Origin: Syntrophobacterales bacterium
GTDB taxonomy: Bacteria; Desulfobacterota; Syntrophia; Syntrophales; UBA2192
Direction of reading: 5' to 3'
Length of the DNA stretch: 64,000 bases
NCBI GenBank assembly: GCA_018053845.1
Contig: JAGPKU010000001.1
Location: 101,235 to 165,234, forward strand
In this document: piece after piece, positions 1-64,000 of the stretch
How the letters are laid out: the number at the start of each line of letters is the position of its first letter
Numbering within the stretch: the first letter of the stretch is position 1
Notes under the pieces: model-generated
Database searches by the model: none
Told to the model about the DNA's origin: nothing
What the model saw: the letters and a program-made list of their open reading frames with translations, nothing else
Made by a program: the position numbers and the translations under genes

Positions 1-1476
1 AAGATCCCCACCGACGGCGTCGTCCTGACGGGCGCATCGGCCGTGGACGAGTCCATGCTGACGGGCGAGAGCATGCCCGTGACGAAGGAACCCGGCAGCG
101 AGGTCTACGGGGCCACGATCAACCGCAGCGGCAGCTTCACCTTCCGGGCGACGAAGATCGGCGCCGATACGGCCCTGGCCCAAATCATCCGCCTCGTCGA
201 GGAGGCCCAGGGCTCCAAGGCGCCCATCCAGCGCATCGCCGACCGCGTGGCCGCCGTGTTCGTACCCTCCGTCATGGCGATTGCCGCCGTCACCTTCGTC
301 GTCTGGGCCTTTTTCGTCCCCGAGCCCCACGTCACGCGGGCCCTGCTCAACTTCGTCTCCGTGCTGATCATCGCCTGCCCCTGCGCCATGGGACTGGCGA
401 CGCCGACGGCCGTCATGGTGGGCACGGGGATGGGCGCCGAGAAGGGAATCCTCATCAAGGGGGGCGAGAGCCTCGAGAAGGCGCACAGGCTGACCCTGGT
501 CGTCTTCGACAAGACGGGCACCCTCACCGTGGGCGAACCCCGGGTGACCGATGTCGTGACGGCCCCCGGCATCACGCGAAGCCGCGTGCTCCGGATCGCC
601 GCCTCCGTGGAGGCCCTCTCGGAGCATCCCCTGGCCCGGGCCATCGTCGAGACGGCCCGGCGGGAAGGGATCCGTCCCGAGCCCGTCGAGGGGTTCGAGG
701 CCCTCTCGGGTCTCGGCGCGCGGGCCGCCTTGAACGGCGCAGCGCTTCTTCTCGGCAACCGGAGGCTGATCGAGCAGGTCTCCCCGGGTCTCAACGGCCT
801 TGCCGAGGCGGGCGAGCGGTTATCCTCGGAAGCGAAGACCTGCGTCTTCGCGGCCGAGGGGGGGCAGGTGCTGGGCATCGTGGCCCTTTCGGACGTCCCG
901 AAGGACACGGCCGCCGAAGCGGTGGAGGCATTGAAGGGCATGGGCCTCAAGGTGGCCATGATCACCGGCGACAACGAGAACACGGCCCGGGCCACGGGCA
1001 GGGCCCTCGGCATCGACCGGGTGATGGCGGAGGTCCTGCCCGGCGAGAAGGCCGAGGAGATCCGCCGCCTGAAGGAACGGGGCGAGACCGTGGCCATGGT
1101 GGGAGACGGGATCAACGACGCGCCGGCCCTCGCGGCCGCCGACATCGGGATCGCTGTCGGCGCGGGGACCGACGTGGCCATCGAGGCCTCCGACATCACG
1201 CTCATCCGCGACGACCTGCGAGCCGTGCCCGAGGCGATCCGGCTGTCCTTCCGGACGATGCGGACGATCCGGCAGAACCTGTTCTGGGCCTTCATCTACA
1301 ACGTCATCGGGATCCCCGTGGCCGCGGGGGTTCTTTATCCCTTCCTCGGGGTCCTTCTCAACCCCGTGTACGCCGCCGCCGCCATGGCGCTCAGCTCCGT
1401 GTCGGTCGTGACCAATTCGCTGAGATTACGGTGGTCCTGGCGGCTCACGCCGCAGGCAAATGCCCGAAAGCTGTGA
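1..1476 (+). CDS. copA: Heavy-metal (Cu/Ag-type) translocating P1B-type ATPase, C-terminal part (5' end outside window)
   Basis: Frame open from base 1 (KIPTDGVV...). TGES, CPC membrane metal site, DKTGTLT phosphorylation motif and GDGINDAPAL hinge. Stop TGA 1474-1476. Confidence 0.93.
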   Translation, partial: KIPTDGVVLTGASAVDESMLTGESMPVTKEPGSEVYGATINRSGSFTFRATKIGADTALAQIIRLVEEAQGSKAPIQRIADRVAAVFVPSVMAIAAVTFVVWAFFVPEPHVTRALLNFVSVLIIACPCAMGLATPTAVMVGTGMGAEKGILIKGGESLEKAHRLTLVVFDKTGTLTVGEPRVTDVVTAPGITRSRVLRIAASVEALSEHPLARAIVETARREGIRPEPVEGFEALSGLGARAALNGAALLLGNRRLIEQVSPGLNGLAEAGERLSSEAKTCVFAAEGGQVLGIVALSDVPKDTAAEAVEALKGMGLKVAMITGDNENTARATGRALGIDRVMAEVLPGEKAEEIRRLKERGETVAMVGDGINDAPALAAADIGIAVGAGTDVAIEASDITLIRDDLRAVPEAIRLSFRTMRTIRQNLFWAFIYNVIGIPVAAGVLYPFLGVLLNPVYAAAAMALSSVSVVTNSLRLRWSWRLTPQANARKL

Positions 1477-1576
1477 AGTCGGGAAGCTTTGAATCCCGGA
1501 CAAGCCGGCAGCCGTGCGCAAGTCGTCCGATACTCCGAACTTCCCAGCTTCCGAGCTTCCTGACTTCCGTCTTTTC
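1475..1576. repeat. Octad-phased GAAG/CTTCC imperfect hairpin (periodic-hairpin element R1)
   Basis: GAAG/GAAG/GAAT/GACA at 1475,1483,1491,1499 and CTTCC at 1540,1548,1556,1564 (strict 8-nt phase). 1475-1493 pairs with 1549-1567 (18 of 19, 2 G-U). Begins inside the copA stop codon and is followed by TCTTTTC. Confidence 0.7.
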
Positions 1577-1584
1577 AAGGGGGG

Positions 1585-1632
1585 AAAAAGTTCTCGCCCT
1601 GTGCAGTTAAGGCGGGGACCGCACAGGGCGAG
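1585..1632 (-). terminator. Rho-independent terminator of the thioredoxin-fold gene
   Basis: Perfect 12-bp inverted repeat CTCGCCCTGTGC (1593-1604) / GCACAGGGCGAG (1621-1632), 16-nt loop. On the minus strand it is followed by AAC-TTTTT. Confidence 0.7.
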
Positions 1633-1664
1633 GAGGAAGGGGAGGGAATCGTATATGGATATCC

Positions 1665-2351
1665 TCACAGCAGCCTGTAAGGATAAGCGCGTTTCGTCCA
1701 GATGCTGGCCGGGTAATCGGCCTGAAGCCTTTCGTAGGCCATCTTGAGCGGCTTCGCGTTGTGCGTGCTCTTGTACTGGCAGATCCCTTTCAGATAGATG
1801 GCCTCGGCCGTGGACTCGCTTCGCGGGTATTTCTCCACGATCTGGTCGAAGTACTGCAGGGCCTTGCCGATCCTGTCGGCATCGAAATGGACCTTGCCCA
1901 CCCCCAGGAGAACCGAGGGGATGAGCTCTTCGGGAGGCAAAAACCCGACGGCCCGGTGATGTTCCTTCCCTTCGCCGTTGACCGTGATGAGCGTCGGCAT
2001 CCACGTCACCTTGTACTTGTCCGCCCAGGGGGCCACGTCGTTGGAAAGCTTGACCGGTACAACATTCTCCTCGATGAGATCGATGACCGTTTGATCCGGG
2101 TACGTCAGCGCATCCCTCTTGCGGCTGTCGGTCACCCCGGGGTCATGAAAGAAGATCAAGACCGGTTTTTCCCTTGCTTCCCGCCGCTCGAGAGCCTTTT
2201 TCAGGTCCGTCTCCCAACGAATTCTCCCGGGCAATTCGATCGTCCTCCGCCGTCCGACAAAGGGAATAAACAAGACGCAACTACAGTCAAAGCAAACATG
2301 CTGCCAGGGTCGGGGCATCGGGTATCTTTTCATATCATCCCGATATGCCAT
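1665..2351 (-). CDS. Thioredoxin-fold protein with C-terminal TPR-like region (no CxxC seen)
   Basis: ORF 1665..2474. Thioredoxin-like core (KPVLIFFHDPG...WMPTLITVNGEGKE) followed by a TPR-like helical tail. Start taken at ATG 2351 (alternative ATG 2333), because the upstream part of the ORF is low-complexity. Confidence 0.7.
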   Translation of the reverse strand: MAYRDDMKRYPMPRPWQHVCFDCSCVLFIPFVGRRRTIELPGRIRWETDLKKALERREAREKPVLIFFHDPGVTDSRKRDALTYPDQTVIDLIEENVVPVKLSNDVAPWADKYKVTWMPTLITVNGEGKEHHRAVGFLPPEELIPSVLLGVGKVHFDADRIGKALQYFDQIVEKYPRSESTAEAIYLKGICQYKSTHNAKPLKMAYERLQADYPASIWTKRAYPYRLL

Positions 2352-2637
2352 GACATTTCGGGATATCCCCCGACCGGATGCTTCCGGGGGCGGCGACACA
2401 ATCCCCCCTCGTGACCCGCAGGAGATCCCCCCGGCAACGGGGCATTCGGCCCGAAGCGCCCTTTCGGCGGGCATCTGGAAGCGGCGACCCTTTCGTCACG
2501 CCCCTGCGACATGCATGTCGCGGGCCGAAGGCACATCGAGCCGGCCCATGCGACCCCCGGCAGGCGCGAGGCATCGGGATTCAGGCATCAGGACGGAAGG
2601 GAACGGGCGGTCCCGTTCAAGAACACGGGACGATGCA

Positions 2638-3297
2638 TCAGGCGGGCAGGATGCAGTCCGGCCCGTCGTGGGCGGCGTCATTGACCGCGGTCGTCACCTC
2701 GTAGGCATCCATCTCCCCCGCGGGATAGGGCGTCAGCACGGACTCCAGCAGCCCGCGGTCCCTCTCGGCGCAGTCGAGCCAGCGATCCTCGAGCGCCGCG
2801 GGCACGATGACGGGCATGCGGTCGTGGATGGGGCGCACCAGATCGTTTGCCCCGGTCGTGACGATCGTGCAGGTGCGGATCTCGCGGCCGTCGGGGGCTT
2901 TCCACACCTCGTACAGCCCGGCAAAGCCGAAGGGTTTTCCCGACCTGAGGAAGAGGTAGACCGGCACCTTGCGACGCCCCGCCCGTCGCCACTCGTAAAA
3001 CCCGTCGGCCGCGATGAGGCAGCGGCGCTTCGCGAAGGCGCCGCGAAAGCTGGGCTTCACCGCCAGGGTCTCGGCGCGGGCGTTGATGAGACGGTTGCCG
3101 ATGGAGGGGTCTTTTGCCCAGAAGGGGATCAGCCCCCATCGCATCGGCTCGATGCGCCTCGCCCCGTCCGCGACGACGCAGAGGATGTCCTGTCCCGGGG
3201 CGATGTTGTACCGGGGGCGAAGCCCGGCCGGCGCGGCGGCGCCGAAACGCTCCGTCACGACGGCGAAGGGACTCACGAGGGTGAACCGACCGCACAT
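2638..3297 (-). CDS. SOS-response-associated peptidase (SRAP/YedK family, abasic-site sensor)
   Basis: Starts MCGRF (catalytic Cys2). Motifs YNIAPGQ, MRWGLIPFWAKD, NARAETL, CLIAADGFYEW are typical of DUF159/SRAP. Confidence 0.9.
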   Translation of the reverse strand: MCGRFTLVSPFAVVTERFGAAAPAGLRPRYNIAPGQDILCVVADGARRIEPMRWGLIPFWAKDPSIGNRLINARAETLAVKPSFRGAFAKRRCLIAADGFYEWRRAGRRKVPVYLFLRSGKPFGFAGLYEVWKAPDGREIRTCTIVTTGANDLVRPIHDRMPVIVPAALEDRWLDCAERDRGLLESVLTPYPAGEMDAYEVTTAVNDAAHDGPDCILPA

Positions 3298-3365
3298 CCC
3301 CGCCTCCTCTGCGGGATGGGTCGCATGCGAGGCATCAGAAACATGGCTCGCCCGCCGCGACGGAC

Positions 3366-3465
3366 AGGAAGTGAAGAAGCACTGCAATCAACAAGCTCGG
3401 AAAAGCGGAAGTGGTGCGATCGGCTCTCGGCGCCTCCAAGCTTCACCGCTTCCCAGCCTCTCCAT
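3366..3465. repeat. GAAG/CTTC-rich imperfect hairpin (periodic-hairpin element R2, weaker)
   Basis: Purine arm GGAAGTGAAGAAGC...GGAAAAGCGGAAGTGG, pyrimidine arm CCAAGCTTCACCGCTTCCCAGCCTCTCC. GGAA-AA-GCGG (3399-3408) pairs with CCGCTTCC (3447-3454). Shares CTTCCCAGC with R1. Confidence 0.45.
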
Positions 3466-3493
3466 TGAGGTTGCGCCGCCGGTCCGCAGCCTG

Positions 3494-3922
3494 CTATTCA
3501 TCCATGGGGTTCAGCATGCGGTGCTCGTGGTACATGCAACGGTCCTGCACGAAGAGCAGCCCCTCCTGCTCGGCGAGCTTCCGGGCCTCCTCGCTGCGGA
3601 TCCCCTGCTGGAGCCACACGACGGAGACGTCGCCCCGCTCCTTTTTCCGCGCCACCGCTTCCCGCACCGGCTTCAGGGCATCCTCGGACCGGCGGAAGAC
3701 CTGGACCACGTCGATCGGCTCCGGCACCGACGCGAGGTCCGGGTATGACCGGAGGCCCAGGATGGTCTCCGCCGAGGGGTTCACGGGGATGATGCGGTAG
3801 CCCTTCTGCGCCAGGTACCGGGGCACCCAGTGGGCGGCCTTCGCGGGATTCCTGGACATGCCGTGAACGGCGATGGTGCGGCTGTTCTCGAGAATGCGGC
3901 GAATCAGATCCCCGGGCGTCAT
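3494..3922 (-). CDS. CoA-binding domain protein (YccU/YneT-like)
   Basis: Translation from MTPGD: RTIAVHGMSRNPAKAAHWVPRYL..GYRIIPVNP...VDVVQVFR...VWLQQG, the pattern of the small CoA-binding Rossmann family. Confidence 0.85.
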   Translation of the reverse strand: MTPGDLIRRILENSRTIAVHGMSRNPAKAAHWVPRYLAQKGYRIIPVNPSAETILGLRSYPDLASVPEPIDVVQVFRRSEDALKPVREAVARKKERGDVSVVWLQQGIRSEEARKLAEQEGLLFVQDRCMYHEHRMLNPMDE

Positions 3923-3992
3923 GCCTTTCCTCCCGCAGCATGCAAGACAGTCTACCACGAAGCGCGGCGGGGGGAAAGGAGGCAGGCCGGCC

Positions 3993-5411
3993 CTAGTCGA
4001 TCCGGATGTGCTTCCATCGTCCCCCCCGGAAGCGCAGGGCCATGAGCAGGCCGTAGCCCATCATGGAGACGACCATGGCGACCCAGACCCCGGTGGGCCC
4101 GTAGCCCATGGCGATCGCCAGGAGATAGGCCAGCGGCAGCCGGACGCCCCACATGCAGGCCACGATGATCCACATGGTGGATCTCGTGTCGCCGGCGCCC
4201 GTGATGGCCCCGGAGAGGATGGTCCCCAGGGCCAAAAACGGCTCGGCCACCATGTTGATCCGCAGGTAATGGGCCGTCTCGGCAAGGACCTCCGGGGTTC
4301 TGGCGAGGATCGATGCGAACGCCTCGGCCCAGATGAAAACGGGCAGGGCAAGCGTCCCGAGCAGGACCATCCCCGCCCCTGCCGTCTTCCAGCCGAGGGT
4401 CTCCGCCCTCTGCGGGTTGCCCGCCCCCAGGTTTTGCCCGGCCAGGACGGAGGCGGCCATGTTGAGGGCGAAGGCCGGCAGGAAGATGATGGCCTCGATC
4501 CGGAGGCCGTTGGTCAGGGCGGCCAGGGCCGTGACCGTTCCCTCGCCGATCCGCGACAGGATGTTGTAGAGCACGATGCTGCCCGCCTGCCAGGCGACCT
4601 GCAGGAAGACCGACGGCCAGCCGATGTCGATGACCCTGCCGATGGTGGGGAAATCCACGCGCCACGGTTCGGTGAAGACGCCCCGCCAGCGTTTCGTCGC
4701 CAGCAGGGCCAGGCTGATGAGCATCCCCGCGGCGAAGGACGAGGCGGTGGCCAGCGCGATGCCCCGGTATCCCATCTGCGGGAAGGGCGGAATCCCGAAG
4801 ACCAGGGCGAAGTCGCCCGCGACGTTGACCAGGCTGACGCAGAACATCGTGAGCAGGGGCTTCTTCACGTCGCCCGCGGCCCGGAAGATGGAATTCGTGA
4901 TGATGAGCAGGTAGTTGGGCCCCAGGGCGAAGGCGAAGATGCGCAGGAAGTCCTCCGCGACGTCGCGGATCTCCCCGGGCATGCCCGCCAGGGCGACGAT
5001 CCCGCGGCAGTACACGACGGTGGCGGCGGTGATCACGACCGCCACGACGGCGCCGAACAGAAGGGACTGCCTCGCGATCCCGACGGCCCGGCCGGGGCTC
5101 GACGCCCCGACGGCCCGCGACACCATGGCGACGGTGCCGACGCCGATGGCGTTTGCCACGATGATGACGATGAAGAAGAGCTGGGTGACGAACCCGATGG
5201 CCGCCTGGATGTCGGGCCCGATGAAGCCTGCCACGTAGAGGTCGGCCAGGCCCACGAAGAAATTGAAGATCATGATGAAGAAGGTGGGCCACGAGAGGTG
5301 CCAGATGTTGTGCCAGAGGCTGCCCCGTGTCAGCTCGGGGGAGGGATGCTCGCCGATGGCCGTCACTCCATTTTGCCGGCCGGTCGAAAACCGCCGTTGA
5401 TGAGGGTCCAA
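3993..5411 (-). CDS. MATE family efflux transporter
   Basis: About 470 aa polytopic membrane protein with a MATE-like N-terminus (SLWHNIWHLSWPTFFIMIFNFFVGLADLYVAGFIG) and an internal duplication pattern. The first in-frame start is TTG 5411, so the exact start is uncertain. Confidence 0.85.
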   Translation of the reverse strand: MDPHQRRFSTGRQNGVTAIGEHPSPELTRGSLWHNIWHLSWPTFFIMIFNFFVGLADLYVAGFIGPDIQAAIGFVTQLFFIVIIVANAIGVGTVAMVSRAVGASSPGRAVGIARQSLLFGAVVAVVITAATVVYCRGIVALAGMPGEIRDVAEDFLRIFAFALGPNYLLIITNSIFRAAGDVKKPLLTMFCVSLVNVAGDFALVFGIPPFPQMGYRGIALATASSFAAGMLISLALLATKRWRGVFTEPWRVDFPTIGRVIDIGWPSVFLQVAWQAGSIVLYNILSRIGEGTVTALAALTNGLRIEAIIFLPAFALNMAASVLAGQNLGAGNPQRAETLGWKTAGAGMVLLGTLALPVFIWAEAFASILARTPEVLAETAHYLRINMVAEPFLALGTILSGAITGAGDTRSTMWIIVACMWGVRLPLAYLLAIAMGYGPTGVWVAMVVSMMGYGLLMALRFRGGRWKHIRID

Positions 5412-5503
5412 ACCCGGAAGGACCGGGGAGCATCACTCTTCGGTCTCCCCGGCCTCCTCTCTTGGTTTTTCACTCTTCCCGGCCCCTGTGCCCTGACCCC
5501 TGA

Positions 5504-6640
5504 TCAGTACCGGAACAGGGCGGCGACCGGTTCCTTGTCAGGCATCCCGTCGCGCGGGACGGCGTAGACCTTGCCCCCGGCGGCCAGGGTCTGGATCGCC
5601 GCGAAGTCGATCAGGTCCTCGTCGCCTTTCTGCCCGCCGTCGTGGAGTACGGCTTTTCCCGTCCGGGGGTTGAAGGTGCCCCATTTTTCCTGCCCCACCT
5701 CCACGAAGAGATACCCGACGCGGCCGTGATGGGCGGCCGGCACGATCTCCTCGAGGTTGTTCGAGGCAAGGCCCGTCCCGAGCGATTGCCGGTATCGGAC
5801 CCGGGCCTCTTCCTGCTCCTTGCGGAACCAGGGCTCCACGACGGGCCAGGCCAGGGCGTGGAGCTCGTCGGCGCTCATCTGGTCGGGGTTCCCGTTGACG
5901 GCGGTCTCGAGCAGGTTCGGATAGGCGTTGACCTCGCGGTACATGGGAAAGAGGTAATCGACGCCGGCAAACACCAGGGGCGCCCGCTCCTCCTTGAGGT
6001 GCGGCCGGAGGCCCTTGTCGACCTGCTGCAGGAAGCGCAGGAGGTTTTCCTTGCCGTAGTCGGTCCAGGCGCTGGAGCCTTTTTGCCCCGTTGCCCCCGT
6101 CATGGCGGGCCGGGTCCGGAGCTGCTTTTCGAACACGTCGAATTTGAGCACCTCCTCGATATTCCGGGGCAGGCCCTCGGGCCGGGTCTCCTTCACCGCG
6201 TAGCGGGAGCACGCCAGCAGGCGCACGTCCTTCTGGCTCAGGGCCAGCACATAGAACCGCCCCTCCGTGTTGAACAGGGGCAGCAGGGGCTTTACGTTGA
6301 ACCGGTCGGCCAGGATGACCGACGGGACGAAGTCCACGGGAAGCCGGAAGTGACGGAAGAAATCGGGGCACAGGAAAAGGGCCAGACCGTTCGACTGCTG
6401 GCGCCAGAAGGGGTTGTTCTTCACGAGGGCCTGGACGGGTTCGAGGAATTTCTCCGCCTCGACCGTGCGGCGGCCCCCGCGCACGAGCCGCTCTTCCGCT
6501 TCCTTGAGGAGGTTCTTGAGCCGGATGGCGTTCTGCTGCACCTCGGCGCCGGCCCTGTGGGTGGGCATGTAAATGCTCAGGCTCGGCGCCTTGCCCTTCT
6601 CGATGAGAAGCCTCAGTTCGTCCCTGGAAAGCTCGTTCAT
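5504..6640 (-). CDS. eRF1/Pelota-like protein (bacterial archaeo-eukaryotic release-factor-like, baeRF-type); function unknown
   Basis: 378-aa ORF. The N-terminus LSIYMPTHRAG.EVQQNAIRLKNLL matches my recollection of baeRF family proteins, but this was not verified by search. ATG 6640 has SD GGAGGG. An alternative ATG at 6700 overlaps the upstream stop (ATGA). Confidence 0.55.
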   Translation of the reverse strand: MNELSRDELRLLIEKGKAPSLSIYMPTHRAGAEVQQNAIRLKNLLKEAEERLVRGGRRTVEAEKFLEPVQALVKNNPFWRQQSNGLALFLCPDFFRHFRLPVDFVPSVILADRFNVKPLLPLFNTEGRFYVLALSQKDVRLLACSRYAVKETRPEGLPRNIEEVLKFDVFEKQLRTRPAMTGATGQKGSSAWTDYGKENLLRFLQQVDKGLRPHLKEERAPLVFAGVDYLFPMYREVNAYPNLLETAVNGNPDQMSADELHALAWPVVEPWFRKEQEEARVRYRQSLGTGLASNNLEEIVPAAHHGRVGYLFVEVGQEKWGTFNPRTGKAVLHDGGQKGDEDLIDFAAIQTLAAGGKVYAVPRDGMPDKEPVAALFRY

Positions 6641-6696
6641 AAACCCTCCATCAACCCGTGTATTGGATGTCCGCCGCCTGTCCCCGCGTCCGGGGC

Positions 6697-7380
6697 TCAT
6701 CGCCCCGCCCGCACGGCAAGGGCGGCATCGGTGCGGTCCGTGATGATCCCGTCGATGCGGTCATCATCCAGGAACCGTTTCATCCGGTTTTCGTCGTTCA
6801 CGGTCCAGACGGCGATTTTCTTCCCGGCCCGCCGCATGAGCTCCAGAAGCCCTCCCCCCGCCAGGCTCTCGACCGGGAACAGCCATTGCGTCGCACCCCG
6901 CAGGACCTCCTCCGTCAGGGCCCCGGCGTCGTTGAAGATGAGACCCGTTTGCACCCCGGGACGGCACCGCCTGACCCTCTCGACGGAGCCGGCATGGAAG
7001 GAGCTCACGATGAAGTCCTCTTCGCGCAGGGCGCCCGCCGCGAGGAGAACGACCTCCCCTTCGCAGCCCTCCTCCTTGAGCTCGATGTCCAGGCCGATCC
7101 GGCCGCGCGCCAGGTCGAGGACCTCCTCGAGCTCGGGGAGACGGAACCCCGCGGATCGGGCCCGGTCACGGGCATCCCGAAGGGTCATGTCGCGGAGAAG
7201 TCTGCCGGAGATGTCCGGGTCGTGGTGGATGACGAGCCGGCCGTCCCCCGTGCTCCGCACGTCGAACTCGATCATGTCCGCACCGAGGTCGATCGCCTTC
7301 CGGAAGGCCTCCAGGGTGTTCTCGCGGGCCGGGGACGCGGCGCCCCGGTGGGCGATGATGAGCTTGTGCCTTTCGTGCAA
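6697..7380 (-). CDS. Glycerophosphodiester phosphodiesterase (GDPD family)
   Basis: IIAHRGAAS..ENTLEAF..A...GADMIEFDVR.T.DG.LVIHHD motif set. Start set at TTG 7380 (SD GGGGAAAGG, gives MHERHKLIIAHRG). The ORF remains open up to 7560 through repeat R3, so the start is uncertain. Confidence 0.85.
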   Translation of the reverse strand: MHERHKLIIAHRGAASPARENTLEAFRKAIDLGADMIEFDVRSTGDGRLVIHHDPDISGRLLRDMTLRDARDRARSAGFRLPELEEVLDLARGRIGLDIELKEEGCEGEVVLLAAGALREEDFIVSSFHAGSVERVRRCRPGVQTGLIFNDAGALTEEVLRGATQWLFPVESLAGGGLLELMRRAGKKIAVWTVNDENRMKRFLDDDRIDGIITDRTDAALAVRAGR

Positions 7381-7442
7381 CGCGAAAGCCTTTCCCCGGG
7401 GATCTCGACAGGCCCGGCGGTGAGGCGCTTTTAGCACATGAC

Positions 7443-7533
7443 GTGAGGAAGCGCGGAAGAGCAGAAGAGCGGAGTCGATTTCCATTCCCCCTGTCTCGAG
7501 CCGCTCTTCCTCACTTCCGATCTTCCGATCCTC
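7443..7533. repeat. Octad-phased GGAAG/CTTCC imperfect hairpin (periodic-hairpin element R3)
   Basis: GGAAG/GGAAG/AGAAG/GGAG at 7447,7455,7463,7471 and CTTCC at 7506,7514,7522 (8-nt phase). Perfect core GAAGAGCGG (7464-7472) / CCGCTCTTC (7501-7509), flanked by phased GGAAG:CTTCC helices. Confidence 0.7.
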
Positions 7534-7604
7534 GCCGACTCGAAGCCCCGTGGCGGTCATGCAGCAACGAACCCGTGATGCCTCGCAGGGTCGGCAGCCG
7601 GCGT

Positions 7605-7949
7605 CTACCCCCGGATCATCACCAGCAGCATCTTGAAGGGTTCCATCGCCTTGAGGGCGTGGGGCTCGCCGGCCGGCATGATGATCATCTCCCCCGGCCC
7701 CAGCACGTGCGACGTGCCGGAGATCACAATCTCCGCCCGTCCTTCCAGCATGTACACGAGGGCGTCGAAGGGCGCCGTGTGTTCGCTGAGGCCCTGCCCG
7801 GCGTCGAAGGCGAAGAGGGTCACCGTGCCGGTCTTTTTCTGCATGACGGCGCGGCTCACGACCGAGCCGGCCTGGACCTCCACCAGCCGGGCCGCGTCGA
7901 GCGTCTTCGCGACGAGAGACTCCTTTTTCTCCTGGATCGTGGTGACCAT
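7605..7949 (-). CDS. Cupin domain protein
   Basis: 114 aa. Cupin motifs (G.GLSEH.AP.DALVYMLEG...MPAGEPHAL). SD AAAGGAG upstream of ATG 7949. Confidence 0.85.
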   Translation of the reverse strand: MVTTIQEKKESLVAKTLDAARLVEVQAGSVVSRAVMQKKTGTVTLFAFDAGQGLSEHTAPFDALVYMLEGRAEIVISGTSHVLGPGEMIIMPAGEPHALKAMEPFKMLLVMIRG

Positions 7950-8043
7950 GGGTCAGGCTCCTTTCGGCGAGGCGGGCCCTCCCCGGTGCCGGGGCAGGGA
8001 ATCTGCAAATCGGCTGGGACCGGCCGAAACCGGTTCACGAAAA

Positions 8044-8073
8044 AAAATAGCAAACCGATTCGCCTGGTGTCAA
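8044..8073 (-). promoter_or_regulatory. Candidate sigma70-type promoter for the cupin gene
   Basis: Minus strand TTGACA (8073-8068), 18-nt spacer, TATTTT (8049-8044). Shares the CCTTGACA core with other promoters in the window. Confidence 0.3.
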
Positions 8074-8537
8074 GGCGGCGGGGATTGTCCCGCCGGCCTT
8101 GCCCGCGGGGGCGTCCACGCGGAGGCGGCGGCCCCCCCGAATGACCGCAGGCGCTCCCTGAGCTTCGCGAAGGCGAAGGGTTTTTCCAGATAGCCGTCGG
8201 GTTCGGGACGCCACTGCCGGTGCGCGGCGATGCGGCCGCTCTCCACGAGCAGGATGACGAGCCTCGCCCCGAGGGGCGGGATCCGCAGCATGCTCCCCAG
8301 GATGGAGTGGCCGGCCATGCCGGACAGATCCTCATCCAAAAGCGCGAGGACGGGACGCGACGGCCGGCCGGGGACGGGATGCATCGCGAGCCCCCTGAAA
8401 AATTCGAGGGCCTCGCAGCCGCTCCTGACGACGTGAATCTCGTTTGAGGGCAGGTTCCGTCTCAGCAGGCCCACGGTCGCTGCGGCGCGGACCCGATCGT
8501 GATCGCCGAGCAGGACCTCGGCGACCCGGCCGTGCAC
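8070..8537 (-). CDS. Single-domain response regulator (CheY-like REC) with atypical acidic pocket
   Basis: REC layout: VLLGDHD (instead of DD/ED), LALLDEDLSGM (phospho-Asp position), ILLVES, YLEKPF (Lys-Pro). GTG 8537 is preceded by GGGAGGG. The ORF is open to 8618, so the start is uncertain. Confidence 0.6.
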   Translation of the reverse strand: MHGRVAEVLLGDHDRVRAAATVGLLRRNLPSNEIHVVRSGCEALEFFRGLAMHPVPGRPSRPVLALLDEDLSGMAGHSILGSMLRIPPLGARLVILLVESGRIAAHRQWRPEPDGYLEKPFAFAKLRERLRSFGGAAASAWTPPRARPAGQSPPP

Positions 8538-8672
8538 GCCTGCGTCCCTCCCGGAGTCCCGCTCCGGGCGCCAGATGCACCGCCGGCTGTCGTCCATCCA
8601 GAGAATGCTTCCCGCCAACGGCCCGGCCCTCCGTGAAGACGTCGAACGGATGCGCCCCCGGCCCGCTCCCCG

Positions 8673-9860
8673 TCAGCCCTTGACCGCCCGGGCCACCGTC
8701 CTGCCCAGGTTTGCGCAGGCCTCCAGGTCGGCCGGCTTCGGCTGCCACTTGGCCCTCACACCGGGTGCGGCCACGGGGATCTTGCAGCGCTGCAGGTGCT
8801 CCTCGATGACCTTCACCGACTCCCCGCTCCAGCCGTAGGACCCGAAGGCCGCGCCGATCTTGTTCTGGAACCGCAGACCCCTGAGGTCCTCGAGGATCGG
8901 GGTGATCGTCGGGAGCACCCCCTGGTTCACCGTGCAGGAGCCGAGGATGACGGCCTTCGTCCGGAAGATCTCCGTGATGACGTCGTTGCGGTCCGTGACG
9001 GCCATGTGGAAGATCTTGTAGGGGACGCCCTCGGCGGCGAGGCCGTCTCCCACGGCCTCGGCCATCCTGCGCGTGGCCTCCCACATGGTGTCGTAGAGGA
9101 TCACGGCGGTCTTCTCCGGCCTCTGGGCCGCCCACTCTTTGTACTTCGTGACGATCTGCATGGGGTTCTCGCGCCAGATGACGCCGTGGCTCGGCGCGAT
9201 CATGTCCACGGGCACGCCCAGGGCGACCAGCTCGTCGATCTTCTTCGCGACAAGGGGGCTGAAGGGCGTGAGGATGTTGGCGTAGTACTTCAGGGCCTCC
9301 TCGTAGAGTTCCTCCCGGTCGACCTGGTCGTTGAACCGGAAGGCCGTGGCGTAGTGCTGGCCGAAGGCATCGTTGGGCATGAGCAGGTTCCTGCCGGCCA
9401 GGTAGGTGAACATGCTGTCGGGCCAATGGAGCATGGCGGCCTCGATGAACACCAGCTCGCTCTTCCCGATGGGGATGCGGTCGCCCGTCCCGACGGTCCT
9501 GAACTTCCAGGGCCGGTGATAGATCCCCTCGATGCTCTCCGCCCCCCGCTTCGAGACGACGAGCTCGGCGTTGGGCGCGTGCTGCATGATGAGGGGCAGC
9601 CCGCCCGAGTGATCGGGCTCGGCATGGTTGGCGACGATGATGTCGATTTCGGCCGGGTCGACGACGGCCCGGATGTTCTCGAGCCACTCCTCCTTGAAGG
9701 GGGCCCATGCCGTGTCGACCAGGACGGTCTTCTCGTCCCGTATGAGGTAGGAATTGTAGGTCGACCCGCGGTGCGTCGAAAGCTCGTGGCCGTGGAATTT
9801 CCGCAGGCCCCAGTCGACGATGCCGACCCACCAGACATCCTTCATCAGCTCCGTGACCAT
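8673..9860 (-). CDS. fprA: FprA-family flavodiiron protein (A-type flavoprotein, O2/NO reductase)
   Basis: 395 aa. Metallo-beta-lactamase-like N-domain (HAEPDHSGG) plus flavodoxin-like C-domain. SD GGGAGG before ATG 9860. Confidence 0.92.
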   Translation of the reverse strand: MVTELMKDVWWVGIVDWGLRKFHGHELSTHRGSTYNSYLIRDEKTVLVDTAWAPFKEEWLENIRAVVDPAEIDIIVANHAEPDHSGGLPLIMQHAPNAELVVSKRGAESIEGIYHRPWKFRTVGTGDRIPIGKSELVFIEAAMLHWPDSMFTYLAGRNLLMPNDAFGQHYATAFRFNDQVDREELYEEALKYYANILTPFSPLVAKKIDELVALGVPVDMIAPSHGVIWRENPMQIVTKYKEWAAQRPEKTAVILYDTMWEATRRMAEAVGDGLAAEGVPYKIFHMAVTDRNDVITEIFRTKAVILGSCTVNQGVLPTITPILEDLRGLRFQNKIGAAFGSYGWSGESVKVIEEHLQRCKIPVAAPGVRAKWQPKPADLEACANLGRTVARAVKG

Positions 9861-9984
9861 TCAAAACCTCCCGGTTCCGAAGAGTTTTATGCGTCATGAC
9901 TGCCTTATTGTACCCATCGCCGGCCCAGAAGGGAAGGGTCAAATCGCCCGACGTCCCTTTTTGTCTCCCCGTCGATAAAATCGC

Positions 9985-10013
9985 TTGACATCCGGCCCCT
10001 GCTGTAATACCCT
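9985..10013 (+). promoter_or_regulatory. Candidate promoter of the cold-shock gene (would give about 175-nt leader)
   Basis: TTGACA 9985-9990, 17-nt spacer, TACCCT 10008-10013 (TAnnnT). The alternative TAATAC at 10005 has only a 14-nt spacer. Confidence 0.3.
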
Positions 10014-10194
10014 TCTGCCCGACCTGACGGCGACAGATAGCGAACCGGCAGGGTGCAGTAAAAGTTAGGGGACACGCAGTTTGAGGTTTGAGAACGTTTG
10101 CCACCGCACTCGCACGGGTCTGGTGGTTTTTTACTTTCTGCCAAAGCTGACATCCGACTTTTACGGGAAAATCTGAGAAAGGAGGAGGGAAGCG

Positions 10195-10395
10195 ATGTCG
10201 GAAGGTACCGTGAAGTGGTTCAACGAGCAGAAAGGCTTCGGGTTCATTCAGATGGACGACGGTGGCGATATTTTCGTCCACTACAGCGCCATCCAGACCC
10301 GGGGCTTCCGGACCCTGCGCGAAGGCCAGCGCGTGAGCTTTGAAGTCACGGAAGGGCAGAAGGGCCCCGCCGCGGCCAACGTACAGGTCCTGTAA
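10195..10395 (+). CDS. cspA: Cold-shock protein (CspA family)
   Basis: 66 aa. GTVKWFN..KGFGFI and [12 protein letters not shown] motifs. SD GAAAGGAGGAGGG. Confidence 0.97.
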
Positions 10396-10415
10396 AACCG
10401 GACTCATCCATTGCA

Positions 10416-10461
10416 GAAGGGCACCCCGGTGCGCATCGAGGTGCCCTTCTTTTCGTTTTTT
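10416..10461 (+). terminator. Rho-independent terminator after csp
   Basis: GAAGGGCACC (10416-10425) / GGTGCCCTTC (10440-10449), followed by TTTTCGTTTTTT. Confidence 0.85.
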
Positions 10462-10495
10462 CCCAGGGGGTCATGCGCCCCGAGAAGCGTGCATC

Positions 10496-12337
<1,842 letters not shown>

Positions 12338-12339
12338 TC

Positions 12340-12444
12340 AGAAGGCAAGAGGGTTTGAAGGCGAAAAGGGTGGAGAATCGGAGGCTGACAGGGGCTGCAG
12401 ACGTATTCAACGTTCTCACCCTCTCACCTTCTTGCCCTCTCCGG
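12340..12444. repeat. Dispersed octad-phased hairpin element, family GGnnnnAG/TCTCACC (copy R4; homologous to 30557-30651)
   Basis: Octads GGCAAGAG GGTTTGAA GGCGAAAA GGGTGGAG AATCGGAG from 12344 (8-nt phase). Right arm TTCTCACCCTCTCACCTTCT (12413-12432) is 19/20 identical to 30631-30650. Left arm is about 80% identical to 30557-30592. Arms pair (12368-77:12413-21, 12357-64:12424-31, 12348-53:12435-40). Confidence 0.8.
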
Positions 12445-12502
12445 TTCATGAAATGAACATCCGGACGGCAACCGGATCATATCGAAAGGTCGTTTCAGAT
12501 CT

Positions 12503-13558
12503 ATGTTTGTCTCCATCATCGGGACCCCTCAATCGGGCAAGACGACGCTCTTCAGGGCCCTCGCGGGCACAAACGCAAACGGCGGCGGCAACGGGCACCC
12601 CTCCGTCCGCATCGAGGTGCCCGACGGGCGGGTCGACGCGCTGGCAAGGATCTTCAACCCCCGAAAGACGACCTACTCGCGCCTCGATGTGGCGGACACG
12701 GTGGCCATCCGCGAGGGGGAGCTGAAAAACGAGACGCTGGACACCAAATCGCTCCAGCAGATCCGCCAGAGCGACGCCGTGCTCACGGTGCTGCGCCGCT
12801 TCGATAACGGCCATGCGGCCGACCCCGTCGGCGATTTCGGGCGCATCCGGGAGGAGTTCATCCTGGCCGACATGGTCCAGGTCGAAGGGCGCCTGGAGCG
12901 GCTGCGCAAGCAGAACGCCCTCAAGCCCCAGCCGGCCCTGCAGCAGGAGCAGGCCCTGCTCGAGCGCTGCCTCGCGCATCTCGAGGCCGGCTCCCCCCTG
13001 GCCACCCTGGAGCTGTCCTGCGAGGACGACAAGAAGATCCGGGGGTTCCTCTTCCTCTCGCGAAAGCCCATGATGATCGTGGTCAATTGCGCCGAGGACA
13101 GGATCGCCGAGGCCGAGTCGATCGCCTCGCGGCTGCGGGAAAGGCTGCCGGGGCACATCCCCGTGGTGGCCGCCTGCGGGCAGCTCGAGGCGGAGCTGGC
13201 CGCCATGGCCCCCGGGGAGCAGGGCGCCTTCATGGCCGGATACGGCATCGCCGAGTCGCTGCGCGGCCGGATCCTCCGGCTGGCCTACGATACGCTGGGG
13301 CTCATCTCCTTCCTCACCGTGGGCGAGGACGAGTGCCGCGCCTGGCCCCTCCGCCGGGGCATGAACGCCCAGGATGCCGCCGGGACCATCCACACGGACC
13401 TTGCCCGGACCTTCATCCGGGCCGAAACGGTCTCCTACGAGGACTTCATGCGCCTCGGGGGCTTTGCGGGATGCAAGAAGGCGGGGGTGTGGCGCCTGGA
13501 GGGCAAGGGCTACATCGTGCAGGACGGGGACATCCTGTCCATCCGCGCGGGGAACTGA
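12503..13558 (+). CDS. Divergent YchF/OLA1-family P-loop NTPase with C-terminal TGS-like (DUF933) domain
   Basis: N-terminal P-loop IIGTPQSGKTTLF. C-terminus LISFLTVGEDECRAW.....NA..AAG.IHTD....FIRAE...YEDF......KKAG..R.EGK.Y.VQDGD matches the YchF C-terminal domain. Confidence 0.8.
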   Translation: MFVSIIGTPQSGKTTLFRALAGTNANGGGNGHPSVRIEVPDGRVDALARIFNPRKTTYSRLDVADTVAIREGELKNETLDTKSLQQIRQSDAVLTVLRRFDNGHAADPVGDFGRIREEFILADMVQVEGRLERLRKQNALKPQPALQQEQALLERCLAHLEAGSPLATLELSCEDDKKIRGFLFLSRKPMMIVVNCAEDRIAEAESIASRLRERLPGHIPVVAACGQLEAELAAMAPGEQGAFMAGYGIAESLRGRILRLAYDTLGLISFLTVGEDECRAWPLRRGMNAQDAAGTIHTDLARTFIRAETVSYEDFMRLGGFAGCKKAGVWRLEGKGYIVQDGDILSIRAGN

Positions 13559-13621
13559 GAGGCGGCTCTCACCGGCCGATCGGGCTCGGGGCCGCCGGCG
13601 CAAGCAGCGTCGCGGCCGGGC

Positions 13622-14149
13622 TCATCCCCCTTCTTCCGGGCGCCCGGGAAGAACCGTGTGCAGCGACGGGCAGAGCTCGTTCGCTTTTCCGCTCATCGCC
13701 TCGATGACAATCCGCACGACGGCCGTGTTTTCGATGTTCTCGTCCTTCACGGGGGAAACGGGATAACCGGGCGGCACGTACTTTCGAATCATTCTCTCCA
13801 GGATCGCCCTCTTGTCCTCCGGGCTGTCGACCCGCTCGGCTCTGCCGAAGCACACGACGCTCCGGTAGATCTGGCTGATCCCGCAGCCGCGTTGCCACAG
13901 GACCCGGGGACCGACCTCGTCGACCAGGAAGCAGACGCGGGGATCCTCTCGAAGCGCCTCCATCTTTCGCCCCGACAAGGCGCTGTGAATGTAAATGCTG
14001 CCTTCCCAGAACAGGTAGTTCACCGCGACCGCGTACGGGCCGTCCGCCGTCGTGACGGCCAACCGGCCGACCGCCATCCGTTCCAGCAGCCGTTCCATTT
14101 CCCGGGCGGATCGCATGGCCCGATCCCGGCGCCGCGGATCTGTCTTCAT
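13622..14149 (-). CDS. Pyridoxamine 5'-phosphate oxidase family (FMN-binding split barrel) protein
   Basis: GRLAVTTADGPYAVAVNYLFWEGSIYIHSA..G.K...L..DPRVCF.V pattern. ATG 14149 preceded by GGGAGG. Confidence 0.8.
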   Translation of the reverse strand: MKTDPRRRDRAMRSAREMERLLERMAVGRLAVTTADGPYAVAVNYLFWEGSIYIHSALSGRKMEALREDPRVCFLVDEVGPRVLWQRGCGISQIYRSVVCFGRAERVDSPEDKRAILERMIRKYVPPGYPVSPVKDENIENTAVVRIVIEAMSGKANELCPSLHTVLPGRPEEGG

Positions 14150-14222
14150 CCGGCCTCCCTGCACGGGGCGGTACGCATGCGGTTCATTTGACATCCCGTG
14201 ACATCGACCTTACGTTACCCGC

Positions 14223-14486
14223 ATGGATGCCCTGCGGATCCTTTTCAACATCCTGCTCTTCACCGCCTCGCTCTTCGCGGCGGCGCTGTTCGTCGAGAAG
14301 ATCTACGCGGGCCGCTGGAAGTGGGTGGCCTTCGGCCTCCTGATGAGTTTCATCCTGGGATTTGCCCTGGTTCCCGGGGCCCTCATCGGCGTCCTCGAGG
14401 CCCTGCCCGGAGAACTCTCGCCCGCCAACGCGGCAACACTTGCCCTGGGAGGGGTGACCGCGGGGTTTCTTTCGACGGGAGTCTGA
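14223..14486 (+). CDS. Small hydrophobic (2-3 TM) hypothetical protein
   Basis: 87-aa ORF with strong GC3 bias and hydrophobic segments. No recognisable family. Confidence 0.5.
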   Translation: MDALRILFNILLFTASLFAAALFVEKIYAGRWKWVAFGLLMSFILGFALVPGALIGVLEALPGELSPANAATLALGGVTAGFLSTGV

Positions 14487-14550
14487 ATTGTCTTCCGGAT
14501 CCTTCAGGAGGTCTTCCTGAAGCTCTTCCCCCGATGAACAAAGGTATCAG

Positions 14551-14626
14551 TGGCAGGTTGCAGGTGACAGGTCAAAGACTGTTGGCAGGGATAGCCTGTT
14601 ACCTGTTACCTGTTACCTGTTCCTGC
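14551..14626. repeat. Heptad-phased CAGGT/ACCTG hairpin with CCTGTTA x4 tandem repeat (periodic-hairpin element R5)
   Basis: CAGGT at 14554,14561,14568 and CCTGTTA at 14595,14602,14609,14616. 14554-14572 pairs with 14601-14619 (19 positions, 1 mismatch, 2 G-U). The repeat array contains the stop codon of the L,D-transpeptidase gene (14606-14608). Confidence 0.8.
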
Positions 14627-15946
14627 GTTTGCCAGCTCCCTCGACTCGGCAGGCCCGACAATCACCCCGTCGATTTCCAGGTCGACCTTGAGGCGCTTCA
14701 CGGCGGCCAGGGCTGTTTTTCGGTCCGCGTAGGGTCCGGCGAGGACCTGGTAGCGATTGTCCTTCCGCACCACCCGGGCGGGGATCTGGGGCCCCTGGTG
14801 GTTGAGCACGGCGGCCATTCTCCGGGCGTTGTCCTCCCCGATGGTCTCGTCGGCGCGGACATACCAGGCCCCGGGTTTCATCGCCGGCACCCGGGGCTGT
14901 CCGGTCAACTCGGCGGGCCGCGGGGCCTCCGCGGCCCCGGCGATCATCCCCTGTAGATCTTCGCCGCCCGCGAGCACCGGGACGGGGATGCCCCTGGCCT
15001 GCGTCAGCGTTTCCTCCACGCGATTCCAGTCCACGCGCAGCTTTTCTTTCCTTTCGATCTCCTTGAGCCTCGCGTAGAGCCGCTTCCGGATCTCCGCGGC
15101 ATCGAGCTCTTCCTGGGGCTCGTGGGCCTCGAGGTAGAGCATGCCGCCCGCGCGGCCGATCAGGTAGGGCTGATTCACGATGTGCACGGGGGTCCGGACC
15201 GGCACGACCCGGTAGAGCTTCTCCACGTCCTCCGGGTAGAGCCGGATGCACCCGTTGGTCGCCCGCAGGCCGATGCTGAAGGGCTTGTTGGTCCCGTGGA
15301 CCACGTAGCTCGCCCGGCTCAGGTAGAGTGCGTACTCTCCGAGCGGGTTGTCAGGCCCCGGCGGCACTTCGGCGGGCAGCGGGTCGCCCCTCTTGGCGTG
15401 GTCGCTCCGAATCGAGGCGGGCACGTACCAGGTCGGCCGGACGGCCTTGCGCACCACGGACATCTCGCCCAGCGGCGTGGAGCGCCCCTCTTCCCCGATG
15501 CCGACGGGATAGGTGACGATCGCCCGGTTCTTCCCCCCGTGGTAGAACAGCCGCATCGCCGCCAGGTTGATCACGATCCCCTGCCGGGGGGCGTCGGGCA
15601 GAATGAACATCAGGGGCAGCACGACCCGGCTGCCTGCCGGGGGCAGCCAGACGTCCACGTCCGGGTTGGCCGCCTTGACGGCGTCGTGGCCGAGGCCGAA
15701 ATGCCTCGCGATGTCGGGCAGCGTGTCGCCCTCCCGGGTGCGGACCACGGCGAGCCGGCCGATGACCCGGTCGCCCCCGGGGTCGCCGAAGACGTGCCGC
15801 TCGAGGCGCGTTCCCGGCCGATCGGGCTCGGCTGTCGGCCCGGGCCCGGTCAGCCGCCACTTCGGCGGCGCCGCGCAGGCACTGAGCAGCAGACCCGCCG
15901 CCGCGAGGATGACGAGACGGGCGGTTCTGTGAGACCGAAGGTTCAC
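14606..15946 (-). CDS. L,D-transpeptidase (YkuD) lipoprotein with N-terminal LysM and C-terminal SPOR domain
   Basis: Lipobox LLLSAC. LysM ([25 protein letters not shown]). YkuD catalytic HGT....G...SNGCIRL. SPOR-like C-terminus ([22 protein letters not shown]). GTG 15946 with SD GGGAGGAAAGG, overlapping the upstream stop by 4 nt. Confidence 0.9.
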
Positions 15947-16464
15947 GGGGATCCTTTCCTCCCAAGCGTGAATCGCCACTTGCAGAAATTTTCCGGCGGG
16001 TGCGGGTCGGGCGGCGCGTAGAGGCACTCCACCCGGATGCCTTCGTCGATGACGCGGGCGAAATTCGCGAACTCCCCCCGGTGCATCTCCTTGCAGGAAA
16101 ATTCCGGCAGCCCCCGGGCCGCGCGGGCGACCTGGGGGGCGCAGCGGGGCACGGTGATGAGGACCTCGTCCGCACGCTCCTCGATCTCGTAGCCGATGAG
16201 GATCGTCCAGGGGAAGTAGCGCAGGGCCTCCACGAAACCCGAAAGCCCCTTGCCGACCCCGAAGCGCTTCACGAAGTCACGGGCGGCCAGCTCGGCCGCC
16301 TTGTGCCAGACCCGCTCGTTGATGTTTTCGGCCGTGGCCTGGTCGAACCGCTCCTGCACGAAGAGAAACCAGAACCCGTCGATGACGCGGTAGTGCCACA
16401 GCAGAAACTCCACGTACGATCGAAGCTCCGCGGGGCCCATCCGGTCAAGCCGCTTCAGGTCCAT
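15943..16464 (-). CDS. Hypothetical protein, probably DUF6125 family
   Basis: 173 aa. DGFWFLFV...CAPQ...[11 protein letters not shown]...[20 protein letters not shown] resembles my recollection of DUF6125 proteins. This was not verified by search. Confidence 0.6.
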
Positions 16465-16473
16465 GCCGCCCCC

Positions 16474-16890
16474 CTACAGCGCCTCGGCCCGTTCCCGCAG
16501 CGCGACATCCTCCGGGTCCGTCGCCTCGATGACGATGCCGTGCGGGACGGGCCTCCCCTGCCGGTCCACGTGGATGAAGCTGATGAACCCGTCGAGGAGG
16601 AAATCGTCGTCGGCGTTGTTCACCACCTTCACGTAGGAGACGAGCCGCGTCTTGCCGGCCAGGACCACCCGGCTCTCGAACCGCACGATCTCGCCGTTGC
16701 GGATGGGCTTCTTGAACAGCATGCCGTGGATGTTGAGACAGACGATGTGTTCCGGGTGGGTGAGGCTCGCGGCGGCGATGAAGCCCGACTCGACGACCCA
16801 CATGGCCGTCTTGCCCGCGAAAAGGGTCCCGTGGTGGTTGAGGTCCTCGCTCTTGACGAGGTGGTTGATGATGTGTGTGCGCAGTTTCAT
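16474..16890 (-). CDS. Hotdog-fold acyl-CoA thioesterase
   Basis: 138 aa from MKLRTH. NHHGTLFAGKTAMWVVESG pattern of acyl-CoA thioester hydrolase/4HBT. SD AAGGAG. The longer ORF to 17316 is an alternative-frame artefact. Confidence 0.85.
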   Translation of the reverse strand: MKLRTHIINHLVKSEDLNHHGTLFAGKTAMWVVESGFIAAASLTHPEHIVCLNIHGMLFKKPIRNGEIVRFESRVVLAGKTRLVSYVKVVNNADDDFLLDGFISFIHVDRQGRPVPHGIVIEATDPEDVALRERAEAL

Positions 16891-16894
16891 CCTT

Positions 16895-17863
16895 TCACTC
16901 CTTTGCCTTGAGCTTGCCGCAGAATGCGAGGCTTCGGCTCCTCTGCAGGTCCCCCGGCGTGACGAAATCGGCGGCCGCCTCGCACAGCCCCTCCATCGCC
17001 CCGGCCCGCGCCGCCTCCAGGTTCTCCGTGCGGCGGCGCGCCGCGTGGAGGCCTGCGGCAAAGCGCTCGAACGACGGCAGCAGCTCCGGCGACCCGAGGT
17101 CGATCCGGGCCGCCCCCGCCCGCCGATCCTGCACGTCCCGGAAGTAGGCCTCGATGCGCTCTTCCACGGCGAAGACGCCCTCCGGCGGCGGGATGCGCAG
17201 CGGCCCCGCCCCGCCGGCCGGGAGCCGTCCGCCGTACCGCTCGAGAAAAACGAACAGGGCGCTCCCGCGGCGGATCCCCCCGCCGGGGCCGACCGGGACC
17301 TCCCGGTCCCCGACACGCAGGGCGACCGGGGCCCGCGCAGAAAGCGCGATGGCCCCCGGTAGGGACTCGTCGTAGCACCGGAAGACGAACTCGGAGCAGG
17401 TCATGGGCTCCCGCCCCGTGTCGAAGAGACGCAGGAGAAATCCGGCGGCGGCGTTGAGGGTCTCCCGGATCAGCCCTGCGAGCGCGGCCGAGGCGGCAAG
17501 ATTGCGGGTGATGCACAAAAACGCGAGGAGCAGGACCTGCTCGAAGGCGTAACGCTCGCCGCGATCCAGGTAGTGCGCCGCCCGTTCCAGGACGGGGCCG
17601 AGGCCGGCCGGGGGCTCCTTGAGCCGCCGCGCTTCGACCCCGTCGGCATGCTCGATGCTCTTCGCCAGCTCCCGGCGGATGACCCCTTCGCGGATCGCCT
17701 CGCCCACGGTGCGGCCCTTCTGCCCGTGCCGGCCGAGGAAAAGCGCCGAGTGGCTGACCTGCGAGCGGTCGATGAGGCGGATGGCATCGCTGATCAGGCC
17801 CCGGCCCCGGTAGAGCAGGACATCCCCCGGCATCAGCTGTGCAATCGGAATCTCCCTCTTCAC
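16895..17863 (-). CDS. YiiX/YaeF-like permuted papain-fold (NlpC/P60 superfamily, peptidase C92-like) enzyme with long insert
   Basis: PGDVLLYRG.GLISDAIRL....VSHSALFLG ... EPMTCSEFVFRCY reproduces the His...Cys permuted arrangement of E. coli YiiX (GDIIF..S.AI...YSHTG ... YCSEVVWKVY). First start is GTG 17863 (alternative ATG 17833). Confidence 0.65.
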   Translation of the reverse strand: MKREIPIAQLMPGDVLLYRGRGLISDAIRLIDRSQVSHSALFLGRHGQKGRTVGEAIREGVIRRELAKSIEHADGVEARRLKEPPAGLGPVLERAAHYLDRGERYAFEQVLLLAFLCITRNLAASAALAGLIRETLNAAAGFLLRLFDTGREPMTCSEFVFRCYDESLPGAIALSARAPVALRVGDREVPVGPGGGIRRGSALFVFLERYGGRLPAGGAGPLRIPPPEGVFAVEERIEAYFRDVQDRRAGAARIDLGSPELLPSFERFAAGLHAARRRTENLEAARAGAMEGLCEAAADFVTPGDLQRSRSLAFCGKLKAKE

Positions 17864-17940
17864 CGCCGCCTCTTCCCTGCCGCCGCCGTTACGTGTTTCA
17901 CTTCCTCGACTTCCCCGCTTCCTTCCCCTCTTTGCGTCGT
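17864..17940. repeat. One-armed CTTCC-phased pyrimidine tract (periodic element R6)
   Basis: CTTCC at 17901,17910,17918,17922, plus CTCTTCC and GCCGCC repeats. No complementary purine arm found. On the transcribed (minus) strand this is a run of SD-like GGAAG/GAGG immediately upstream of the YiiX-like start. Confidence 0.4.
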
Positions 17941-17948
17941 GCGGTGCA

Positions 17949-18545
17949 TCATGCGTTGCATACCGTTTTCGGCACGAATGTCATCAGGTCGCTGTACGGT
18001 CCGATCGCCTGCAGGCCGGACCGCCGAAACCCGAAGGGCGAAACCCGGGACTCGACCTCCTCGGGAGACAGCCGCAGGGAAACCGGGGGCCCGGGGGTGC
18101 CGGGGGTCTTCGTGAACTCGATGACGGCAAGGGTGCCGTATCGCTTCAGAAGTCTCCGGGCTTCGGCCAGCGCCCCGTCCTGGAGGCCCGCCTCCTTGAG
18201 GTCGTGGAGCACGGCGGCCATGAGAATCAGATCCCGGCTCTCCGCCGGCAGGGGAGGGGGCTTGCCGAGGTCGGCAACGATCGGCCGCACGTTCTTCACG
18301 CCCCGCCGCTCGATCATCTCCCGGAGCCGTTCAACCCCTTCCGCCCAGAGATCGACGGCGTGCACGCGGCCCCCTTCGCCGACGATCTCCGCCATGGCAA
18401 GCGTGTACATGCCCGTGCCGCAGCGCATGTCGAGCGTCGTGTGCCCCGGTTTCAGAGCCAGAATCTGGAAGAGCGTCCCCGCTTCGATCAGCTCGAAGCT
18501 GCTCTTTCCGGCCCCGCGGGGCTTGTCCGACCGTTGGTCGTGCAT
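17949..18545 (-). CDS. Class I SAM-dependent methyltransferase
   Basis: LDMRCGTGMYTLAMA (motif I), VHAVD (motif II), RLLKRYGTLAVIEF (post-III). Confidence 0.88.
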   Translation of the reverse strand: MHDQRSDKPRGAGKSSFELIEAGTLFQILALKPGHTTLDMRCGTGMYTLAMAEIVGEGGRVHAVDLWAEGVERLREMIERRGVKNVRPIVADLGKPPPLPAESRDLILMAAVLHDLKEAGLQDGALAEARRLLKRYGTLAVIEFTKTPGTPGPPVSLRLSPEEVESRVSPFGFRRSGLQAIGPYSDLMTFVPKTVCNA

Positions 18546-18585
18546 GACCGGTCCGAAGGCGCGACTTGATGATGGAGTCGTCTGA

Positions 18586-18613
18586 AGTATGTTGCAAACG
18601 GACTTTCTGTCAA
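18586..18613 (-). promoter_or_regulatory. Candidate sigma70 promoter of the methyltransferase gene
   Basis: Minus strand AAAATCCTTGACA, N16, CATACT. The 13-mer TGTCAAGGATTTT (18608-18620) is identical to 62786-62798 at the tRNA-operon promoter. Confidence 0.4.
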
Positions 18614-18689
18614 GGATTTTCGTTGCCGTTCACGCCCGGGCGCATGAACTTTGATGGTTGCAGTTTCGCCCGTTTGTGTTAGAAACGCG

Positions 18690-19763
18690 ATGAAAAAAAA
18701 TGCCTGCCGGAAAACGCGCGTGCAAACGAAAAAAGGCCGCCCGAACAGCCGAAGACGACCCGCGCCGCAGCAGTGGATGGATTGGCGCTGGCAGTTCCGA
18801 AGCCGGATCCGCACCGCCGACGAGCTGACAAAACCCCTCGGGCTTCGCCGCGGGGAGCGCCGTGCGCTCGGCGAGGTGACCCGCGCCTGCCGCGCGGCGG
18901 CGACCCCTTACTATTTCTCGCTCATCCGCGCAGGGGACCCCCTGGATCCCATCCGTCTCCAGTGCATCCCCGACAGCCGGGAGATCGCCTCGCCCGTCGG
19001 CCTCGACGACCCTCTGGAGGAACAGGCCCACAGCCCGGTGCCGGGCCTCATCCACCGGTTCCGCGACCGCTGCCTCGTGTTGGCGACGAACCGCTGCGCC
19101 GTCTACTGCCGGCACTGCAACCGCAGACGGCTCTGGCGGGAGCCGGAGAGGATGCTCGGGTCCCGCGGGCTGGAGGCGGTCGCCGGCTACATCGAGCGTC
19201 GGCCGGCCCTGCGCGAGGTGATCCTGTCGGGCGGCGACCCGCTGACGCTCTCCGACGGCCGGCTGGAGCGCATCCTCGCGAGACTGCACGCCATCGGGCA
19301 CGTGGAGGTGATGCGGATCGGCAGCCGGATGCCCGTCGTGCTGCCCATGCGGATCACGGAGGGGCTCTGCGGCCTGCTCCGCAGGTACCGGCCCCTGTGG
19401 CTGCTGACCCAGTTCAATCACCCCCGGGAGATCACCGCCGAGGCCGCAGGCGCCTGCGAGAGGCTGCTCGAGGCGGGCATCCCGGTCCTGAACCAGTCGG
19501 TGCTGCTCAAAGGCGTCAACGACGACTACCGGACGATGCGCGAGCTGCTCTACGGCCTCGAGCGGATCGGCGTGAAGCCCTACTACCTCTTCCAGTGCGA
19601 AGAGGTGCGGGGCACGGCGCATTTCCGGGTGGACGTCCACGACGGGATGCGGCTGATGGAAAAGCTGTGGAAGACGACCTCGGGCATCTGCCTGCCCCGC
19701 TACGTGGCGGACAGGCCCGGTACGAAGGGCAAGGTCCCCCTCCAGCCCGTCTCGTTGCTGTGA
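18690..19763 (+). CDS. epmB: KamA-family radical SAM lysine 2,3-aminomutase (EF-P beta-lysylation enzyme EpmB-type)
   Basis: DWRWQFRSRI, TPYYFSLI, DPLEE..HSPVPGLIHRF.DR, CAVYCRHCNRRR (CxxxCxxC). Lies immediately upstream of efp and epmA. Start is uncertain (ATG 18690 or 18777). Confidence 0.9.
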   Translation: MKKNACRKTRVQTKKGRPNSRRRPAPQQWMDWRWQFRSRIRTADELTKPLGLRRGERRALGEVTRACRAAATPYYFSLIRAGDPLDPIRLQCIPDSREIASPVGLDDPLEEQAHSPVPGLIHRFRDRCLVLATNRCAVYCRHCNRRRLWREPERMLGSRGLEAVAGYIERRPALREVILSGGDPLTLSDGRLERILARLHAIGHVEVMRIGSRMPVVLPMRITEGLCGLLRRYRPLWLLTQFNHPREITAEAAGACERLLEAGIPVLNQSVLLKGVNDDYRTMRELLYGLERIGVKPYYLFQCEEVRGTAHFRVDVHDGMRLMEKLWKTTSGICLPRYVADRPGTKGKVPLQPVSLL

Positions 19764-19812
19764 TCGGGAAATCCCCCGTTGCCCCCCCGGGCCCTGCACG
19801 CCGTGAAATTCT

Positions 19813-19841
19813 TTGACAACAAAGAAGAAATGGTTTAGAAA
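19813..19841 (+). promoter_or_regulatory. Candidate sigma70 promoter of efp
   Basis: TTGACA 19813-19818, 17-nt spacer, TAGAAA 19836-19841, about 40 nt upstream of the efp ATG. Confidence 0.4.
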
Positions 19842-19884
19842 AGTAGCCTTTTCATGAACCGAACGCCCCGAGCGGAGAACCGAC

Positions 19885-20448
19885 ATGTACAGCGCAAGCG
19901 ACCTGCGGAAGAACCTGAGAATCATGCTGGACGACGACCCCTACATCGTGGTCGACTTCCAGTTCGTCAAGCCCGGCAAGGGGCAGTCCCTGTACCGCTG
20001 CAAGCTCCGCAACATGCTCACCGGCAGCCAGGTGGACCGCACCTTCCGCGAGGTGGACACCTTCCAGCCCGCCGAGACGGAAGAGAAGAACATGCAGTTC
20101 CTCTACAAGGAAGGGGACGCCTTCCACTTCATGGACAACGAGAGCTACGAACAGATCGCCCTCACGGCGGCGCAGGTCGGCGACGCGAAGAATTTCCTCA
20201 TCGAGAACATGGAGTGCAAGGTCCTGCTGTTCCGCGACCGCCCGATCGACATCACCCTGCCCAATTTCGTCGACGTCGTCGTGACGGAAGCCCCTCCCTG
20301 GATCAAGGGCGACACGGTTTCGGGCAACTACAAGCCGGTCATCGTCGAGACGGGCTACAAGGTCAGCGTGCCCCCCTTCATCGAGCAGGGCGAAAAGATC
20401 CGCATCGACACCCGAACGGGCGAGTACCTGACCCGGGTCAAGGAATGA
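19885..20448 (+). CDS. efp: Elongation factor P
   Basis: 187 aa. Loop VKPGKGQS carries the modifiable Lys (Lys32 here). Three OB/KOW-like domains. Confidence 0.97.
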   Translation: MYSASDLRKNLRIMLDDDPYIVVDFQFVKPGKGQSLYRCKLRNMLTGSQVDRTFREVDTFQPAETEEKNMQFLYKEGDAFHFMDNESYEQIALTAAQVGDAKNFLIENMECKVLLFRDRPIDITLPNFVDVVVTEAPPWIKGDTVSGNYKPVIVETGYKVSVPPFIEQGEKIRIDTRTGEYLTRVKE

Positions 20449-20464
20449 CCGGACATCGTGCCCC

Positions 20465-21388
20465 ATGAGCGCCGATCGGAAGCTCGAGGCCTGGCGACGG
20501 GCCCTCGAAACGCGCGCCGACATCCTCCACGCGACGCGCGCCTTCTTCCTGTCCCGGGGCTACCTCGAGGTCGAAACCCCCAACCGCATCCCCGCCCCCC
20601 TGCCCGAGTCGCACATCGACGCGATCCCTTCCGGGCCCTGGTGGCTCCACCCCTCACCGGAGATCTGCATGAAGCGGATGCTCGCGGCGGGCTTCGAGCG
20701 GATCTTCCAGATCGCCAAGTGTTGGCGCGATCGCGAGCGGGGCCCCCTGCACCTGCCCGAGTTCACCCTGCTGGAATGGTACCGAGCCGGCATCGATTAC
20801 CGGCAGCTCATGGACGAGTGCGAGGACCTCTTCCTCTACGTGGCGGGCGCCCTGGGGCGGGGGCCTGCGATCTCGTACCGGGGCCGCCCGATCGATCTCG
20901 CGAAGCCCTGGGAGAGGCTCCCGGTGGCGGATGCCTTCGCGCGGTACGGATCCGTCCCTCTCGAGATGGCCCTGGCGCAGGACCGTTTCGAGGAGGTCCT
21001 GGCCCTGGAGATCGAGCCCCGGCTGGGCAGCCCGAAGCCGACGCTGCTGTTCGACTATCCGCTCGCCTTCGGTTCGCTGGCGCGCCGCAAGTCCGGGGAG
21101 CCGGCCGCCGCCGAGCGCTTCGAGATCTACATCGGCGGCCTCGAGCTGGCCAACGGCTTCTCGGAGCTGACCGACGCGGAGGTGCAGCGCAGACGATTCG
21201 AGAAGGAAAACGAGTTGCGGCTGCGCAGGGGCCGCAGGCCGTACCCCATGCCGGAAGCCTTTCTCCGGGACCTGTCCCGCATGCCGGAGGCGGCCGGGAT
21301 CGCCGTCGGGATCGACCGGGTGGTGATGCTCTTTGCCGATGCTTCCTCCATCGACGAGGTCGTCGCCTTCGTTCCCGAAGGGCTCTGA
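20465..21388 (+). CDS. epmA: EF-P--(R)-beta-lysine ligase (EpmA/GenX/PoxA, truncated class II LysRS paralogue)
   Basis: FF..RGYLEVETP (motif 1), RIFQIAKCWRDRERG..HLPEFTLLEWY (motif 2), GIAVGIDRVVML (motif 3). About 307 aa with no anticodon-binding domain. Confidence 0.93.
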   Translation: MSADRKLEAWRRALETRADILHATRAFFLSRGYLEVETPNRIPAPLPESHIDAIPSGPWWLHPSPEICMKRMLAAGFERIFQIAKCWRDRERGPLHLPEFTLLEWYRAGIDYRQLMDECEDLFLYVAGALGRGPAISYRGRPIDLAKPWERLPVADAFARYGSVPLEMALAQDRFEEVLALEIEPRLGSPKPTLLFDYPLAFGSLARRKSGEPAAAERFEIYIGGLELANGFSELTDAEVQRRRFEKENELRLRRGRRPYPMPEAFLRDLSRMPEAAGIAVGIDRVVMLFADASSIDEVVAFVPEGL

Positions 21389-21580
21389 TCCCGACCCGTC
21401 CCCTCCCCGCCGTGTCCCCCCTCGCCCGCCCCGTCTCCGGACATTCGGGAGCCGATTTCCTTTCGGTCCACCGTCTGCCCGTTGCTTTTTGACGCGGAAT
21501 CGTTTATAAAAGAGAAAAATATAACCGGTTTCGGGGTTCGGGGGCCTTGCCGCTCCCGGAGGGAAATCCGGATGGTCGGG

Positions 21581-21617
21581 CCGCCATTCGATCGAGCGAT
21601 CGGATGGCGGTTTTTTT
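21581..21617 (+). terminator. Rho-independent terminator-type hairpin 190 nt downstream of epmA
   Basis: CCGCCATTCGATCG (21581-21594) / CGATCGGATGGCGG (21597-21610), one G-U, followed by TTTTTTT (21611-21617). Confidence 0.75.
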
Positions 21618-21647
21618 ATGGATCGATCCCGGGAAAGGAGGTTCGCC

Positions 21648-22169
21648 ATGGGGTTTTTCGACAAGGTGTTCGGCGGCAAGACCGCCGGAGGCTCCGCCCC
21701 TGGAGACTTTCGGTCTCTCGACGTTCAGGAAAAAGGGTTCAGCATCGCCGTGCCACAGGACTGGACCGTGGTCGACAGTCCTGGCGGACTCGAAGCGCGG
21801 CCGAAGGAGTGCGGACGGGTAGCGGATCCCGCCTCGGGCCGAGAGATCGGCAGCCCCGCACTCACGGTCACCGTATCGGAAATCGCCGATCCCAGCCAGA
21901 ACGCGGTCAAGGCCGCGCTGCAGCGGCGCGCGGCGGAGATGGCCGGCCACCGCATGGTAAAGCACATCGCCGGCCAGGTCGCAAGCGCCGATCAGGGGAT
22001 CGTCTACGAGTACCAGTGCGGGCCCGCGGAGGCCCCCATCCGCGCGCTGGGGGTCGTTGCCCAGAAAAGGAACAGGCTCTTCACCGTCGCCGCGCTCGGT
22101 ACGGTTCAGGACTTCGAGAAGAACCGCGGCACCCTGGAAGCGATCGTCTCGAGCTTCAAGCTGCTCTGA
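21648..22169 (+). CDS. Hypothetical protein
   Basis: 173 aa from MGFFDKVFGG. Strong SD GGAAAGGAGG 7 nt upstream. No family recognised. Confidence 0.7.
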   Translation: MGFFDKVFGGKTAGGSAPGDFRSLDVQEKGFSIAVPQDWTVVDSPGGLEARPKECGRVADPASGREIGSPALTVTVSEIADPSQNAVKAALQRRAAEMAGHRMVKHIAGQVASADQGIVYEYQCGPAEAPIRALGVVAQKRNRLFTVAALGTVQDFEKNRGTLEAIVSSFKLL

Positions 22170-22189
22170 CGGGAAGGAACGTCCGAACG

Positions 22190-22224
22190 GGGGCCGGGCG
22201 CCGGTGCCCGGCCCCTTCTCTATT
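22190..22224 (+). terminator. Rho-independent terminator
   Basis: GGGGCCGGGC (22190-22199) / GCCCGGCCCC (22206-22215), then TTCTCTATT. Confidence 0.7.
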
Positions 22225-22302
22225 CCGCCCTGGCTGCGCCCGAGGACGGGCGGTTCTCAAGCCGCGGAAATGATTCATTGAGCAGATTCGCAGAACCGAT
22301 AT

Positions 22303-22445
22303 CCGTTCTTCCGAACCTTTTGCCCGTCACCTTTCGCCTTCCACCTGTCTTTTTCCACATTTCATGGAACCGGGTTTAACGTTTCGTTAAAGAAATCCTC
22401 GTCCCGAAGGGGGCACGGAACGGGAAGGGCTGCGGCGGCAAAATA
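22303..22445. repeat. Long imperfect palindrome with reversed polarity (pyrimidine arm first; element R7)
   Basis: Left arm CCGTTCTTCCGAACCTTTTGCCCGTCACCTTTCGCCTTCCACC, right arm CGAAGGGGGCACGGAACGGGAAGGGCTGCGGCGGCAAAA. Nested pairs TTTTGCC(22317-23):GGCAAAA(22437-43) and CCTTCC(22337-42):GGAAGG(22423-28). Central perfect hairpin TTAACG-TTT-CGTTAA (22375-22389). Confidence 0.45.
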
Positions 22446-22579
22446 AATTTCCTAAGTATCTCGATAACATATAATTTTTTGCCCCGGCACCCCTCTCGTG
22501 GCATGCTCCTTTCAATACATCAGGGCAACGATCGGCAATCCATAAAATGAAATCATAGAAAAAATTCGGAGGAGACATC

Positions 22580-22855
22580 ATGAAAAAGACGCTTTCGACA
22601 CTGGTTCTGGCGGGTATCGTCGTTCTGATCACGGGGACCTTCTGCTTTGCCGAGTACACCGCAGCGGGCGTGGAGAACTTCCCCTACTTCCACCTCGGCT
22701 GCCTCATCGTCGGCGGCATGATCATCGTCTCCCTGAAGCAGAAATACGAGAAGATCTATCTCGGCGAGGCCGCCGGCAGCTTCGCGATGTACGCGATCCT
22801 GGTGGCCCTGTTCACGGCGCCGGTTGCGGAAGGGCTGAAGAACCTGCTGGGGTAG
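22580..22855 (+). CDS. Small membrane protein (signal/TM N-terminus plus 2 TM), hypothetical
   Basis: 91 aa. SD GGAGGAG 6 nt upstream. Hydrophobic segments and good GC3 bias. Confidence 0.7.
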   Translation: MKKTLSTLVLAGIVVLITGTFCFAEYTAAGVENFPYFHLGCLIVGGMIIVSLKQKYEKIYLGEAAGSFAMYAILVALFTAPVAEGLKNLLG

Positions 22856-22931
22856 AGCCCGGGAACGGATGAGGGAAGACAACTCCCCTCGCCACGGGCC
22901 TGAGCAAAATCGAATTCGGAAGGGGAGCCGC

Positions 22932-22971
22932 GAAGAGGCCGCCCGGTAAGCCGGGCGGCCTCTTCCTTTCC
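22932..22971. terminator. Bidirectional stem-loop between convergent genes
   Basis: Perfect 15-bp stem GAAGAGGCCGCCCGG (22932-22946) / CCGGGCGGCCTCTTC (22951-22965), loop TAAG. The U-tract is weak (CTTTCC). Confidence 0.6.
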
Positions 22972-22990
22972 CGATGATCCTCTTCGGCCT

Positions 22991-24493
22991 TCAGCCCTTC
23001 GCCTGCTTTTCGATCGTCCAGGTGGTCCCCGTTTTCGAATCCTTCAGGACAACCCCCTTCGCCGCGAGACCGTCCCGGATCGCATCGGCCCGCTTCCAGT
23101 TCCTCTCCTTCCGGGCCTGGAGCCTCTCCTCGATGAGGGCCTCGATCTCCTCGACCCGCAGCCCCCGTTTCGCGGCCTCGCGCAGCCTGTCCTTCTCGAA
23201 GTAGACGTCGGGGTCCTCCATCAGAATCCCCAGCACGCCGCCCACCTCGCGGAGCGTCCGCTCGGCCTCGTTGAGGACGAACAGGGCCGGGGGACCGGGC
23301 GTCGGGTTCTCGGCGAGATAGGCGTTCACCTGCCGGACGGCGTCGAAGATGTACCCCATCGCCCGGGCCGTGTTGAAGTCGTCGTCCATGGCTTCTTTGA
23401 AGCGCTCCGGGAGGTCACGGACCCGTCCCAGGAGCGCCCTCTCCTTTTCCGGCAGCTGTCCCTCCCCGACCTCGACGGCGGTCAGCGCGGGGTCGGAGGC
23501 GAAGAGATCGCGGATCCTCTTGAGGGCCTCGTAGAGCCGGTTCATCGCGAAGCGGGCCTCGTTCAGGGCCTCCTCGGAAAAATCCAGGGGGCTCCGGTAG
23601 TGACCCTGCAGGACGAAGAACCGCACGACCTCGGGGTGGTGAACCTTCAGGATGTCCCGGATGGTGATGAAGTTCCCCAGCGACTTGGACATCTTCTCGT
23701 GGTCCACCTTGATGAACCCGTTGTGGAGCCAGTACCGCGCGAAGGTCTTGCCCGAGGCGCCCTCGGACTGGGCGATCTCGTTCTCGTGGTGCGGGAAGAC
23801 CAGGTCTTCGCCCCCCCCGTGGATGTCGAAGGTCTCGCCGAGGAAGTGGGCGCTCATGACGGAGCACTCGATGTGCCAGCCCGGCCGGCCCTTGCCCCAG
23901 GGGCTCTCCCACCAGGGCTCGCCTTCCTTGCTCGCCTTCCAGAGGGCGAAGTCGAGGGGGTCCTTCTTCTTCTCGCCCGGCGCGATGCGGGCCCCCGACA
24001 TCATCTCGTCGAGGTTGCGGCCCGAGAGCTTGCCGTAGTCCTTGAACTTCTTGACGGAAAAGTAGACGTCGCCGCCGGGCACGGCGTAGGCCAGGCCGTT
24101 GCCGATGAGCCGGTTGATCAGCTCGATCATGCCCCCGATGTGTTCCGTGGCCCGGGGTGTGACGGTGGGCCGCTCGACGCCGAGGCGGCCCATGTCCTCG
24201 TCGTGCTGGGCGATGTAGCGCTCCGAGATCTCCCGGAACCCGACCCCCTCCCGGTTGGCCCTGGCGATGATCTTGTCGTCCACATCGGTGAAGTTCTTGA
24301 CGTAGGTCACCCGGTAGCCCCGGTAGCGCAGGTAACGGGTGATGACGTCGAAGTTGATGGCGGAGCGCGCGTGGCCGATGTGGCAGGTGTCGTAGACCGT
24401 GACCCCGCAGGCGTAGATCCCGACCTCGCCCTCCTTCACGGGGACGAAGTCCTCCTTCCGTCGAGTCAGGGTGTTGTAGAGACGAAGCGCCAT
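22991..24493 (-). CDS. cysS: Cysteine--tRNA ligase
   Basis: MALRLYNTLTRRKE..., HIGHARS (HIGH), KMSKSLGN (KMSKS). ATG 24493 with SD GGGAGGG. Confidence 0.96.
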   Translation of the reverse strand: MALRLYNTLTRRKEDFVPVKEGEVGIYACGVTVYDTCHIGHARSAINFDVITRYLRYRGYRVTYVKNFTDVDDKIIARANREGVGFREISERYIAQHDEDMGRLGVERPTVTPRATEHIGGMIELINRLIGNGLAYAVPGGDVYFSVKKFKDYGKLSGRNLDEMMSGARIAPGEKKKDPLDFALWKASKEGEPWWESPWGKGRPGWHIECSVMSAHFLGETFDIHGGGEDLVFPHHENEIAQSEGASGKTFARYWLHNGFIKVDHEKMSKSLGNFITIRDILKVHHPEVVRFFVLQGHYRSPLDFSEEALNEARFAMNRLYEALKRIRDLFASDPALTAVEVGEGQLPEKERALLGRVRDLPERFKEAMDDDFNTARAMGYIFDAVRQVNAYLAENPTPGPPALFVLNEAERTLREVGGVLGILMEDPDVYFEKDRLREAAKRGLRVEEIEALIEERLQARKERNWKRADAIRDGLAAKGVVLKDSKTGTTWTIEKQAKG

Positions 24494-24552
24494 GGCCTGC
24501 CCTCCCGTGGAGAAAACGAATCGATGACGGCGGCGTCCCTCCCCGCGCGGGG

Positions 24553-25590
24553 CTACGGGAAAAGGGCGATCATGTCCAGGGCCGTGTCTTCGCGCAGGCC
24601 GCACATGAGGTTCATGTTCTGGACCGCCTGGCCCGAGGCCCCCTTCACCAGATTGTCGATGGCCGACAGGATGATGACCCGGTTCGTCCGCTCATCGACG
24701 GCGAGGCCGAGGTGGCAGAAATTGGTCCCCTTCACGGAGGACACGTTCGGGTAGCTTCCCTTGTTCAGGACCCGGATGAAGGGCTCGTTGCCGTAGAAGT
24801 TTCTATATAATGCAATCAGCTCGGCCGTGGAAAGCGTTTTTTTCAGGCTCGCGTAGACGGTGCTGAGGATCCCGCGGTTGAGCGGCAACAGGTGCGGCGT
24901 GAAGGAGATCCGCACCTCCCGACCCGCCAGCACGCTGAGCTCCTGCTCGATCTCGGGGCTGTGCCGGTGCCCGTTGACCTTGTAGGCCTTGAACCCCTCG
25001 TCGACCTCGCAGAACAGGGAGCCGATGACGGGGTCCCGGCCCGCACCGCTCACCCCCGACTTGGAGTCGACGATGATGGTGGCCGGGTCGATGACCTGTT
25101 CCCGGAGTGCGGGCGCCAGCGCCAGGATGGCGCTCGTCACGTAGCATCCGGGGTTGGCCACGAGGTCCGCCTTCTTCACCTCCTCCCGGTAGAGTTCCGG
25201 CAGGCCGTACACGGCCCGCTTCACGAGCTCGGGGGCCGTGTGCCTGTGGTACCACGTCGCGAAGACGTCGAGATCGCGCAGCCGGAAATCGGCCGAGAGA
25301 TCGATGACCTTCTTGCCGGCCTCGAGAAAGGCCGGCGCGACGGCCATGGCCTCCCCGTGCGGGGTGGCCGTGAAGATCACGTCGGCCATCCCGGCCAGTT
25401 CCCCGGGCGAGGCGTCGATGAAGCGGATGTCCGTGAGGCCCTCGAACACGGGGTAGGTGTCCGACAGGGGCTGCCCCTTGAACTTGCGCGACGTGAGCCC
25501 CGTGACCGTCACGTCGGGGTGCCGCAGCAGGATGCGCATCAGCTCGAGGCCCGTGTAGCCGCTGCCGCCGTAAATGCCGACCCGAATCAT
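24553..25590 (-). CDS. argC: N-acetyl-gamma-glutamyl-phosphate reductase
   Basis: MIRVGIYGGSGYTGLEL, active-site NPGCYVTS. 345 aa. SD GGAGGAGGGG. Confidence 0.95.
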   Translation of the reverse strand: MIRVGIYGGSGYTGLELMRILLRHPDVTVTGLTSRKFKGQPLSDTYPVFEGLTDIRFIDASPGELAGMADVIFTATPHGEAMAVAPAFLEAGKKVIDLSADFRLRDLDVFATWYHRHTAPELVKRAVYGLPELYREEVKKADLVANPGCYVTSAILALAPALREQVIDPATIIVDSKSGVSGAGRDPVIGSLFCEVDEGFKAYKVNGHRHSPEIEQELSVLAGREVRISFTPHLLPLNRGILSTVYASLKKTLSTAELIALYRNFYGNEPFIRVLNKGSYPNVSSVKGTNFCHLGLAVDERTNRVIILSAIDNLVKGASGQAVQNMNLMCGLREDTALDMIALFP

Positions 25591-25771
25591 GTTCCCCTCC
25601 TCCGCGTCGAGACTGTGTCGTGATCGTGAAGCATGCCGACCCCCCGTCCTTCCCCGCGAAGGGTGTCTCCGCCGAGGCGGGGGCGGCAATCCGGAACGGA
25701 CGGGACAGCCGGGATTCCGCATCGCCCTCCGATTGCGCGGAAGGACCGCATCGGGACGACGACCCCGTCAC

Positions 25772-25798
25772 ACAAAAAAGGGGGTTCCGAGAACCCCC
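25772..25798 (-). terminator. Rho-independent terminator of the rplM-rpsI operon
   Basis: Minus strand GGGGGTTC-TCG-GAACCCCC followed by TTTTTTGTG. Confidence 0.88.
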
Positions 25799-25810
25799 TG
25801 GTCGTTTCGC

Positions 25811-26203
25811 TTAGCGCTTCGAGAACTGGAACCGCTTTCGGGCGCCGGGCTGGCCGTATTTCTTGCGCTCCTTCATGCGGGAGTCCCTCGTGAGAAAGCC
25901 CGCCTTCTTCAGGATCGGCCGCAGCTCCGCGTCGAACTCGCAGAGAGCCTTGGAGATCCCGTGCTTGACCGCATCGGCCTGGCCGGCGATCCCGCCGCCG
26001 TCGACGTTGACGTAGAAATCGAACTGTCCCATCCGGTTGGTGATCTCCAGGGGCTGCTGGATGATCTTCTTGAGGACGTCCCGGGTGAAGTAATCGTCGA
26101 AATTCCGGTTGTTGACGGTGAACGCGCCGGAGCCTTCCTTCATCCAGACGCGGGCGATCGCCGTCTTCCTTTTTCCCGTTGCGTAAATCCGCTTGTCGGT
26201 CAT
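25811..26203 (-). CDS. rpsI: 30S ribosomal protein S9 (uS9)
   Basis: [10 protein letters not shown]..., [15 protein letters not shown]-terminal [10 protein letters not shown]. Confidence 0.97.
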
Positions 26204-26228
26204 TCCCCTACTCCATCTGCGGTCGATC

Positions 26229-26657
26229 TTACAGTTCAATCCGGTGCGGCTTCTGGGCGTCGTGGGGATGCTTGTCGCCGGCATAGATCTTGAGCTTGCG
26301 CAGCTGCCGCCTTCCCAGCGAGTTCTTGGGGAGCATGCCCTGCACGGCTCGCCGGATCAGCTCTTCGGGCTTCTTGGCCAGGAGCTTGCCGGCGGGCCAT
26401 GCCTTGATCCCGCCCGGGTAGCCCGAATGATGATAGTAGATCTTGTCGGTGAGCTTCCTGCCCGTCAGCGCGATCTTCTCGGCATTGATGACCACCACGA
26501 AGTCCCCCGCGTCGGCGTGGGGCGTGAAGACGGCCTTGTGCTTGCCGCGGAGGCGGTGGGCGATCTCCCGGGCGAGCCGGCCCAGAACCTTTCCCTGCGC
26601 ATCGACGAGAAACCATTCGCGGTCGACGGCATCCTTTTTCGCCATATAGGTACTCAT
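26229..26657 (-). CDS. rplM: 50S ribosomal protein L13 (uL13)
   Basis: [38 protein letters not shown]... pattern. Confidence 0.97.
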
Positions 26658-26690
26658 GGGCACACCATTCCGGTGAAATTCGAAAACGTG

Positions 26691-26719
26691 AAGATAGGCG
26701 ACTCGACGATTTTTGTCAA
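26691..26719 (-). promoter_or_regulatory. Candidate sigma70 promoter of rplM-rpsI
   Basis: Minus strand TTGACA (26719-26714), 17-nt spacer, TATCTT (26696-26691), with a T-rich tract upstream. Confidence 0.45.
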
Positions 26720-26731
26720 GAGAAAAAACGG

Positions 26732-29038
26732 CTAAAACCCCGTCGTCTGCCTCGAGGCCGAGAACCCGCCGACGCGCCCGAGACCGGACAGGGAGAAGAG
26801 GACGACGAATTGCCGGTCGTCCACGAGATCCGAATAGCTCGCCTGCACGCTCCAGCACTGGCCGCGGTACTCCAGGCCGACGGTCTTCTCCAGGGTCGAG
26901 CGGCCGAATTCGTCCCTGCGGAACCCGGCGAATACGTCGAGGGCGCCCGAGACCCGGGCCCTGCCCGCCAGGCCGACGGATTCGACGGAATCCCGCGTGT
27001 ATCGGTAGACCAGCGACAGGCTGTCGCCCCGGCCGTCACGCAGGGCGATGTCCTGGTTGATCTGCGCCCAGGACGTCGTGTTGACGTCGTAGGCGGCCCG
27101 CGTCATGAACGCCAGGTGCGGATAGGGGTTCAGGTCCACCTCCAGGTCGATCGGCCGGAAGGGCTTGGTCGGATCCGCCGGCAGGACGCCGGGCGTCGTC
27201 GTGGGGGTCAAGAGCGTCGGCTGCGTCACGTAGATCGTCGGTGTCGTGATGTTGTAGGTCTGGCTCAGCTTGAGCCGCAGGATCTCGCGGTAGATCACGT
27301 TCCCCTTGTCGTCCCGGAACCGGGAGATCAGGGTGTTGGTCAGCGCGTAGGTGATGCTGTTCTCCGCGTCGACGGAGGCGCTGACCCCCCCCACGGTCGT
27401 GGTTGCGACGGGCGGAACGAAATCGGGCCGCACGCTCGGACCCGCCAGCGGGATGTACCGGTAGGTGACCTCGGGCTTGACGGCGTGGCGGACCTTTTCC
27501 ACCGCGCCCCGGTTGACGTCGAGGACGCGGAAGACCTCGGTGGATGCGTTCAGGGCCGCCGTGAAGACCGAGCGGCTCGCGGTATCGCCCGTCGTGGCCA
27601 TGGAGCCGTTGCTCTCCGTGTCCCACAGGGTCTCCCGGAAGCCCGCCGTCGGGGTGACCTGCAGGACGTCGCCGAAGGACCAGGGGAGCGAGAGCTTCGG
27701 GTAGACATCGAGCGTGTCGCCCCTCTCGCCGAGCGTCCTTTCGTAATGACCGTAGAGGCTGGTGAACTCCCAGGTGACAGGGGTCCCGAAGAGGGGCTGC
27801 CGGAAGCCGGTCAGCGCGATCTCGGGGTAGCGCTGCAGGGTCTCGTCGTTGGAGGGGCTCGTCAGGTTGTCCGTGTACTGCGCCAGGGCCGTCAGGTTGA
27901 AGTTGCGCCACTCCTTCACGATTCTCGCCGTGGAGTCGTAGCTCGTGAGCTGCTCGTTGGCCAGGAAGGAGACCCGCTCGAACTTGCGGTTGCGGCTGCC
28001 CGCATAGTGGTCGAGGTAGTAGTTGTGCGAGTCGAAATCGCGGAAATAGTAGATGTCCGAGACCTTCTTGAGATCGGAGCGGAAATAGAACCCCGGGCTG
28101 AAGGTCGTCTCGTGGTTCCAGTACCACGACCACCGGTCCTGTTTCTCCGTCCACGTGCGGGGGATCCCCCCCAGGGTGTCCGACCCCGTCCACTGGTCCC
28201 GCAGGAAATCCCCGTAGAAGAGGCCGTGGGTGCCCGCGCCGGGCGAGTAGCGGAACTCGAGGCCCTCCTTGAGCCCCCGCTTGTCCATGTAGCGGGTGTA
28301 GAGCGTGGCGTCGGCGCTCTTCGAGACGGCCCAGTAGAAGGGGATCTCCGTGTCGAAGCCCAGCTTTTCCTGCGAGTAGCCGAAGTAGGGGAAGAGCAGC
28401 CCGGTCTGGCGCGTCGTCTTCGCCGGGAACATGAGCCAGGGCAGCCAGGCCACGGGGGTGTCGCGGATCTGGAAGGTGCCGTTCTTCAGGGTGCCGTAGC
28501 CGTCGACGGTGACATCCACCTCTTTGCCGGTGAAGCGCCAGTCGGCCACCGGGCCGTCGCAGGTGGTGGCCGTTCCGTCCTGGATCCGGTACGTGGCCTC
28601 GCCCGATTTCTCGATCTCGCTGCCCGTGATGAAGAGGTGATTCCGGACGAAGAACATGCGCCCGTCGCGCGCCACACCGGTCTTCGAGTCGAGGTTGATC
28701 TCGAGGATGTCGCCTTCCAGGGTGTCGCCGTCGGTCTGGAGCAGGGCGCGGCCGTGGGCCCAGGCGTCGCCGCTCGCCCGGTTGAGGGTCACCGAGTCCG
28801 CCTTCAGGAAGCCCCCCGTGAAGGTGATGACCACGCCGCCCTCGGCGCGATAGATGTCCGATTCCCTGTCGTAGCTGAGCCGGTCCGCCTCGATCCGCAC
28901 GGGCCCCTTGCCGGCCTTTTGCAGGTCGAGGCCCTGCTGGGCCGGGGCCGGGGCGGCCGTCAGCAGCAGCAGGAGGGCGGCGACCCAGGTGGCCCGCAGC
29001 GGGCGTGCCGCATTCCGTTTTCGCCGATCTCCGGTCAT
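26732..29038 (-). CDS. lptD: LPS-assembly outer-membrane protein LptD (OstA/Imp)
   Basis: 768 aa. Signal peptide ([14 protein letters not shown]), N-terminal OstA/LptA-like jellyroll, large beta-barrel with alternating aromatic pattern. ATG 29038 overlaps the folC stop (ATGA). The ORF extension to 29938 is out-of-frame read-through of folC. Confidence 0.9.
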
Positions 29039-30312
29039 CTTCCGCCAGGCCCGGTCCCTTTCGATGCGATGAACAGGGGGCGCACCGCCCCCACCAGGTA
29101 CAGCGACCCCGCGATGCAGACCAGATCGTCCGGGCCGGCCCGCCGCAGGGAGGCCCGAACCGCCTGCCGGGGATGGACCGCGATCTCCACGTTCCGGTTC
29201 CAGCGCCGGGCCTCCGCGGCCAGGACCTCCGGCGCCTGGGCCCGCTGTTCCGGCGGGCGCGTCACGATGACTCGGTCGGCCAGCGGGGCGAGCCGGCGGA
29301 TCATGCCCCGCCAGTCCTTGTCGGCGAGGATCCCCAGGACCAGGGTGAGCCGCCGGTACGCGAACCCGCCCAGGGCCCCGGCGAGCGCCGCGGCACCCGC
29401 CGCGTTGTGGGCGCCGTCGAGCACAACGGTGGGGCGAGTGCGCACGACCTCCATCCGCCCCTCCCAGCGAACCCCGGCGAGGCCCCTCCGGATGGCCTCG
29501 TCGCCGATCGCGAAGCCCCGTTCGCGCAGGACGCCGAGTGCCCCCAGGACACACGCGGCGTTGTCCCGCTGGTGGGCTCCCCGCAAGGCGAGCGCGACGT
29601 TCCGGAGCGCGAGCGACGGAGCGCGGCAGTCCAAGGCGCCGTCCCGCCTCGATCGCACCCGGATCTCCCGGCCGACCCGCAGCAGGCGGGCCTTTCTGTC
29701 CCGGCTGACCGCTTCGAGAACCGCCAGCACCGGGGCCTGCCGCGCGGCCGTCACGCACGCCCGGTGGGGCTCGATGATGCCCGCCTTCTCCCGGGCGATG
29801 TCCGCGAGCCGAGGCCCGAGAAACTCGACATGGTCCATCGCGACGTTCGAGACGATGACGAGCTCGGGACGAACGACATGGGTGGCATCGAGTCGTCCCC
29901 CCATGCCCACCTCGAGGACGGCGACGTCCACGGCGCACCGCGCGAAATGCACAAAGGCAAGCGCCGTGGCGAATTCGAAGTAGGTCACCCCTTCCCGGAT
30001 CGACCCGCGCACCCGCCCGATCAGCCGCTCCAGCTCCCCCCGGGGAATCGGGGTGCCGTCGACCCGGATGCGCTCCCGGAAATCGACCAGGTGGGGCGAC
30101 GTGTAGAGCCCGACGCGGTATCCCGCCGCCTGCAGGACGGAGGCCAGGCTTGCCGCGATGGAGCCCTTGCCGTTGGTGCCCCCCACGAGGATGCTGCGGT
30201 AACGGCCCTGGGGATTTCCCAGGCGCGTCAGCAGCCGCCTGACGGGCCCCAGACCCGGCCGGATGCCGGCGCCCTTCAGGCTGTCGAGATAGGCGATGGG
30301 ATCAAGGGTCAT
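29035..30312 (-). CDS. folC: Bifunctional folylpolyglutamate synthase / dihydrofolate synthase
   Basis: Mur-ligase P-loop VGGTNGKGS, GLYTSPHL, ILEVGMGGRLDAT-like segment. Start ATG 30312 (MTLDPIAYL). Confidence 0.92.
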   Translation of the reverse strand: MTLDPIAYLDSLKGAGIRPGLGPVRRLLTRLGNPQGRYRSILVGGTNGKGSIAASLASVLQAAGYRVGLYTSPHLVDFRERIRVDGTPIPRGELERLIGRVRGSIREGVTYFEFATALAFVHFARCAVDVAVLEVGMGGRLDATHVVRPELVIVSNVAMDHVEFLGPRLADIAREKAGIIEPHRACVTAARQAPVLAVLEAVSRDRKARLLRVGREIRVRSRRDGALDCRAPSLALRNVALALRGAHQRDNAACVLGALGVLRERGFAIGDEAIRRGLAGVRWEGRMEVVRTRPTVVLDGAHNAAGAAALAGALGGFAYRRLTLVLGILADKDWRGMIRRLAPLADRVIVTRPPEQRAQAPEVLAAEARRWNRNVEIAVHPRQAVRASLRRAGPDDLVCIAGSLYLVGAVRPLFIASKGTGPGGR

Positions 30313-30556
30313 GGGTCCCAGGCTTCGCGGGCCGGGGGTTGAAGAACCAAGATCGATCTCGCCGCCGAGGCTCGGGCCTTTCGCTTTCCCCGGACCCGAT
30401 CCCCGCGACCCTCTCCCCTTGACCCTCTTTTCTGCTTCGTCGGCGCACGTTACCACAGCCCCGCCGCCGCGGGCAACCCCTTTGTGACGAAAACCCCGTA
30501 AAACAAAAGGACCACGGGATAGTCGTATCCCATGGCCCTGTCTCATTCGGACGGAT

Positions 30557-30651
30557 AGAAGATAAGAGGGTAAGAGGGCGAGAAGGTGGGAGGACGAAAG
30601 ACGTGCGGCAGGCGGGCAGCCTATCCACGTTTCTCACCGTCTCACCTTCTG
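30557..30651. repeat. Dispersed octad-phased hairpin element, family GGnnnnAG/TCTCACC (copy R8; homologous to 12340-12444)
   Basis: Octads GATAAGAG GGTAAGAG GGCGAGAA GGTGGGAG GACGAAAG from 30561. ACGTG(30601-05):CACGT(30626-30) and 30581-30591:30640-30650 pair. TTCTCACCGTCTCACCTTCT (30631-30650) is 19/20 identical to 12413-12432. Confidence 0.8.
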
Positions 30652-30658
30652 AATTTGT

Positions 30659-30919
30659 CTAGTCGGGGATGACCTTGAAGACCTCATCCCCCGGCCGACA
30701 CCGGTCCGACACCTTGACGCCGATGTAGTCGCCCACCACGGCCTTTTCGACCTTCGCGTTGTTGACTTCCATGGACTCGACGACGTTCTCGAAATTCGTC
30801 GTGTGGCCGACGTACTTGAGCGTGTCCCCCACCTTCACCTCGCCGGCCGTGACCTTGATCGCGGCGACGCTGGGCTTTGCGAAGAATTTCACGATCTCGC
30901 CGACTTTCTCCTCCGCCAT
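30659..30919 (-). CDS. Small translation-factor domain-II-like beta-barrel protein (86 aa), function unknown
   Basis: MAEEKVGEIVKFFAKPSVAAIKVTAGEVKVGDTLKYVGHTTNFENVVESMEVNNAKVEKA..GD.IGVKV resembles stand-alone EF-Tu domain-2-like proteins. SD AAGGAGG. Confidence 0.75.
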   Translation of the reverse strand: MAEEKVGEIVKFFAKPSVAAIKVTAGEVKVGDTLKYVGHTTNFENVVESMEVNNAKVEKAVVGDYIGVKVSDRCRPGDEVFKVIPD

Positions 30920-31061
30920 GGTTCTTTCCTCCTTTCTTCCCGATGCGTGAAGACGGCCGTACCCCCCGCGGCAGCCTCGTCCGGCCCGGCGGGGCGCCCC
31001 GGCCTCGGTTGAATGAGGCCTTTTATAACGTTTCGCGGAGAAAATCAAGGGGCCCCGCGCC

Positions 31062-31094
31062 AAAGAAAAAGGGCAGGGACCCCGGTCCCTGCCC
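31062..31094 (-). terminator. Rho-independent terminator ending the ribosomal supercluster (after rplQ)
   Basis: Minus strand GGGCAGGGAC-CGGG-GTCCCTGCCC followed by TTTTTCTTT. Confidence 0.9.
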
Positions 31095-31118
31095 TGCGAT
31101 GGCCCGGCAGCGGTTCTT

Positions 31119-31676
31119 TCACTCTTCCTTGGGCGCGTCCTTCGGGGCGGCCGCCTTGGCCGCCGCCTTTTTGGGCTTGGCCTCCTTTTCGGCCGCGGGC
31201 TTGCCTTCCTTCTTCGGCTTGGGCTCCTTCTTGGGCTTGGACTCCTTTTCGGCCTTCGGCGCCGCCTTGGACGGGCCTTCCTTTTTCGGTCCCTTTTCCT
31301 TCTTCCCCTTCTTCTCGTCGGGCTTTGCCATCAGCTCGACGACGGCCATGGGCGCGCTGTCGCCGGCGCGGAACCGCGTCTTGACGATGCGCGTGTAGCC
31401 GCCCTGGCGGTCGGCGAAACGGGCGCCGATCTCGTCAAAGAGCTTCTTGAGCACGTCCTTGTCCCGGATCACCGCCGCGGCCTGCCGCCGGGCATGGAGG
31501 CCGCCCGTCTTGGCCAGCGTGATCATCCGCTCGGCCACGCGCCTGAGCTCCTTCGCCTTGGCGTCGGTGGTCTCGATAGTTTCGTGCCGCAGAAACGACG
31601 TCACCATATTGCGAAGCATGGCCGTGCGATGGCTCGTGGTCCTGCCGAGCTTTCTTCCCCCTACCCCGTGTCGCAT
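31119..31676 (-). CDS. rplQ: 50S ribosomal protein L17 (bL17) with 69-aa Lys/Pro/Ala/Glu-rich C-terminal tail
   Basis: [22 protein letters not shown] core of about 116 aa, then the tail [18 protein letters not shown]...[39 protein letters not shown]. Confidence 0.96.
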
Positions 31677-31703
31677 GAACAGCATCCTTTCCCGTCGTTA
31701 GAT

Positions 31704-32705
31704 TCACTCCGCGCTGGAGCCCTCTTCCCTGCCCTTGGGCGGCCAGTCGATCTTCATCCCTAGCGAGAGCCCCATCTCGGAGAGGATCTCCTTGATCTCG
31801 TTGAGGGACTTCCGGCCGAAGTTGCGGGTCTTGAGCATCTCCGCTTCCGTCTTCTGGACAAGCTCGCCGATGATGTGGATCCCCGCGTTCTTGAGGCAGT
31901 TGGCCGACCGCACGGAGAGCTCCAGCTCGTCGACGCTCTTCAGGAGGTTCTCGCTGAGCTTCTCGCTCTGGCCCGCCTCCTCCTGCACCTTCTCCTCTTC
32001 CGTCTCCTCGAAGTTGATGAAGATGTCGAGCTGGTCCTTCAGGATCTTGGCCGCAAAGGCGACGGCGTCCTCGGGCTGCACGCTGCCGTCGGTCCAGACC
32101 TCGAGGACGAGCTTGTCGAAGTCGGTGATCTGGCCCACGCGGGCGTGGCTCACCGTGTAGCTCACCTTCTTGATGGGCGAGAAGATGGCATCGATGTTGA
32201 TGGTGCCCTCGGGCTGATCGGGGTCGCGCTCGCGCTTGGCCATGACGTATCCCTTGCCCATCTTCACGACCATCTCGGCCTTCAGCCTGCCGCCCGTCGT
32301 GAGGGTGGCGATGGGGTGCTCGGGGTTGAGGACCTCCACGTGGGCGTCGGTGATGATGTCGCCGGCCTTGACGGGACCCGCCTTCGAGGCGTCGATCTTG
32401 ATCGTCCGGGGGACGTCGCCGTGGAGCTTCAGGCGGACGCCCTTGAGGTTCAGGATGATGTCCGTCACATCCTCCTTCACGCTCGGAATGGAGGAGAACT
32501 CGTGGAGGACCTTGTCGAAGCGCACGGACACGATGGCCGCCCCCTGGATCGAGGAGAGCAGCACGCGCCGCAGGGAGTTGCCCAGCGTGATGCCGTAGCC
32601 CCGCTCGAGCGGCTGGATGGTGAATTCCGCGTAGGATTTGCTGTGGGTCTTCTCGTCGATCTCGATCCGTTTCGGCCGGATCAGGCTGCGCCAGTTTCTC
32701 TGCAT
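31704..32705 (-). CDS. rpoA: DNA-directed RNA polymerase subunit alpha
   Basis: 333 aa. NTD (GYG.TLGN.LRR.LLSS..G) and CTD (LELSVRS.NCLK...I..IGEL). Confidence 0.98.
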
Positions 32706-32781
32706 ATCCGTTTTCCCTCACGCAATCAGGCTCGCAAACCGCCTGGAAAAGGGGTTATCGCCCGCAACCGTTCTGGAGCGG

Positions 32782-33408
32782 TTACTTGGAGTACAGCTCG
32801 ACCACCAGCTGTTCCTGGACGGGCATGGTGATGTCCTCCCGGGTCGGGATCGCCTTCACGAGGCCCTTGAAGTTGTCCTTGTCCAGCTCCAGCCACCCCG
32901 GGATGCCCCTTCGGGCAACCGTTTCGAGGGAGTCGAGGATGGGGAGAACCTTCCGGCTCTTCTCCCGGAGCTCCACGACGTCGTCCTTGCGCACCGTGTA
33001 GGAGGGGATGTTGACCTTTCGGCCGTTGACGAGGAAATGGCTGTGGCGCACGAGCTGCCGCGCCTCGTTGCGGGACGGCGCGAACCCGAGCCGGAACACC
33101 ACGTTGTCGAGCCGGCGCTCGAGGAGCACGAGGAGGTTCGAGCCCGTGATGCCCTTCATGCGGTCGGCCCGTTCGAAGTACCCCCGGAACTGCTTTTCGA
33201 GCAGCCCGTACATCCTCTTGAGGCGCTGCTTCTCGCGAAGCTGGACGCCGTAGTCGGAGTGCTTCTTCCTCGCCTGCCCGTGCTCGCCGGGCGCATAGCC
33301 GCGCCGCTCGAACGCGCACTTCTCCGTGTAGCAGCGGTCACCCTTGAAAAACAGCTTCAGGCCTTCCCGGCGGCAAAGCCTGCATTCTGAGCCTCTGTAA
33401 CGTGCCAA
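32782..33408 (-). CDS. rpsD: 30S ribosomal protein S4 (uS4)
   Basis: [22 protein letters not shown] family signature. TTG start at 33408 with SD AGGGAGGAAG. Confidence 0.97.
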
Positions 33409-33450
33409 GTTCTTCCTCCCTGTGCGTCGATGAGTCGTTCGTCTGTGGGA

Positions 33451-33843
33451 TTACACGCGCCTTCGCTTAGGCGGACGGCAGCCGTTGTGGGGGATCGGCG
33501 TGACGTCGCGGATCAGGCTGACCGTCAGCCCCGCCGCCTGCAGGGCCCGCAGCGCCGACTCGCGGCCCGAGCCCGGCCCCTTCACGTAGACCCGGACGGT
33601 CCGCAGCCCCTGCTCCCTGGCTTTCTTCACGGCGCTCTCGGCGGCCATCTGGGCCGCGAAGGGGGTCCCCTTCCGGGAGCCCTTGAACCCCGACATGCCG
33701 GAGGACGCCCAGGCAATGACGTTTCCCGTCAGATCGGTGATGGTGACGATCGTGTTGTTGAACGTCGACTGGATGTGGGCGATCCCCTCGGGGACGTTCT
33801 TTTTCTCGCGCTTCTTTCCGGTCTTTCTCCTCGGACTGGCCAT
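33451..33843 (-). CDS. rpsK: 30S ribosomal protein S11 (uS11)
   Basis: G.AHI.STFNNTI.TITD..GN...W.S.G..GFKGSRK.TP.AAQ. Confidence 0.98.
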
Positions 33844-33870
33844 GGTTCCTCCGGCTGTCGAATGTCGTGT

Positions 33871-34239
33871 TTACTTCTTCTTCCCGGCGATCGCCCGGCG
33901 GGGGCCCTTGCGCGTCCGGGCGTTGGTGTGCGTGCGCTGCCCGCGGCTGGGAAGGCCCTTGCGGTGCCGCAGCCCGCGGTACGTCCCGACGTCCATGAGC
34001 CGCTTGATCGACATGGAGACGTCGCGGCGCAGGTCGCCCTCCACCTTGTGGTCCCGGTCGATGATGTTGCGGATGGCCGTGACCTCCGCGTCGGTGAGCA
34101 CGTCCGTCTTCGTCTCGTAGGGGATGCCCGCCTCGCGGAGGATCTCCCGCGACTTGGAGCGGCCGATCCCGTAGATGTAGGTCAGGGCGATCTCCATGCG
34201 CTTGTTCTTGGGTAGGTCAACGCCTGCAATTCTTGCCAC
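33871..34239 (-). CDS. rpsM: 30S ribosomal protein S13 (uS13)
   Basis: [25 protein letters not shown] start at 34239 with SD GAGGAGG. Confidence 0.98.
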
Positions 34240-34267
34240 TGCTCGGGCCTCCTCGAATGGTTGTGGG

Positions 34268-34381
34268 TTATCCCTGGCGCTGCTTGTGCTTCGGGTTTTC
34301 GCAGATCACCCGCACGACGCCGTGGCGCTTGATGATCTTGCACTTGTCGCACATTTTTTTCACTGACGGTCTGACTTTCAC
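34268..34381 (-). CDS. rpmJ: 50S ribosomal protein L36 (bL36, zinc-binding form)
   Basis: Not in the ORF track because it is only 37 aa. Hand translation gives (V)[39 protein letters not shown] start with SD AAGGGGG. Confidence 0.93.
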
Positions 34382-34426
34382 GATGAAACCCCCTTTTTCT
34401 CCGCGGGCCCGCATCGGCCCGGGACC

Positions 34427-34645
34427 CTACTTCGACCGGTAGGTGATCCGGCCCCGCGTCAGGTCGTAGGGCGACAGCTCCACCGTCACCCGGTCCCCCG
34501 GGAGGATCTTGATGAAGTGCATCCGCATCTTTCCCGAGATGTGCGCCAGCACGCGGTGCCCGTTCTGCAGTTCCACCCGGAACATGGCGTTCGGCAGCGT
34601 CTCGATGACCGTGCCTTCCACCTCGATGGGTTCTTCTTTGGCCAT
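34427..34645 (-). CDS. infA: Translation initiation factor IF-1
   Basis: [70 protein letters not shown]. Confidence 0.98.
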
Positions 34646-34659
34646 ATGCTCCCTAACGT

Positions 34660-35409
34660 TCAGTCGATCCGGCTCAGGATGACCGGCCCGTTTTCCGTAA
34701 CCGCCACCGAGTGCTCGAAATGGGCCGACAGCTTGCCGTCGGCCGTCACCACCGTCCAGCCGTCCCGGAGGACATCGACCCGGTAGGTGCCCTCGTTGAC
34801 CATGGGCTCGATGGCAAACACCATCCCCGGTTTCAGCTCGATCCCCCGGCCGCTCGAGCCGTAGTTGGGGACCTGGGGGTCCTCGTGGAGGCTCTTGCCG
34901 ATGCCGTGTCCCACGAGATCCCGCACCACGGAGAAGCCCGCCGCCTCGACGTGGCCCTGGATGGCGGCGGAGATGTCCCCGATGCGGTTGCCCGCCCGGA
35001 CCGCCGAGATGCCCCGGTACAGGGCCTCCTCCGTGACCCGCAGCAGCCGCCTGGCCGCGGGGCTGATCTCCCCGACGGGCACCGTCACGGCCGCGTCCCC
35101 GTAGTAGCCGTCGTGGAGGACGCCGAAATCGAGGCTGACGATGTCGCCCTCCTTCAGCTCCCTTTCCGAGGGCATCCCGTGCACCACCTCGCTGTTGACC
35201 GAGGTGCACAGGGAGTAGGGGTAGCCCCGGTATCCCTTGAAGGCCGGCCGGGCCCCGCGCTTGAGGGCCATCTGCTCCGAGAGCCTGTCCAGCTCGATCG
35301 TCTTGACCCCCGGCCGGATCTTCTTTGCGAGTTCCTCCAGGATCACCGCGACGAGGGCGTTGCTCTTGCGCATCTTTTCAATCTCCTGGCGAGATTTCAA
35401 GATGACCAT
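34660..35409 (-). CDS. map: Type I methionine aminopeptidase
   Basis: 249 aa. Metal ligands in D..V.LDFG, GYYGD, HGIG, FAIEP, EH contexts. Confidence 0.96.
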
Positions 35410-35421
35410 GGCCGGGCCTCC

Positions 35422-36729
35422 CTATCGCCGCTTGGCCAGCCGCCCCTTCTTGAGGAACCCCTCGTACTGCCGCGCCAGCAGGTGCGTCTCGATCTGTCCC
35501 GCCGTGTCGAGCGCCACGCCGACCACGATCAGCAGCGCCGTCCCGCCGAAGTAGAAGGGGACGTTGAAGTAGACCATCAGGATGCTCGGCAGCACGCAGA
35601 CCGCCGAAACGTAGATGGCCCCGCTGAAGGTCAGCCGGCTCAGCACGTGGTCGATGTACTCGGCCGTCTTCTTCCCCGGCCGGATCCCGGGCACGAACCC
35701 GCCGTGCTTCTTCATGTTCTCCGCCACGTCCGTCGGGTTGAACACGACGGCCGTGTAGAAGAAGCAGAAGAACACGATGAACGCGACGTAGATCAACTCG
35801 TAGAGAACGGCCCCGGGGACCAGCATCCCGGAGACGGCCTTCATCCACGGGTGGGGGATGAACTGGGCCAGGGTCGCCGGGAACATGATGATCGACGACG
35901 CGAAGATGGGCGGGATGACGCCCGACGTGTTGATCTTGAGGGGCAGATGCGTGGTCTGCCCGCCGTACATCTTCCGCCCCACGATGCGCTTGGCGTACTG
36001 CACGGGAATCCTGCGCTGCCCCGTCTCCATGAAGACGATGGCCCCGACGACGGCGACCATGAAGGCAAACAGGAAGATCACCGCGAGGATCCCCATCTCG
36101 CCCGTGGCGACGAGCCGGAAGGTGTTCAGGACCCCCTCCGGGCCCCGGCAGACGATGCCGGCGAAGATGATCAGCGAGATCCCGTTGCCGATGCCGCGCT
36201 CCGTGATCTGCTCGCCCAGCCACATGATGAAGGCCGTGCCGGCCGTGAGCGTGATGACCGTCATGAGGCGGAAGCCCCACCCGGGGGCGATGACGATCGA
36301 GGCGCCCGTCGGGCCCGCCATGTTCTCCAGGCCCACGGCGATGCCGAATCCCTGGATGAGCGACAGCAGGACCGTCCCGTAGCGGGTGTACTGGGTGATC
36401 TTGCGGCGCCCCGCCTCGCCCTCCTTCGAGAGCCGCTCCAGGTGCGGGATGGCGATCGTGAGCAGCTGCAGGATGATGGAGGCGCTGATGTAGGGCATGA
36501 TCCCCAGCGCGAAGACCGAGAGGTTCGACAGCGCGCCGCCCGCGAACAGGTCGAAGAGCCCCAGCAGGGACCCCCGGGCCTGGTCGAAAAACGCGGCAAG
36601 CGCCGCCGTGTCGATTCCCGGCGTGGGCACGTGGGCCCCGACCCGGTAGACGCCCAGCAGCAGGAACGTGAAGGCGATCCGCTTCTGGAGCTCGGGAATT
36701 TTCGGGATGTTCTTCAGTCCGCCGATCAA
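35422..36729 (-). CDS. secY: Preprotein translocase subunit SecY
   Basis: 435 aa, 10-TM pattern, GIMPYISASII signature. TTG start at 36729. Confidence 0.97.
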   Translation of the reverse strand: MIGGLKNIPKIPELQKRIAFTFLLLGVYRVGAHVPTPGIDTAALAAFFDQARGSLLGLFDLFAGGALSNLSVFALGIMPYISASIILQLLTIAIPHLERLSKEGEAGRRKITQYTRYGTVLLSLIQGFGIAVGLENMAGPTGASIVIAPGWGFRLMTVITLTAGTAFIMWLGEQITERGIGNGISLIIFAGIVCRGPEGVLNTFRLVATGEMGILAVIFLFAFMVAVVGAIVFMETGQRRIPVQYAKRIVGRKMYGGQTTHLPLKINTSGVIPPIFASSIIMFPATLAQFIPHPWMKAVSGMLVPGAVLYELIYVAFIVFFCFFYTAVVFNPTDVAENMKKHGGFVPGIRPGKKTAEYIDHVLSRLTFSGAIYVSAVCVLPSILMVYFNVPFYFGGTALLIVVGVALDTAGQIETHLLARQYEGFLKKGRLAKRR

Positions 36730-36742
36730 ATCCGATGACCCC

Positions 36743-37186
36743 TTATCCGATGACCTCGACCTTGCCGCCGGCGGCCTCGATCTTCTCCCTCGCGGCCCGG
36801 CTGACGGCGTTCACCCTCACGGTGAGGGCCTTCTCGATCGTCCCCTTGGCGAGGACCTTGATCCCGTCGCCCGTGCGGCGGATCACGCCGCCCGCGAGCA
36901 GGGCCGCCGCGTCGACGGGGCTCTCCCCGGAGAAGCGGTTGAGCTCGCCCAGGTTGACGATGACGATCTCCTTGCGGAAGACGTTCTTAAACCCCTTCTT
37001 GGGCAGCCGCCGGGAAAGGGGCATCTGGCCGCCCTCGTAGCCCGGCCGCGAGTTGTGGCCCGAGCGGGCCTTGAGGCCCTTGTGCCCCTTCGTGGAGGTC
37101 CCGCCGTGGCCCGAACCGTCGCCCCGGCCGATCCTCTTCCTTTTCTTTCTCGACCCCGCGGGGGGTCTCAGTTCACTCAGGTTCAT
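36743..37186 (-). CDS. rplO: 50S ribosomal protein L15 (uL15)
   Basis: MNLSELRPPAGSRKKRKRIGRG.GSG.GGT..KGHKG. ATG 37186 chosen by N-terminal homology. An alternative GTG at 37195 overlaps the rpmD stop. Confidence 0.95.
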   Translation of the reverse strand: MNLSELRPPAGSRKKRKRIGRGDGSGHGGTSTKGHKGLKARSGHNSRPGYEGGQMPLSRRLPKKGFKNVFRKEIVIVNLGELNRFSGESPVDAAALLAGGVIRRTGDGIKVLAKGTIEKALTVRVNAVSRAAREKIEAAGGKVEVIG

Positions 37187-37191
37187 CGCGT

Positions 37192-37380
37192 TCACCCGCT
37201 GATTTCTTCCACGGCCACAAGGTGGCTCACCTTGCCGACCATGCCCCGGACCTCGGGGGTGTCCTGGAGCGTCACGCTCCGGTTCATCCGGACGAGCCCC
37301 ATGCCGCGCAGCACCTTGCGCTGCTTCTCGGGGCGCCCGATGGAACTCTTCACCAGTGTGATCCTCAGCTTCTTTTCCAC
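37192..37380 (-). CDS. rpmD: 50S ribosomal protein L30 (uL30)
   Basis: KLRITLVKSSIGRPEKQRKVLRGMGL. GTG start with SD AGAGGA. Confidence 0.95.
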   Translation of the reverse strand: MEKKLRITLVKSSIGRPEKQRKVLRGMGLVRMNRSVTLQDTPEVRGMVGKVSHLVAVEEISG

Positions 37381-37402
37381 GGTTGCATCCTCTGACGATC
37401 GT

Positions 37403-37909
37403 CTAGATGTCGGCCACGTCCTTGCCCCTCAACGCCGCGATCTGTCCGGCGGACCGGAGCCGGCGGAGCCCGTCGAGGGTCGCCTTGACGAGGTTGTGCG
37501 GGTTGTGGGAGCCCAGGCACTTGGTGAGCACGTTCTGGACGCCGGCCACCTCCAGCACCGCGCGGACGGCGCCGCCCGCGATGAGGCCCGTCCCCTCCGA
37601 GGCGGGCTTCAGCATGACCCGGCCCGCACCGTACTCCCCGACGATCTCGTGGGGGATCGTCCGGTTGGCGATGGAGACCTTGGCCATGCTCTTGCGGGCC
37701 TTCTCCATCCCCTTGCGGATCGCCTCGGGCACCTCGTTGGCCTTCCCGAGCCCGGCGCCGACGGAGCCCTTGCCGTCCCCGACGACCACGATGGCGCTGA
37801 ACCGGAACCGCCGGCCGCCCTTGACGACCTTGGCCGTGCGGTTGATCGCCACGACGCGGTCCAGGATCTCCGTCTCTTCCACCATGAATTCTTTTCTGTC
37901 CCTGTCCAA
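37403..37909 (-). CDS. rpsE: 30S ribosomal protein S5 (uS5)
   Basis: [44 protein letters not shown] start at 37909 with SD AAGGGAG (alternative ATG 37885). Confidence 0.96.
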
Positions 37910-37937
37910 CGGTCGCTCCCTTTTTGCCTTTCGGATT

Positions 37938-38309
37938 CTAGAATTTCAGACCCGCTTCCCGCGCCCCTTCGGCCAGGGCCTTCACCCGGCCGTGATAGAG
38001 GAAGGGGCCCCGGTCATAGACCGCCGAGTCGATCTGCAGGGCGAGCAGCTTCTTGGCCATGAGCTTGCCCACCTCGGCGGCGGCGGCCGTCTTTTGCATC
38101 TTCGCGATCGTCCCGGCGATCTCCTTGCTGCGCGTGGAGGCCTCGGCCAGCGTCCGGCCCGCCTCGTCGTCGACGGCCTGCACGTAGATGTGCCTCGCGC
38201 TGCGGAACACGGCGAGTCGGGGACGTCCGGCCGTCCCGGCCACCTTGCCCCGGACGCGCTTCTTGCGCTTGTCCCGGATCTTCTGGATCTTCTTGGCTGA
38301 CGATAACAC
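37938..38309 (-). CDS. rplR: 50S ribosomal protein L18 (uL18)
   Basis: [24 protein letters not shown]-terminal [18 protein letters not shown] start. Confidence 0.97.
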
Positions 38310-38353
38310 GGTTCTACCCTCTTCGTGAGTGTGGGGTTGTGGGCCCGAGAGCC

Positions 38354-38893
38354 TTATGCGCCGGCGGACTTGCCGACCTTGCGCCGCACGACCTCGCCCG
38401 CGTAGCGGATCCCCTTGCCCTTGTAGGGCTCGGGCTTGCGCTTGGCGCGGATCTCGGCGGCGACCCGGCCCACCATCTCCTTGTCGATCCCGGAGACGGT
38501 GAGGCTCGTCTGCTTCTCGATCTTCACCGCGATCCCCGGCGGGACCTCGTAGGTGAGCGGCACGGAATAGCCGACGAAGAGCTTGAGCGTCGTACCCGCC
38601 ATCTCCGCACGGAATCCGACCCCGGAGATCTCGAGCCCCTTCGTGAACCCCTCGCTCACCCCCGTGACCATGTTGGCCACAAGCGTCCGGGTGAGTCCGT
38701 GCAGGGCCCCGGCCCGACGCCCCTCGTGGGTGGTCTTCACGGCGAGGGTCTTTCCCTCCTGGACGATCTCGATGTCCCGGGGCAGCGCCCTCGAGAGGGT
38801 CCCCTTGGGACCCGTCACCTGGATCTCGCCGCCGGCGACCTTGACCGTCACCTTGTCCGGCAGGGCGATGATTCTCTTCCCGATTCTTGACAT
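38354..38893 (-). CDS. rplF: 50S ribosomal protein L6 (uL6)
   Basis: MSRIGK..I.LP..V.V......I.V.GPKG.L; [13 protein letters not shown]. Confidence 0.98.
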
Positions 38894-38915
38894 GGGTGTC
38901 TCTCCTGCTGTGCGC

Positions 38916-39317
38916 TTACCAGACGTTGCAGACGATCTCGCCGCCCACGTTCTGCTGCCTGGCTTCCTTGTCCGTCATGATCCCCCGGGGCGTCGACACG
39001 ATGGCCACCCCGAAGCCGTTGTAGACCTTGGGGATCTTCTTGCTCGAGACGTAGATCCTCCGGCCCGGCCGGCTCACCCGCTGCAGGTCCTGGATGACGC
39101 GGCCCCTGGCGTCGGTGTACTTGAGGTAGATCTTCAGGACGTCCTTCTTGTGGGCGTCCTTCTTCACGTCGAAGCCGCTGATGTAGCCGGTGCGCTTGAG
39201 GACCTTGACGATCTCCAGGTTCATCCTCGAGAGCTGGGCGTTCACGCTGCGGAACTTCATGCGGTTGGCGTTCCGGATTCTCGTCAGCATATCCGCGATC
39301 GGATCGGTCATACCCAT
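38916..39317 (-). CDS. rpsH: 30S ribosomal protein S8 (uS8)
   Basis: TDPIADMLTRIRNA......V......S.....I..VLK..GYI; GGE..C.VW C-terminus. Start ATG 39317 (or 39311). Confidence 0.97.
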   Translation of the reverse strand: MGMTDPIADMLTRIRNANRMKFRSVNAQLSRMNLEIVKVLKRTGYISGFDVKKDAHKKDVLKIYLKYTDARGRVIQDLQRVSRPGRRIYVSSKKIPKVYNGFGVAIVSTPRGIMTDKEARQQNVGGEIVCNVW

Positions 39318-39337
39318 ACATCCATGCTCCTTGCCGT

Positions 39338-39523
39338 CTACCAGCTCGATTTGATCACGCCGGGGATCTCCCCCCACGAGGCGTACTTGCGCAGGCAGAT
39401 GCGGCACATGTTGAACTTGCGGTAGTACGCCCGGGGCCTCCCGCAGATCGGGCAGCGGTTGTACTCCCGGACGGAAAACTTCTTCTTCCGCTTCGCTTTG
39501 GCAATCAGGGATTTCTTGGCCAC
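39338..39523 (-). CDS. rpsN: 30S ribosomal protein S14 type Z (uS14, Cys4 zinc form)
   Basis: 61 aa. [22 protein letters not shown]. Confidence 0.97.
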
Positions 39524-39544
39524 GGTGTTCCTCCGTCTCGTTTC

Positions 39545-40084
39545 CTAGTTCCGGAAGGGCATGCCCAGGAGCCGCAGCAGATGCCGGGCCTCCTCGTCGG
39601 TCCTGGCCGTCGTGACGATGACCACGTTCATGCCCTTGACCTTGTCGATCTTGTCGTAGTCGATCTCGGGGAAGATGAACTGCTCCTTGATCCCCATGGC
39701 GAAGTTGCCGCGGCCGTCGAAGGAGCTGGGCGGGATGCCCCGGAAGTCGCGGATCCGGGGAAGCGCCACGTTCACCAGACGGTCGAAGAACTCGTACATG
39801 CGCTCCTTGCGCAGGGTCACCATGCAGCCGATGGACATGCCCTTGCGCAGCTTGAAGGTGGCGATGGACTTGCGGGCCTTGGTGATCACGGGCTTCTGGC
39901 CCGTCAGGGCCCCGATCTCCGCCGAGGCGCTCTCGAGGATCTTGACGTTCTGGATCGCCTCGCCCAGGCCCATGTTCACGATGATCTTCTCCAGCCGGGG
40001 CACCTGCATCGTGTTGCGGTACCCGAACTGCTTCATCATCGCCGGGACGACTTCGCTCTTGTAGTAGTCTTTGAGTCTTGCCAT
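39545..40084 (-). CDS. rplE: 50S ribosomal protein L5 (uL5)
   Basis: [12 protein letters not shown].....F.Y.N.MQVP.L.KIV.NMG.GEA. Confidence 0.98.
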
Positions 40085-40101
40085 GGTTCCCTATCCCCGG
40101 T

Positions 40102-40422
40102 TTACTGATCGAGCTGCTCGTTGCACTTGCGGCAGATGCGGACCTTCTTGCCGTCCTCGAGCGTCTTGAACCCGATCCGGACGCCCGTGCCGCACTTCGC
40201 GCACAGGGGCGCGACGTTGGAGGCGTGCAGCGGGGCCTCCTTCTCCATGATGCCGCCCTTGCTCTTCTGATCGGGCCGCTGGTGGCGCTTGATCATGTTG
40301 AGCTTCTCGACCACGACCCTGTCGCCGCCGGCCAGGATCTTCGTGATCTTGCCGGTCTTCCCCTTTTCCCTGCCGGCGAGGACCTTCACCGTGTCGCCCT
40401 TTTTCAGTCGGTTCGTCTGCAT
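40102..40422 (-). CDS. rplX: 50S ribosomal protein L24 (uL24) with CxxC...CxxC in the C-terminal hairpin
   Basis: KKGDTVKVLAGREKGKTGKI (KOW), then LCAKCGTGVRIGFKTLEDGKKVRICRKCNE. Start ATG 40422. Confidence 0.96.
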   Translation of the reverse strand: MQTNRLKKGDTVKVLAGREKGKTGKITKILAGGDRVVVEKLNMIKRHQRPDQKSKGGIMEKEAPLHASNVAPLCAKCGTGVRIGFKTLEDGKKVRICRKCNEQLDQ

Positions 40423-40445
40423 GCTCGTTCCCCGTCCCCTGCGGC

Positions 40446-40814
40446 TCACAGCACTTCCGGAGCCAGCGAGATGATCTTCATGAACTGCTTGGCGCGAAGC
40501 TCGCGGGCCACGGGCCCGAAAATGCGCGTCCCCACGGGCTCCATCTGGTTGTTGATGAGCACCGCCGAGTTGTCGTCGAACTTGAGGTACGTCCCGTCGG
40601 GCCGCCTGACCTCCTTCCTCGTCCGGACGACGACGGCCTTCATGACGTCGCCCTTCTTGACCTTGGCGTTGGGGATCGCCTCCTTGACGGAGACCACGAT
40701 CACGTCCCCCACGGTGGCGGTGCGCTTGCGCGACCCGCCCAGCACGCCGATGCAGGACACCTTCCTGGCCCCCGAGTTGTCCGCGGCATTCAAAATGGTA
40801 CGCATCTGAATCAT
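40446..40814 (-). CDS. rplN: 50S ribosomal protein L14 (uL14)
   Basis: MIQMRT.L..ADNSGA......V.GGS. Confidence 0.98.
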
Positions 40815-40845
40815 ATCGACACCCCGTTCTGTTTCCGATCCCGGG

Positions 40846-41103
40846 CTACTTCGCCTTCTCCAGGATCTGGCGCACCCTCCAGCGCTTGTCCCGGCTCAGC
40901 GGACGGGACTCGACGATCAGCACCGTGTCGCCCACGCCGCACTCGTTGCGCTCGTCGTGGGCCTTGTACTTCCGGTGCCGGCGCACGTATTTCCGGAATC
41001 CCGTGTGCTTGACGAGCCGCTCCGTCTTGACGACGACGGTCTTGTCCATCTTGTCGCTGACGACGACCCCCTTGATGGTCCGCTTGTTTCCCCTCTGGTC
41101 CAT
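40846..41103 (-). CDS. rpsQ: 30S ribosomal protein S17 (uS17)
   Basis: [12 protein letters not shown].......H....KY.....K..AHDE.N....GD.V.I.E.RPLS..K.W. Confidence 0.97.
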
Positions 41104-41105
41104 AC

Positions 41106-41300
41106 CTATTTCTGCAGCTCCTTCTGCTTCATGACGGTCTTGATGCGGGCGATGTCCCGGCGGACGTTCCTCAAGGCCGCGGGGGAGTCCAGCTGCCCCG
41201 TCGCCTGCCGGATTTTCAGCTTGAAGAGCTCTTCCGTGAGGTCGCGCTGCTTGACCCGGAGCTCGTCGAGGCTCAGGTCCCTGATTTCCTTACTCTTCAT
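41106..41300 (-). CDS. rpmC: 50S ribosomal protein L29 (uL29)
   Basis: [13 protein letters not shown]......L..ELF.L....ATGQL. 64 aa. Confidence 0.96.
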
Positions 41301-41712
41301 CGAAGATATCCCTCGTCAAGAATTTCGTCGGAACGGGCAGCTTGTGCGCCGCCAGGCGGAAGGCCTCCCGGGCCACCTCCGGGGAGACGCCCTCCATCTC
41401 GTACATGACGGTCCCGGGCCTCACCGTCGCGATCCACCCTTCCGGGGCGCCCTTGCCCTTGCCCATGCGGGTCTCGGCGGGCTTTTTCGTGAACGACTTG
41501 TGGGGGAAGATGCGGATCCAGATCTTCCCGCCGCGCTTGATGTGGCGCGTCATGGCGACACGGGCGCTCTCGATCTGCTGGGCCGTGATCCGGCCCGGCG
41601 CCAACGCCTGGAGCCCGTACTGGCCGAAGGACACCTTGTTGCCCTTGGTGGCCTTGCCGCCCAGCCTGCCCTTCTGGATCTTTCGGAACTTGATGCGTTT
41701 CGGACTTAACAT
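41290..41712 (-). CDS. rplP: 50S ribosomal protein L16 (uL16)
   Basis: MLSPKR.K.RK...GR..G.A..G..V.FG..GL. Confidence 0.98.
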
Positions 41713-41746
41713 CGTCTATGTCTCCTCGTTGCCGGTTCCCGCCGTC

Positions 41747-42394
41747 CTAGGCGCTGGCCTGCTTCTTGTCGGGCAGCACGTCCCCGTGGTAGATGAGCAC
41801 CTTGACCCCGATGGCCCCGTAGGTCGTCCGCGCCTCGGCGAAGCCGTAGTCGATGTCGGCCCGCAGGGTGTGCAGGGGCACCTTGCCCTCGCGGTACCAC
41901 TCCATCCGGGACATCTCGGCGCCCCCGAGGCGGCCCGAGCAGGTGATGCGGATCCCCTTGGCCCCGAACTTCAGGGCCGAGGTCACGCTCTTCTTCATGG
42001 CCCGCCGGAAGGCGATGCGGCGCTCGAGCTGCAGGGCCACGTTCTCGGCCACGAGCTGGGCGTCGATCTCGGGCTTGCGGACCTCGAGGATGTTGATGAT
42101 CGTCTCGCCGCCGGTCATGCCGTCGAGGTCCTTCTTGAGCTTCTCGATCTCGGAGCCCTTCTTCCCGATGATGATGCCGGGGCGGGCGGCGTGGATGTTC
42201 ACCTTCGCCTTGTCGGCGGCCCGCTCGATCTCGATCTTCGAGATGCCCGCGTGGTAGAATTTCTTCTTCAGGAACTTGCGGAGCTTGATGTCCTGGTGGA
42301 CGAGGGTGCCGTAGTTCTTCTCGGCGAACCACTTCGAGCTCCAGCCCTTGTTGATCCCCAGCCTCAGTCCGATCGGGTTTACCTTCTGACCCAA
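41747..42394 (-). CDS. rpsC: 30S ribosomal protein S3 (uS3)
   Basis: [13 protein letters not shown]...W.S.W; KH domain; [30 protein letters not shown] start with SD GAAGGAGGA. Confidence 0.98.
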
Positions 42395-42413
42395 GATCCA
42401 ATCCTCCTTCGTC

Positions 42414-42746
42414 TTACTGCTCGTCGAGAACGACGGTGATGTGGCTCATCCGGCGCTTGATCGGTGCCACGCGCCCCATGGTCTTCGCCTTGTGGCGCTT
42501 CAGGGCCGGCCCCTGGTCCACGAAGATCTCCTTCACGAAGAGGATCTTCTCGTCGATGTTCGGGTTCTGCGTCGCGTTGGCCACGGCGCTCTGGAGGACC
42601 TTTTTCACGAGCCCCGCGGCCCGTTTGCGCGAAAAGGCCAGGATCCGGTCGGCCTCCTCGACCTTCAGGCCCCGGACGAGATCGACGACGAGCCGCGCCT
42701 TCTGCGGCGAAATCCTCACGAATCGTGCAACTGCTCTTGCTTCCAT
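42414..42746 (-). CDS. rplV: 50S ribosomal protein L22 (uL22)
   Basis: [30 protein letters not shown]. Confidence 0.97.
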
Positions 42747-42789
42747 GGCGTCCCTGTCTCCGGTTCTCCCGTTTCCCCGCGTGCGGCGA

Positions 42790-43071
42790 TTACTTGCGCA
42801 CCTTGGTCTTGCGGTCGCCCGCATGGCTGAAGAATGTCCGCGTCGGCGCAAACTCCCCGAGCTTGTGGCCCACCATGTTCTCCGTGACGAACACGGGGAT
42901 GAACTTCTTGCCGTTGTGGACGGCAAAGGTGTGCCCGATCAATTCCGGGGTGATCGTGGAGCGGCGCGACCAGGTCTTGATGACCGCCCGGTCCCCGGCC
43001 GCCTCGGCTCTCCGGACCTTCTCCGCCAGCTTCGCCTCGATGTACGGACCTTTCTTGATTGAGCGTGCCAC
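42790..43071 (-). CDS. rpsS: 30S ribosomal protein S19 (uS19)
   Basis: (V)ARSIKKGPY......K........[40 protein letters not shown] start at 43071 shares one base with the rplB TAG stop. Confidence 0.96.
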
Positions 43072-43898
43072 TATTTCTTGTCCCTCTTCTTGATGATGTA
43101 TTTGTCCGTGGTCTTGTTCCTGCGCGTCTTGTACCCCTTCGTCGGCACGCCCCAGGGGCTGCAGGGGTGACGGCCGCCCGAGGTCTTGCCTTCGCCGCCG
43201 CCCATCGGGTGATCGATGGGGTTCATGGCCACGCCGCGCACCCGGGGCTTCTGGCCGAGCCAGCGGGTACGCCCCGCCTTGCCGATGCTGACGCCCTCGT
43301 GGGTCACGTTGCCCACCTGGCCGATGGTGGCCTTGCACTCGATGTGGACCTTCCGGACCTCGCCGGAGGGGAGCCGCACCTGGGCGTAGGCGCCTTCCTT
43401 GGCCATGAGCTGCGCGTAGGTGCCGGCGGAACGGACCATCTGGGCCCCCTTGCCGGGCCGCAGCTCGATGTTGTGGATGAGCGACCCCAGGGGGATGTTC
43501 CGCAGCGGCATGGCGTTGCCGGGCTTGATGTCGGCGGCGGCGCTCGTGATCACCGCGTCGCCCACCTTCAGGTCCACGGGGGCCACGATGTAGCGCTTCT
43601 CGCCGTCGGCATAGCTCACCAGGGCGATCCGCGCCGAGCGGTTCGGGTCGTACTCGATGGTCTTCACCTTGGCCGGGATGTCCGTCTTGTCGCGGCGGAA
43701 GTCCACCACGCGGTACTTGCGCTTGTGCCCGCCCCCGCGGTGGCGGCTCGTCATGCGGCCGGCGTTGTTGCGGCCGCCCGTCTTCTTGACCGGCTTCGTC
43801 AGGCTCTTCTCGGGCTCGGCGGCCGTGATCTCCTCGAAGGTCGAGTAGGTCTGGTAGCGCCGGGCCGGCGTCGTGGGCTTCATGGTTTTGATCGCCAT
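43071..43898 (-). CDS. rplB: 50S ribosomal protein L2 (uL2)
   Basis: 275 aa. GGRNN.G.IT.RH.GGGHK..YR.IDF.R; [15 protein letters not shown]. Confidence 0.98.
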
Positions 43899-43915
43899 GG
43901 GTCGTACCCCTTGTC

Positions 43916-44200
43916 CTAGACTTTGTCGAAGATTTCGATGGTGCTGCCGGGCGCCACGGTGACGACGGCCTTTTTCCAGTCGCTCTTCTTCCCCATGAGC
44001 CGCCCGTAGCGCTTCTTCTTGCCCAGCAGGTTCTGGGTCCGCACGCCGATCACCTTCACCTTGAAGAGCTTCTCCACGGCCTTCCCGATCTCGATCTTGT
44101 TGGCCCGCGGGTCCACCTCGAAGATGTACTGGTTGCCCTCACGCAGGAGGGTCGATTTTTCGGTCACCAGCGGCCGTCGGATGATCTGATGGAGTTCCAT
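43916..44200 (-). CDS. rplW: 50S ribosomal protein L23 (uL23)
   Basis: I.RPLVTEKS......N.Y.F.V...ANK.EI..AVE..F.VKV..V.T. Confidence 0.97.
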
Positions 44201-44820
44201 TATGCCAGCGCCCCCTCTATCTTTTGAATCGAGGGCTCCAGCAGCACGAGGCTGTCGTACTTCAGCAGGTCGTAGACGTTGATGCCCTCGCATCGCATCA
44301 TTTTCACATCGGGGAGGTTCCGGGAGGACTTCTCGAGGACCGCGTCTGGCCGGTCGATCACGACGAGGGTCTTCTTGAGCCCGAACCGGTCGAGGACCTC
44401 CTTGAACTTCTTCGTCTTCGCCTCGGCCAGGGGGAAGTCCTTCAGCACCAGGAGCTTCTCCTCCTGGACCTTCAGGCTGAGCGCCGAGATGAGGGCGAGC
44501 CGGCGCACCTTTTTGGGCACCGTAAAGGAGTAGTCCCTCGGCGTGGGCCCGAAGACCGTCCCGCCGCCCCTCCAGAGGGGCGAGCGCGTGGTGCCCGCGC
44601 GGGCCCGGCCGGTGCCCTTCTGGCGCCAGGGCTTCTTGCCGCCGCCGCTGATCTCGCCGCGTTCCTTGGTGTCGTGGGTGCCCTGCCGCTTCGCGGCCGT
44701 CTGCATCCGGACGACCTCGTAGATGACGTCCCGGTTGACCTCGGCCCCGAAGACGGCGTCGTTGAGCGTCACCTCGGCCACCTTGTTCTTCTCGATATCG
44801 TACACACTCACCACGGGCAT
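44200..44820 (-). CDS. rplD: 50S ribosomal protein L4 (uL4)
   Basis: 206 aa from [37 protein letters not shown]. The ORF extension to 45561 is an alternative-frame artefact over rplC. Confidence 0.97.
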
Positions 44821-44843
44821 GGTTCGTTCACTCCAGTTGCTTC

Positions 44844-45476
44844 TCAGCTCTTTTTGACGGCGTTCTTGATCACGACGATCCCGTTCTTGCTCCCCGGGAC
44901 GGCGCCCTTGACGAGGATGACGTTGAGCTCGGGTCGCACGCCCATGACGAGGAGGTTCTGCACCGTCTTGCGCTCGTCGCCCATGTGGCCCGGCAGCCGC
45001 TGCCCCTTGAAGACGCGCGAGGGGAAGGCGCTGGCGCCGATGGAGCCGGGGGCGCGGTGGAACATGGAGCCGTGCGTGGCCCGGCCGCCGCGGAAGCCGT
45101 GCCGCTTCACGCCGCCGGCGAACCCGCGTCCCTTGCTCGTCCCGGTGACGTCGACGTAGTCGCCCACCTCGAACAGCGACGCCGTCAGCTCCTGGCCCAG
45201 CTCGAACTCGGCGGCCGCCTGCATCTTGAACTCGCGCAGCACCCGGAAGAACCCCCGGTCGGCCTTGGCGAAGTGGCCCTGCAGGGGCTTGGTCACGCCG
45301 GCCTGCCGCTTGCGGTCGAAGCCGAGCTGGACGGCGTTGTAGCCGTCGGTGGCCTCGGTCTTCTTCTGGATCACGTAACAGGGCCCCGCCTCGATCACCG
45401 TGACGGGCACCGAGGCCCCGTCGGCGGCGAAGATCTGGGTCATCCCCAACTTTCTGCCTATCAATCCCTTTTCCAT
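44844..45476 (-). CDS. rplC: 50S ribosomal protein L3 (uL3)
   Basis: MEKGLIGRKLGMTQIF......PVTVIEAGPC. Start ATG 45476 chosen by homology (alternative GTG 45485). Confidence 0.97.
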   Translation of the reverse strand: MEKGLIGRKLGMTQIFAADGASVPVTVIEAGPCYVIQKKTEATDGYNAVQLGFDRKRQAGVTKPLQGHFAKADRGFFRVLREFKMQAAAEFELGQELTASLFEVGDYVDVTGTSKGRGFAGGVKRHGFRGGRATHGSMFHRAPGSIGASAFPSRVFKGQRLPGHMGDERKTVQNLLVMGVRPELNVILVKGAVPGSKNGIVVIKNAVKKS

Positions 45477-45564
45477 AGCATCCACTTCCGCGCTCGCTGT
45501 GCGTGAGGGAACGAAAAAGGAGATGGATCGGGGGGCGCCCCGCCCATCTCCGTGTCGTCACGCG

Positions 45565-45873
45565 TTACAACTTGATTTCCACGTCGACGCCGGCGGACAG
45601 GTCGAGCTTCATCAGGGCGTCCACCGTGGCCTGCGTGGGATCAATGATGTCGATGAGCCGCTTGTGGGTCCTCACCTCGAACTGCTCCCGGGACTTCTTG
45701 TCCACGTGCGGCGAGCGGTTCACGCAGAACTTGTTGATCATCGTGGGAAGCGGGATGGGGCCCGCGACGCGGGCGCCCGTGCGCTTCGCCGTGTCCACGA
45801 TGTCCTCGGCGGACCGGTCCAGCAGCTTGTAGTCGTACGCCTTCAGACGGATTCGAATCTTCTGATCGGCCAT
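45565..45873 (-). CDS. rpsJ: 30S ribosomal protein S10 (uS10)
   Basis: [11 protein letters not shown]...LD.S...IV.TA.RTGA.V.GPIPLPT. Only 20 nt downstream of tuf. Confidence 0.98.
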
Positions 45874-45893
45874 GATCCGTTCTCAACCCTCGC

Positions 45894-47087
<1,194 letters not shown>

Positions 47088-47130
47088 CTCCAGTTACCTC
47101 CTTGCATTCCGTATGATGATCGATAGTGAG

Positions 47131-49221
47131 TTACTTGGCCCTGTGCCTCGGTTCTTTCTTCTCGATGATGTCCCTGGCCTGCTCCTCCGACACGGCCGCG
47201 TAATGCAGAAACTGCATCGTGTAGGTGGCCCGCCCCTGGGTCTTGGACCGCAGGTCCGTGGCGTAGCCGAACATCTCGGCCAGCGGCACTTCCGCCTGGA
47301 CCGCCTCGGAGCCCGGCCGGGACTCGATCGAGACGATCTTGCCGCGCCGGGAGGTCAGGTTCCCGATCACGTCCCCCAGGTACTCCTTGGGGACGATGAC
47401 CTCGACGGACATCACGGGCTCCAGCAGGACCGGGTGGGCCCGGCGGACCCCGTTCTTGAATCCCATGGAGGCGGCGATCTTGAAGGCCAGCTCCGACGAA
47501 TCCACCTCGTGGTAAGAGCCGTCCACGACGGCCGCCCTGACGTCCACGACGGGGTAGCCGGCCAGCACCCCCTCCTCCATCGCCTCGCGGATGCCCTTTT
47601 CGACGGCGGGGATGTACTCCCGGGGCACCGCTCCGCCGATGATCCGGTTCTCGAAGGTCAGTCCCTTGCCCGGCTCGTTGGGCGCGATCTCGAGCCACAC
47701 GTGGCCGAACTGGCCGCGGCCGCCGGACTGCCGGACGAACCGCCCTTCCGCACGGACGGCCTTGCGGATCGTTTCCTTGTAGGCCACCCGGGGCCGGCCG
47801 ATGTCGGCCCCCAGCCCGAATTCCCGGGAGAGCCGATCCACGATGATCTCGAGGTGGAGTTCGCCCATCCCCGTGATCAGCGTCTGCCCCGTCTCCCGGT
47901 CCACCCTGACCCGGAACGAGGGGTCCTCCCTCTGGATCTTTTCCAGCGCGACGCCCATCTTCTCCTCGTCGGCCTTCGTCTTCGGCTCGATGGCGATGGC
48001 GATGACCGGCTCGGGGAAGCTCAGGGTCTCGAGGACGATCGGGTGATCCGGGTGGCACAGCGTGTCGCCCGTCGCCGTCGACGAGAGACCCACGGCGGCC
48101 ACGATGTCGCCCGTCCGGGCCTCCCGGATGTCCTCGCGCTTGTTGGCGTGCATCTTGAGGATGCGGCCGACACGCTCTCTTTTTTTCTTCGTTGCGTTGA
48201 AGAGGGTGGAACCCGCGTCGAGCACCCCCGAGTACACCCGGATGTAGGTCAGCTGCCCGACGTAGGGGTCCGTGACAATTTTGAAAGCGAGCGCAGCGAA
48301 AGGCTCGTCGTCGCTTGCCGCCCGCAGGACCTCGGCGCCGTCGGGCCCCTTCCCCGCCACGGGCGGCATGTCCGCCGGCGAGGGGAGGTAATCGACGACC
48401 GCGTCCAGGAGCGGCTGGATCCCTTTGTTCTTGAAAGCGGCGCCGCAGCACACCGGGACGACCTTCATGGCGAGGGTCTGTCTCCGGAGCGCGGCCACGA
48501 TCTCCTCGCGGCCCGGCGCGTCGCCCTGCAGGTATTTCCTCATGATCGCGTCATCGACGTCCGCCAGGGACTCGATGAGCCTCTCCCGGGCGGCCCGGGC
48601 CTCGTCCCGGAACTCGGCCGGGATCTCCCGGATGGAGAACTCCGCCCCGAGACGGTCGACGTCGTAGAGCAGCGCCCGCATGCCGATCAGGTCGACGACC
48701 CCGCGGAACCGCTCCTCGGCGCCCACGGGGATCTGGACCGGCACGGCGTTGGCGCCCAGCCGGTCGCGGATCATCTCGACGGCCTTCACGAACCCCGCGC
48801 CCGTGCGGTCCATCTTGTTGATGAAGGCGATGCGGGGCACGCGGTAGCGGTCGGCCTGCCTCCAGACCGTCTCGGACTGGGGCTCCACCCCCTCGACGGC
48901 CGTGAAGAGCGCCACGGCCCCGTCGAGGATGCGCAGCGAGCGTTCCACCTCGATCGTGAAATCCACGTGGCCCGGCGTGTCGATGAGGTTGAGGCGGCAG
49001 TCGCGCCAGGAACAGGTCGTGGCGGCGGAGGTGATCGTGATGCCCCGCTCCTGCTCCTGCTCCATGAAGTCCATGACGGCCGTGCCGTCGTGGACCTCCC
49101 CCATCTTGTAGGAGATGCCCGTGTAGTAGAGGATGCGTTCGGTCACGGTCGTCTTGCCCGCATCGATATGAGCCGTGATGCCGATGTTCCGGACATTCTC
49201 CAATGCGGTCTGCCGTGCCAC
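47131..49221 (-). CDS. fusA: Elongation factor G
   Basis: [34 protein letters not shown]. 696 aa. GTG start at 49221. Confidence 0.98.
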
Positions 49222-49251
49222 GATGAAACACCCAGCGGTTGTAAAAGAGCG

Positions 49252-49722
49252 CTAGAACCGGTAGTGGGCGAAGGCCTTGTTGGCCTCGGCCATCTTGTGG
49301 ACGTCCTCGCGCTTCTTGACGGAGGCGCCACGGTTTTGTGCGGCGTCCATGAGCTCGCCGGCGAGCTTTTCCCGCATCGTCTTCTCCGCCCGGGACTGGG
49401 CGTTGCCGATGATCCACCGGAAGGCCAGGGCCTGCCTGCGGCCCGGGGCCACTTCCGTGGGGACCTGGTAGGTGGCGCCGCCGACCCGGCGTGAGCGCAC
49501 CTCGATGACCGGCTTGACGTTGTCCAGGGCCTTCTCGAAAACGGCCAGGGGCGGCTCCTTGGCCCGCTTCTCGATGATGTCGAAGGCCCCGTAGAGGATG
49601 CCCTCGGCGGTGCTCTTCTTGCCCTTCTTCATGAGGCTGTTGACGAACTTCGCCACGAGCACGCTGCCGTGCTTCGCGTCGGGCGTGATCTTTCGCTTCT
49701 GGATTTCTCGTCGTCTTGGCAT
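49252..49722 (-). CDS. rpsG: 30S ribosomal protein S7 (uS7)
   Basis: MPRRREI.KR...PD.....LV.KF.N..M..GKKS.AE.I.Y. Confidence 0.98.
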
Positions 49723-49736
49723 GCTGTCAACCCCGA

Positions 49737-50108
49737 TCAGCTCGGCTTCTTGGCGCCGTACTTCGACCGCCCCTGCTTGCGGTCCTGGACGCCGACGGCA
49801 TCCAGCGTGCCCCGGACGATGTGGTACCGCACGCCGGGGAGGTCCTTCACGCGGCCGCCGCGGACGAGCACGACCGAGTGTTCCTGCAGGTTGTGGCCGA
49901 TGCCCGGGATGTAGGCCGTCACCTCGTAGCCGCTCGTGAGGCGCACGCGGGCCACCTTGCGAAGCGCCGAATTGGGCTTCTTGGGTGTGGTCGTGTAGAC
50001 GCGCACGCAGACGCCGCGCCGCTGCGGGCAGGACACCAGGGCGGGGGTCGTCGTCTTCTTCCGGACCTGCCGCCTTCCTTTTCGCACTAACTGGTTGATC
50101 GTCGGCAT
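49737..50108 (-). CDS. rpsL: 30S ribosomal protein S12 (uS12)
   Basis: MPTINQL.RKGR......[31 protein letters not shown]. Confidence 0.99.
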
Positions 50109-50168
50109 GGAAATCCTTCTATCCCTTTCCGTCCAAATTGAAGGGGTCTGCGAAAGCTTGACTTTTTA

Positions 50169-54293
<4,125 letters not shown>

Positions 54294-54314
54294 GTTGGGA
54301 CTCCTTTAAAAACT

Positions 54315-54401
54315 GGCTAAAGGCTCCGGGCGAAGGGCTTACGGCTAGAGACAACATGCTTTCTGCCTCGCCTATTGCCGTATGCCTTAAGCCATATGCC
54401 G
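54315..54401. repeat. Heptad-phased GGC/GCC hairpin module 1 in the rpoB-rpoC spacer (element R9)
   Basis: GGC at 54315,54322,54329,54336,54343 (strict 7-nt phase) and GCC at 54370,54377,54384,54391,54398. GGC:GCC triplets pair in register, with additional flanking pairs (for example 54315-54324 with 54384-54393, 9 of 10 positions). Confidence 0.75.
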
Positions 54402-54426
54402 TTCTTTCTTCCTATCTGTCGTGACC

Positions 54427-54494
54427 GGCTCGGGGCCAAGGCTCCGGAAACGTTTTCTTCCTTTTCCATACGCCTTAAGCCATAAGCCCTTTGC

Positions 54495-54495
<1 letters not shown>
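54427..54495. repeat. Heptad-phased GGC/GCC hairpin module 2 in the rpoB-rpoC spacer (element R10)
   Basis: GGC at 54427,54434,54440 and GCC at 54472,54479,54486,54493. Exact repeats with module 1: AAGGCTCCGG (54320-29 = 54438-47) and GCCTTAAGCCATA (54384-96 = 54472-84). The last GCC unit overlaps the rpoB stop codon. Confidence 0.75.
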
Positions 54496-58589
<4,094 letters not shown>

Positions 58590-58777
58590 CTTTTCTTATT
58601 CCTCAGAAAAATGGACGACCCCGTCTGCGTCCCCGGGCTTCCTTCGGCCTGCCGTGCTGGCCGCACCGGGAACCGGGGCCTTCCGGCCGCGCCGGAAGAG
58701 CCCTCCCTTCCCGGATCCCTGGAAACCCGTAACGCCCTACGGGGTGTCAAAATGGGTTGCCTTACGATCAAATCGCC

Positions 58778-59164
58778 TTACTTGATCTCGACGGTGGCGC
58801 CCACGGCCTCGAGCTTCTTCTTGATCTCGTCGGCTTCCGCCTTGGCGATGCCTTCCTTGACGGGCTTGGGCACGCCTTCGACGAGGTCCTTGGCTTCCTT
58901 CAGGCCGAGGCCCGTGATGGCGCGGATTTCCTTGATGACCTGGATCTTCTCGGCGCCGAAGCTCGTCAGGACGACGTCGAACTCCGTCTTCTCCTCGGCC
59001 GCCGCGGCCGCCGCGGGGGCCGCGCCGCCGGCCACGGCCGCCACGGCCACCGGGGCCGCCGCCGAGACGCCGAACTTCGCTTCCAGTTCCTTGACGAGCT
59101 CCGAGAGTTCGAGCACCGTCATCCCTTCGATATACTTGACAACGTCTTCCTTCGTGATCGCCAT
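58778..59164 (-). CDS. rplL: 50S ribosomal protein L7/L12 (bL12)
   Basis: [37 protein letters not shown], Ala-rich hinge, C-terminal [32 protein letters not shown]. Confidence 0.98.
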
Positions 59165-59177
59165 GTTTCTCCACTCC

Positions 59178-59705
59178 TTATGCGTTTTCTTTTTCCTTTT
59201 TCTGCCTGTAGGCCTCGAGGACCTGCACAAGACCGCGCGGCACGGCGCTCAGCACCGTGACGAACTGCGTCGGCACCGCCATGAGGGTGCCCAGGAGCTT
59301 CGCCAGGAGCACCTCCCGGCTCGGCAGCTCGGAGAGGAGATCCAGCTGCTGCCGGCTGACCATCCGGCCGTCCATCCAGGCGAACTTGATGTCCAGCTCG
59401 GGGTTTTTCCTGGCGAAGTCGATGAGAACCTTGGTGGGGGCCGCCACGTCGCCGCCGATCATGGACAGCGACAGGGGGCCTTTGAGGTTGTCCTTCAGGC
59501 CGGCGAAGTCCGTCCCCTGGGCGGCGATGCCCAGCAGGGTGTTCTTCACGACCCGGAACTCGGTTCCCGTCTTGCGCAGTTCATTCCTCAGGGCAGTGAT
59601 CTTCTCGACGTTCAGGCCGCTGTACCCGGCCAGAACGGCGAGCTTGACGCTCTTGAGCCTCTCGTGAAGCTCCGCGACTGCCTGCTCCTTTTCCTTTCTG
59701 TCCAA
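59178..59705 (-). CDS. rplJ: 50S ribosomal protein L10 (uL10)
   Basis: (L)[51 protein letters not shown] start at 59705 with SD AAAGGAGG 7 nt upstream. Confidence 0.95.
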
Positions 59706-59980
59706 CCTTGAACCTCCTTTCCCACGGTCAATTTCCCTTCCCGGTTTCAGGGGCCGGAAGGCTTCGAAAGTCGGAGCGCGCAACGGGGAGAAACATGACT
59801 GCCTGAACGAGGGTACACCCGGCGGAAGGGTCCGCCGCTTCCTGTTCCATCCCGCCTCGCCGCCCCGGGGGCGGCTCGGTTCGGGGATGTCGTCTCGGCA
59901 GGCCGGCGCGGGGCCGATTAAACTCCCGGTACCTGCTGTCTCCGACTCTTCGGTTACACGTTATGACATGGCGGCCGGTG
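59706..59980 (-). promoter_or_regulatory. Long structured rplA-rplJ spacer (possible L10(L12)4 autoregulatory leader and/or internal promoter)
   Basis: 275-nt GC-rich noncoding spacer directly upstream of rplJ, the position of L10 leaders in other bacteria. Several stems are visible (for example GGCGGACCCTTCCGCC). No motif-level match could be made by eye. Confidence 0.3.
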
Positions 59981-60682
59981 CTACTTCATCAGGTTCCGAA
60001 TATCCAGGGGGTCGACCCTGACCCCCGGACCCATGGTGGTGGATAGGGAGATGCTCTTGAGATAGGTTCCTTTGCTCGATGCCGGTTTGAGCTTGATGAT
60101 CGTCTCCAGCAGGGCCGTCACGTTTTCCAGAAGCTTCTCGGCGCCGAAGGAGGCCTTGCCGACGGGGGTGTGGACGATGCCCGCCTTTTCCACGCGGAAC
60201 TCCACCTTGCCCGCCTTGAGCTCCTTGACGACCTTCCCCACGTCGAAGGTCACGGTGCCGACCTTCGGGTTGGGCATGAGGCCCCGGGGCCCCAGGACCT
60301 TGCCCAGCTTGCCGACGGTGCCCATCATGTCCGGGGTGGCCACGACGCGGTCGAACTCGAGCCAGCCGCCCTTGATCTTCTCGACGAGATCGTCGGATCC
60401 CGCGAAATCGGCCCCGGCGTCCAGGGCCTCCTTCTCCTTCTCGCCCTTGGCGAACACGAGGACCCGCACGGTCTTGCCCAGGCCGTGGGGCAGCGCGACG
60501 CTGCCGCGGACCATCTGGTCGGCGTGCTTCGGGTCGACGCCGAGGCGGATCGCCGCGTCCATCGTCTCGTCGAACTTGGCGCCGGCCGTGCCGACCGCGA
60601 GCTCCACGGCCTCCTTGAGGGGATAGCGCTTCCCCGATTCGATCTTCTTTTTCGCCTCTGTGTATCTCTTGCCTCTGGCCAT
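59981..60682 (-). CDS. rplA: 50S ribosomal protein L1 (uL1)
   Basis: MARGKRY.EA.KKI......Y.L.EA..L.......KFDET.D.A..LGVDP...DQ.VRG.V.LPHG.GK. Confidence 0.98.
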
Positions 60683-60698
60683 TGCCCCAAACCCCTCG

Positions 60699-61124
60699 CT
60701 ATGCCGTGATCTCGATGCCCATCGACCGGGCGGTCCCCGCCACGGTCCGGACGGCCGCATCGATGTCCACGCAGTTGAGATCCTTGAACTTCAGCTCCGC
60801 GATGTCCCTGACCTGCTTGCCCGTCACCCTGCCCACGGTCTCCCGCTTCGGGTCGCTCGCGCCCTTGGCGATCTTGGCGGCCTGCTTCAGGAGCACCGAG
60901 ACGGGGGGCGTCTTCGTCACGAACGTGAAGGAGCGGTCGGCGTACACGGTGATCACCACGGGGATGATCATGCCCTCCTGCTTGGCCGTCATGGCGTTGT
61001 AGGCCTTGCAGAACTCCATGATGTTCACGCCGTGCTGGCCGAGGGCCGGGCCGATCGGCGGGGAGGGCGTGGCCTTGCCCGCCTGGATCTGCAGCTTGAT
61101 GTTCGCGATGACTTTCTTTGCCAT
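60699..61124 (-). CDS. rplK: 50S ribosomal protein L11 (uL11)
   Basis: MAKKV...[28 protein letters not shown]. Confidence 0.98.
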
Positions 61125-61173
61125 AGTGTCTTCACCCTGTGGTGTGATTGACCCCTTTCGGAACGGCCCGGGC

Positions 61174-61704
61174 CTAGGCCGCGACGACCTGGATGAAGTC
61201 CAGTTCCACCGGCGTCGAGCGGCCGAAGATGCTGACGATGACCCGGAGCTTGCCCTTCTCGGGCTTCACCTCGTCGACGATGCCGTCGAAGTTGGTGAAG
61301 GGTCCGTCGATGATCTTGACGTGATCGCCCACGTCGAAGGAGAACTTGGGCTTGGGCTTCAGCGTCCCCTCCTCGATGCGGGTCCGGAGCGCCAGGACGT
61401 CCTCGTCGGGGATCGGGGTCGGCTTCTCCTTGGTGCCGATGAAGCCCGTCACCTTGGGGGTGTTCTTGACGATGTGCCAGGTGTCGTCGTTGAGCTCCAT
61501 CTTCACGAGCACGTAGCCCGGGAAGAACTTGCGCTTCGAGGTCTTCTTCTCGCCGCTGACCAGCTCGACGATGTCCTCCTCGGGCACGAGGATGTCGGAG
61601 AAGAAGGCCTGCATGCCCGCCGCCTCGATGCGCTCCTGGAGCGACAGCTTGACCTTGTTCTCGAAGCCCGAATAGGTATGGACGACGTACCAGCGGAAAG
61701 CCAT
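61174..61704 (-). CDS. nusG: Transcription termination/antitermination factor NusG
   Basis: [13 protein letters not shown]...L; KOW motif GD.V.I.DGPF.NF.G.V.EV. Confidence 0.97.
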
Positions 61705-61711
61705 CTCTTGC

Positions 61712-61915
61712 CTACCCCAGAACCAGACGGATGATCTTGGCGAGTCCGAAGTCCACGAGCCCCAGGACCAGCGACACGATCACCGTGACGACGATCACGA
61801 CCGAGGTGGACGTGATCGCCTGCTTCGGGGTGGGCCATGTCACCTTTTTCAGTTCCGCCCGGGATTCCTTCAGGAACTGCTGAACGACGTTCAGGATCTG
61901 CTTTACCTTGTCCAA
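61712..61915 (-). CDS. secE: Preprotein translocase subunit SecE (single-TM form)
   Basis: 67 aa. ..E..KV.WPT.K......VV.V......L...D. TTG start at 61915, 32 nt after tRNA-Trp. Confidence 0.9.
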   Translation of the reverse strand: MDKVKQILNVVQQFLKESRAELKKVTWPTPKQAITSTSVVIVVTVIVSLVLGLVDFGLAKIIRLVLG

Positions 61916-61947
61916 TACCTTGTCCTGTACGGCCGGTCGGGAGGAAA

Positions 61948-62024
61948 TGGCAGGCCAGGAGGGATTCGAACCCCCAGCATCCGGATTTGGAGTCCGGCGC
62001 TCTAGCCGTTAGAGCTACTGGCCT
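61948..62024 (-). tRNA. tRNA-Trp (anticodon CCA), CCA end encoded
   Basis: Minus strand AGGCCAGTAGCTCTAACGGCTAGAGCGCCGGACTCCAAATCCGGATGCTGGGGGTTCGAATCCCTCCTGGCCTGCCA. The cloverleaf folds by eye (anticodon arm CCGGA-CTCCAAA-TCCGG, T-arm GGGGG-TTCGAAT-CCCTC). Confidence 0.93.
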
Positions 62025-62045
62025 GTACCCCGTTCCTTCCCGCCG

Positions 62046-62195
62046 TTACTTGGTTTCCTTGTGCGGCGTGTGGGTCTTGCAGAACCTGCAGAACTTCTTC
62101 ATCTCGAGCCGGTCCTGCATGGTCCGCTTGTTCTTCGTCGTCGTGTAGTTGCGGCGCTTGCATTCCGTGCAGGCCAGCGTAATGTTGTTTCGCAT
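62046..62195 (-). CDS. rpmG: 50S ribosomal protein L33 (bL33, Cys4 zinc form)
   Basis: [49 protein letters not shown]. Begins 21 nt after the 3' end of tRNA-Thr(GGU). Confidence 0.95.
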
Positions 62196-62216
62196 CGATG
62201 TCCACCCTGGCTGAAA

Positions 62217-62292
62217 TGGAGCCCACGACCAGGATTGAACTGGTGACCTCATCCTTACCAAGGATGTGCTCTACCGACTGAGCTACGTGGGC
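62217..62292 (-). tRNA. tRNA-Thr (anticodon GGT), CCA encoded
   Basis: GCCCACGTAGCTCAGTCGGTAGAGCACATCCTTGGTAAGGATGAGGTCACCAGTTCAATCCTGGTCGTGGGCTCCA. Anticodon loop TTGGTAA. Confidence 0.93.
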
Positions 62293-62364
62293 TGAAAACC
62301 GGCAACCCGGCATCCGGCGCCGGCCGATCGCCTCGGCCGCCCCGGTCCGTTCTCCTGGAAAAGT

Positions 62365-62440
62365 TGGAGCGGGAAACGGGATTCGAACCCGCGACCCTCA
62401 GCTTGGAAGGCTGACGCTCTAGCCACTGAGCTACTCCCGC
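62365..62440 (-). tRNA. tRNA-Gly (anticodon TCC), CCA encoded
   Basis: GCGGGAGTAGCTCAGTGGCTAGAGCGTCAGCCTTCCAAGCTGAGGGTCGCGGGTTCGAATCCCGTTTCCCGCTCCA. Anticodon loop CTTCCAA. Confidence 0.93.
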
Positions 62441-62501
62441 TCACCCCCGCCCGGGGCTCACTCACGGTCCTCCTTCGGGGCGCGGTGAATGAGAAAAAAT
62501 A

Positions 62502-62586
62502 TGGTGGAGGGGGGAGGGTTCGAACCTCCGTAGGCTGCGCCGGCAGATTTACAGTCTGCTCCCTTTGACCGCTCGGGAACCCCTCC
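62502..62586 (-). tRNA. tRNA-Tyr (anticodon GTA), long variable arm, CCA encoded
   Basis: GGAGGGGTTCCCGAGCGGTCAAAGGGAGCAGACTGTAAATCTGCCGGCGCAGCCTACGGAGGTTCGAACCCTCCCCCCTCCACCA. Confidence 0.93.
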
Positions 62587-62612
62587 GGATCTCGTGATCG
62601 CTATGGGCGATA

Positions 62613-62688
62613 TGGAGCTGGCGATGGGACTCGAACCCGCAACCGGCTGATTACAAATCAGCTGCTCTACCTGTTGAGCTACGCCAGC
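62613..62688 (-). tRNA. tRNA-Thr (anticodon TGT), CCA encoded
   Basis: GCTGGCGTAGCTCAACAGGTAGAGCAGCTGATTTGTAATCAGCCGGTTGCGGGTTCGAGTCCCATCGCCAGCTCCA. Anticodon loop TTTGTAA. Confidence 0.93.
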
Positions 62689-62762
62689 CATTTCATACAA
62701 TCTTTCAAAGAATTCCGGCCCTTAGAACGCAAAAAGACGCACGCCGGGCGTAGAAGCAACGA

Positions 62763-62802
62763 AGGTTAGTGTGAAATCCGTCTTTTGTCAAGGATTTTTT
62801 TA
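62763..62802 (-). promoter_or_regulatory. Promoter of the tRNA/rpmG/secE... supercluster (with A-tract UP-like element)
   Basis: Minus strand GTAAAAAAATCC-TTGACA (62791-62786), 17-nt spacer, TAACCT (62768-62763), about 70 nt upstream of the first tRNA. The local sequence is AT-rich. Confidence 0.55.
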
Positions 62803-62806
62803 CAAC

Positions 62807-62890
62807 GGGCTTGAGGCAAAAAGCGAAGGGCTGAAGCAAAAGACGTTCAAATCCATCCTTTTCCCCCTTGGCCCCGCGCCCTTTGCCTAT
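62807..62890. repeat. Heptad-phased GGC/GCC hairpin (element R11; same family as the rpoB-rpoC spacer modules)
   Basis: GGC/AGC at 62808,62815,62822,62829 and GCC at 62871,62878,62885. 62815-62842 is about 70% complementary to 62859-62888. Exact matches to the rpoBC spacer: GCGAAGGGCT (62823-32 = 54330-39) and the 17-mer 62878-62894 = 54486-54502. Confidence 0.75.
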
Positions 62891-63456
62891 TCTTCACCGA
62901 ATACATCGGCCGAAAAAAGGTAGATCTCCGTCTCCGGGTCGCGCCAGGCATCGGGGGCAAGGCCCGCCTTCCGGCAGGTTTCCCTCAGGAACGTCTCCCG
63001 GTCCCATCGCCACTCGGTGGCCACCTGGGGCAGCAGCAGCCCCGCCCGCGCCCCCTTGCGGATGTAGAGGCCGTGCGTGCCGATTTCGATGGCGCCCACA
63101 TCGGCGACCCGGCGCAGGGGGGTGAGCACGGAGATCTCCACGCGGAGGTCCTTGAGTTCCTCCCTGCGCAGGGGCGGGAACCGGGGGTCCTGGAACGCCG
63201 CGGCCACGGCCATCTCCTCGACGGTCTGCGCCAGGGGCTTTTTCGCCTCGATCATGCCGATGCAGCCGCGCAGCTTGCCCCGCTTCTTCAGGGAGACGAA
63301 GGCCCCGCGCTTCTCGTCCGGTGTCCCCTGTCCTTCGGCCGCCGGCGGGGCTTCCCCCCTCAGCTCGGCCTCGATGGATTCGCGGGCGATCCGCAGGAGG
63401 GCCTGCTTCTGCTCGCCGGTGAGTCCCCGGTCGGTTGCGGCCTTGCCGTCTGCCAT
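62887..63456 (-). CDS. AmmeMemoRadiSam system protein A (AMMECR1 domain)
   Basis: 189 aa from MADGK. RGAFVSLKK.GKLRGCIG, PLRREELKDLRVEISVLT.L, GTHGLYIRKG.RAGLLLPQVA are AMMECR1 signatures. Confidence 0.9.
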   Translation of the reverse strand: MADGKAATDRGLTGEQKQALLRIARESIEAELRGEAPPAAEGQGTPDEKRGAFVSLKKRGKLRGCIGMIEAKKPLAQTVEEMAVAAAFQDPRFPPLRREELKDLRVEISVLTPLRRVADVGAIEIGTHGLYIRKGARAGLLLPQVATEWRWDRETFLRETCRKAGLAPDAWRDPETEIYLFSADVFGEE

Positions 63457-63460
63457 CGCC

Positions 63461-64000
63461 CTACCCCCGAGGCTCCCTGAAAAAGGCCGCCGAGAGATAC
63501 CCCACCACCTGGCGCCTGTCGCCGGTGACGTCGCCGGAATGGGCGTACCGGAGCACCTGCACGCCCCGGGCCCCGGCCTTCTCGGCGAAGAGCATGGCCG
63601 TGACGACCGGGCCCCCGCCGCAGGCCTCGCAGGAGCCCTCCTCGAGACGGCGCGCCAGACCCCGGGGATCCCCCTTGCGCACCAGGTCGACGACGATCGC
63701 GTCGAGCCGCTCGGCCTGCCGGTCGTCGTGAAAGTGCGAGAGGTCCGAGCTGCCCACGACGAGAACCTCCCTGCCCTTCGCGGCCTCCCAGAGGGCCTCC
63801 GCAACGGCCTCGCAGGTCCGGAAGTCCTGGGAGCCCATCACGAGGGGGACGAAGGCGAAGGACCCGAGCGCCACCTGCAGGAAGGGCAGCTGGATCTCGA
63901 CGGAATGCTCCGCCGCGTGGGGCCTGCGGTCGTCGGTCAGGACAGCGCCGCCCCCGAGGATCGCCTCGGCCAACCCGGCCTCGACGGGGACGACGCCCAG
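63461..64000 (-). CDS. AmmeMemoRadiSam system protein B (MEMO1-like), 3' portion; 5' end beyond window
   Basis: Frame open to base 64000. EHSVEIQLPFLQ, VPLVMGSQD, VVGSSDLSHFH are Memo-family metal-site motifs. The stop lies 4 nt before the protein A start. Confidence 0.88.
   Translation of the reverse strand: MGVVPVEAGLAEAILGGGAVLTDDRRPHAAEHSVEIQLPFLQVALGSFAFVPLVMGSQDFRTCEAVAEALWEAAKGREVLVVGSSDLSHFHDDRQAERLDAIVVDLVRKGDPRGLARRLEEGSCEACGGGPVVTAMLFAEKAGARGVQVLRYAHSGDVTGDRRQVVGYLSAAFFREPRG

Follow-up and report, generated by a model that had tools for sequence, protein, structure and literature searches.

The spacer between typA and ychF in the genome of a Syntrophales bacterium contains a long hairpin built of eight-nucleotide units, which raises the question of whether this hairpin is a local RNA signal or a copy of a dispersed repeat family and, in the second case, what kind of element the family represents. 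The window analyzed here, 64 kb long, belongs to a MAG of Syntrophales that occurs in anaerobic digesters. The hairpin element, which we call copy 1, lies at 12340..12444 on the plus strand, between the genes of TypA and YchF, and begins 2 nt past the typA stop codon (TGA, 12335-12337). Its 5' purine arm (12340..12374, +) reads AGAAGGCA AGAGGGTT TGAAGGCG AAAAGGGT GGA in an 8-nt phase, and its 3' pyrimidine arm (12406..12440, +), TTCAACGTTCTCACCCTCTCACCTTCTTGCCCTCT, is laid out as a TTCAAC box followed by TTCTCACC CTCTCACC TTCTTGCC CTCT. This arrangement had been described in a sequence-only reading of the locus and is borne out by the sequence, apart from the loop, which had been given as 35 nt and comprises about 31 nt (12375..12405, +). 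The loop shows little conservation between copies and only a weak match to the loop consensus of the family. Copy 1 is found unchanged in 6 contigs of the same species.

A second site, copy 2, is found at 30557..30651 (+). Both sites span about 100 nt: 8-nt units make up the purine arm on the 5' side, and a loop of some 30 nt separates it from the pyrimidine arm that complements it. The right-arm identity of 19/20 on which the earlier claim of recurrence was based is real: it resides in the 20-mer TTCTCACCNTCTCACCTTCT, common to copies 1 and 2, whose only other occurrence in the window is in the left arm of copy 2 itself, with 3 mismatches, for a chance expectation of 0.02. The alignment score of the two copies is 81 in the plus/plus and 62 in the plus/minus arrangement, so that the best alignment of copy 2 is in plus orientation, i.e., antisense to its operon. 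A small ORF with an EF-Tu-domain-2-like region, 30659-31063(-), is the final gene downstream of rplQ (L17); copy 2 is placed between its stop and a canonical intrinsic terminator at 30539-30508(-). RNA folding, which had been proposed as a check, gives imperfect hairpins of −37 to −44 kcal/mol for both strands of both copies; copy 1 folds with −42.4 kcal/mol and z-scores of −2.1 and −3.9 by strand, and copy 2 reaches z-scores of −3.6 and −4.4.

More copies are present in the window than the two initially counted. A covariance model, R1, was built from ten homologues with a full-register stem, this pairing being used instead of the RNAalifold register, which missed one octamer, and the window was scanned without filters. 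The census gives at least five copies, with a sixth possible. Copies 1 and 2 score 95.5 bits (E 6.5e-25) and 76.1 bits (E 2.2e-19), respectively. Copy 3 (1464..1569, −; 48.2 bits, E 1.8e-11) belongs to a diverged subfamily whose arms are GGAAGNNN octamers (GGAAGTCA GGAAGCTC GGAAGCTG GGAAGTTC GGAG) and whose loop is similar to the family consensus; it is placed between convergent genes, overlapping the stop of ORF 43-1476(+), folds with −51.4 kcal/mol (z −3.8) and contains an octad-phased array. The shorter copy 4 (7445..7527, −; 24.7 bits, E 9e-5), formed by GGAAGATC GGAAGTGA GGAAGAGC and, further on, their complement, lies in the cupin-GDPD spacer; it also carries an octad-phased array and folds with −41.7 kcal/mol (z −2.7). 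Copy 5 (3366..3463, +; 24.1 bits, E 1.4e-4), in the SRAP-CoA_binding_2 spacer, is decayed: one arm is octad-phased, with the array on the minus strand, and the hairpin is no better than those of shuffled sequences (z −0.1). The possible sixth copy (62812..62889, −), which adjoins a tRNA cluster, is a hairpin of a purine arm and a pyrimidine arm with GG at 8-nt spacing that folds with −39.2 kcal/mol (z −3.3); its score of 16.2 bits (E 0.024) would make it a distant member, and its membership is uncertain. Copies 3-5 use octamers unlike those of copies 1 and 2 in an architecture that is alike, and they are sited in spacers at gene 3' ends. When an octad-phased array is required to have GAAG, GAGG or GGAG in no fewer than four of five units spaced by exactly 8 nt, the window contains 4 of them, versus 0.05 in dinucleotide-preserving shuffles.

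Outside the window, the 20-mer matched at least 118 stretches in species-representative genomes, versus roughly 4 expected by our own estimate; the matches listed come from many different phyla, and most of them are TTCTCACC units in tandem. Full-length homologues, with both arms, loop and TCCAAC box, are present in several MAGs of Syntrophaceae/Syntrophales, with 2-3 per genome even under exact-match stringency. The exact 23-nt family pattern TCCAACNTTCTCACCNTCTCACC, with 21 specified bases and two N, retrieved 116 stretches from metagenomes, about 80 of the sequences being unique, and R1 applied to 100 of these stretches recognized 79 distinct elements, up to 3 of them per locus of 6-14 kb. 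The detection of homologues needed pairwise Smith-Waterman alignment plus the covariance model; blastn-short of copies 1 and 2 against all the fetched loci returned only self matches at 45 nt or more. In Rfam there was no match at the gathering score, only sub-threshold noise of miRNA-type hairpins with E up to 10. The repeat family is dispersed, multi-copy and lineage-restricted.

The typA-ychF site can be followed through relatives of decreasing YchF identity. At 97% identity the element is present with one right-arm octamer deleted, and an ortholog (L125) that has lost one unit still folds; at 90% the element is present and followed by CTCTCTTTTTC; at 87% it consists of a 15-bp outer stem with a CGG loop; and at 80% it is absent, the spacer being 29 nt long. 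Between copy 1 and the 97% relative, the element is 75% identical and the remaining spacer 63%, versus 96-97% at the third codon positions of the flanking genes, which means that the spacer evolves far faster than silent sites. No explanation of this fast change is established; conversion between copies and hairpin-driven mutation are possibilities. What is observed is that the family has been gained, shrunk and lost over short evolutionary times.

All copies are downstream of stop codons and their hairpins are strong, and two relatives (L126 and L127) have CTCTCTTTTTC or CTCTCTTTCTC after the hairpin; the copies might therefore be convergent local RNA signals, such as factor-independent or bidirectional terminators or 3'-stabilizing hairpins, without any mobile family. 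However, copy 1 has no U-tract and a scan for intrinsic terminators on the plus strand at this copy found none, copies 2 and 3 adjoin separate canonical terminators, and stems of about 31 pairs with loops of about 30 nt are unlike intrinsic terminators. Moreover, homology extends over the whole length, loop consensus included, at unrelated loci and in different genera, which means descent and not convergence. We consider it quite improbable that local signals alone account for the copies. The sequence-only reading had already proposed a genuine dispersed family and not just a terminator, a claim that would have been refuted if only two copies existed without conservation elsewhere. This is not what is found: there are at least five copies in the window and homologues in Syntrophales MAGs and in the 116 metagenome stretches, relatives keep the typA-ychF position, and neither the missing U-tract of copy 1 nor the separate terminator at copy 2 suits a mere terminator.

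The genomic context of the family was classified with crude gene calls based on ORF length plus GC3. Among 26 classifiable non-redundant copies, 20 are in co-directional, 4 in convergent and 2 in divergent spacers, usually within tens of nucleotides of a stop codon that some of them overlap; relative to transcription, 9 are sense and 11 antisense, by the same crude calls. The places taken by the family are thus the 3' ends of genes and intercistronic spacers, and both orientations occur. Besides the genes already mentioned, copies follow unrelated ones (transporters, LPS, two-component, NRPS), and related copies are located in-frame within an NRPS gene. Several contigs of the fetched MAG loci end in such elements, which may therefore disrupt short-read assemblies. 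The family consensus has a stem of about 31 pairs, and in 59 unique copies 83% of the pairs are Watson-Crick, 6.7% G.T, 5.6% A.C and 4.7% other. In these copies the arms are conserved as sequence, without strand preference and with almost no two-sided pair changes. Since the scarcity of compensatory change follows from arms that are nearly invariant, it neither supports the stem nor refutes it; together with the lack of strand preference, it is what one would expect of a mobile sequence whose copies are young. The flanks of the 59 copies show no variable direct duplication, i.e., no target-site duplication. About 20 of the 59 have extended conserved flanks in common, which could be either a longer version of the element or a preferred target, and no pair of empty and filled sites with clean boundaries was found. 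In the absence of a transposase, a target-site duplication or a clean empty/filled pair, mobility is inferred from distribution alone.

These same data could be read in terms of double-stranded DNA. The arrays would then be sites for an oligomerizing DNA-binding protein, with one dimer per 8-bp unit, or for proteins of the IHF/HU type, and the hairpin potential would be a by-product of having two inverted arrays. MetJ on metboxes and ParG on tetramer boxes with 4-bp spacers are models for such binding. Arms kept as sequence without compensatory change, G.T pairs about as frequent as A.C pairs, the lack of orientation bias relative to transcription and the periodicity retained in subfamilies with other unit sequences are all in line with it. 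So are the paired tandem octa/heptanucleotide sites of classes 1-3 described in G. metallireducens, another member of the Desulfobacterota, where the same architecture appears at 24 + 21 + 8 places (Aklujkar et al. 2009, PMC2700814). In those sites, as in the window family, each strand carries one of two arrays in which 3-5 units of 7-8 nt follow each other in tandem, the distance between the arrays varies and there are many copies per genome, 8 to 24 pairs in the case of Geobacter; the Geobacter units, GTTGCTYN, TCTCCGTS and MTYCTGA, differ from those of the window, and the sites were read as DNA sites of IHF/HU or of a global regulator, with no link to PF05635 reported (PMC2700814). The window family meets the description of Geobacter-type paired octanucleotide sites, although by architecture only. 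However, regulator sites are not expected to decay, shrink or vanish between close relatives as these copies do, and the copies are at gene 3' ends or between cistrons and not at promoters, only 2/26 being in divergent spacers. There are also copies in-frame in the NRPS gene and in 23S rRNA, where an RNA stem is the known functional form, and the clustering of neighboring ORFs described below gave no co-occurring candidate binding protein other than PF05635. Therefore, we think that DNA sites are an unlikely explanation of the family. The FtsK/SpoIIIE polar octamers, GGGNAGGG for KOPS and GAGAAGGG for SRS, would converge on the loop; this is mere resemblance, hard to square with the in-frame and rRNA copies, and was set aside.

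A very different view of the hairpins comes from their longer relatives. An all-against-all clustering of 775 neighboring ORFs, from about 0.9 Mb of element-bearing loci, revealed a recurrent ORF of 117-127 aa beside the arrays that corresponds to Pfam PF05635 (E 1e-29 to 1e-38), with a weak bAvd match as well. PF05635 is the 23S rRNA-intervening-sequence protein, also called four-helix-bundle or S23p protein, which is Avd-like. In three loci (L160, L167 and L245) the order is GAAGGTGAGAGGGTAAGAGGGTGAGAAGGTGAGAA, ORF, TTTCCAACCTTCTCACCCTCTCACCTTCTCAC, and in the first two GGGAAGGTGAGAGGGTAAGAGGGTGAGAAGGTGAGAAA precedes the ORF and ATTTCCAACCTTCTCACCCTCTCACCTTC comes after it, all of them being the arms of the window family. 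In these longer elements the same arms, TCCAAC box included, bracket a 127-aa PF05635 gene. Full-length and short forms can share a contig: the element of L160 and three miniatures (L173) are on one of 209 kb. Proteins 70-75% identical to that of L160 are found in Syntrophales, Nitrospirae, Spirochaetales, Bacteroidetes and Anaerolineae. No PF05635 ORF is present within the 64-kb window itself, the genome beyond it being outside this search.

The bracketing is not limited to the arms of the window family. In the fetched loci, 12/13 PF05635 ORFs have an upstream tandem array of 7-8-nt units and its reverse complement downstream, with units that vary by element (GGTGAGA, GGATGGTT, AATAATCG, CAGTCCN, GGTGAAC, GGAGGTT). 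These loci were fetched with a pattern taken from the element itself, so this first sample of PF05635 neighbors is biased; samples picked by protein and from plasmids offset the bias, although only partly. When chosen by protein similarity alone, 5/5 loci are bracketed, with purine octamers up to the start codon and a pyrimidine array past the stop, in sense orientation within operons and between two co-directional genes. Complete isolate plasmids show inverted arrays around 4/5 PF05635 genes. The architecture appears with G-rich units in Nostoc punctiforme PCC 73102, Nostoc TCL26-01 and Leptolyngbya BL0902, and the exception is the gene of Oscillatoria PCC 7112, with arrays of one polarity on both sides. 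The fourth bracketed plasmid gene is that of Azospirillum lipoferum 4B (plasmid AZO_p2), where the PF05635 match is inside the LSU rRNA, i.e., a classical 23S rRNA intervening sequence (IVS), and its stem is made of the heptamers AGAGGAC GGATGAC AGAGGAC GGAGGAC plus complement. In total, 21/23 PF05635 ORFs across phyla are located between inverted arrays of 7-9-nt tandem repeats, in a protein family so large that 7,996 of 8,000 scored candidates reach E <= 1e-10. At the level of sequence, the window family and PF05635 cassettes have arms in common, and these cassettes show the same architecture as rRNA IVSs.

Other mobile hairpins were considered as well. REP/REPIN elements, i.e., palindrome doublets mobilized in trans by a RAYT (an IS200/IS605-like Y1 transposase), are short, extragenic, multi-copy and lineage-specific, with two conserved inverted arms and a less conserved centre, and at about 100 nt the window family looks much like them; they can also stabilize upstream mRNA. 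However, their arms are palindromic, whereas the arms of the window family are tandem octamers of only purines or only pyrimidines, which cannot self-pair, and lack a head of the GTAG type. No recurrent transposase-like protein, and hence no RAYT, was found among the 775 ORFs; whole genomes were outside this sample and a single distant RAYT gene is not excluded. With this proviso, we give a REPIN origin hardly any credence. Correia/NEMIS, enterobacterial ERIC and RPE repeats are likewise palindromic, of about 100-150 nt, and co-transcribed with their neighbors; Correia/NEMIS hairpins of Neisseria are cut by RNase III, and the likeness with the RPE of Rickettsia lies in in-frame copies inside a protein-coding gene, here that of the NRPS. 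In comparison with such MITE-like hairpin repeats, the window family has tandem octamers as arms and no terminal-repeat/transposase partner or target duplication, and its candidate parent encodes a four-helix-bundle protein and not a transposase. A MITE was rejected on these grounds, the only longer element with the same arms being one that encodes PF05635. Integron attC sites were set aside for want of R/L core sites, CRISPR for lack of any regularity of spacers and repeats, and a CsrA/Hfq sponge because its motifs are paired.

The resemblance to Shine-Dalgarno (SD) and anti-SD sequences that had been pointed out earlier is real at the sequence level: with regard to the 16S 3' end, AAGAAGGUGA compares with AAGGAGGUGA and CACCUUCUU with CACCUCCUU. 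The arrays might accordingly be translation-related RNA that titrates ribosomes or masks and unmasks neighboring ribosome-binding sites, all the more as copies 1 and 2 follow translation genes (typA and the rplQ operon) and as the purine array extends up to the PF05635 start codon in full-length relatives. Nevertheless, the other copies come after unrelated genes and in random orientation, in the predicted fold the SD-like arm is base-paired, and the units of related elements, GGATGGTT, AATAATCG and GCAGGGGA, are not SD-like, which means that SD mimicry is not a defining property. A role in translation as the basis of the family seems to us very improbable.

Since longer relatives with the same octamer arms enclose a PF05635 gene, the hairpins of the window look like gene-less miniatures, and we favor, with somewhat better than even confidence, the view that they belong to a family of selfish IVS-like stem-loop elements of Syntrophales. 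Each copy consists of two inverted arrays of about 4-5 octamers each around a short variable centre, with arms that are purine-rich on the 5' side whichever strand is read; in the longer relatives, the loop between the same arms is occupied by the PF05635 gene of about 127 aa, as in classical 23S IVSs. Upon transcription of the host operon, either strand could form a stem of about 31 pairs with small internal loops. By analogy with rRNA IVSs, and without RNA data, this stem would probably be a substrate of RNase III; a cut would separate the flanking cistrons, or the stem might be left to protect the upstream 3' end. Cleavage of stems of the window type is inferred, and internal mismatches could block it. 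Arms of tandem repeats may pair in several registers and tolerate shifts, so that 8-nt slippage would keep the stem. In full-length elements the anti-SD-like arm might hide the SD-like purine arm beside the start codon for as long as the stem stays closed, and each miniature copy is probably a near-neutral passenger. The derivation of miniatures from full-length elements is an inference that rests on the shared arms only; the short loops of the miniatures have no clear ORF remnant, the traces of ORF ends being too weak to claim, and the reverse history, insertion of the ORF into pre-existing hairpins, is not excluded.

A comparison with the rRNA elements shows how far this likeness goes. IVSs with a PF05635 ORF, as in Leptospira, Coxiella burnetii and Azospirillum lipoferum, have, like the family, terminal inverted repeats and a stem of about 28-36 bp, and their gene is in the loop, as in the full-length relatives; the window copies differ in having loops of about 30 nt without ORF. 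IVSs are sited in helix 25 or 45 of 23S rRNA, whereas the window copies are in mRNA spacers, with no rRNA present in the window, and copies of the window type number tens per genome. There are also ORF-less rRNA IVSs of about 100 nt, which are removed by RNase III in Salmonella, Yersinia and Campylobacter. These are simple stem-loops without coding capacity, like the window copies, but confined to rRNA and not dispersed intergenically, and we know of no report of octamer-repeat arms in them. Excision by RNase III has been shown only for rRNA IVSs, being established in Coxiella, Leptospira and Salmonella (PMC4990558). IVSs are considered selfish elements of sporadic distribution that spread by horizontal transfer, and PF05635 has no known function (PMC4990558).

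A wider reading can be proposed, although we consider it less likely than not. According to it, PF05635 genes in inverted 7-9-nt tandem arrays would form one widespread class of mobile cassettes that spans many phyla, in which the classical 23S IVSs would be only the rRNA-resident members and which would spawn ORF-less miniature hairpins in tens to hundreds of copies. It may also explain many short tandem arrays that lack an explanation, namely the Geobacter octamer pairs and the STRR-like heptamers of Cyanobacteria. Both STRR heptamer arrays and TAACTGA direct repeats consist of 7-nt units in tandem between genes; Cyanobacteria and Bacteroidetes are among the groups that carry them, their function is unknown and their distribution across phyla is patchy (MacGregor 2015, PMC4679880). 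They have been described as direct arrays upstream of start codons and not as inverted pairs that enclose a gene or form a hairpin (PMC4679880). The PF05635 genes of Nostoc and Leptolyngbya are flanked by such G-rich arrays. In the strongest form of this wider reading, which is not excluded but for which there are no binding data, the protein would recognize the repeat units, about five per arm, and mediate spread or RNA processing; the crystal structure of S23p is a homopentamer according to the Coxiella paper (PMC4990558).

IVS elements and their ORF are already known. Neither the additional diverged copies nor the link to PF05635 and IVSs was part of the sequence-only reading. In the searchable literature we found no description of ORF-less octamer-armed relatives dispersed in mRNA spacers of Syntrophales: a full-text search for the octamer array sequence gave no match, and a search for PF05635 or four-helix-bundle proteins with tandem or inverted repeats did not find the association. 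Similarly, the literature searched contains no general description that we could find of PF05635 genes bracketed by inverted short tandem arrays, nor of a tie to the unexplained tandem arrays of several phyla. As most subscription journals were outside the search, a prior description cannot be excluded.

Dispersed hairpin repeats, although common, are usually orphans, and this family is tied by its shared arms to a protein-coding partner, PF05635. In the host, the elements probably cut or stabilize polycistronic mRNAs, an inference made without RNA data. If the link is true, rRNA IVSs, the genes of "four helix bundle proteins" wedged into operons, and the unexplained 7-8-nt arrays of Cyanobacteria, Bacteroidota, Acidobacteriota and Desulfobacterota would be one kind of element. 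The link also opens the function of PF05635 to test, be it array binding, RNase III-dependent release or translation, or mobility.

The spacer between typA and ychF, in which the first copy of the hairpin element lies, has diverged quickly. Its identity between window positions 12340-12502 and positions 2847-3000 of L125 (a related typA-ychF locus whose YchF is 97% identical) is 63-75%, whereas third codon positions in the flanking genes of these two strains are 96-97% identical. The spacer's rate of change is thus about ten times that of silent sites, and the cause is unexplained. A small hairpin, ATCCGGACGGCAACCGGAT (12459-12477), also separates the element from the ychF ribosome-binding site. 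It is retained, with changes, in orthologous typA-ychF spacers, even in L127 (YchF 87% identical), whose spacer has lost most of the element.

Elsewhere in the window, positions 21534-21590 on the plus strand match the Rfam nhaA-I riboswitch family with 49.9 bits, above the gathering score of 37. An ORF of 134 aa on the minus strand (30659-31063) follows rplQ and closes the ribosomal protein cluster. Its matches, to domain 2 of EF-Tu and of EF-G, fall below threshold, and it has no clear identity. Five tRNA genes are clustered on the minus strand at 61951-62688, upstream of the ribosomal protein/rpoBC region, and close beside them is a purine-arm/pyrimidine-arm hairpin with 8-nt GG phasing (62812-62889).

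About 20 of the 59 unique hairpin copies, including those in loci L135, L213, L129, L036, L100, L108, L137, L205 and L216, have extended flanks in common, TTCAAAAATGCCNGGATGCAAGGCCCCC..GAAAAGG on the left and ATCCCCGCGGGATGCGCCCCCGGTCAACAGCC on the right. A similar GGATGC..GCCCCC box is present on both flanks in direct orientation. Two readings fit these extended flanks: the element has a longer form, or it prefers a particular target.

Octamer-armed hairpins were also observed in frame within an NRPS ORF, at about 2380-2500 and 5650-5800 of locus L122 and at 4503-4619 of L043. The reading frame is open over the entire 8-kb locus (2666 codons), and the hairpins sit in adenylation domains, with the RIDYMLKDSG motif on one side and the YIIYTSGSTGKPKG core on the other. 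They are translated as ...NDKEGEKVRRWEGEK...SSYPLTFLPSYLL..., with TGG replacing the in-frame TGA of GGTGAGAA. These copies resemble the Rickettsia palindromic elements.

The TTCTCACC octamer, which also occurs in the window family, forms tandem arrays in genome-contig loci (L007-L124) of Bacteroidota, Acidobacteriota, Planctomycetota, Verrucomicrobiota, Cyanobacteria, Ignavibacteria, Gemmatimonadota and Nitrospirota. There are several arrays per genome, often adjoining arrays of different 7-8-nt units, and several are located at contig ends.

Among the loci examined, inverted arrays usually bracket the gene of the 23S rRNA-intervening-sequence protein, PF05635. An exception is plasmid pOSC7112.02 of Oscillatoria nigro-viridis PCC 7112 (L256, 8641-9785), in which the G-rich 8-9-nt arrays on either side of the gene share one polarity and have no inverted partner within 200 nt. 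One PF05635 subfamily (P0121-P0240, homologues of the L160 protein) maintains 70-75% identity over at least five phyla, and single exact sequences of it occur on up to 74 contigs, many shorter than 2 kb. This cross-phylum identity and the exact sequences on many short contigs suggest that the subfamily has recently spread horizontally and that assemblies break at the repeat arms.

Follow-up and report, generated by a model that had tools for sequence, protein, structure and literature searches.

In the 64-kb stretch of Syntrophobacterales DNA analyzed here (the window), rpoB and rpoC are read from the minus strand, and a spacer of 201 nt (54294-54494) separates the TAG stop codon of rpoB (54495-54497) from the GTG start codon of rpoC (54291-54293). 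These boundaries were reproduced by independent gene calls on an NCBI MAG contig, GCA_020049735.1, which carries an identical spacer; a 199-nt version is found in three JGI metagenome assemblies. An assembly artefact, a possibility raised when this DNA had been read from its sequence alone (the sequence-only reading), is ruled out by the presence of the same sequence in independent assemblies. The spacer had also been called long, and it is so in comparison with E. coli K-12, where 76 nt lie between the two genes. A consensus scan for promoters and terminators called none in the rpoB-rpoC spacer, and Rfam gave no match at the gathering threshold (at E values up to 10, the only hit was a chance match to a lncRNA fragment). 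A role in readthrough, or in providing stops in all three frames, was considered and dropped because in-frame readthrough of the rpoB UAG runs for 32 codons.

Phased triplets and predicted folding of the spacer

On the plus strand of the spacer, GGC occurs at exact 7-nt steps (54315/22/29/36/43) and is followed by GCC with the same spacing (54370/77/84/91/98); a second module has GGC at 54427/34/40 and GCC at 54472/79/86/93. The units of the two series are complementary, the GCC runs at 54370-54398 and 54472-54493 facing the GGC runs at 54315-54343 and 54427-54440 (Table 1). The phasing recorded in the sequence-only reading was correct at every position and is confined to this spacer: four successive GGC-N4 units matched at five places in the window, all five of them within the rpoB-rpoC spacer, whereas 0.10 matches were expected from shuffles. 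Tandem Repeats Finder reported period 7 at 54466-54488.

Two words, described earlier as common to both modules, indeed recur exactly: a 10-mer, AAGGCTCCGG, at 54320 and 54438, and a 13-mer, GCCTTAAGCCATA, at 54384 and 54472. Because the 13-mer links both 5' arms and the 10-mer links both 3' arms, the 201-nt spacer is a tandem duplication of a heptad hairpin of approximately 100 nt, in which an apical stem-loop joins approximately five G-rich heptads to approximately five C-rich ones. Single-module orthologues of 101-111 nt also back the duplication. On the mRNA, the first GGC of module A is overlapped by the UAG stop codon, and the final GGC of the same arm continues as GGC(GUAU). A linker of approximately 25 nt separates the 3' arm of module A from the 5' arm of module B, and the 3' arm of module B is followed by AGUUUUUAAAGGAG-N6-GUG.

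Table 1. Positions of the spacer features and of similar arrays in the window (motifs of minus-strand features are written as RNA)
Feature	Position	Strand	Remarks
rpoB stop codon UAG	54495..54497	-	the first phased GGC and the outer helix (first pair) both begin with its G
Module A 5' arm	54472..54495	-	GGCAAAG GGCUUAU GGCUUAA GGC (4 phased GGC), then decayed heptads GGAAAAG GAAGAAA
Module A apical stem-loop	54445..54468	-	UGGAAA...UUUCCG
Module A 3' arm	54427..54447	-	decayed, C-rich; CCGGAGCCUUGGCCCCGAGCC; 10-mer CCGGAGCCUU common to module B 3' arm
Module B 5' arm	54370..54400	-	GGCAUAU GGCUUAA GGCAUAC GGCAAUA GGC (5 phased GGC); 13-mer UAUGGCUUAAGGC common to module A
Module B apical stem-loop	54348..54369	-	GAGGCAG...UUGUCUC
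Module B 3' arm	54315..54345	-	GCCGUAA GCCCUUC GCCCGGA GCCUUUA GCC (5 phased GCC)
Predicted long-range outer helix, 5' strand	54478..54495	-	pairs with 54329-54346
Predicted long-range outer helix, 3' strand	54329..54346	-	pairs with 54495-54478
rpoC Shine-Dalgarno AAAGGAG	54301..54307	-	outside main stem
GGC-type heptad hairpin (locus 2), period 7	62798..62900	-	directly after AMMECR1-family stop codon, just before TTGACA of tRNA-operon promoter
Period-7 array, CAGGUNN versus CCUGUUA	14548-14632		between convergent genes
Period-7 array	30385-30430		
Period-8 array	1530-1570		
Period-8 arrays	3400-3470, 7440-7535, 12338-12445, 30555-30650		

A comparison of folding energy with shuffled controls had been proposed as a check on the hairpins. 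The mRNA (minus) strand of the spacer folds with -70.8 kcal/mol (z = -2.8), and 1 of 200 shuffles was as good; the plus strand gave z = -1.4. In the predicted mRNA structure, the first 18 nt, beginning at the G of the stop codon, form the 5' strand of a long-range outer helix with 17 of 18 bp and pair probabilities of at least 0.8 (approximately 1.0 for most pairs). The conformer with this helix has an energy of -74.3 kcal/mol versus -67.3 kcal/mol for two local hairpins (-29.0 and -38.3 kcal/mol). Hence the earlier picture of two in-register hairpin modules holds as far as the phased triplets and the duplicated modules are concerned, but the fold favored in the mRNA is the long-range helix and not two separate modules.

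Orthologous spacers and the conserved triplets

The rpoB-rpoC spacers of relatives were gathered by exact-protein look-ups and by scanning metagenomes with the beginning of rpoC; among named RpoC proteins, the closest belong to Syntrophales and Smithellaceae. All 13 distinct spacers of a genus-level Syntrophales clade (rpoC 5' DNA 88-100% identical) share one architecture: 0-6 nt after the stop codon come approximately five G-rich heptads, then a 6-10-bp apical stem-loop, approximately five C-rich heptads, some 10 nt, AAnAUAAGGAG, and GUG. In all sampled members, the hairpin occupies the spacer between the stop codon of rpoB and a point approximately 10 nt upstream of the rpoC Shine-Dalgarno sequence. 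In Syntrophales outside this clade (more distant; RpoC 82-87% identical), the spacer measures 44-104 nt, contains an ordinary hairpin or none, and is free of heptads. The heptad element arose in the ancestor of the genus-level clade.

The units vary strongly within the clade, where three unit types occur among relatives with 88-99% identical rpoC 5' DNA. GGC-N4/GCC-N4 units make up two modules in the window and in L121-123 (199-201 nt) and one module in L135, L137, and five identical contigs (110-111 nt). CAGGC/GCCUG units are present as one module in L138 (107 nt) and as two modules in L133 (182 nt), while CAGGUGA is combined with CCCUCGA or CCUGGAC in L124, L139, L136, and L146 (106-109 nt). 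The remaining spacers, L130-132 and L134 (101-103 nt), carry AGGGUAN/CCUCGNU; a G-quadruplex reading was rejected, as it fits these AGGG-type alleles only and not the GGC units of the window. The rpoC 5' DNA of L124 and L131 is 98% identical, yet their 5' arms and apical stems differ. The unit sequence of the spacer has been replaced several times, whereas the 7-nt period, the approximately 5 + 5 copies, and the position are unchanged. One single allele was identical in seven metagenome contigs, so the spacer is not hypervariable.

The stability of the heptad spacers is not consistently exceptional. Single-module variants, whose stems are ladders of 3-5-bp rungs, gave folding z-scores from -5.5 to +0.3. 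Sense and antisense z-scores showed no consistent bias across the Syntrophales series; the antisense strand folded equally well or better in approximately half of the variants, and the structure is therefore not tied to RNA rather than DNA. When duplex energies were compared after swapping arms, cognate arms ranked among the weakest partners in the CAGGT type and in the AGGGT type. Since cognate arms were not the best for two of the three unit types, the arm-swap test gives no support for optimized pairing.

Between the window and its nearest relative, L121, the spacer differs at 26 of 201 positions, and four-fold degenerate sites differ by 11.5% in the 3' part of rpoB and by 11.1% in rpoC; overall, the spacer diverges at or above the four-fold-site rate, that is, about neutrally. 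The phased GGC/GCC triplets behave differently. None of their 41 bases has changed, versus 26 of 160 other positions (Fisher P = 0.0017) and versus 13 of 64 other G/C positions (P = 0.0009). Conservation against the nearest relative is restricted to these phased G/C triplets. In an alignment of the three two-module spacers (window, L121, and L133), the linkers have been exchanged but no phased triplet varies. The short helices clamped by G:C at 7-nt intervals, which had been described from the sequence, are a real architecture, and their clamps look constrained. Within the predicted outer helix, 6-7 pairs have changed on both sides in L133, which has 14 of 18 bp compared with 17 of 18 bp in the window, and a U:A pair is replaced by G:C between the window and L121. 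Selection is not required for compensatory changes in inverted repeats, as template-switch correction of quasi-palindromes can also produce them.

Arrays of the same design at other sites

A period-7 scan of the 64-kb window matched at 5478, 14549/14588, and 22188 and in the spacer only, and a period-8 scan matched at 1526, 7438/7500, 12410, 18077, 30550, and 42751. Essentially all of these matches are intergenic, and periods 5, 6, 10, and 11 are nearly absent. Judged by eye, the window arrays (Table 1) have the same design, often with a perfect apical hairpin between periodic G-rich and C-rich arms; they use unrelated units, e.g., CTTCC, TCTCACC, and CCTGTTA. The heptad element is not specific to rpoBC, and operon-specific readings find no support, the same kind of array being found at unrelated intergenic sites in the window.

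Other copies of the spacer family had been expected, and one was found at locus 2, where every relative likewise has the GGC type. A 17-nt junction, AAGAAUAGGCAAAGGGC, is common to locus 2 and the end of rpoB; locus 2 also shares AGCCCUUCGCC....GCCUU.AGCC.GUU.U.AAA with the 3' arm of module B. These common junction, right-arm, and flank motifs indicate that locus 2 and the rpoBC spacer, the only two GGC-type loci in the 64 kb, are paralogous.

Beyond the window, the 23-nt pattern GGCNTANGGCTTAAGGCNTANGG matched at least 119 loci, compared with approximately 4 expected by our own arithmetic for 596 Gb of random sequence. The matches listed are heterogeneous tandem heptads from Bacteroidota, Gemmatimonadota, Acidobacteriota, Nitrospirota, Planctomycetota, Patescibacteria, Desulfobacterota, and Proteobacteria; they include isolates, and some genomes have many copies. 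Two matches only were on phage contigs. An exact phased GCC partner within 300 nt was present for at least 28 of 122 arrays among the matches listed, in which about half of the arrays abut or supply the stop codon of the upstream ORF. By naive gene calls, 62 GGCNTAN array sites among the matches listed are co-directional, 24 convergent, and 10 divergent; the arrays in this set are mostly at gene 3' ends. Both here and in the spacer series, arrays typically have 4-5 units. In 791 kb from genomes with listed matches, off-target tandem arrays (away from the selected sites) numbered 25 for period 7 and 11 for period 8, and there were none of period 5, 6, 10, or 11. Judging from these sequences, the rpoBC spacer is one member of a genome-wide, pan-bacterial kind of inverted array with a 7- or 8-nt period.

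One match to the heptad pattern, in Pedobacter segetis, sits in the rpoB-rpoC spacer. A Pelobium MAG and Pseudopedobacter saltans (RpoC 95% and 91% identical) have heptad hairpins in the corresponding spacer too, built from other units (UUAUAAG/UUAUCAC and AAGUUNN/AACUUNN, respectively). In the three Sphingobacteriaceae genera, the sense-strand heptad hairpin gave z = -4.4 to -6.6. RNAalifold was uninformative on these three spacers because the periodic arms let the alignment slip register.

Origin, role, and relation to known systems

The reading that we favor, at roughly even odds (probability about 0.5), is that the spacer as a whole is an intercistronic mRNA hairpin lengthened by slippage, whose G:C rungs were kept; it would be a generic structural spacer element and not an attenuator. 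The 7-nt register would then be a record of arm growth and homogenization rather than a code for an rpoBC regulator. Starting from a hairpin already present in the spacer, the arms would probably have grown by 7-nt units through replication slippage or unequal exchange; bacterial intergenic DNA is known to tend toward heptanucleotide repeats, which such growth would fit. Hairpins in the rpoB-rpoC gap are common outside the clade, as E. coli and the Sphingobacteriaceae show. Selection may retain as many G:C rungs as the untranslated stretch of the rpoBC mRNA needs to fold back on itself. With the gap folded, the stop codon of rpoB would lie near the ribosome-binding site of rpoC, and nucleases or Rho would meet little exposed RNA; as the stem begins at the stop codon, a ribosome terminating on rpoB would have to melt the stem base. 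From this arrangement we infer a role in folding the gap away, in coupling, and in protection.

An unlikely alternative, to which we nevertheless give some weight, is that the spacer is neutral or selfish DNA: a heptanucleotide simple-repeat palindrome that grows and shrinks by slippage and template switching and is tolerated without a function here. The about neutral divergence of the whole spacer is what this predicts, as is the turnover of units and even of apical stems between relatives with 98% identical coding DNA (L124 versus L131). The weak folding z-scores of several variants, the about equal folding of both strands, and the failure of cognate arms to be the best partners point the same way, and so do the absence of the element from other Syntrophales and the like arrays with unrelated units at many other gaps. 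Such DNA should not, however, have significantly conserved phased triplets while the remainder drifts, nor keep its approximately 5 + 5 copies and a length of 101-111 nt through several unit replacements. The identity of one allele in seven metagenome contigs and the persistence of heptad hairpins in the rpoB-rpoC spacer of three Sphingobacteriaceae genera also speak against it.

It is quite unlikely, in our estimate, that heptad "ladder" hairpins are a distinct selected class, intercistronic and at gene 3' ends, across bacteria. In such a class, each 7-nt unit would retain no more than a clamp of 3-5 nt (G/C or purine/pyrimidine), each arm would have about five units, and the position from stop codon to ribosome-binding site would be constrained; the 7-nt step would reflect a molecular ruler (a protein, the ribosome, or a polymerase) and not slippage alone. 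The class would have settled repeatedly in the rpoB-rpoC gap, because heptad hairpins are present there both in the Syntrophales genus and in three Sphingobacteriaceae genera.

We regard as very unlikely a dispersed mobile or convertible repeat family (REP- or MITE-like), from which a GGC-type hairpin would have been copied between loci, landed between rpoB and rpoC, and been duplicated there. It would account for the paralogous copy at locus 2, with its shared 17-nt junction and right-arm and flank motifs, for a similar element at another operon in Syntrophaceae UBA2192 (locus L010), for the mosaic look of spacer alleles among relatives, and for the 5 of 18 metagenome contigs that break within approximately 300 nt of the spacer. 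However, conserved termini and target-site duplications are absent, in one MAG with many copies the arrays are unrelated in flanks and units, and only two GGC-type loci lie in 64 kb. Moreover, none of the ten small ORFs of the window that were tested has a Y1-transposase (Y1_Tnp) or RAYT domain, and the orthologous position is retained across the clade, unlike a scattered insertion.

A protein-binding array, as suggested by the sequence-only reading, could be read at a 7-nt or 7-bp register either on RNA (HutP-like) or on DNA, where the omega repressor recognizes heptad operators. The invariant triplets and freely varying linkers of the window, L121, and L133, the fixed 7-nt period, and the typical 4-5 units are in keeping with this, and regulator binding has been proposed for similar arrays ("global regulator sites" in Geobacter; PMC2700814). 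The triplet itself nevertheless changes (GGC, CAGG, AGGG) among relatives with 92-98% identical rpoC 5' DNA, and it differs among loci, as other arrays in the same genome use unrelated units (CTTCC, TCTCACC, CCTGTTA); a sequence-specific array is therefore highly improbable, and no candidate protein was identified.

Least probable of all is the attenuator also suggested earlier, or a dedicated RNase III processing site, that would set the rpoB:rpoC ratio. The neighboring rplL-rpoB gap of E. coli contains both an attenuator and an RNase III site; in the window, L121, and L133, the last GCC arm leads into a U5 run, and the predicted outer helix (17 of 18 bp) is near the length of an RNase III substrate. 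Yet no terminator or promoter was called in the spacer by the consensus scan, the stem beside the U-run is weak and broken by interruptions, and most orthologues have no U-run and only 3-5-bp ladders for stems. In addition, rpoC, the gene downstream, is essential and required at 1:1 with rpoB, and other Syntrophales manage with 44-104-nt spacers without heptads.

The rpoB-rpoC locus is an unusually clean natural series, with 13 alleles of one orthologous site in an essential operon. The series and its independent parallel in Bacteroidota make selection versus slippage, and RNA versus DNA versus protein binding, testable on a defined construct. They also carry a warning for annotation, in that long, strikingly patterned spacers in core operons need not be regulators.

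Several known systems resemble the spacer in part. The REP/BIME elements of enterobacteria are imperfect palindromes, often within operons, that occupy the 3' ends of genes and transcribed extragenic gaps, and they are thought to act as mRNA 3' stabilizers; REPs belong to one conserved sequence family, are mobilized by RAYT, and are not periodic. The rpoBC spacer is likewise an imperfect palindrome in a transcribed gap, but what is shared among its relatives is the period and not the sequence. The RNA sites of HutP (UAG-N4) and TRAP consist of conserved triplets at a fixed step, separated by non-conserved spacers, and the HutP step is also 7 nt. Unlike these sites, the spacer has GGC/GCC in place of UAG or GAG, its triplet is not conserved among orthologues (GGC, CAGG(T/C), AGGG), and similar arrays occupy many unrelated loci. 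The gap between rpoB and rpoC in E. coli K-12 contains a stable stem-loop too (z = -3.25), but with an ordinary, non-repetitive GC stem of 10 bp in 76 nt, and several Syntrophales outgroups also have an ordinary hairpin there; in the window, by contrast, the arms are 35-nt heptad arrays, and duplication has extended the spacer to 201 nt.

Literature searches returned no paper with a GGCTTAA array and nothing relevant on rpoB-rpoC spacer hairpins. The view of the sequence-only reading that the architecture is undescribed cannot be upheld, however, as the literature contains intergenic heptanucleotide repeats, some of them inverted intercistronic pairs with approximately five units (PMC2700814, PMC4692102, PMC4679880). 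As cited in two later papers, Mrazek et al. (2007) found that heptanucleotide repeats predominate among the long simple repeats of many prokaryotic genomes, and proposed slippage linked to the polymerase footprint as their origin (PMC4679880, PMC4692102). Inverted pairs of such repeats were noted in Xanthomonas (PMC4692102), and the TAACTGA repeats of Beggiatoaceae lie upstream of start codons (PMC4679880). In these accounts, the surveyed repeats, the cyanobacterial STRR, the GGGAATC-type repeats of Xanthomonas and Nostoc, and the TAACTGA repeats share with the rpoBC spacer a 7-nt unit, an intergenic location, usually about four units, and strong variation between close relatives. As described there, they are mostly direct, and the roles proposed for them (G-quadruplex formation, translational control) are specific to the unit. 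In the rpoBC spacer, unlike in those simple repeats, only a 3-nt G/C core is kept per unit, and the arms form a predicted hairpin.

The closest likeness in design is to arrays of Geobacter metallireducens, where multicopy paired sites on opposite strands consist of four octanucleotides, three 8-9-mers, or five heptanucleotides, the latter found, e.g., between proB and proA; there are also 49 elements of four heptanucleotides, and the arrays were read as binding sites for global regulators (PMC2700814). Like classes 1-3 and Gmet_H4 of that genome (Aklujkar et al., 2009, PMC2700814), the arrays described here have 3-5 tandem units of 7 or 8 nt, form opposite-strand pairs at variable distance in intergenic and intercistronic gaps, occur in many copies per genome, and come from a host of the former Deltaproteobacteria. 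The rpoBC spacer shows all five features of paired intergenic heptanucleotide arrays: tandem 7-nt units, a complementary array, a non-coding location, several arrays per genome, and unit variation. The Geobacter units are MTYCTGA, GGACCGG, and GTTGCTYN, as against GGC-N4/GCC-N4, and their elements are multicopy families detectable by BLAST and interpreted as sites for regulators or for IHF/HU. The rpoBC spacer, in contrast, is one orthologous locus with turnover of its units, duplicated in tandem. What is new here is the series of orthologous alleles, the conservation of the clamps only, and the parallel in the rpoB-rpoC spacers of Sphingobacteriaceae.

Local features of the spacer and its alleles

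Each of the two modules of the 201-nt rpoB-rpoC spacer contains a mini-ORF, AUG GCU UAA (54482-54474 and 54394-54386, minus strand). In L121, the 98% relative, two substitutions fall within these mini-ORFs, giving AUG GCG UAA (synonymous) and AUG GCU UGA (stop-to-stop). Because more distant spacer alleles do not keep the mini-ORF, its presence is probably a coincidence. The last heptad of the 3' arm (CCUUUA) can also pair with UAAAGG of the rpoC Shine-Dalgarno sequence in an alternative local hairpin (54298-54327, minus strand), which would compete with the predicted long-range outer helix. This Shine-Dalgarno-pairing hairpin is predicted for the window and the nearest relative (L121), but not for another relative, L133.

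Where relatives carry AGGGUAN-type units (L131, 9972-10011; L132; L134), the 5' arms have the sequence GGG-N4-GGG-N4-GGG-N4-GGG, which on the sense strand is a canonical G-quadruplex motif; the GGC units of the window cannot form such a structure. Five of the 18 metagenome contigs that include the rpoC start (L124, L133, L138, L142, and L143) terminate no more than about 300 nt from the spacer, which suggests assembly breaks at this site, caused by strain heterogeneity or repeats.

Related arrays elsewhere in the window

Only periods 7 and 8 are enriched in non-coding sequence of the window, and arrays of both kinds occur outside the spacer.

Period-7 and period-8 arrays outside the rpoB-rpoC spacer
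Feature	Window position	Strand	Setting or units
Second period-7 hairpin	14548-14632		Gap between convergent genes
C-rich heptad run	30385-30430		CCCCGGA CCCGAUC CCCGCGA CCCUCUC CCCUUGA CCCUC
GGC-type heptad hairpin	62798-62900	minus	Immediately 3' of AMMECR1-family gene
Hairpin-arranged period-8 arrays	1530-1570, 3400-3470, 7440-7535, 12338-12445, 30555-30650		Other intergenic gaps

The second period-7 hairpin (5' arm GUGGCAG GUUGCAG GUGACAG GUCAAAG; 3' arm CCUGUUA, four times) has units similar to CAGGU-type rpoB-rpoC alleles of relatives, and the C-rich heptads resemble 3' arms of L124-type alleles. The GGC-type hairpin, about 10 nt upstream of a TTGACA promoter-like hexamer of the tRNA-Thr/Tyr/Gly/Thr operon, shares 17 identical nucleotides, AAGAATAGGCAAAGGGC, with the rpoB stop-codon junction; the genes are unrelated. 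Arm pairs among the period-8 arrays include GGAAGNGC/CTTCCNNN, GAAGGCAA.../TCTCACCN, and TAAGAGGG/TCTCACCN. Several of these arrays border a perfect GC-rich stem-loop; in one case the array begins at a stop codon.

Separately, positions 21534-21590 match the Rfam family nhaA-I, a Na+ riboswitch candidate (49.9 bits versus a gathering score of 37), which fits a Desulfobacterota origin.

A parallel in Sphingobacteriaceae

Heptad hairpins are also found in the rpoB-rpoC spacer of three Sphingobacteriaceae genera: in Pedobacter segetis (L071, 3669-3744), a Pelobium MAG (L156, 1119-1200), and Pseudopedobacter saltans (L157, 1115-1200). In the Pelobium MAG, further heptads (GAUUUGA GAUAAGA GAUUUGA GUAUUGA; 5496-5529) lie directly 3' of the rpoC stop codon, upstream of a canonical terminator.

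Follow-up and report, generated by a model that had tools for sequence, protein, structure and literature searches.

In the window, that is, the whole 64,000-nucleotide stretch of DNA analysed here, one 17-mer, GCCCTTTGCCTATTCTT, lies across the stop codons of two genes, rpoB and the gene of an AMMECR1-family protein. It is quite likely, in our assessment, that this repeat is the chance join of two old GAA-TAG gene ends with two independently evolved heptad hairpins, which belong to a class of arrays abutting stop codons. The 17-mer is best explained as a coincidence within a known kind of repeat. The class itself, inverted tandem-repeat hairpins of period 7 or period 8 that abut stops and turn over quickly, is typical of the lineage.

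Occurrence of the 17-mer and its chance expectation

Both exact copies reported in the initial annotation were located (Table 1), and a search of the window at up to two mismatches gave no third site. The copies are 8.4 kb apart on the same strand. Read on the minus strand, each is AAGAA-TAG-GCAAAGGGC, covers the last codons and the TAG of its gene and is followed by a GGC-period-7 array and then by a GCC-period-7 array. The 17-mer had been described as the outer edge of GGC/GCC heptad hairpins; the arrays are present at both sites, but the minimum-energy fold at rpoB leaves the first heptad, GGCAAAG, unpaired and opens its stem with GGGCUU.

Table 1. Positions of the genes, repeats and hairpins discussed in the text (window coordinates).
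Feature	Position	Strand	Basis or remark
Period-8 hairpin, GAAG.../CTTCCNNN x4	1475..1567	+	Starts within TGA of upstream + strand gene
E5, period-8 hairpin, AGAGGGNN / TCTCACCN, copy 1 of dispersed family	12348..12440	+	4 nt past TGA
Period-7 hairpin, GTGGCAG.../CCTGTTA x4	14553..14626	+	Tandem repeats; fold z = -5.3
L,D-transpeptidase gene	14606..15748	-	Translation ends ...AGTGNR*
E9, period-8 hairpin, copy 2 of dispersed family	30565..30650	+	About 8 nt from TAG of 30659-30919 (-)
rpoC CDS, GTG start, 3′ of spacer	50169..54293	-	ORF list
hp2, rpoC-proximal hairpin, 5 GGC + 5 GCC heptads	54310..54404	-	Heptad scan, fold
hp1, rpoB-proximal hairpin	54427..54495	-	Heptad scan, fold
17-mer copy at rpoB end, AA-GAA-TAG-GCAAAGGGC	54486..54502	-	Exact match
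rpoB CDS	54495..58589	-	ORF list, translation, Pfam domains on identical L001 gene; ends ...LDVELVEKE*
A-tract + TTGACA, putative UP element and -35 of tRNA operon promoter	62785..62800	-	Sequence
AMMECR1 3′ hairpin	62814..62888	-	Fold -39.2 kcal/mol; AG of TAG within stem
17-mer copy at AMMECR1 end, AA-GAA-TAG-GCAAAGGGC	62878..62894	-	Exact match
AMMECR1-family CDS (AmmeMemoRadiSam system protein A), 189 aa	62887..63456	-	ORF; ends ...FSADVFGEE-TAG

Shuffling gives an expectation of 0 matches for that particular word, which is the wrong null for judging the coincidence. The length of the repeat is unremarkable, because the window (G+C 65.6%) already holds 17 directly repeated 17-mers and its unrelated coding regions share chance repeats of 19-20 nt, caused by codon bias. 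What stands out is that the two copies sit in the same register on their stop codons. TAG is the stop of 27 of the 76 predicted genes in the window, three of which end in GAA-TAG. When these three gene ends and the GGC periodicity are allowed for, the 17-nt register on two stops at this distance is a residual coincidence, to be expected in roughly a few per cent to tens of per cent of such windows. The comparative data (see below) explain the common register without common descent.

A scan of 185,579 species genomes (596 Gb) returned 46 matches of the 17-mer, against about 70 by chance on our own estimate for 596 Gb. Four Syntrophaceae or deltaproteobacterial relatives among them have one 17-mer each, at AMMECR1, and a fifth Syntrophales match, L040, is unrelated in sequence. 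The metagenome scan gave 81 matches, and five of five related contigs have the 17-mer at AMMECR1. The 17-mer was found at no other gene end in the four related genomes or the retrieved related metagenome contigs. The contig L001 contains both 17-mers and is one of 13 public contigs, from anaerobic-digester metagenomes, on which the AMMECR1 protein is identical; the relatives at 80-90% nucleotide identity are metagenome-assembled genomes (MAGs) labelled Syntrophaceae or Syntrophales.

The rpoB end and the rpoB-rpoC spacer

The RpoB of the window ends four residues after LDVEL, as do 72 of the 116 homologues in which the C-terminal motif is recognisable (..IEEE, ..VEKE, ..IEDE). The 17-mer is absent at the rpoB ends of L053, L054, L056, L073 and L142-L145, and only the window's species has it there. 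L053 and L054 (93% and 86% amino acid identity to the window) both keep GAA-AAA-GAA-TAG-GC before quite different arrays, namely CAGGCAA / GCCTGNA heptads in L053 and GAGGCAT / GCCT.. heptads in L054, an arrangement that speaks against a donated stop at rpoB. These two have AAGAATAGGC in common at rpoB, and therefore this end of the gene predates whatever stands behind it today. TAA closes the gene in L142 (94% amino acid identity; GAG-AAA-GAG, then ACAGGCR / CSACCCT heptads), in L143 (93%; GAA-AAG-GAA, then GGCRAAT / GCCCTWA heptads) and in L073 (87% nucleotide identity; GAG-AAA-GAG, then AGGGTAM / CCTCGNT heptads). The spacers of L056, L144 and L145 (82-84% amino acid identity) are without arrays, and their rpoB genes have the stop in an unchanged place (TGA, TAA and TAG, respectively). 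Five relatives thus have five different heptad arrays and three more distant ones have none, the ...VEKE residues and the position of the stop being fixed while the arrays differ. At the rpoB-rpoC junction, all six subclade members keep an array and its complementary partner arm, the sequence of which is wholly replaced, despite flanking genes that are 86-94% identical; the rpoC start, GTGGAAGA, is conserved in all relatives. At the level of sequence, these comparisons demonstrate that spacer arrays turn over rapidly in place between conserved flanking genes.

The spacer of the window holds two hairpins, with GGC heptads, four to five per arm, at 54315-54349, 54370-54404 and 54472-54499. In hp1, four GGC heptads run from the G of TAG and face the partner arm GGAGCC TTGGCC CCGAGCC. 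In hp2, pairing is confined to 3-bp GGC/GCC cores with 4x4 loops between them (z about -1.8). In the rpoB spacers, sense folds have no consistent advantage in stability.

In the multiple alignment, the single hairpin of the relatives (e.g., that of the L143 spacer) falls opposite hp2, and hp1 appears as about 95 nt extra in the window's species. Between the repeat arm of hp1 and its counterpart in hp2, 27 of 33 positions are identical, with a score of 34 that none of 500 shuffles reached, while the match between hp1 and the AMMECR1 hairpin consists of the 9-mer alone and has a score of 18, reached by 97 of 500 shuffles. AAGGGC of hp1 is aligned with AACGGC of hp2. Judged from these alignments, hp1 arose by local duplication of the rpoB-rpoC hairpin in the window's species. 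Given the similarity of hp1 and hp2, the rpoB half of the coincidence comes from this duplication and not from the AMMECR1 element.

The AMMECR1 gene end and its hairpin

Pfam PF01871 was called on the identical AMMECR1 protein of the public contigs. A Memo-family gene precedes the gene. The modal end of the protein lies three residues past FSADVF (31 of 120 homologues), and ...FGEE is the commonest tail. A distant orthologue without the repeat, L141 (64% identical), ends in ...FCEE with the codons GAA-GAG-TGA. The alignments thus establish the ends of both RpoB and AMMECR1 as ancestral; the terminal residues sit at the modal position and are not the lineage-specific additions that the initial annotation had in mind.

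The 17-mer is present at AMMECR1 in at least nine related species; GGTGAAGAATAGGCAAAGGGCGCAGGGC and the hairpin are kept in L020, L021, L023, L027, L073, L078, L120, L123 and L130. The 5′ arm of the hairpin is GGCAAAG GGCGCGG GGCCAAG GGGGAAA and the 3′ arm is ...CAGCCC TTCGCTT TTTGCC, and AGGCAAAGGGC of the 17-mer forms the predicted base of the stem. Conservation of the hairpin extends over five species at 80-90% identity. Folded in the mRNA sense, it is more stable than the antisense form by 12-18 kcal/mol in all six species compared, because of 5-9 G.U pairs. No compensatory pairs were detected by RNAalifold (0), the sequences being too conserved for covariation.

In close relatives, AMMECR1 extends beyond the stop position of the window and ends in ...EEQA*, ...EEQDKG* or ...EDEAKGKGL*. 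In L138, for instance, the protein is 98% identical and ends in ...EEQA* at a new TAG, after which eight different GGC heptads follow; arrays encode the AMMECR1 tails and stops in L138-L140.

Directly 3′ of the AMMECR1 hairpin, and kept in all relatives, are an A-tract and TTGACA, which we take from the sequence to be part of the promoter of the tRNA operon (putative UP element and -35). The promoter consensus scan did not call this TTGACA because the -10 is weak.

Period-7 and period-8 arrays across the window

The 8.4 kb of non-coding DNA in the window was scanned for recurring 3-mers, an array being defined as at least four units that share a 3-mer. Five period-7 arrays were found against 0.14 expected and three period-8 arrays against 0.1; period 5 gave one array, and periods 6 and 9-12 gave none. 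In the coding DNA of the window, periods 9 and 12 appear instead of 7 and 8. With conservation at no more than 3-4 of 7 positions, the arrays escaped a strict self-similarity scan (17 of 21 matches). Most of the arrays form hairpins whose 5′ arm is rich in purines and whose 3′ arm is rich in pyrimidines. This order of arms was rejected as a sign of strand specificity, as the property survives reverse complementation; strand specificity was judged from sense and antisense fold energies together with G.U counts, and for several arrays the two energies are alike.

About six of the ten listed arrays begin 0-8 nt from a stop codon (at 1475, 5503, 12342, 30650, 54495 and 62888). The claim that other periodic elements touch stops is borne out: the hairpin at 1475-1567 pairs the GA of TGA, and the L,D-transpeptidase takes its six C-terminal residues and its TAA from the CAGGTAA array at 14606-14626, (CAGGTAA)3 being read as Q V T G N R stop. 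The tails TGNR* and AGNR* are found in many relatives. The intuition that joins arrays to stop codons has substance in general, but not for the rpoB and AMMECR1 pair.

E5 and E9 resemble each other over about 95 nt, arms and loop included (12338-12450 against 30555-30658; z = 15.5), and this octad pair is a true dispersed repeat. The octad motif occurs in none of the 145 loci fetched. At Rfam gathering thresholds neither 17-mer site was matched, and the window yields five tRNAs and one nhaA-I riboswitch alone. Elsewhere in the window, e.g., after 10395 and near 22940, there are ordinary terminators, which combine a T-run with a perfect GC stem.

Origin of the repeat on two stop codons

The initial annotation attributed the 17-mers to descent from one mobile or copy-pasted hairpin that brings along the last codon or codons, the TAG and 9 nt of adjoining 3′ UTR. 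Such an element would fit with hp1 as an extra block right after the rpoB stop in the window's species only, with the existence of a dispersed periodic hairpin in the window (E5 and E9), and with the ability of arrays to code tails and stops, as in the L,D-transpeptidase and in the AMMECR1 of L138-L140. Nevertheless, both proteins stop at the ancestral residue, where array-less orthologues end as well; AAGAATAGGC, common to L053 and L054, is older at rpoB than hp1; and hp1 is significantly similar to the adjacent hp2 and, beyond the 9-mer, not to the AMMECR1 hairpin. Moreover, the four related genomes and the retrieved related contigs hold no further copies, neither terminal inverted repeats nor target-site duplications were seen in the sequence, and around hp1 no target-site duplication is visible. 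For this pair of genes we find a mobile origin barely credible. Another route to identity would be ectopic gene conversion or a microhomology-mediated template switch, by which the rpoB array would have received a patch of AGGGC from the old array of AMMECR1. Pre-existing identity in AAGAATAGGCAA at both loci would permit such a transfer: the first 12 nt were shared beforehand, the rpoB of L053 has AAGAATAGGCAA, the AMMECR1 copy of the 17-mer is the older one and is conserved, and the two loci are close by on one strand. Yet a patch of about 5 nt is indistinguishable from chance, and within the 33-nt paralogous block a single substitution after the duplication suffices to turn the hp2 form into that of hp1, which makes the transfer very improbable in our view.

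The chance join of two old gene ends and two hairpins would proceed as follows. RpoB (...Lys-Glu) and AMMECR1 (...Glu-Glu) each end with GAA and TAG at the stop position of their orthologues, and a first hairpin unit, GGCAAAG-GGC, stands after each stop in two hairpins that would have evolved independently, that of AMMECR1 being old and hp1 young. A GGC core recurs every 7 nt in both arrays and the bases in between are rich in purines, so that only about 4-6 free bases need to coincide. Replication slippage and tandem duplication presumably let the arrays grow, shrink and swap their unit where they stand. They would expand as far as the stop codon and rarely into the ORF, because a period that is not divisible by 3 shifts the frame.

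Possible function of the arrays

The arrays are probably retained as a stem-loop of the transcript that starts at the stop codon. This would be a 3′ or intercistronic element of the REP type, acting as a barrier to 3′ exonucleases or as a structure that modulates processing or termination. RNA folding may not be the selected property of every array, considering that hp2 pairs through its 3-bp cores alone and with the modest z given above. More broadly, and tentatively, we raise the possibility, which we hold to be somewhat doubtful, that period-7/8 inverted arrays are a functional class of post-stop RNA elements throughout Syntrophales and related Desulfobacterota. Arrays would then be kept at junctions such as rpoB-rpoC through complete replacement of their sequence and would start at the stop since their targets would be terminating ribosomes or the 3′ ends of mRNAs. 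The continual remodelling of C-termini and stops would be a side effect, which might account for the TGNR* end of the L,D-transpeptidase and for the ...EEQA*, ...EEQDKG* and ...EDEAKGKGL* ends of AMMECR1.

The arrays might instead serve as sites for a nucleoid-associated or regulatory protein at the DNA level, the RNA hairpin being incidental, as suggested by analogy with the paired tandem repeats of Geobacter metallireducens (PMC2700814). The complementarity of hp2 in 3-nt cores alone, with a fold barely better than shuffles, and the similar sense and antisense fold energies of several arrays are consistent with this proposal. Units at orthologous loci differ completely, however (GGCTTAA, CAGGCAA, AGGGTAM, ACAGGCR), and therefore one sequence-specific protein cannot easily explain the arrays. 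Together with the strand-specific G.U pairing of the AMMECR1 hairpin in six of six species, this renders sites in DNA an improbable explanation. It could also be that the arrays are neutral by-products of slippage in non-coding DNA, with units of 7-8 nt and hairpins created by inverted duplication. The extreme turnover at one locus between well-conserved genes accords with such neutrality, as does a report, cited in PMC4679880, that heptanucleotides are the commonest long simple-sequence repeats in prokaryotes. Set against neutrality are the retention of an array and its complementary partner arm at rpoB-rpoC in all six subclade members, the conservation of the AMMECR1 hairpin among species that are 80-90% identical, and the purine-rich 5′ and pyrimidine-rich 3′ arms of all the hairpins examined; we judge neutrality rather unlikely.

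Several narrower candidates were dismissed. The consensus scan finds no intrinsic terminator at either 17-mer site; a U-tract is lacking, the sequence after the AMMECR1 hairpin being GUUGUAAAAAAA. A G-quadruplex is not general, as the rpoB arrays of the window have GG only; at least four GGG runs at 7-nt spacing are present in the arrays of L021, L023, L073 and L138. Mimicry of Shine-Dalgarno and anti-Shine-Dalgarno sequences by the purine and pyrimidine arms suits the octads, not the GGC heptads.

Implications

Annotating an exact repeat over two stop codons, as described here, as a trace of a mobile element would be a mistake, and the C-termini of RpoB and AMMECR1 are ordinary and ancestral. 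What the lineage does have are hypervariable hairpins of 7-8 nt units abutting stops, which persist at a junction, within the subclade that has them, with their sequence fully replaced, and which sometimes code for the last residues of a protein and its stop. These arrays bear on the annotation of gene ends in MAGs, add to the knowledge of how simple-sequence repeats shape bacterial 3′ UTRs, and relate to the Geobacter paired tandem repeats of 2009.

Comparison with known systems

In the literature searched, these hairpins are not described for Syntrophales. REP and BIME sequences of Enterobacteria and Pseudomonas are imperfect palindromes located in 3′ UTRs and intercistronic spacers, often a few nucleotides from the stop. 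In RNA, the REP stem-loops protect the upstream mRNA, and REPs less than about 15 nt from the stop reportedly affect translation termination, a finding that is said to be due to Liang, Rudd and Deutscher in 2015. REPs, as conserved sequences of 20-40 nt, number in the hundreds of copies and owe their mobility to RAYT transposases. The hairpins of the window resemble REP/BIME in their 3′ or intercistronic position close to the stop and differ in being internally periodic, individually different and not multicopy in the four related genomes and the related contigs. With intrinsic terminators they have in common the position of a stem-loop just 3′ of the stop; in contrast to those, their stems are long and interrupted and lack a U-tract.

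The STRR sequences of cyanobacteria and the TAACTGA repeats of Beggiatoaceae are intergenic heptanucleotide repeats that may overlap the stop of the gene before them and whose unit is able to give stops in all frames (PMC4679880). The CAGGTAA array that supplies the stop of the L,D-transpeptidase may be compared with them. STRR and TAACTGA are direct repeats of one genome-wide unit and mostly lie upstream of start codons (PMC4679880), whereas in the window the unit differs from locus to locus, and a complementary array completes each array to a hairpin.

The closest known analogue of the arrays in the window is found in Geobacter metallireducens, likewise a deltaproteobacterium (Desulfobacterota), in which paired sites on opposite strands, divided into classes 1-3, consist of 3-5 tandem hepta-, octa- or nona-nucleotide units (Aklujkar et al. 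2009, PMC2700814). They are mostly intergenic, with a spacer of variable length, their function is unknown, and their authors guessed at the binding of IHF or HU (PMC2700814). By BLAST, the families are multicopy with conserved unit sequences, comprising 24, 21 and 8 pairs (PMC2700814). An explanation of these repeats since their report in 2009 was not found in the literature searched. The arrays of the window share with them the tandem units of 7-9 nt, at least three in number, and, in the window as well as in relatives, the succession, at a variable distance, of GGC arrays and opposite-strand GCC arrays. Unlike the Geobacter sites, the GGC arrays are specific to their locus and their units are replaced between close relatives; among the arrays of the window, a multicopy family with conserved units, as in Geobacter metallireducens, is represented by the E5/E9 octad pair only. 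Finally, in contrast to the IHF or HU proposal for Geobacter metallireducens, fold predictions point to strand-specific RNA pairing in at least one of the hairpins described here.

Variable gene ends at the arrays

The hairpin of the AMMECR1-family gene (62814-62888, minus strand) lies 3' of a coding sequence whose product ends in ...FGEE, and comparison with relatives revealed that this end is not fixed. In locus L138 (878-1010) the AMMECR1 protein is 98% identical and ends in ...EEQA*, followed by eight GGC heptads quite different from those of the window, while the C-termini in two other relatives (L139 and L140) read ...EEQDKG* or ...EDEAKGKGL*. In all three loci the AMMECR1 frame continues beyond the position of the window's stop and into sequence that corresponds to the array; the boundary between coding sequence and array therefore shifts among close relatives. 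A conserved A-tract and TTGACA directly 3' of the hairpin are likely the promoter of the tRNA operon. Within the tRNA cluster tuf is absent between tRNA-Thr and tRNA-Trp; the sole tuf of the window lies at 45894-47087, after fusA.

An array-encoded protein end was also observed for the L,D-transpeptidase, whose final six residues and TAA stop (...A G T G N R *) come from CAGGTAA heptads translated in each of the three reading frames. Tails of the TGNR* or AGNR* type recur in many homologues of 70-82% identity, and the QQAASRQ-type tails of other homologues also look array-encoded.

Coordinates of the listed features
Feature	Location	Strand	Remarks
L,D-transpeptidase/SPOR gene	window 14606-15748	minus	3' end in heptad array 14606-14626
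nhaA-I riboswitch-like RNA	window 21534-21590	plus	Rfam RF03057, scoring 49.9 bits (gathering threshold 37); small ORF downstream
tRNA-Thr, Tyr, Gly, Thr, then Trp-rpmG-secE-nusG cluster	window 61948-62688	minus	
GGCAAAG GGCTAAA GGCRAAR... heptads	L080 940-1010		
GGCAAAG GGCTAAA GGCRAAR... heptads	L084 144-230		
GGATTGC-type repeats	L064 1330-1440		

Hairpins of the rpoB-rpoC spacer and elsewhere

A period-7 hairpin occupies the rpoB-rpoC spacer in six related lineages (window 54294-54494, L053, L054, L073, L142 and L143), and six different repeat units are found in the six. The spacer measures 201 nt and holds two hairpins in the window, as against 90-110 nt in the other five, and that of more distant relatives is 42-84 nt long and lacks an array. 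Gene calling splits the rpoB of two relatives, L053 (1-3984) and L056 (1-3981), into ORFs of ~1000 and ~327 aa, which probably reflects frameshifts of metagenome assembly and not biology.

The arms were compared for polarity in the window hairpins (1475-1567, 7440-7517, 12348-12440, 14553-14626, 30565-30650, 54310-54495 and 62814-62888). In every one the 5' arm is rich in purines and the 3' arm in pyrimidines, never the reverse, and this order is identical whichever strand is read. At least four GGG runs at 7-nt spacing, a canonical G-quadruplex motif, are present in the 5' purine arms of the relatives L021, L023, L073 and L138; the window's own rpoB arrays contain GG runs only.

The period-8 hairpins at 12338-12450 and 30555-30658 share homology over ~95 nt, loop included (z = 15.5), and in both of them AGAGGGNN arms pair with TCTCACCN arms. 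The two are a true dispersed repeat family. Each copy has a stop codon 4-8 nt away, and their orientation to the upstream gene is opposite.

Short-period arrays, together with a chance occurrence of the 17-nt word that spans the rpoB and AMMECR1 stop codons, were also met in three unrelated metagenome contigs of 43-52% G+C (L080, L084 and L064), which indicates that such arrays are not restricted to Syntrophales.
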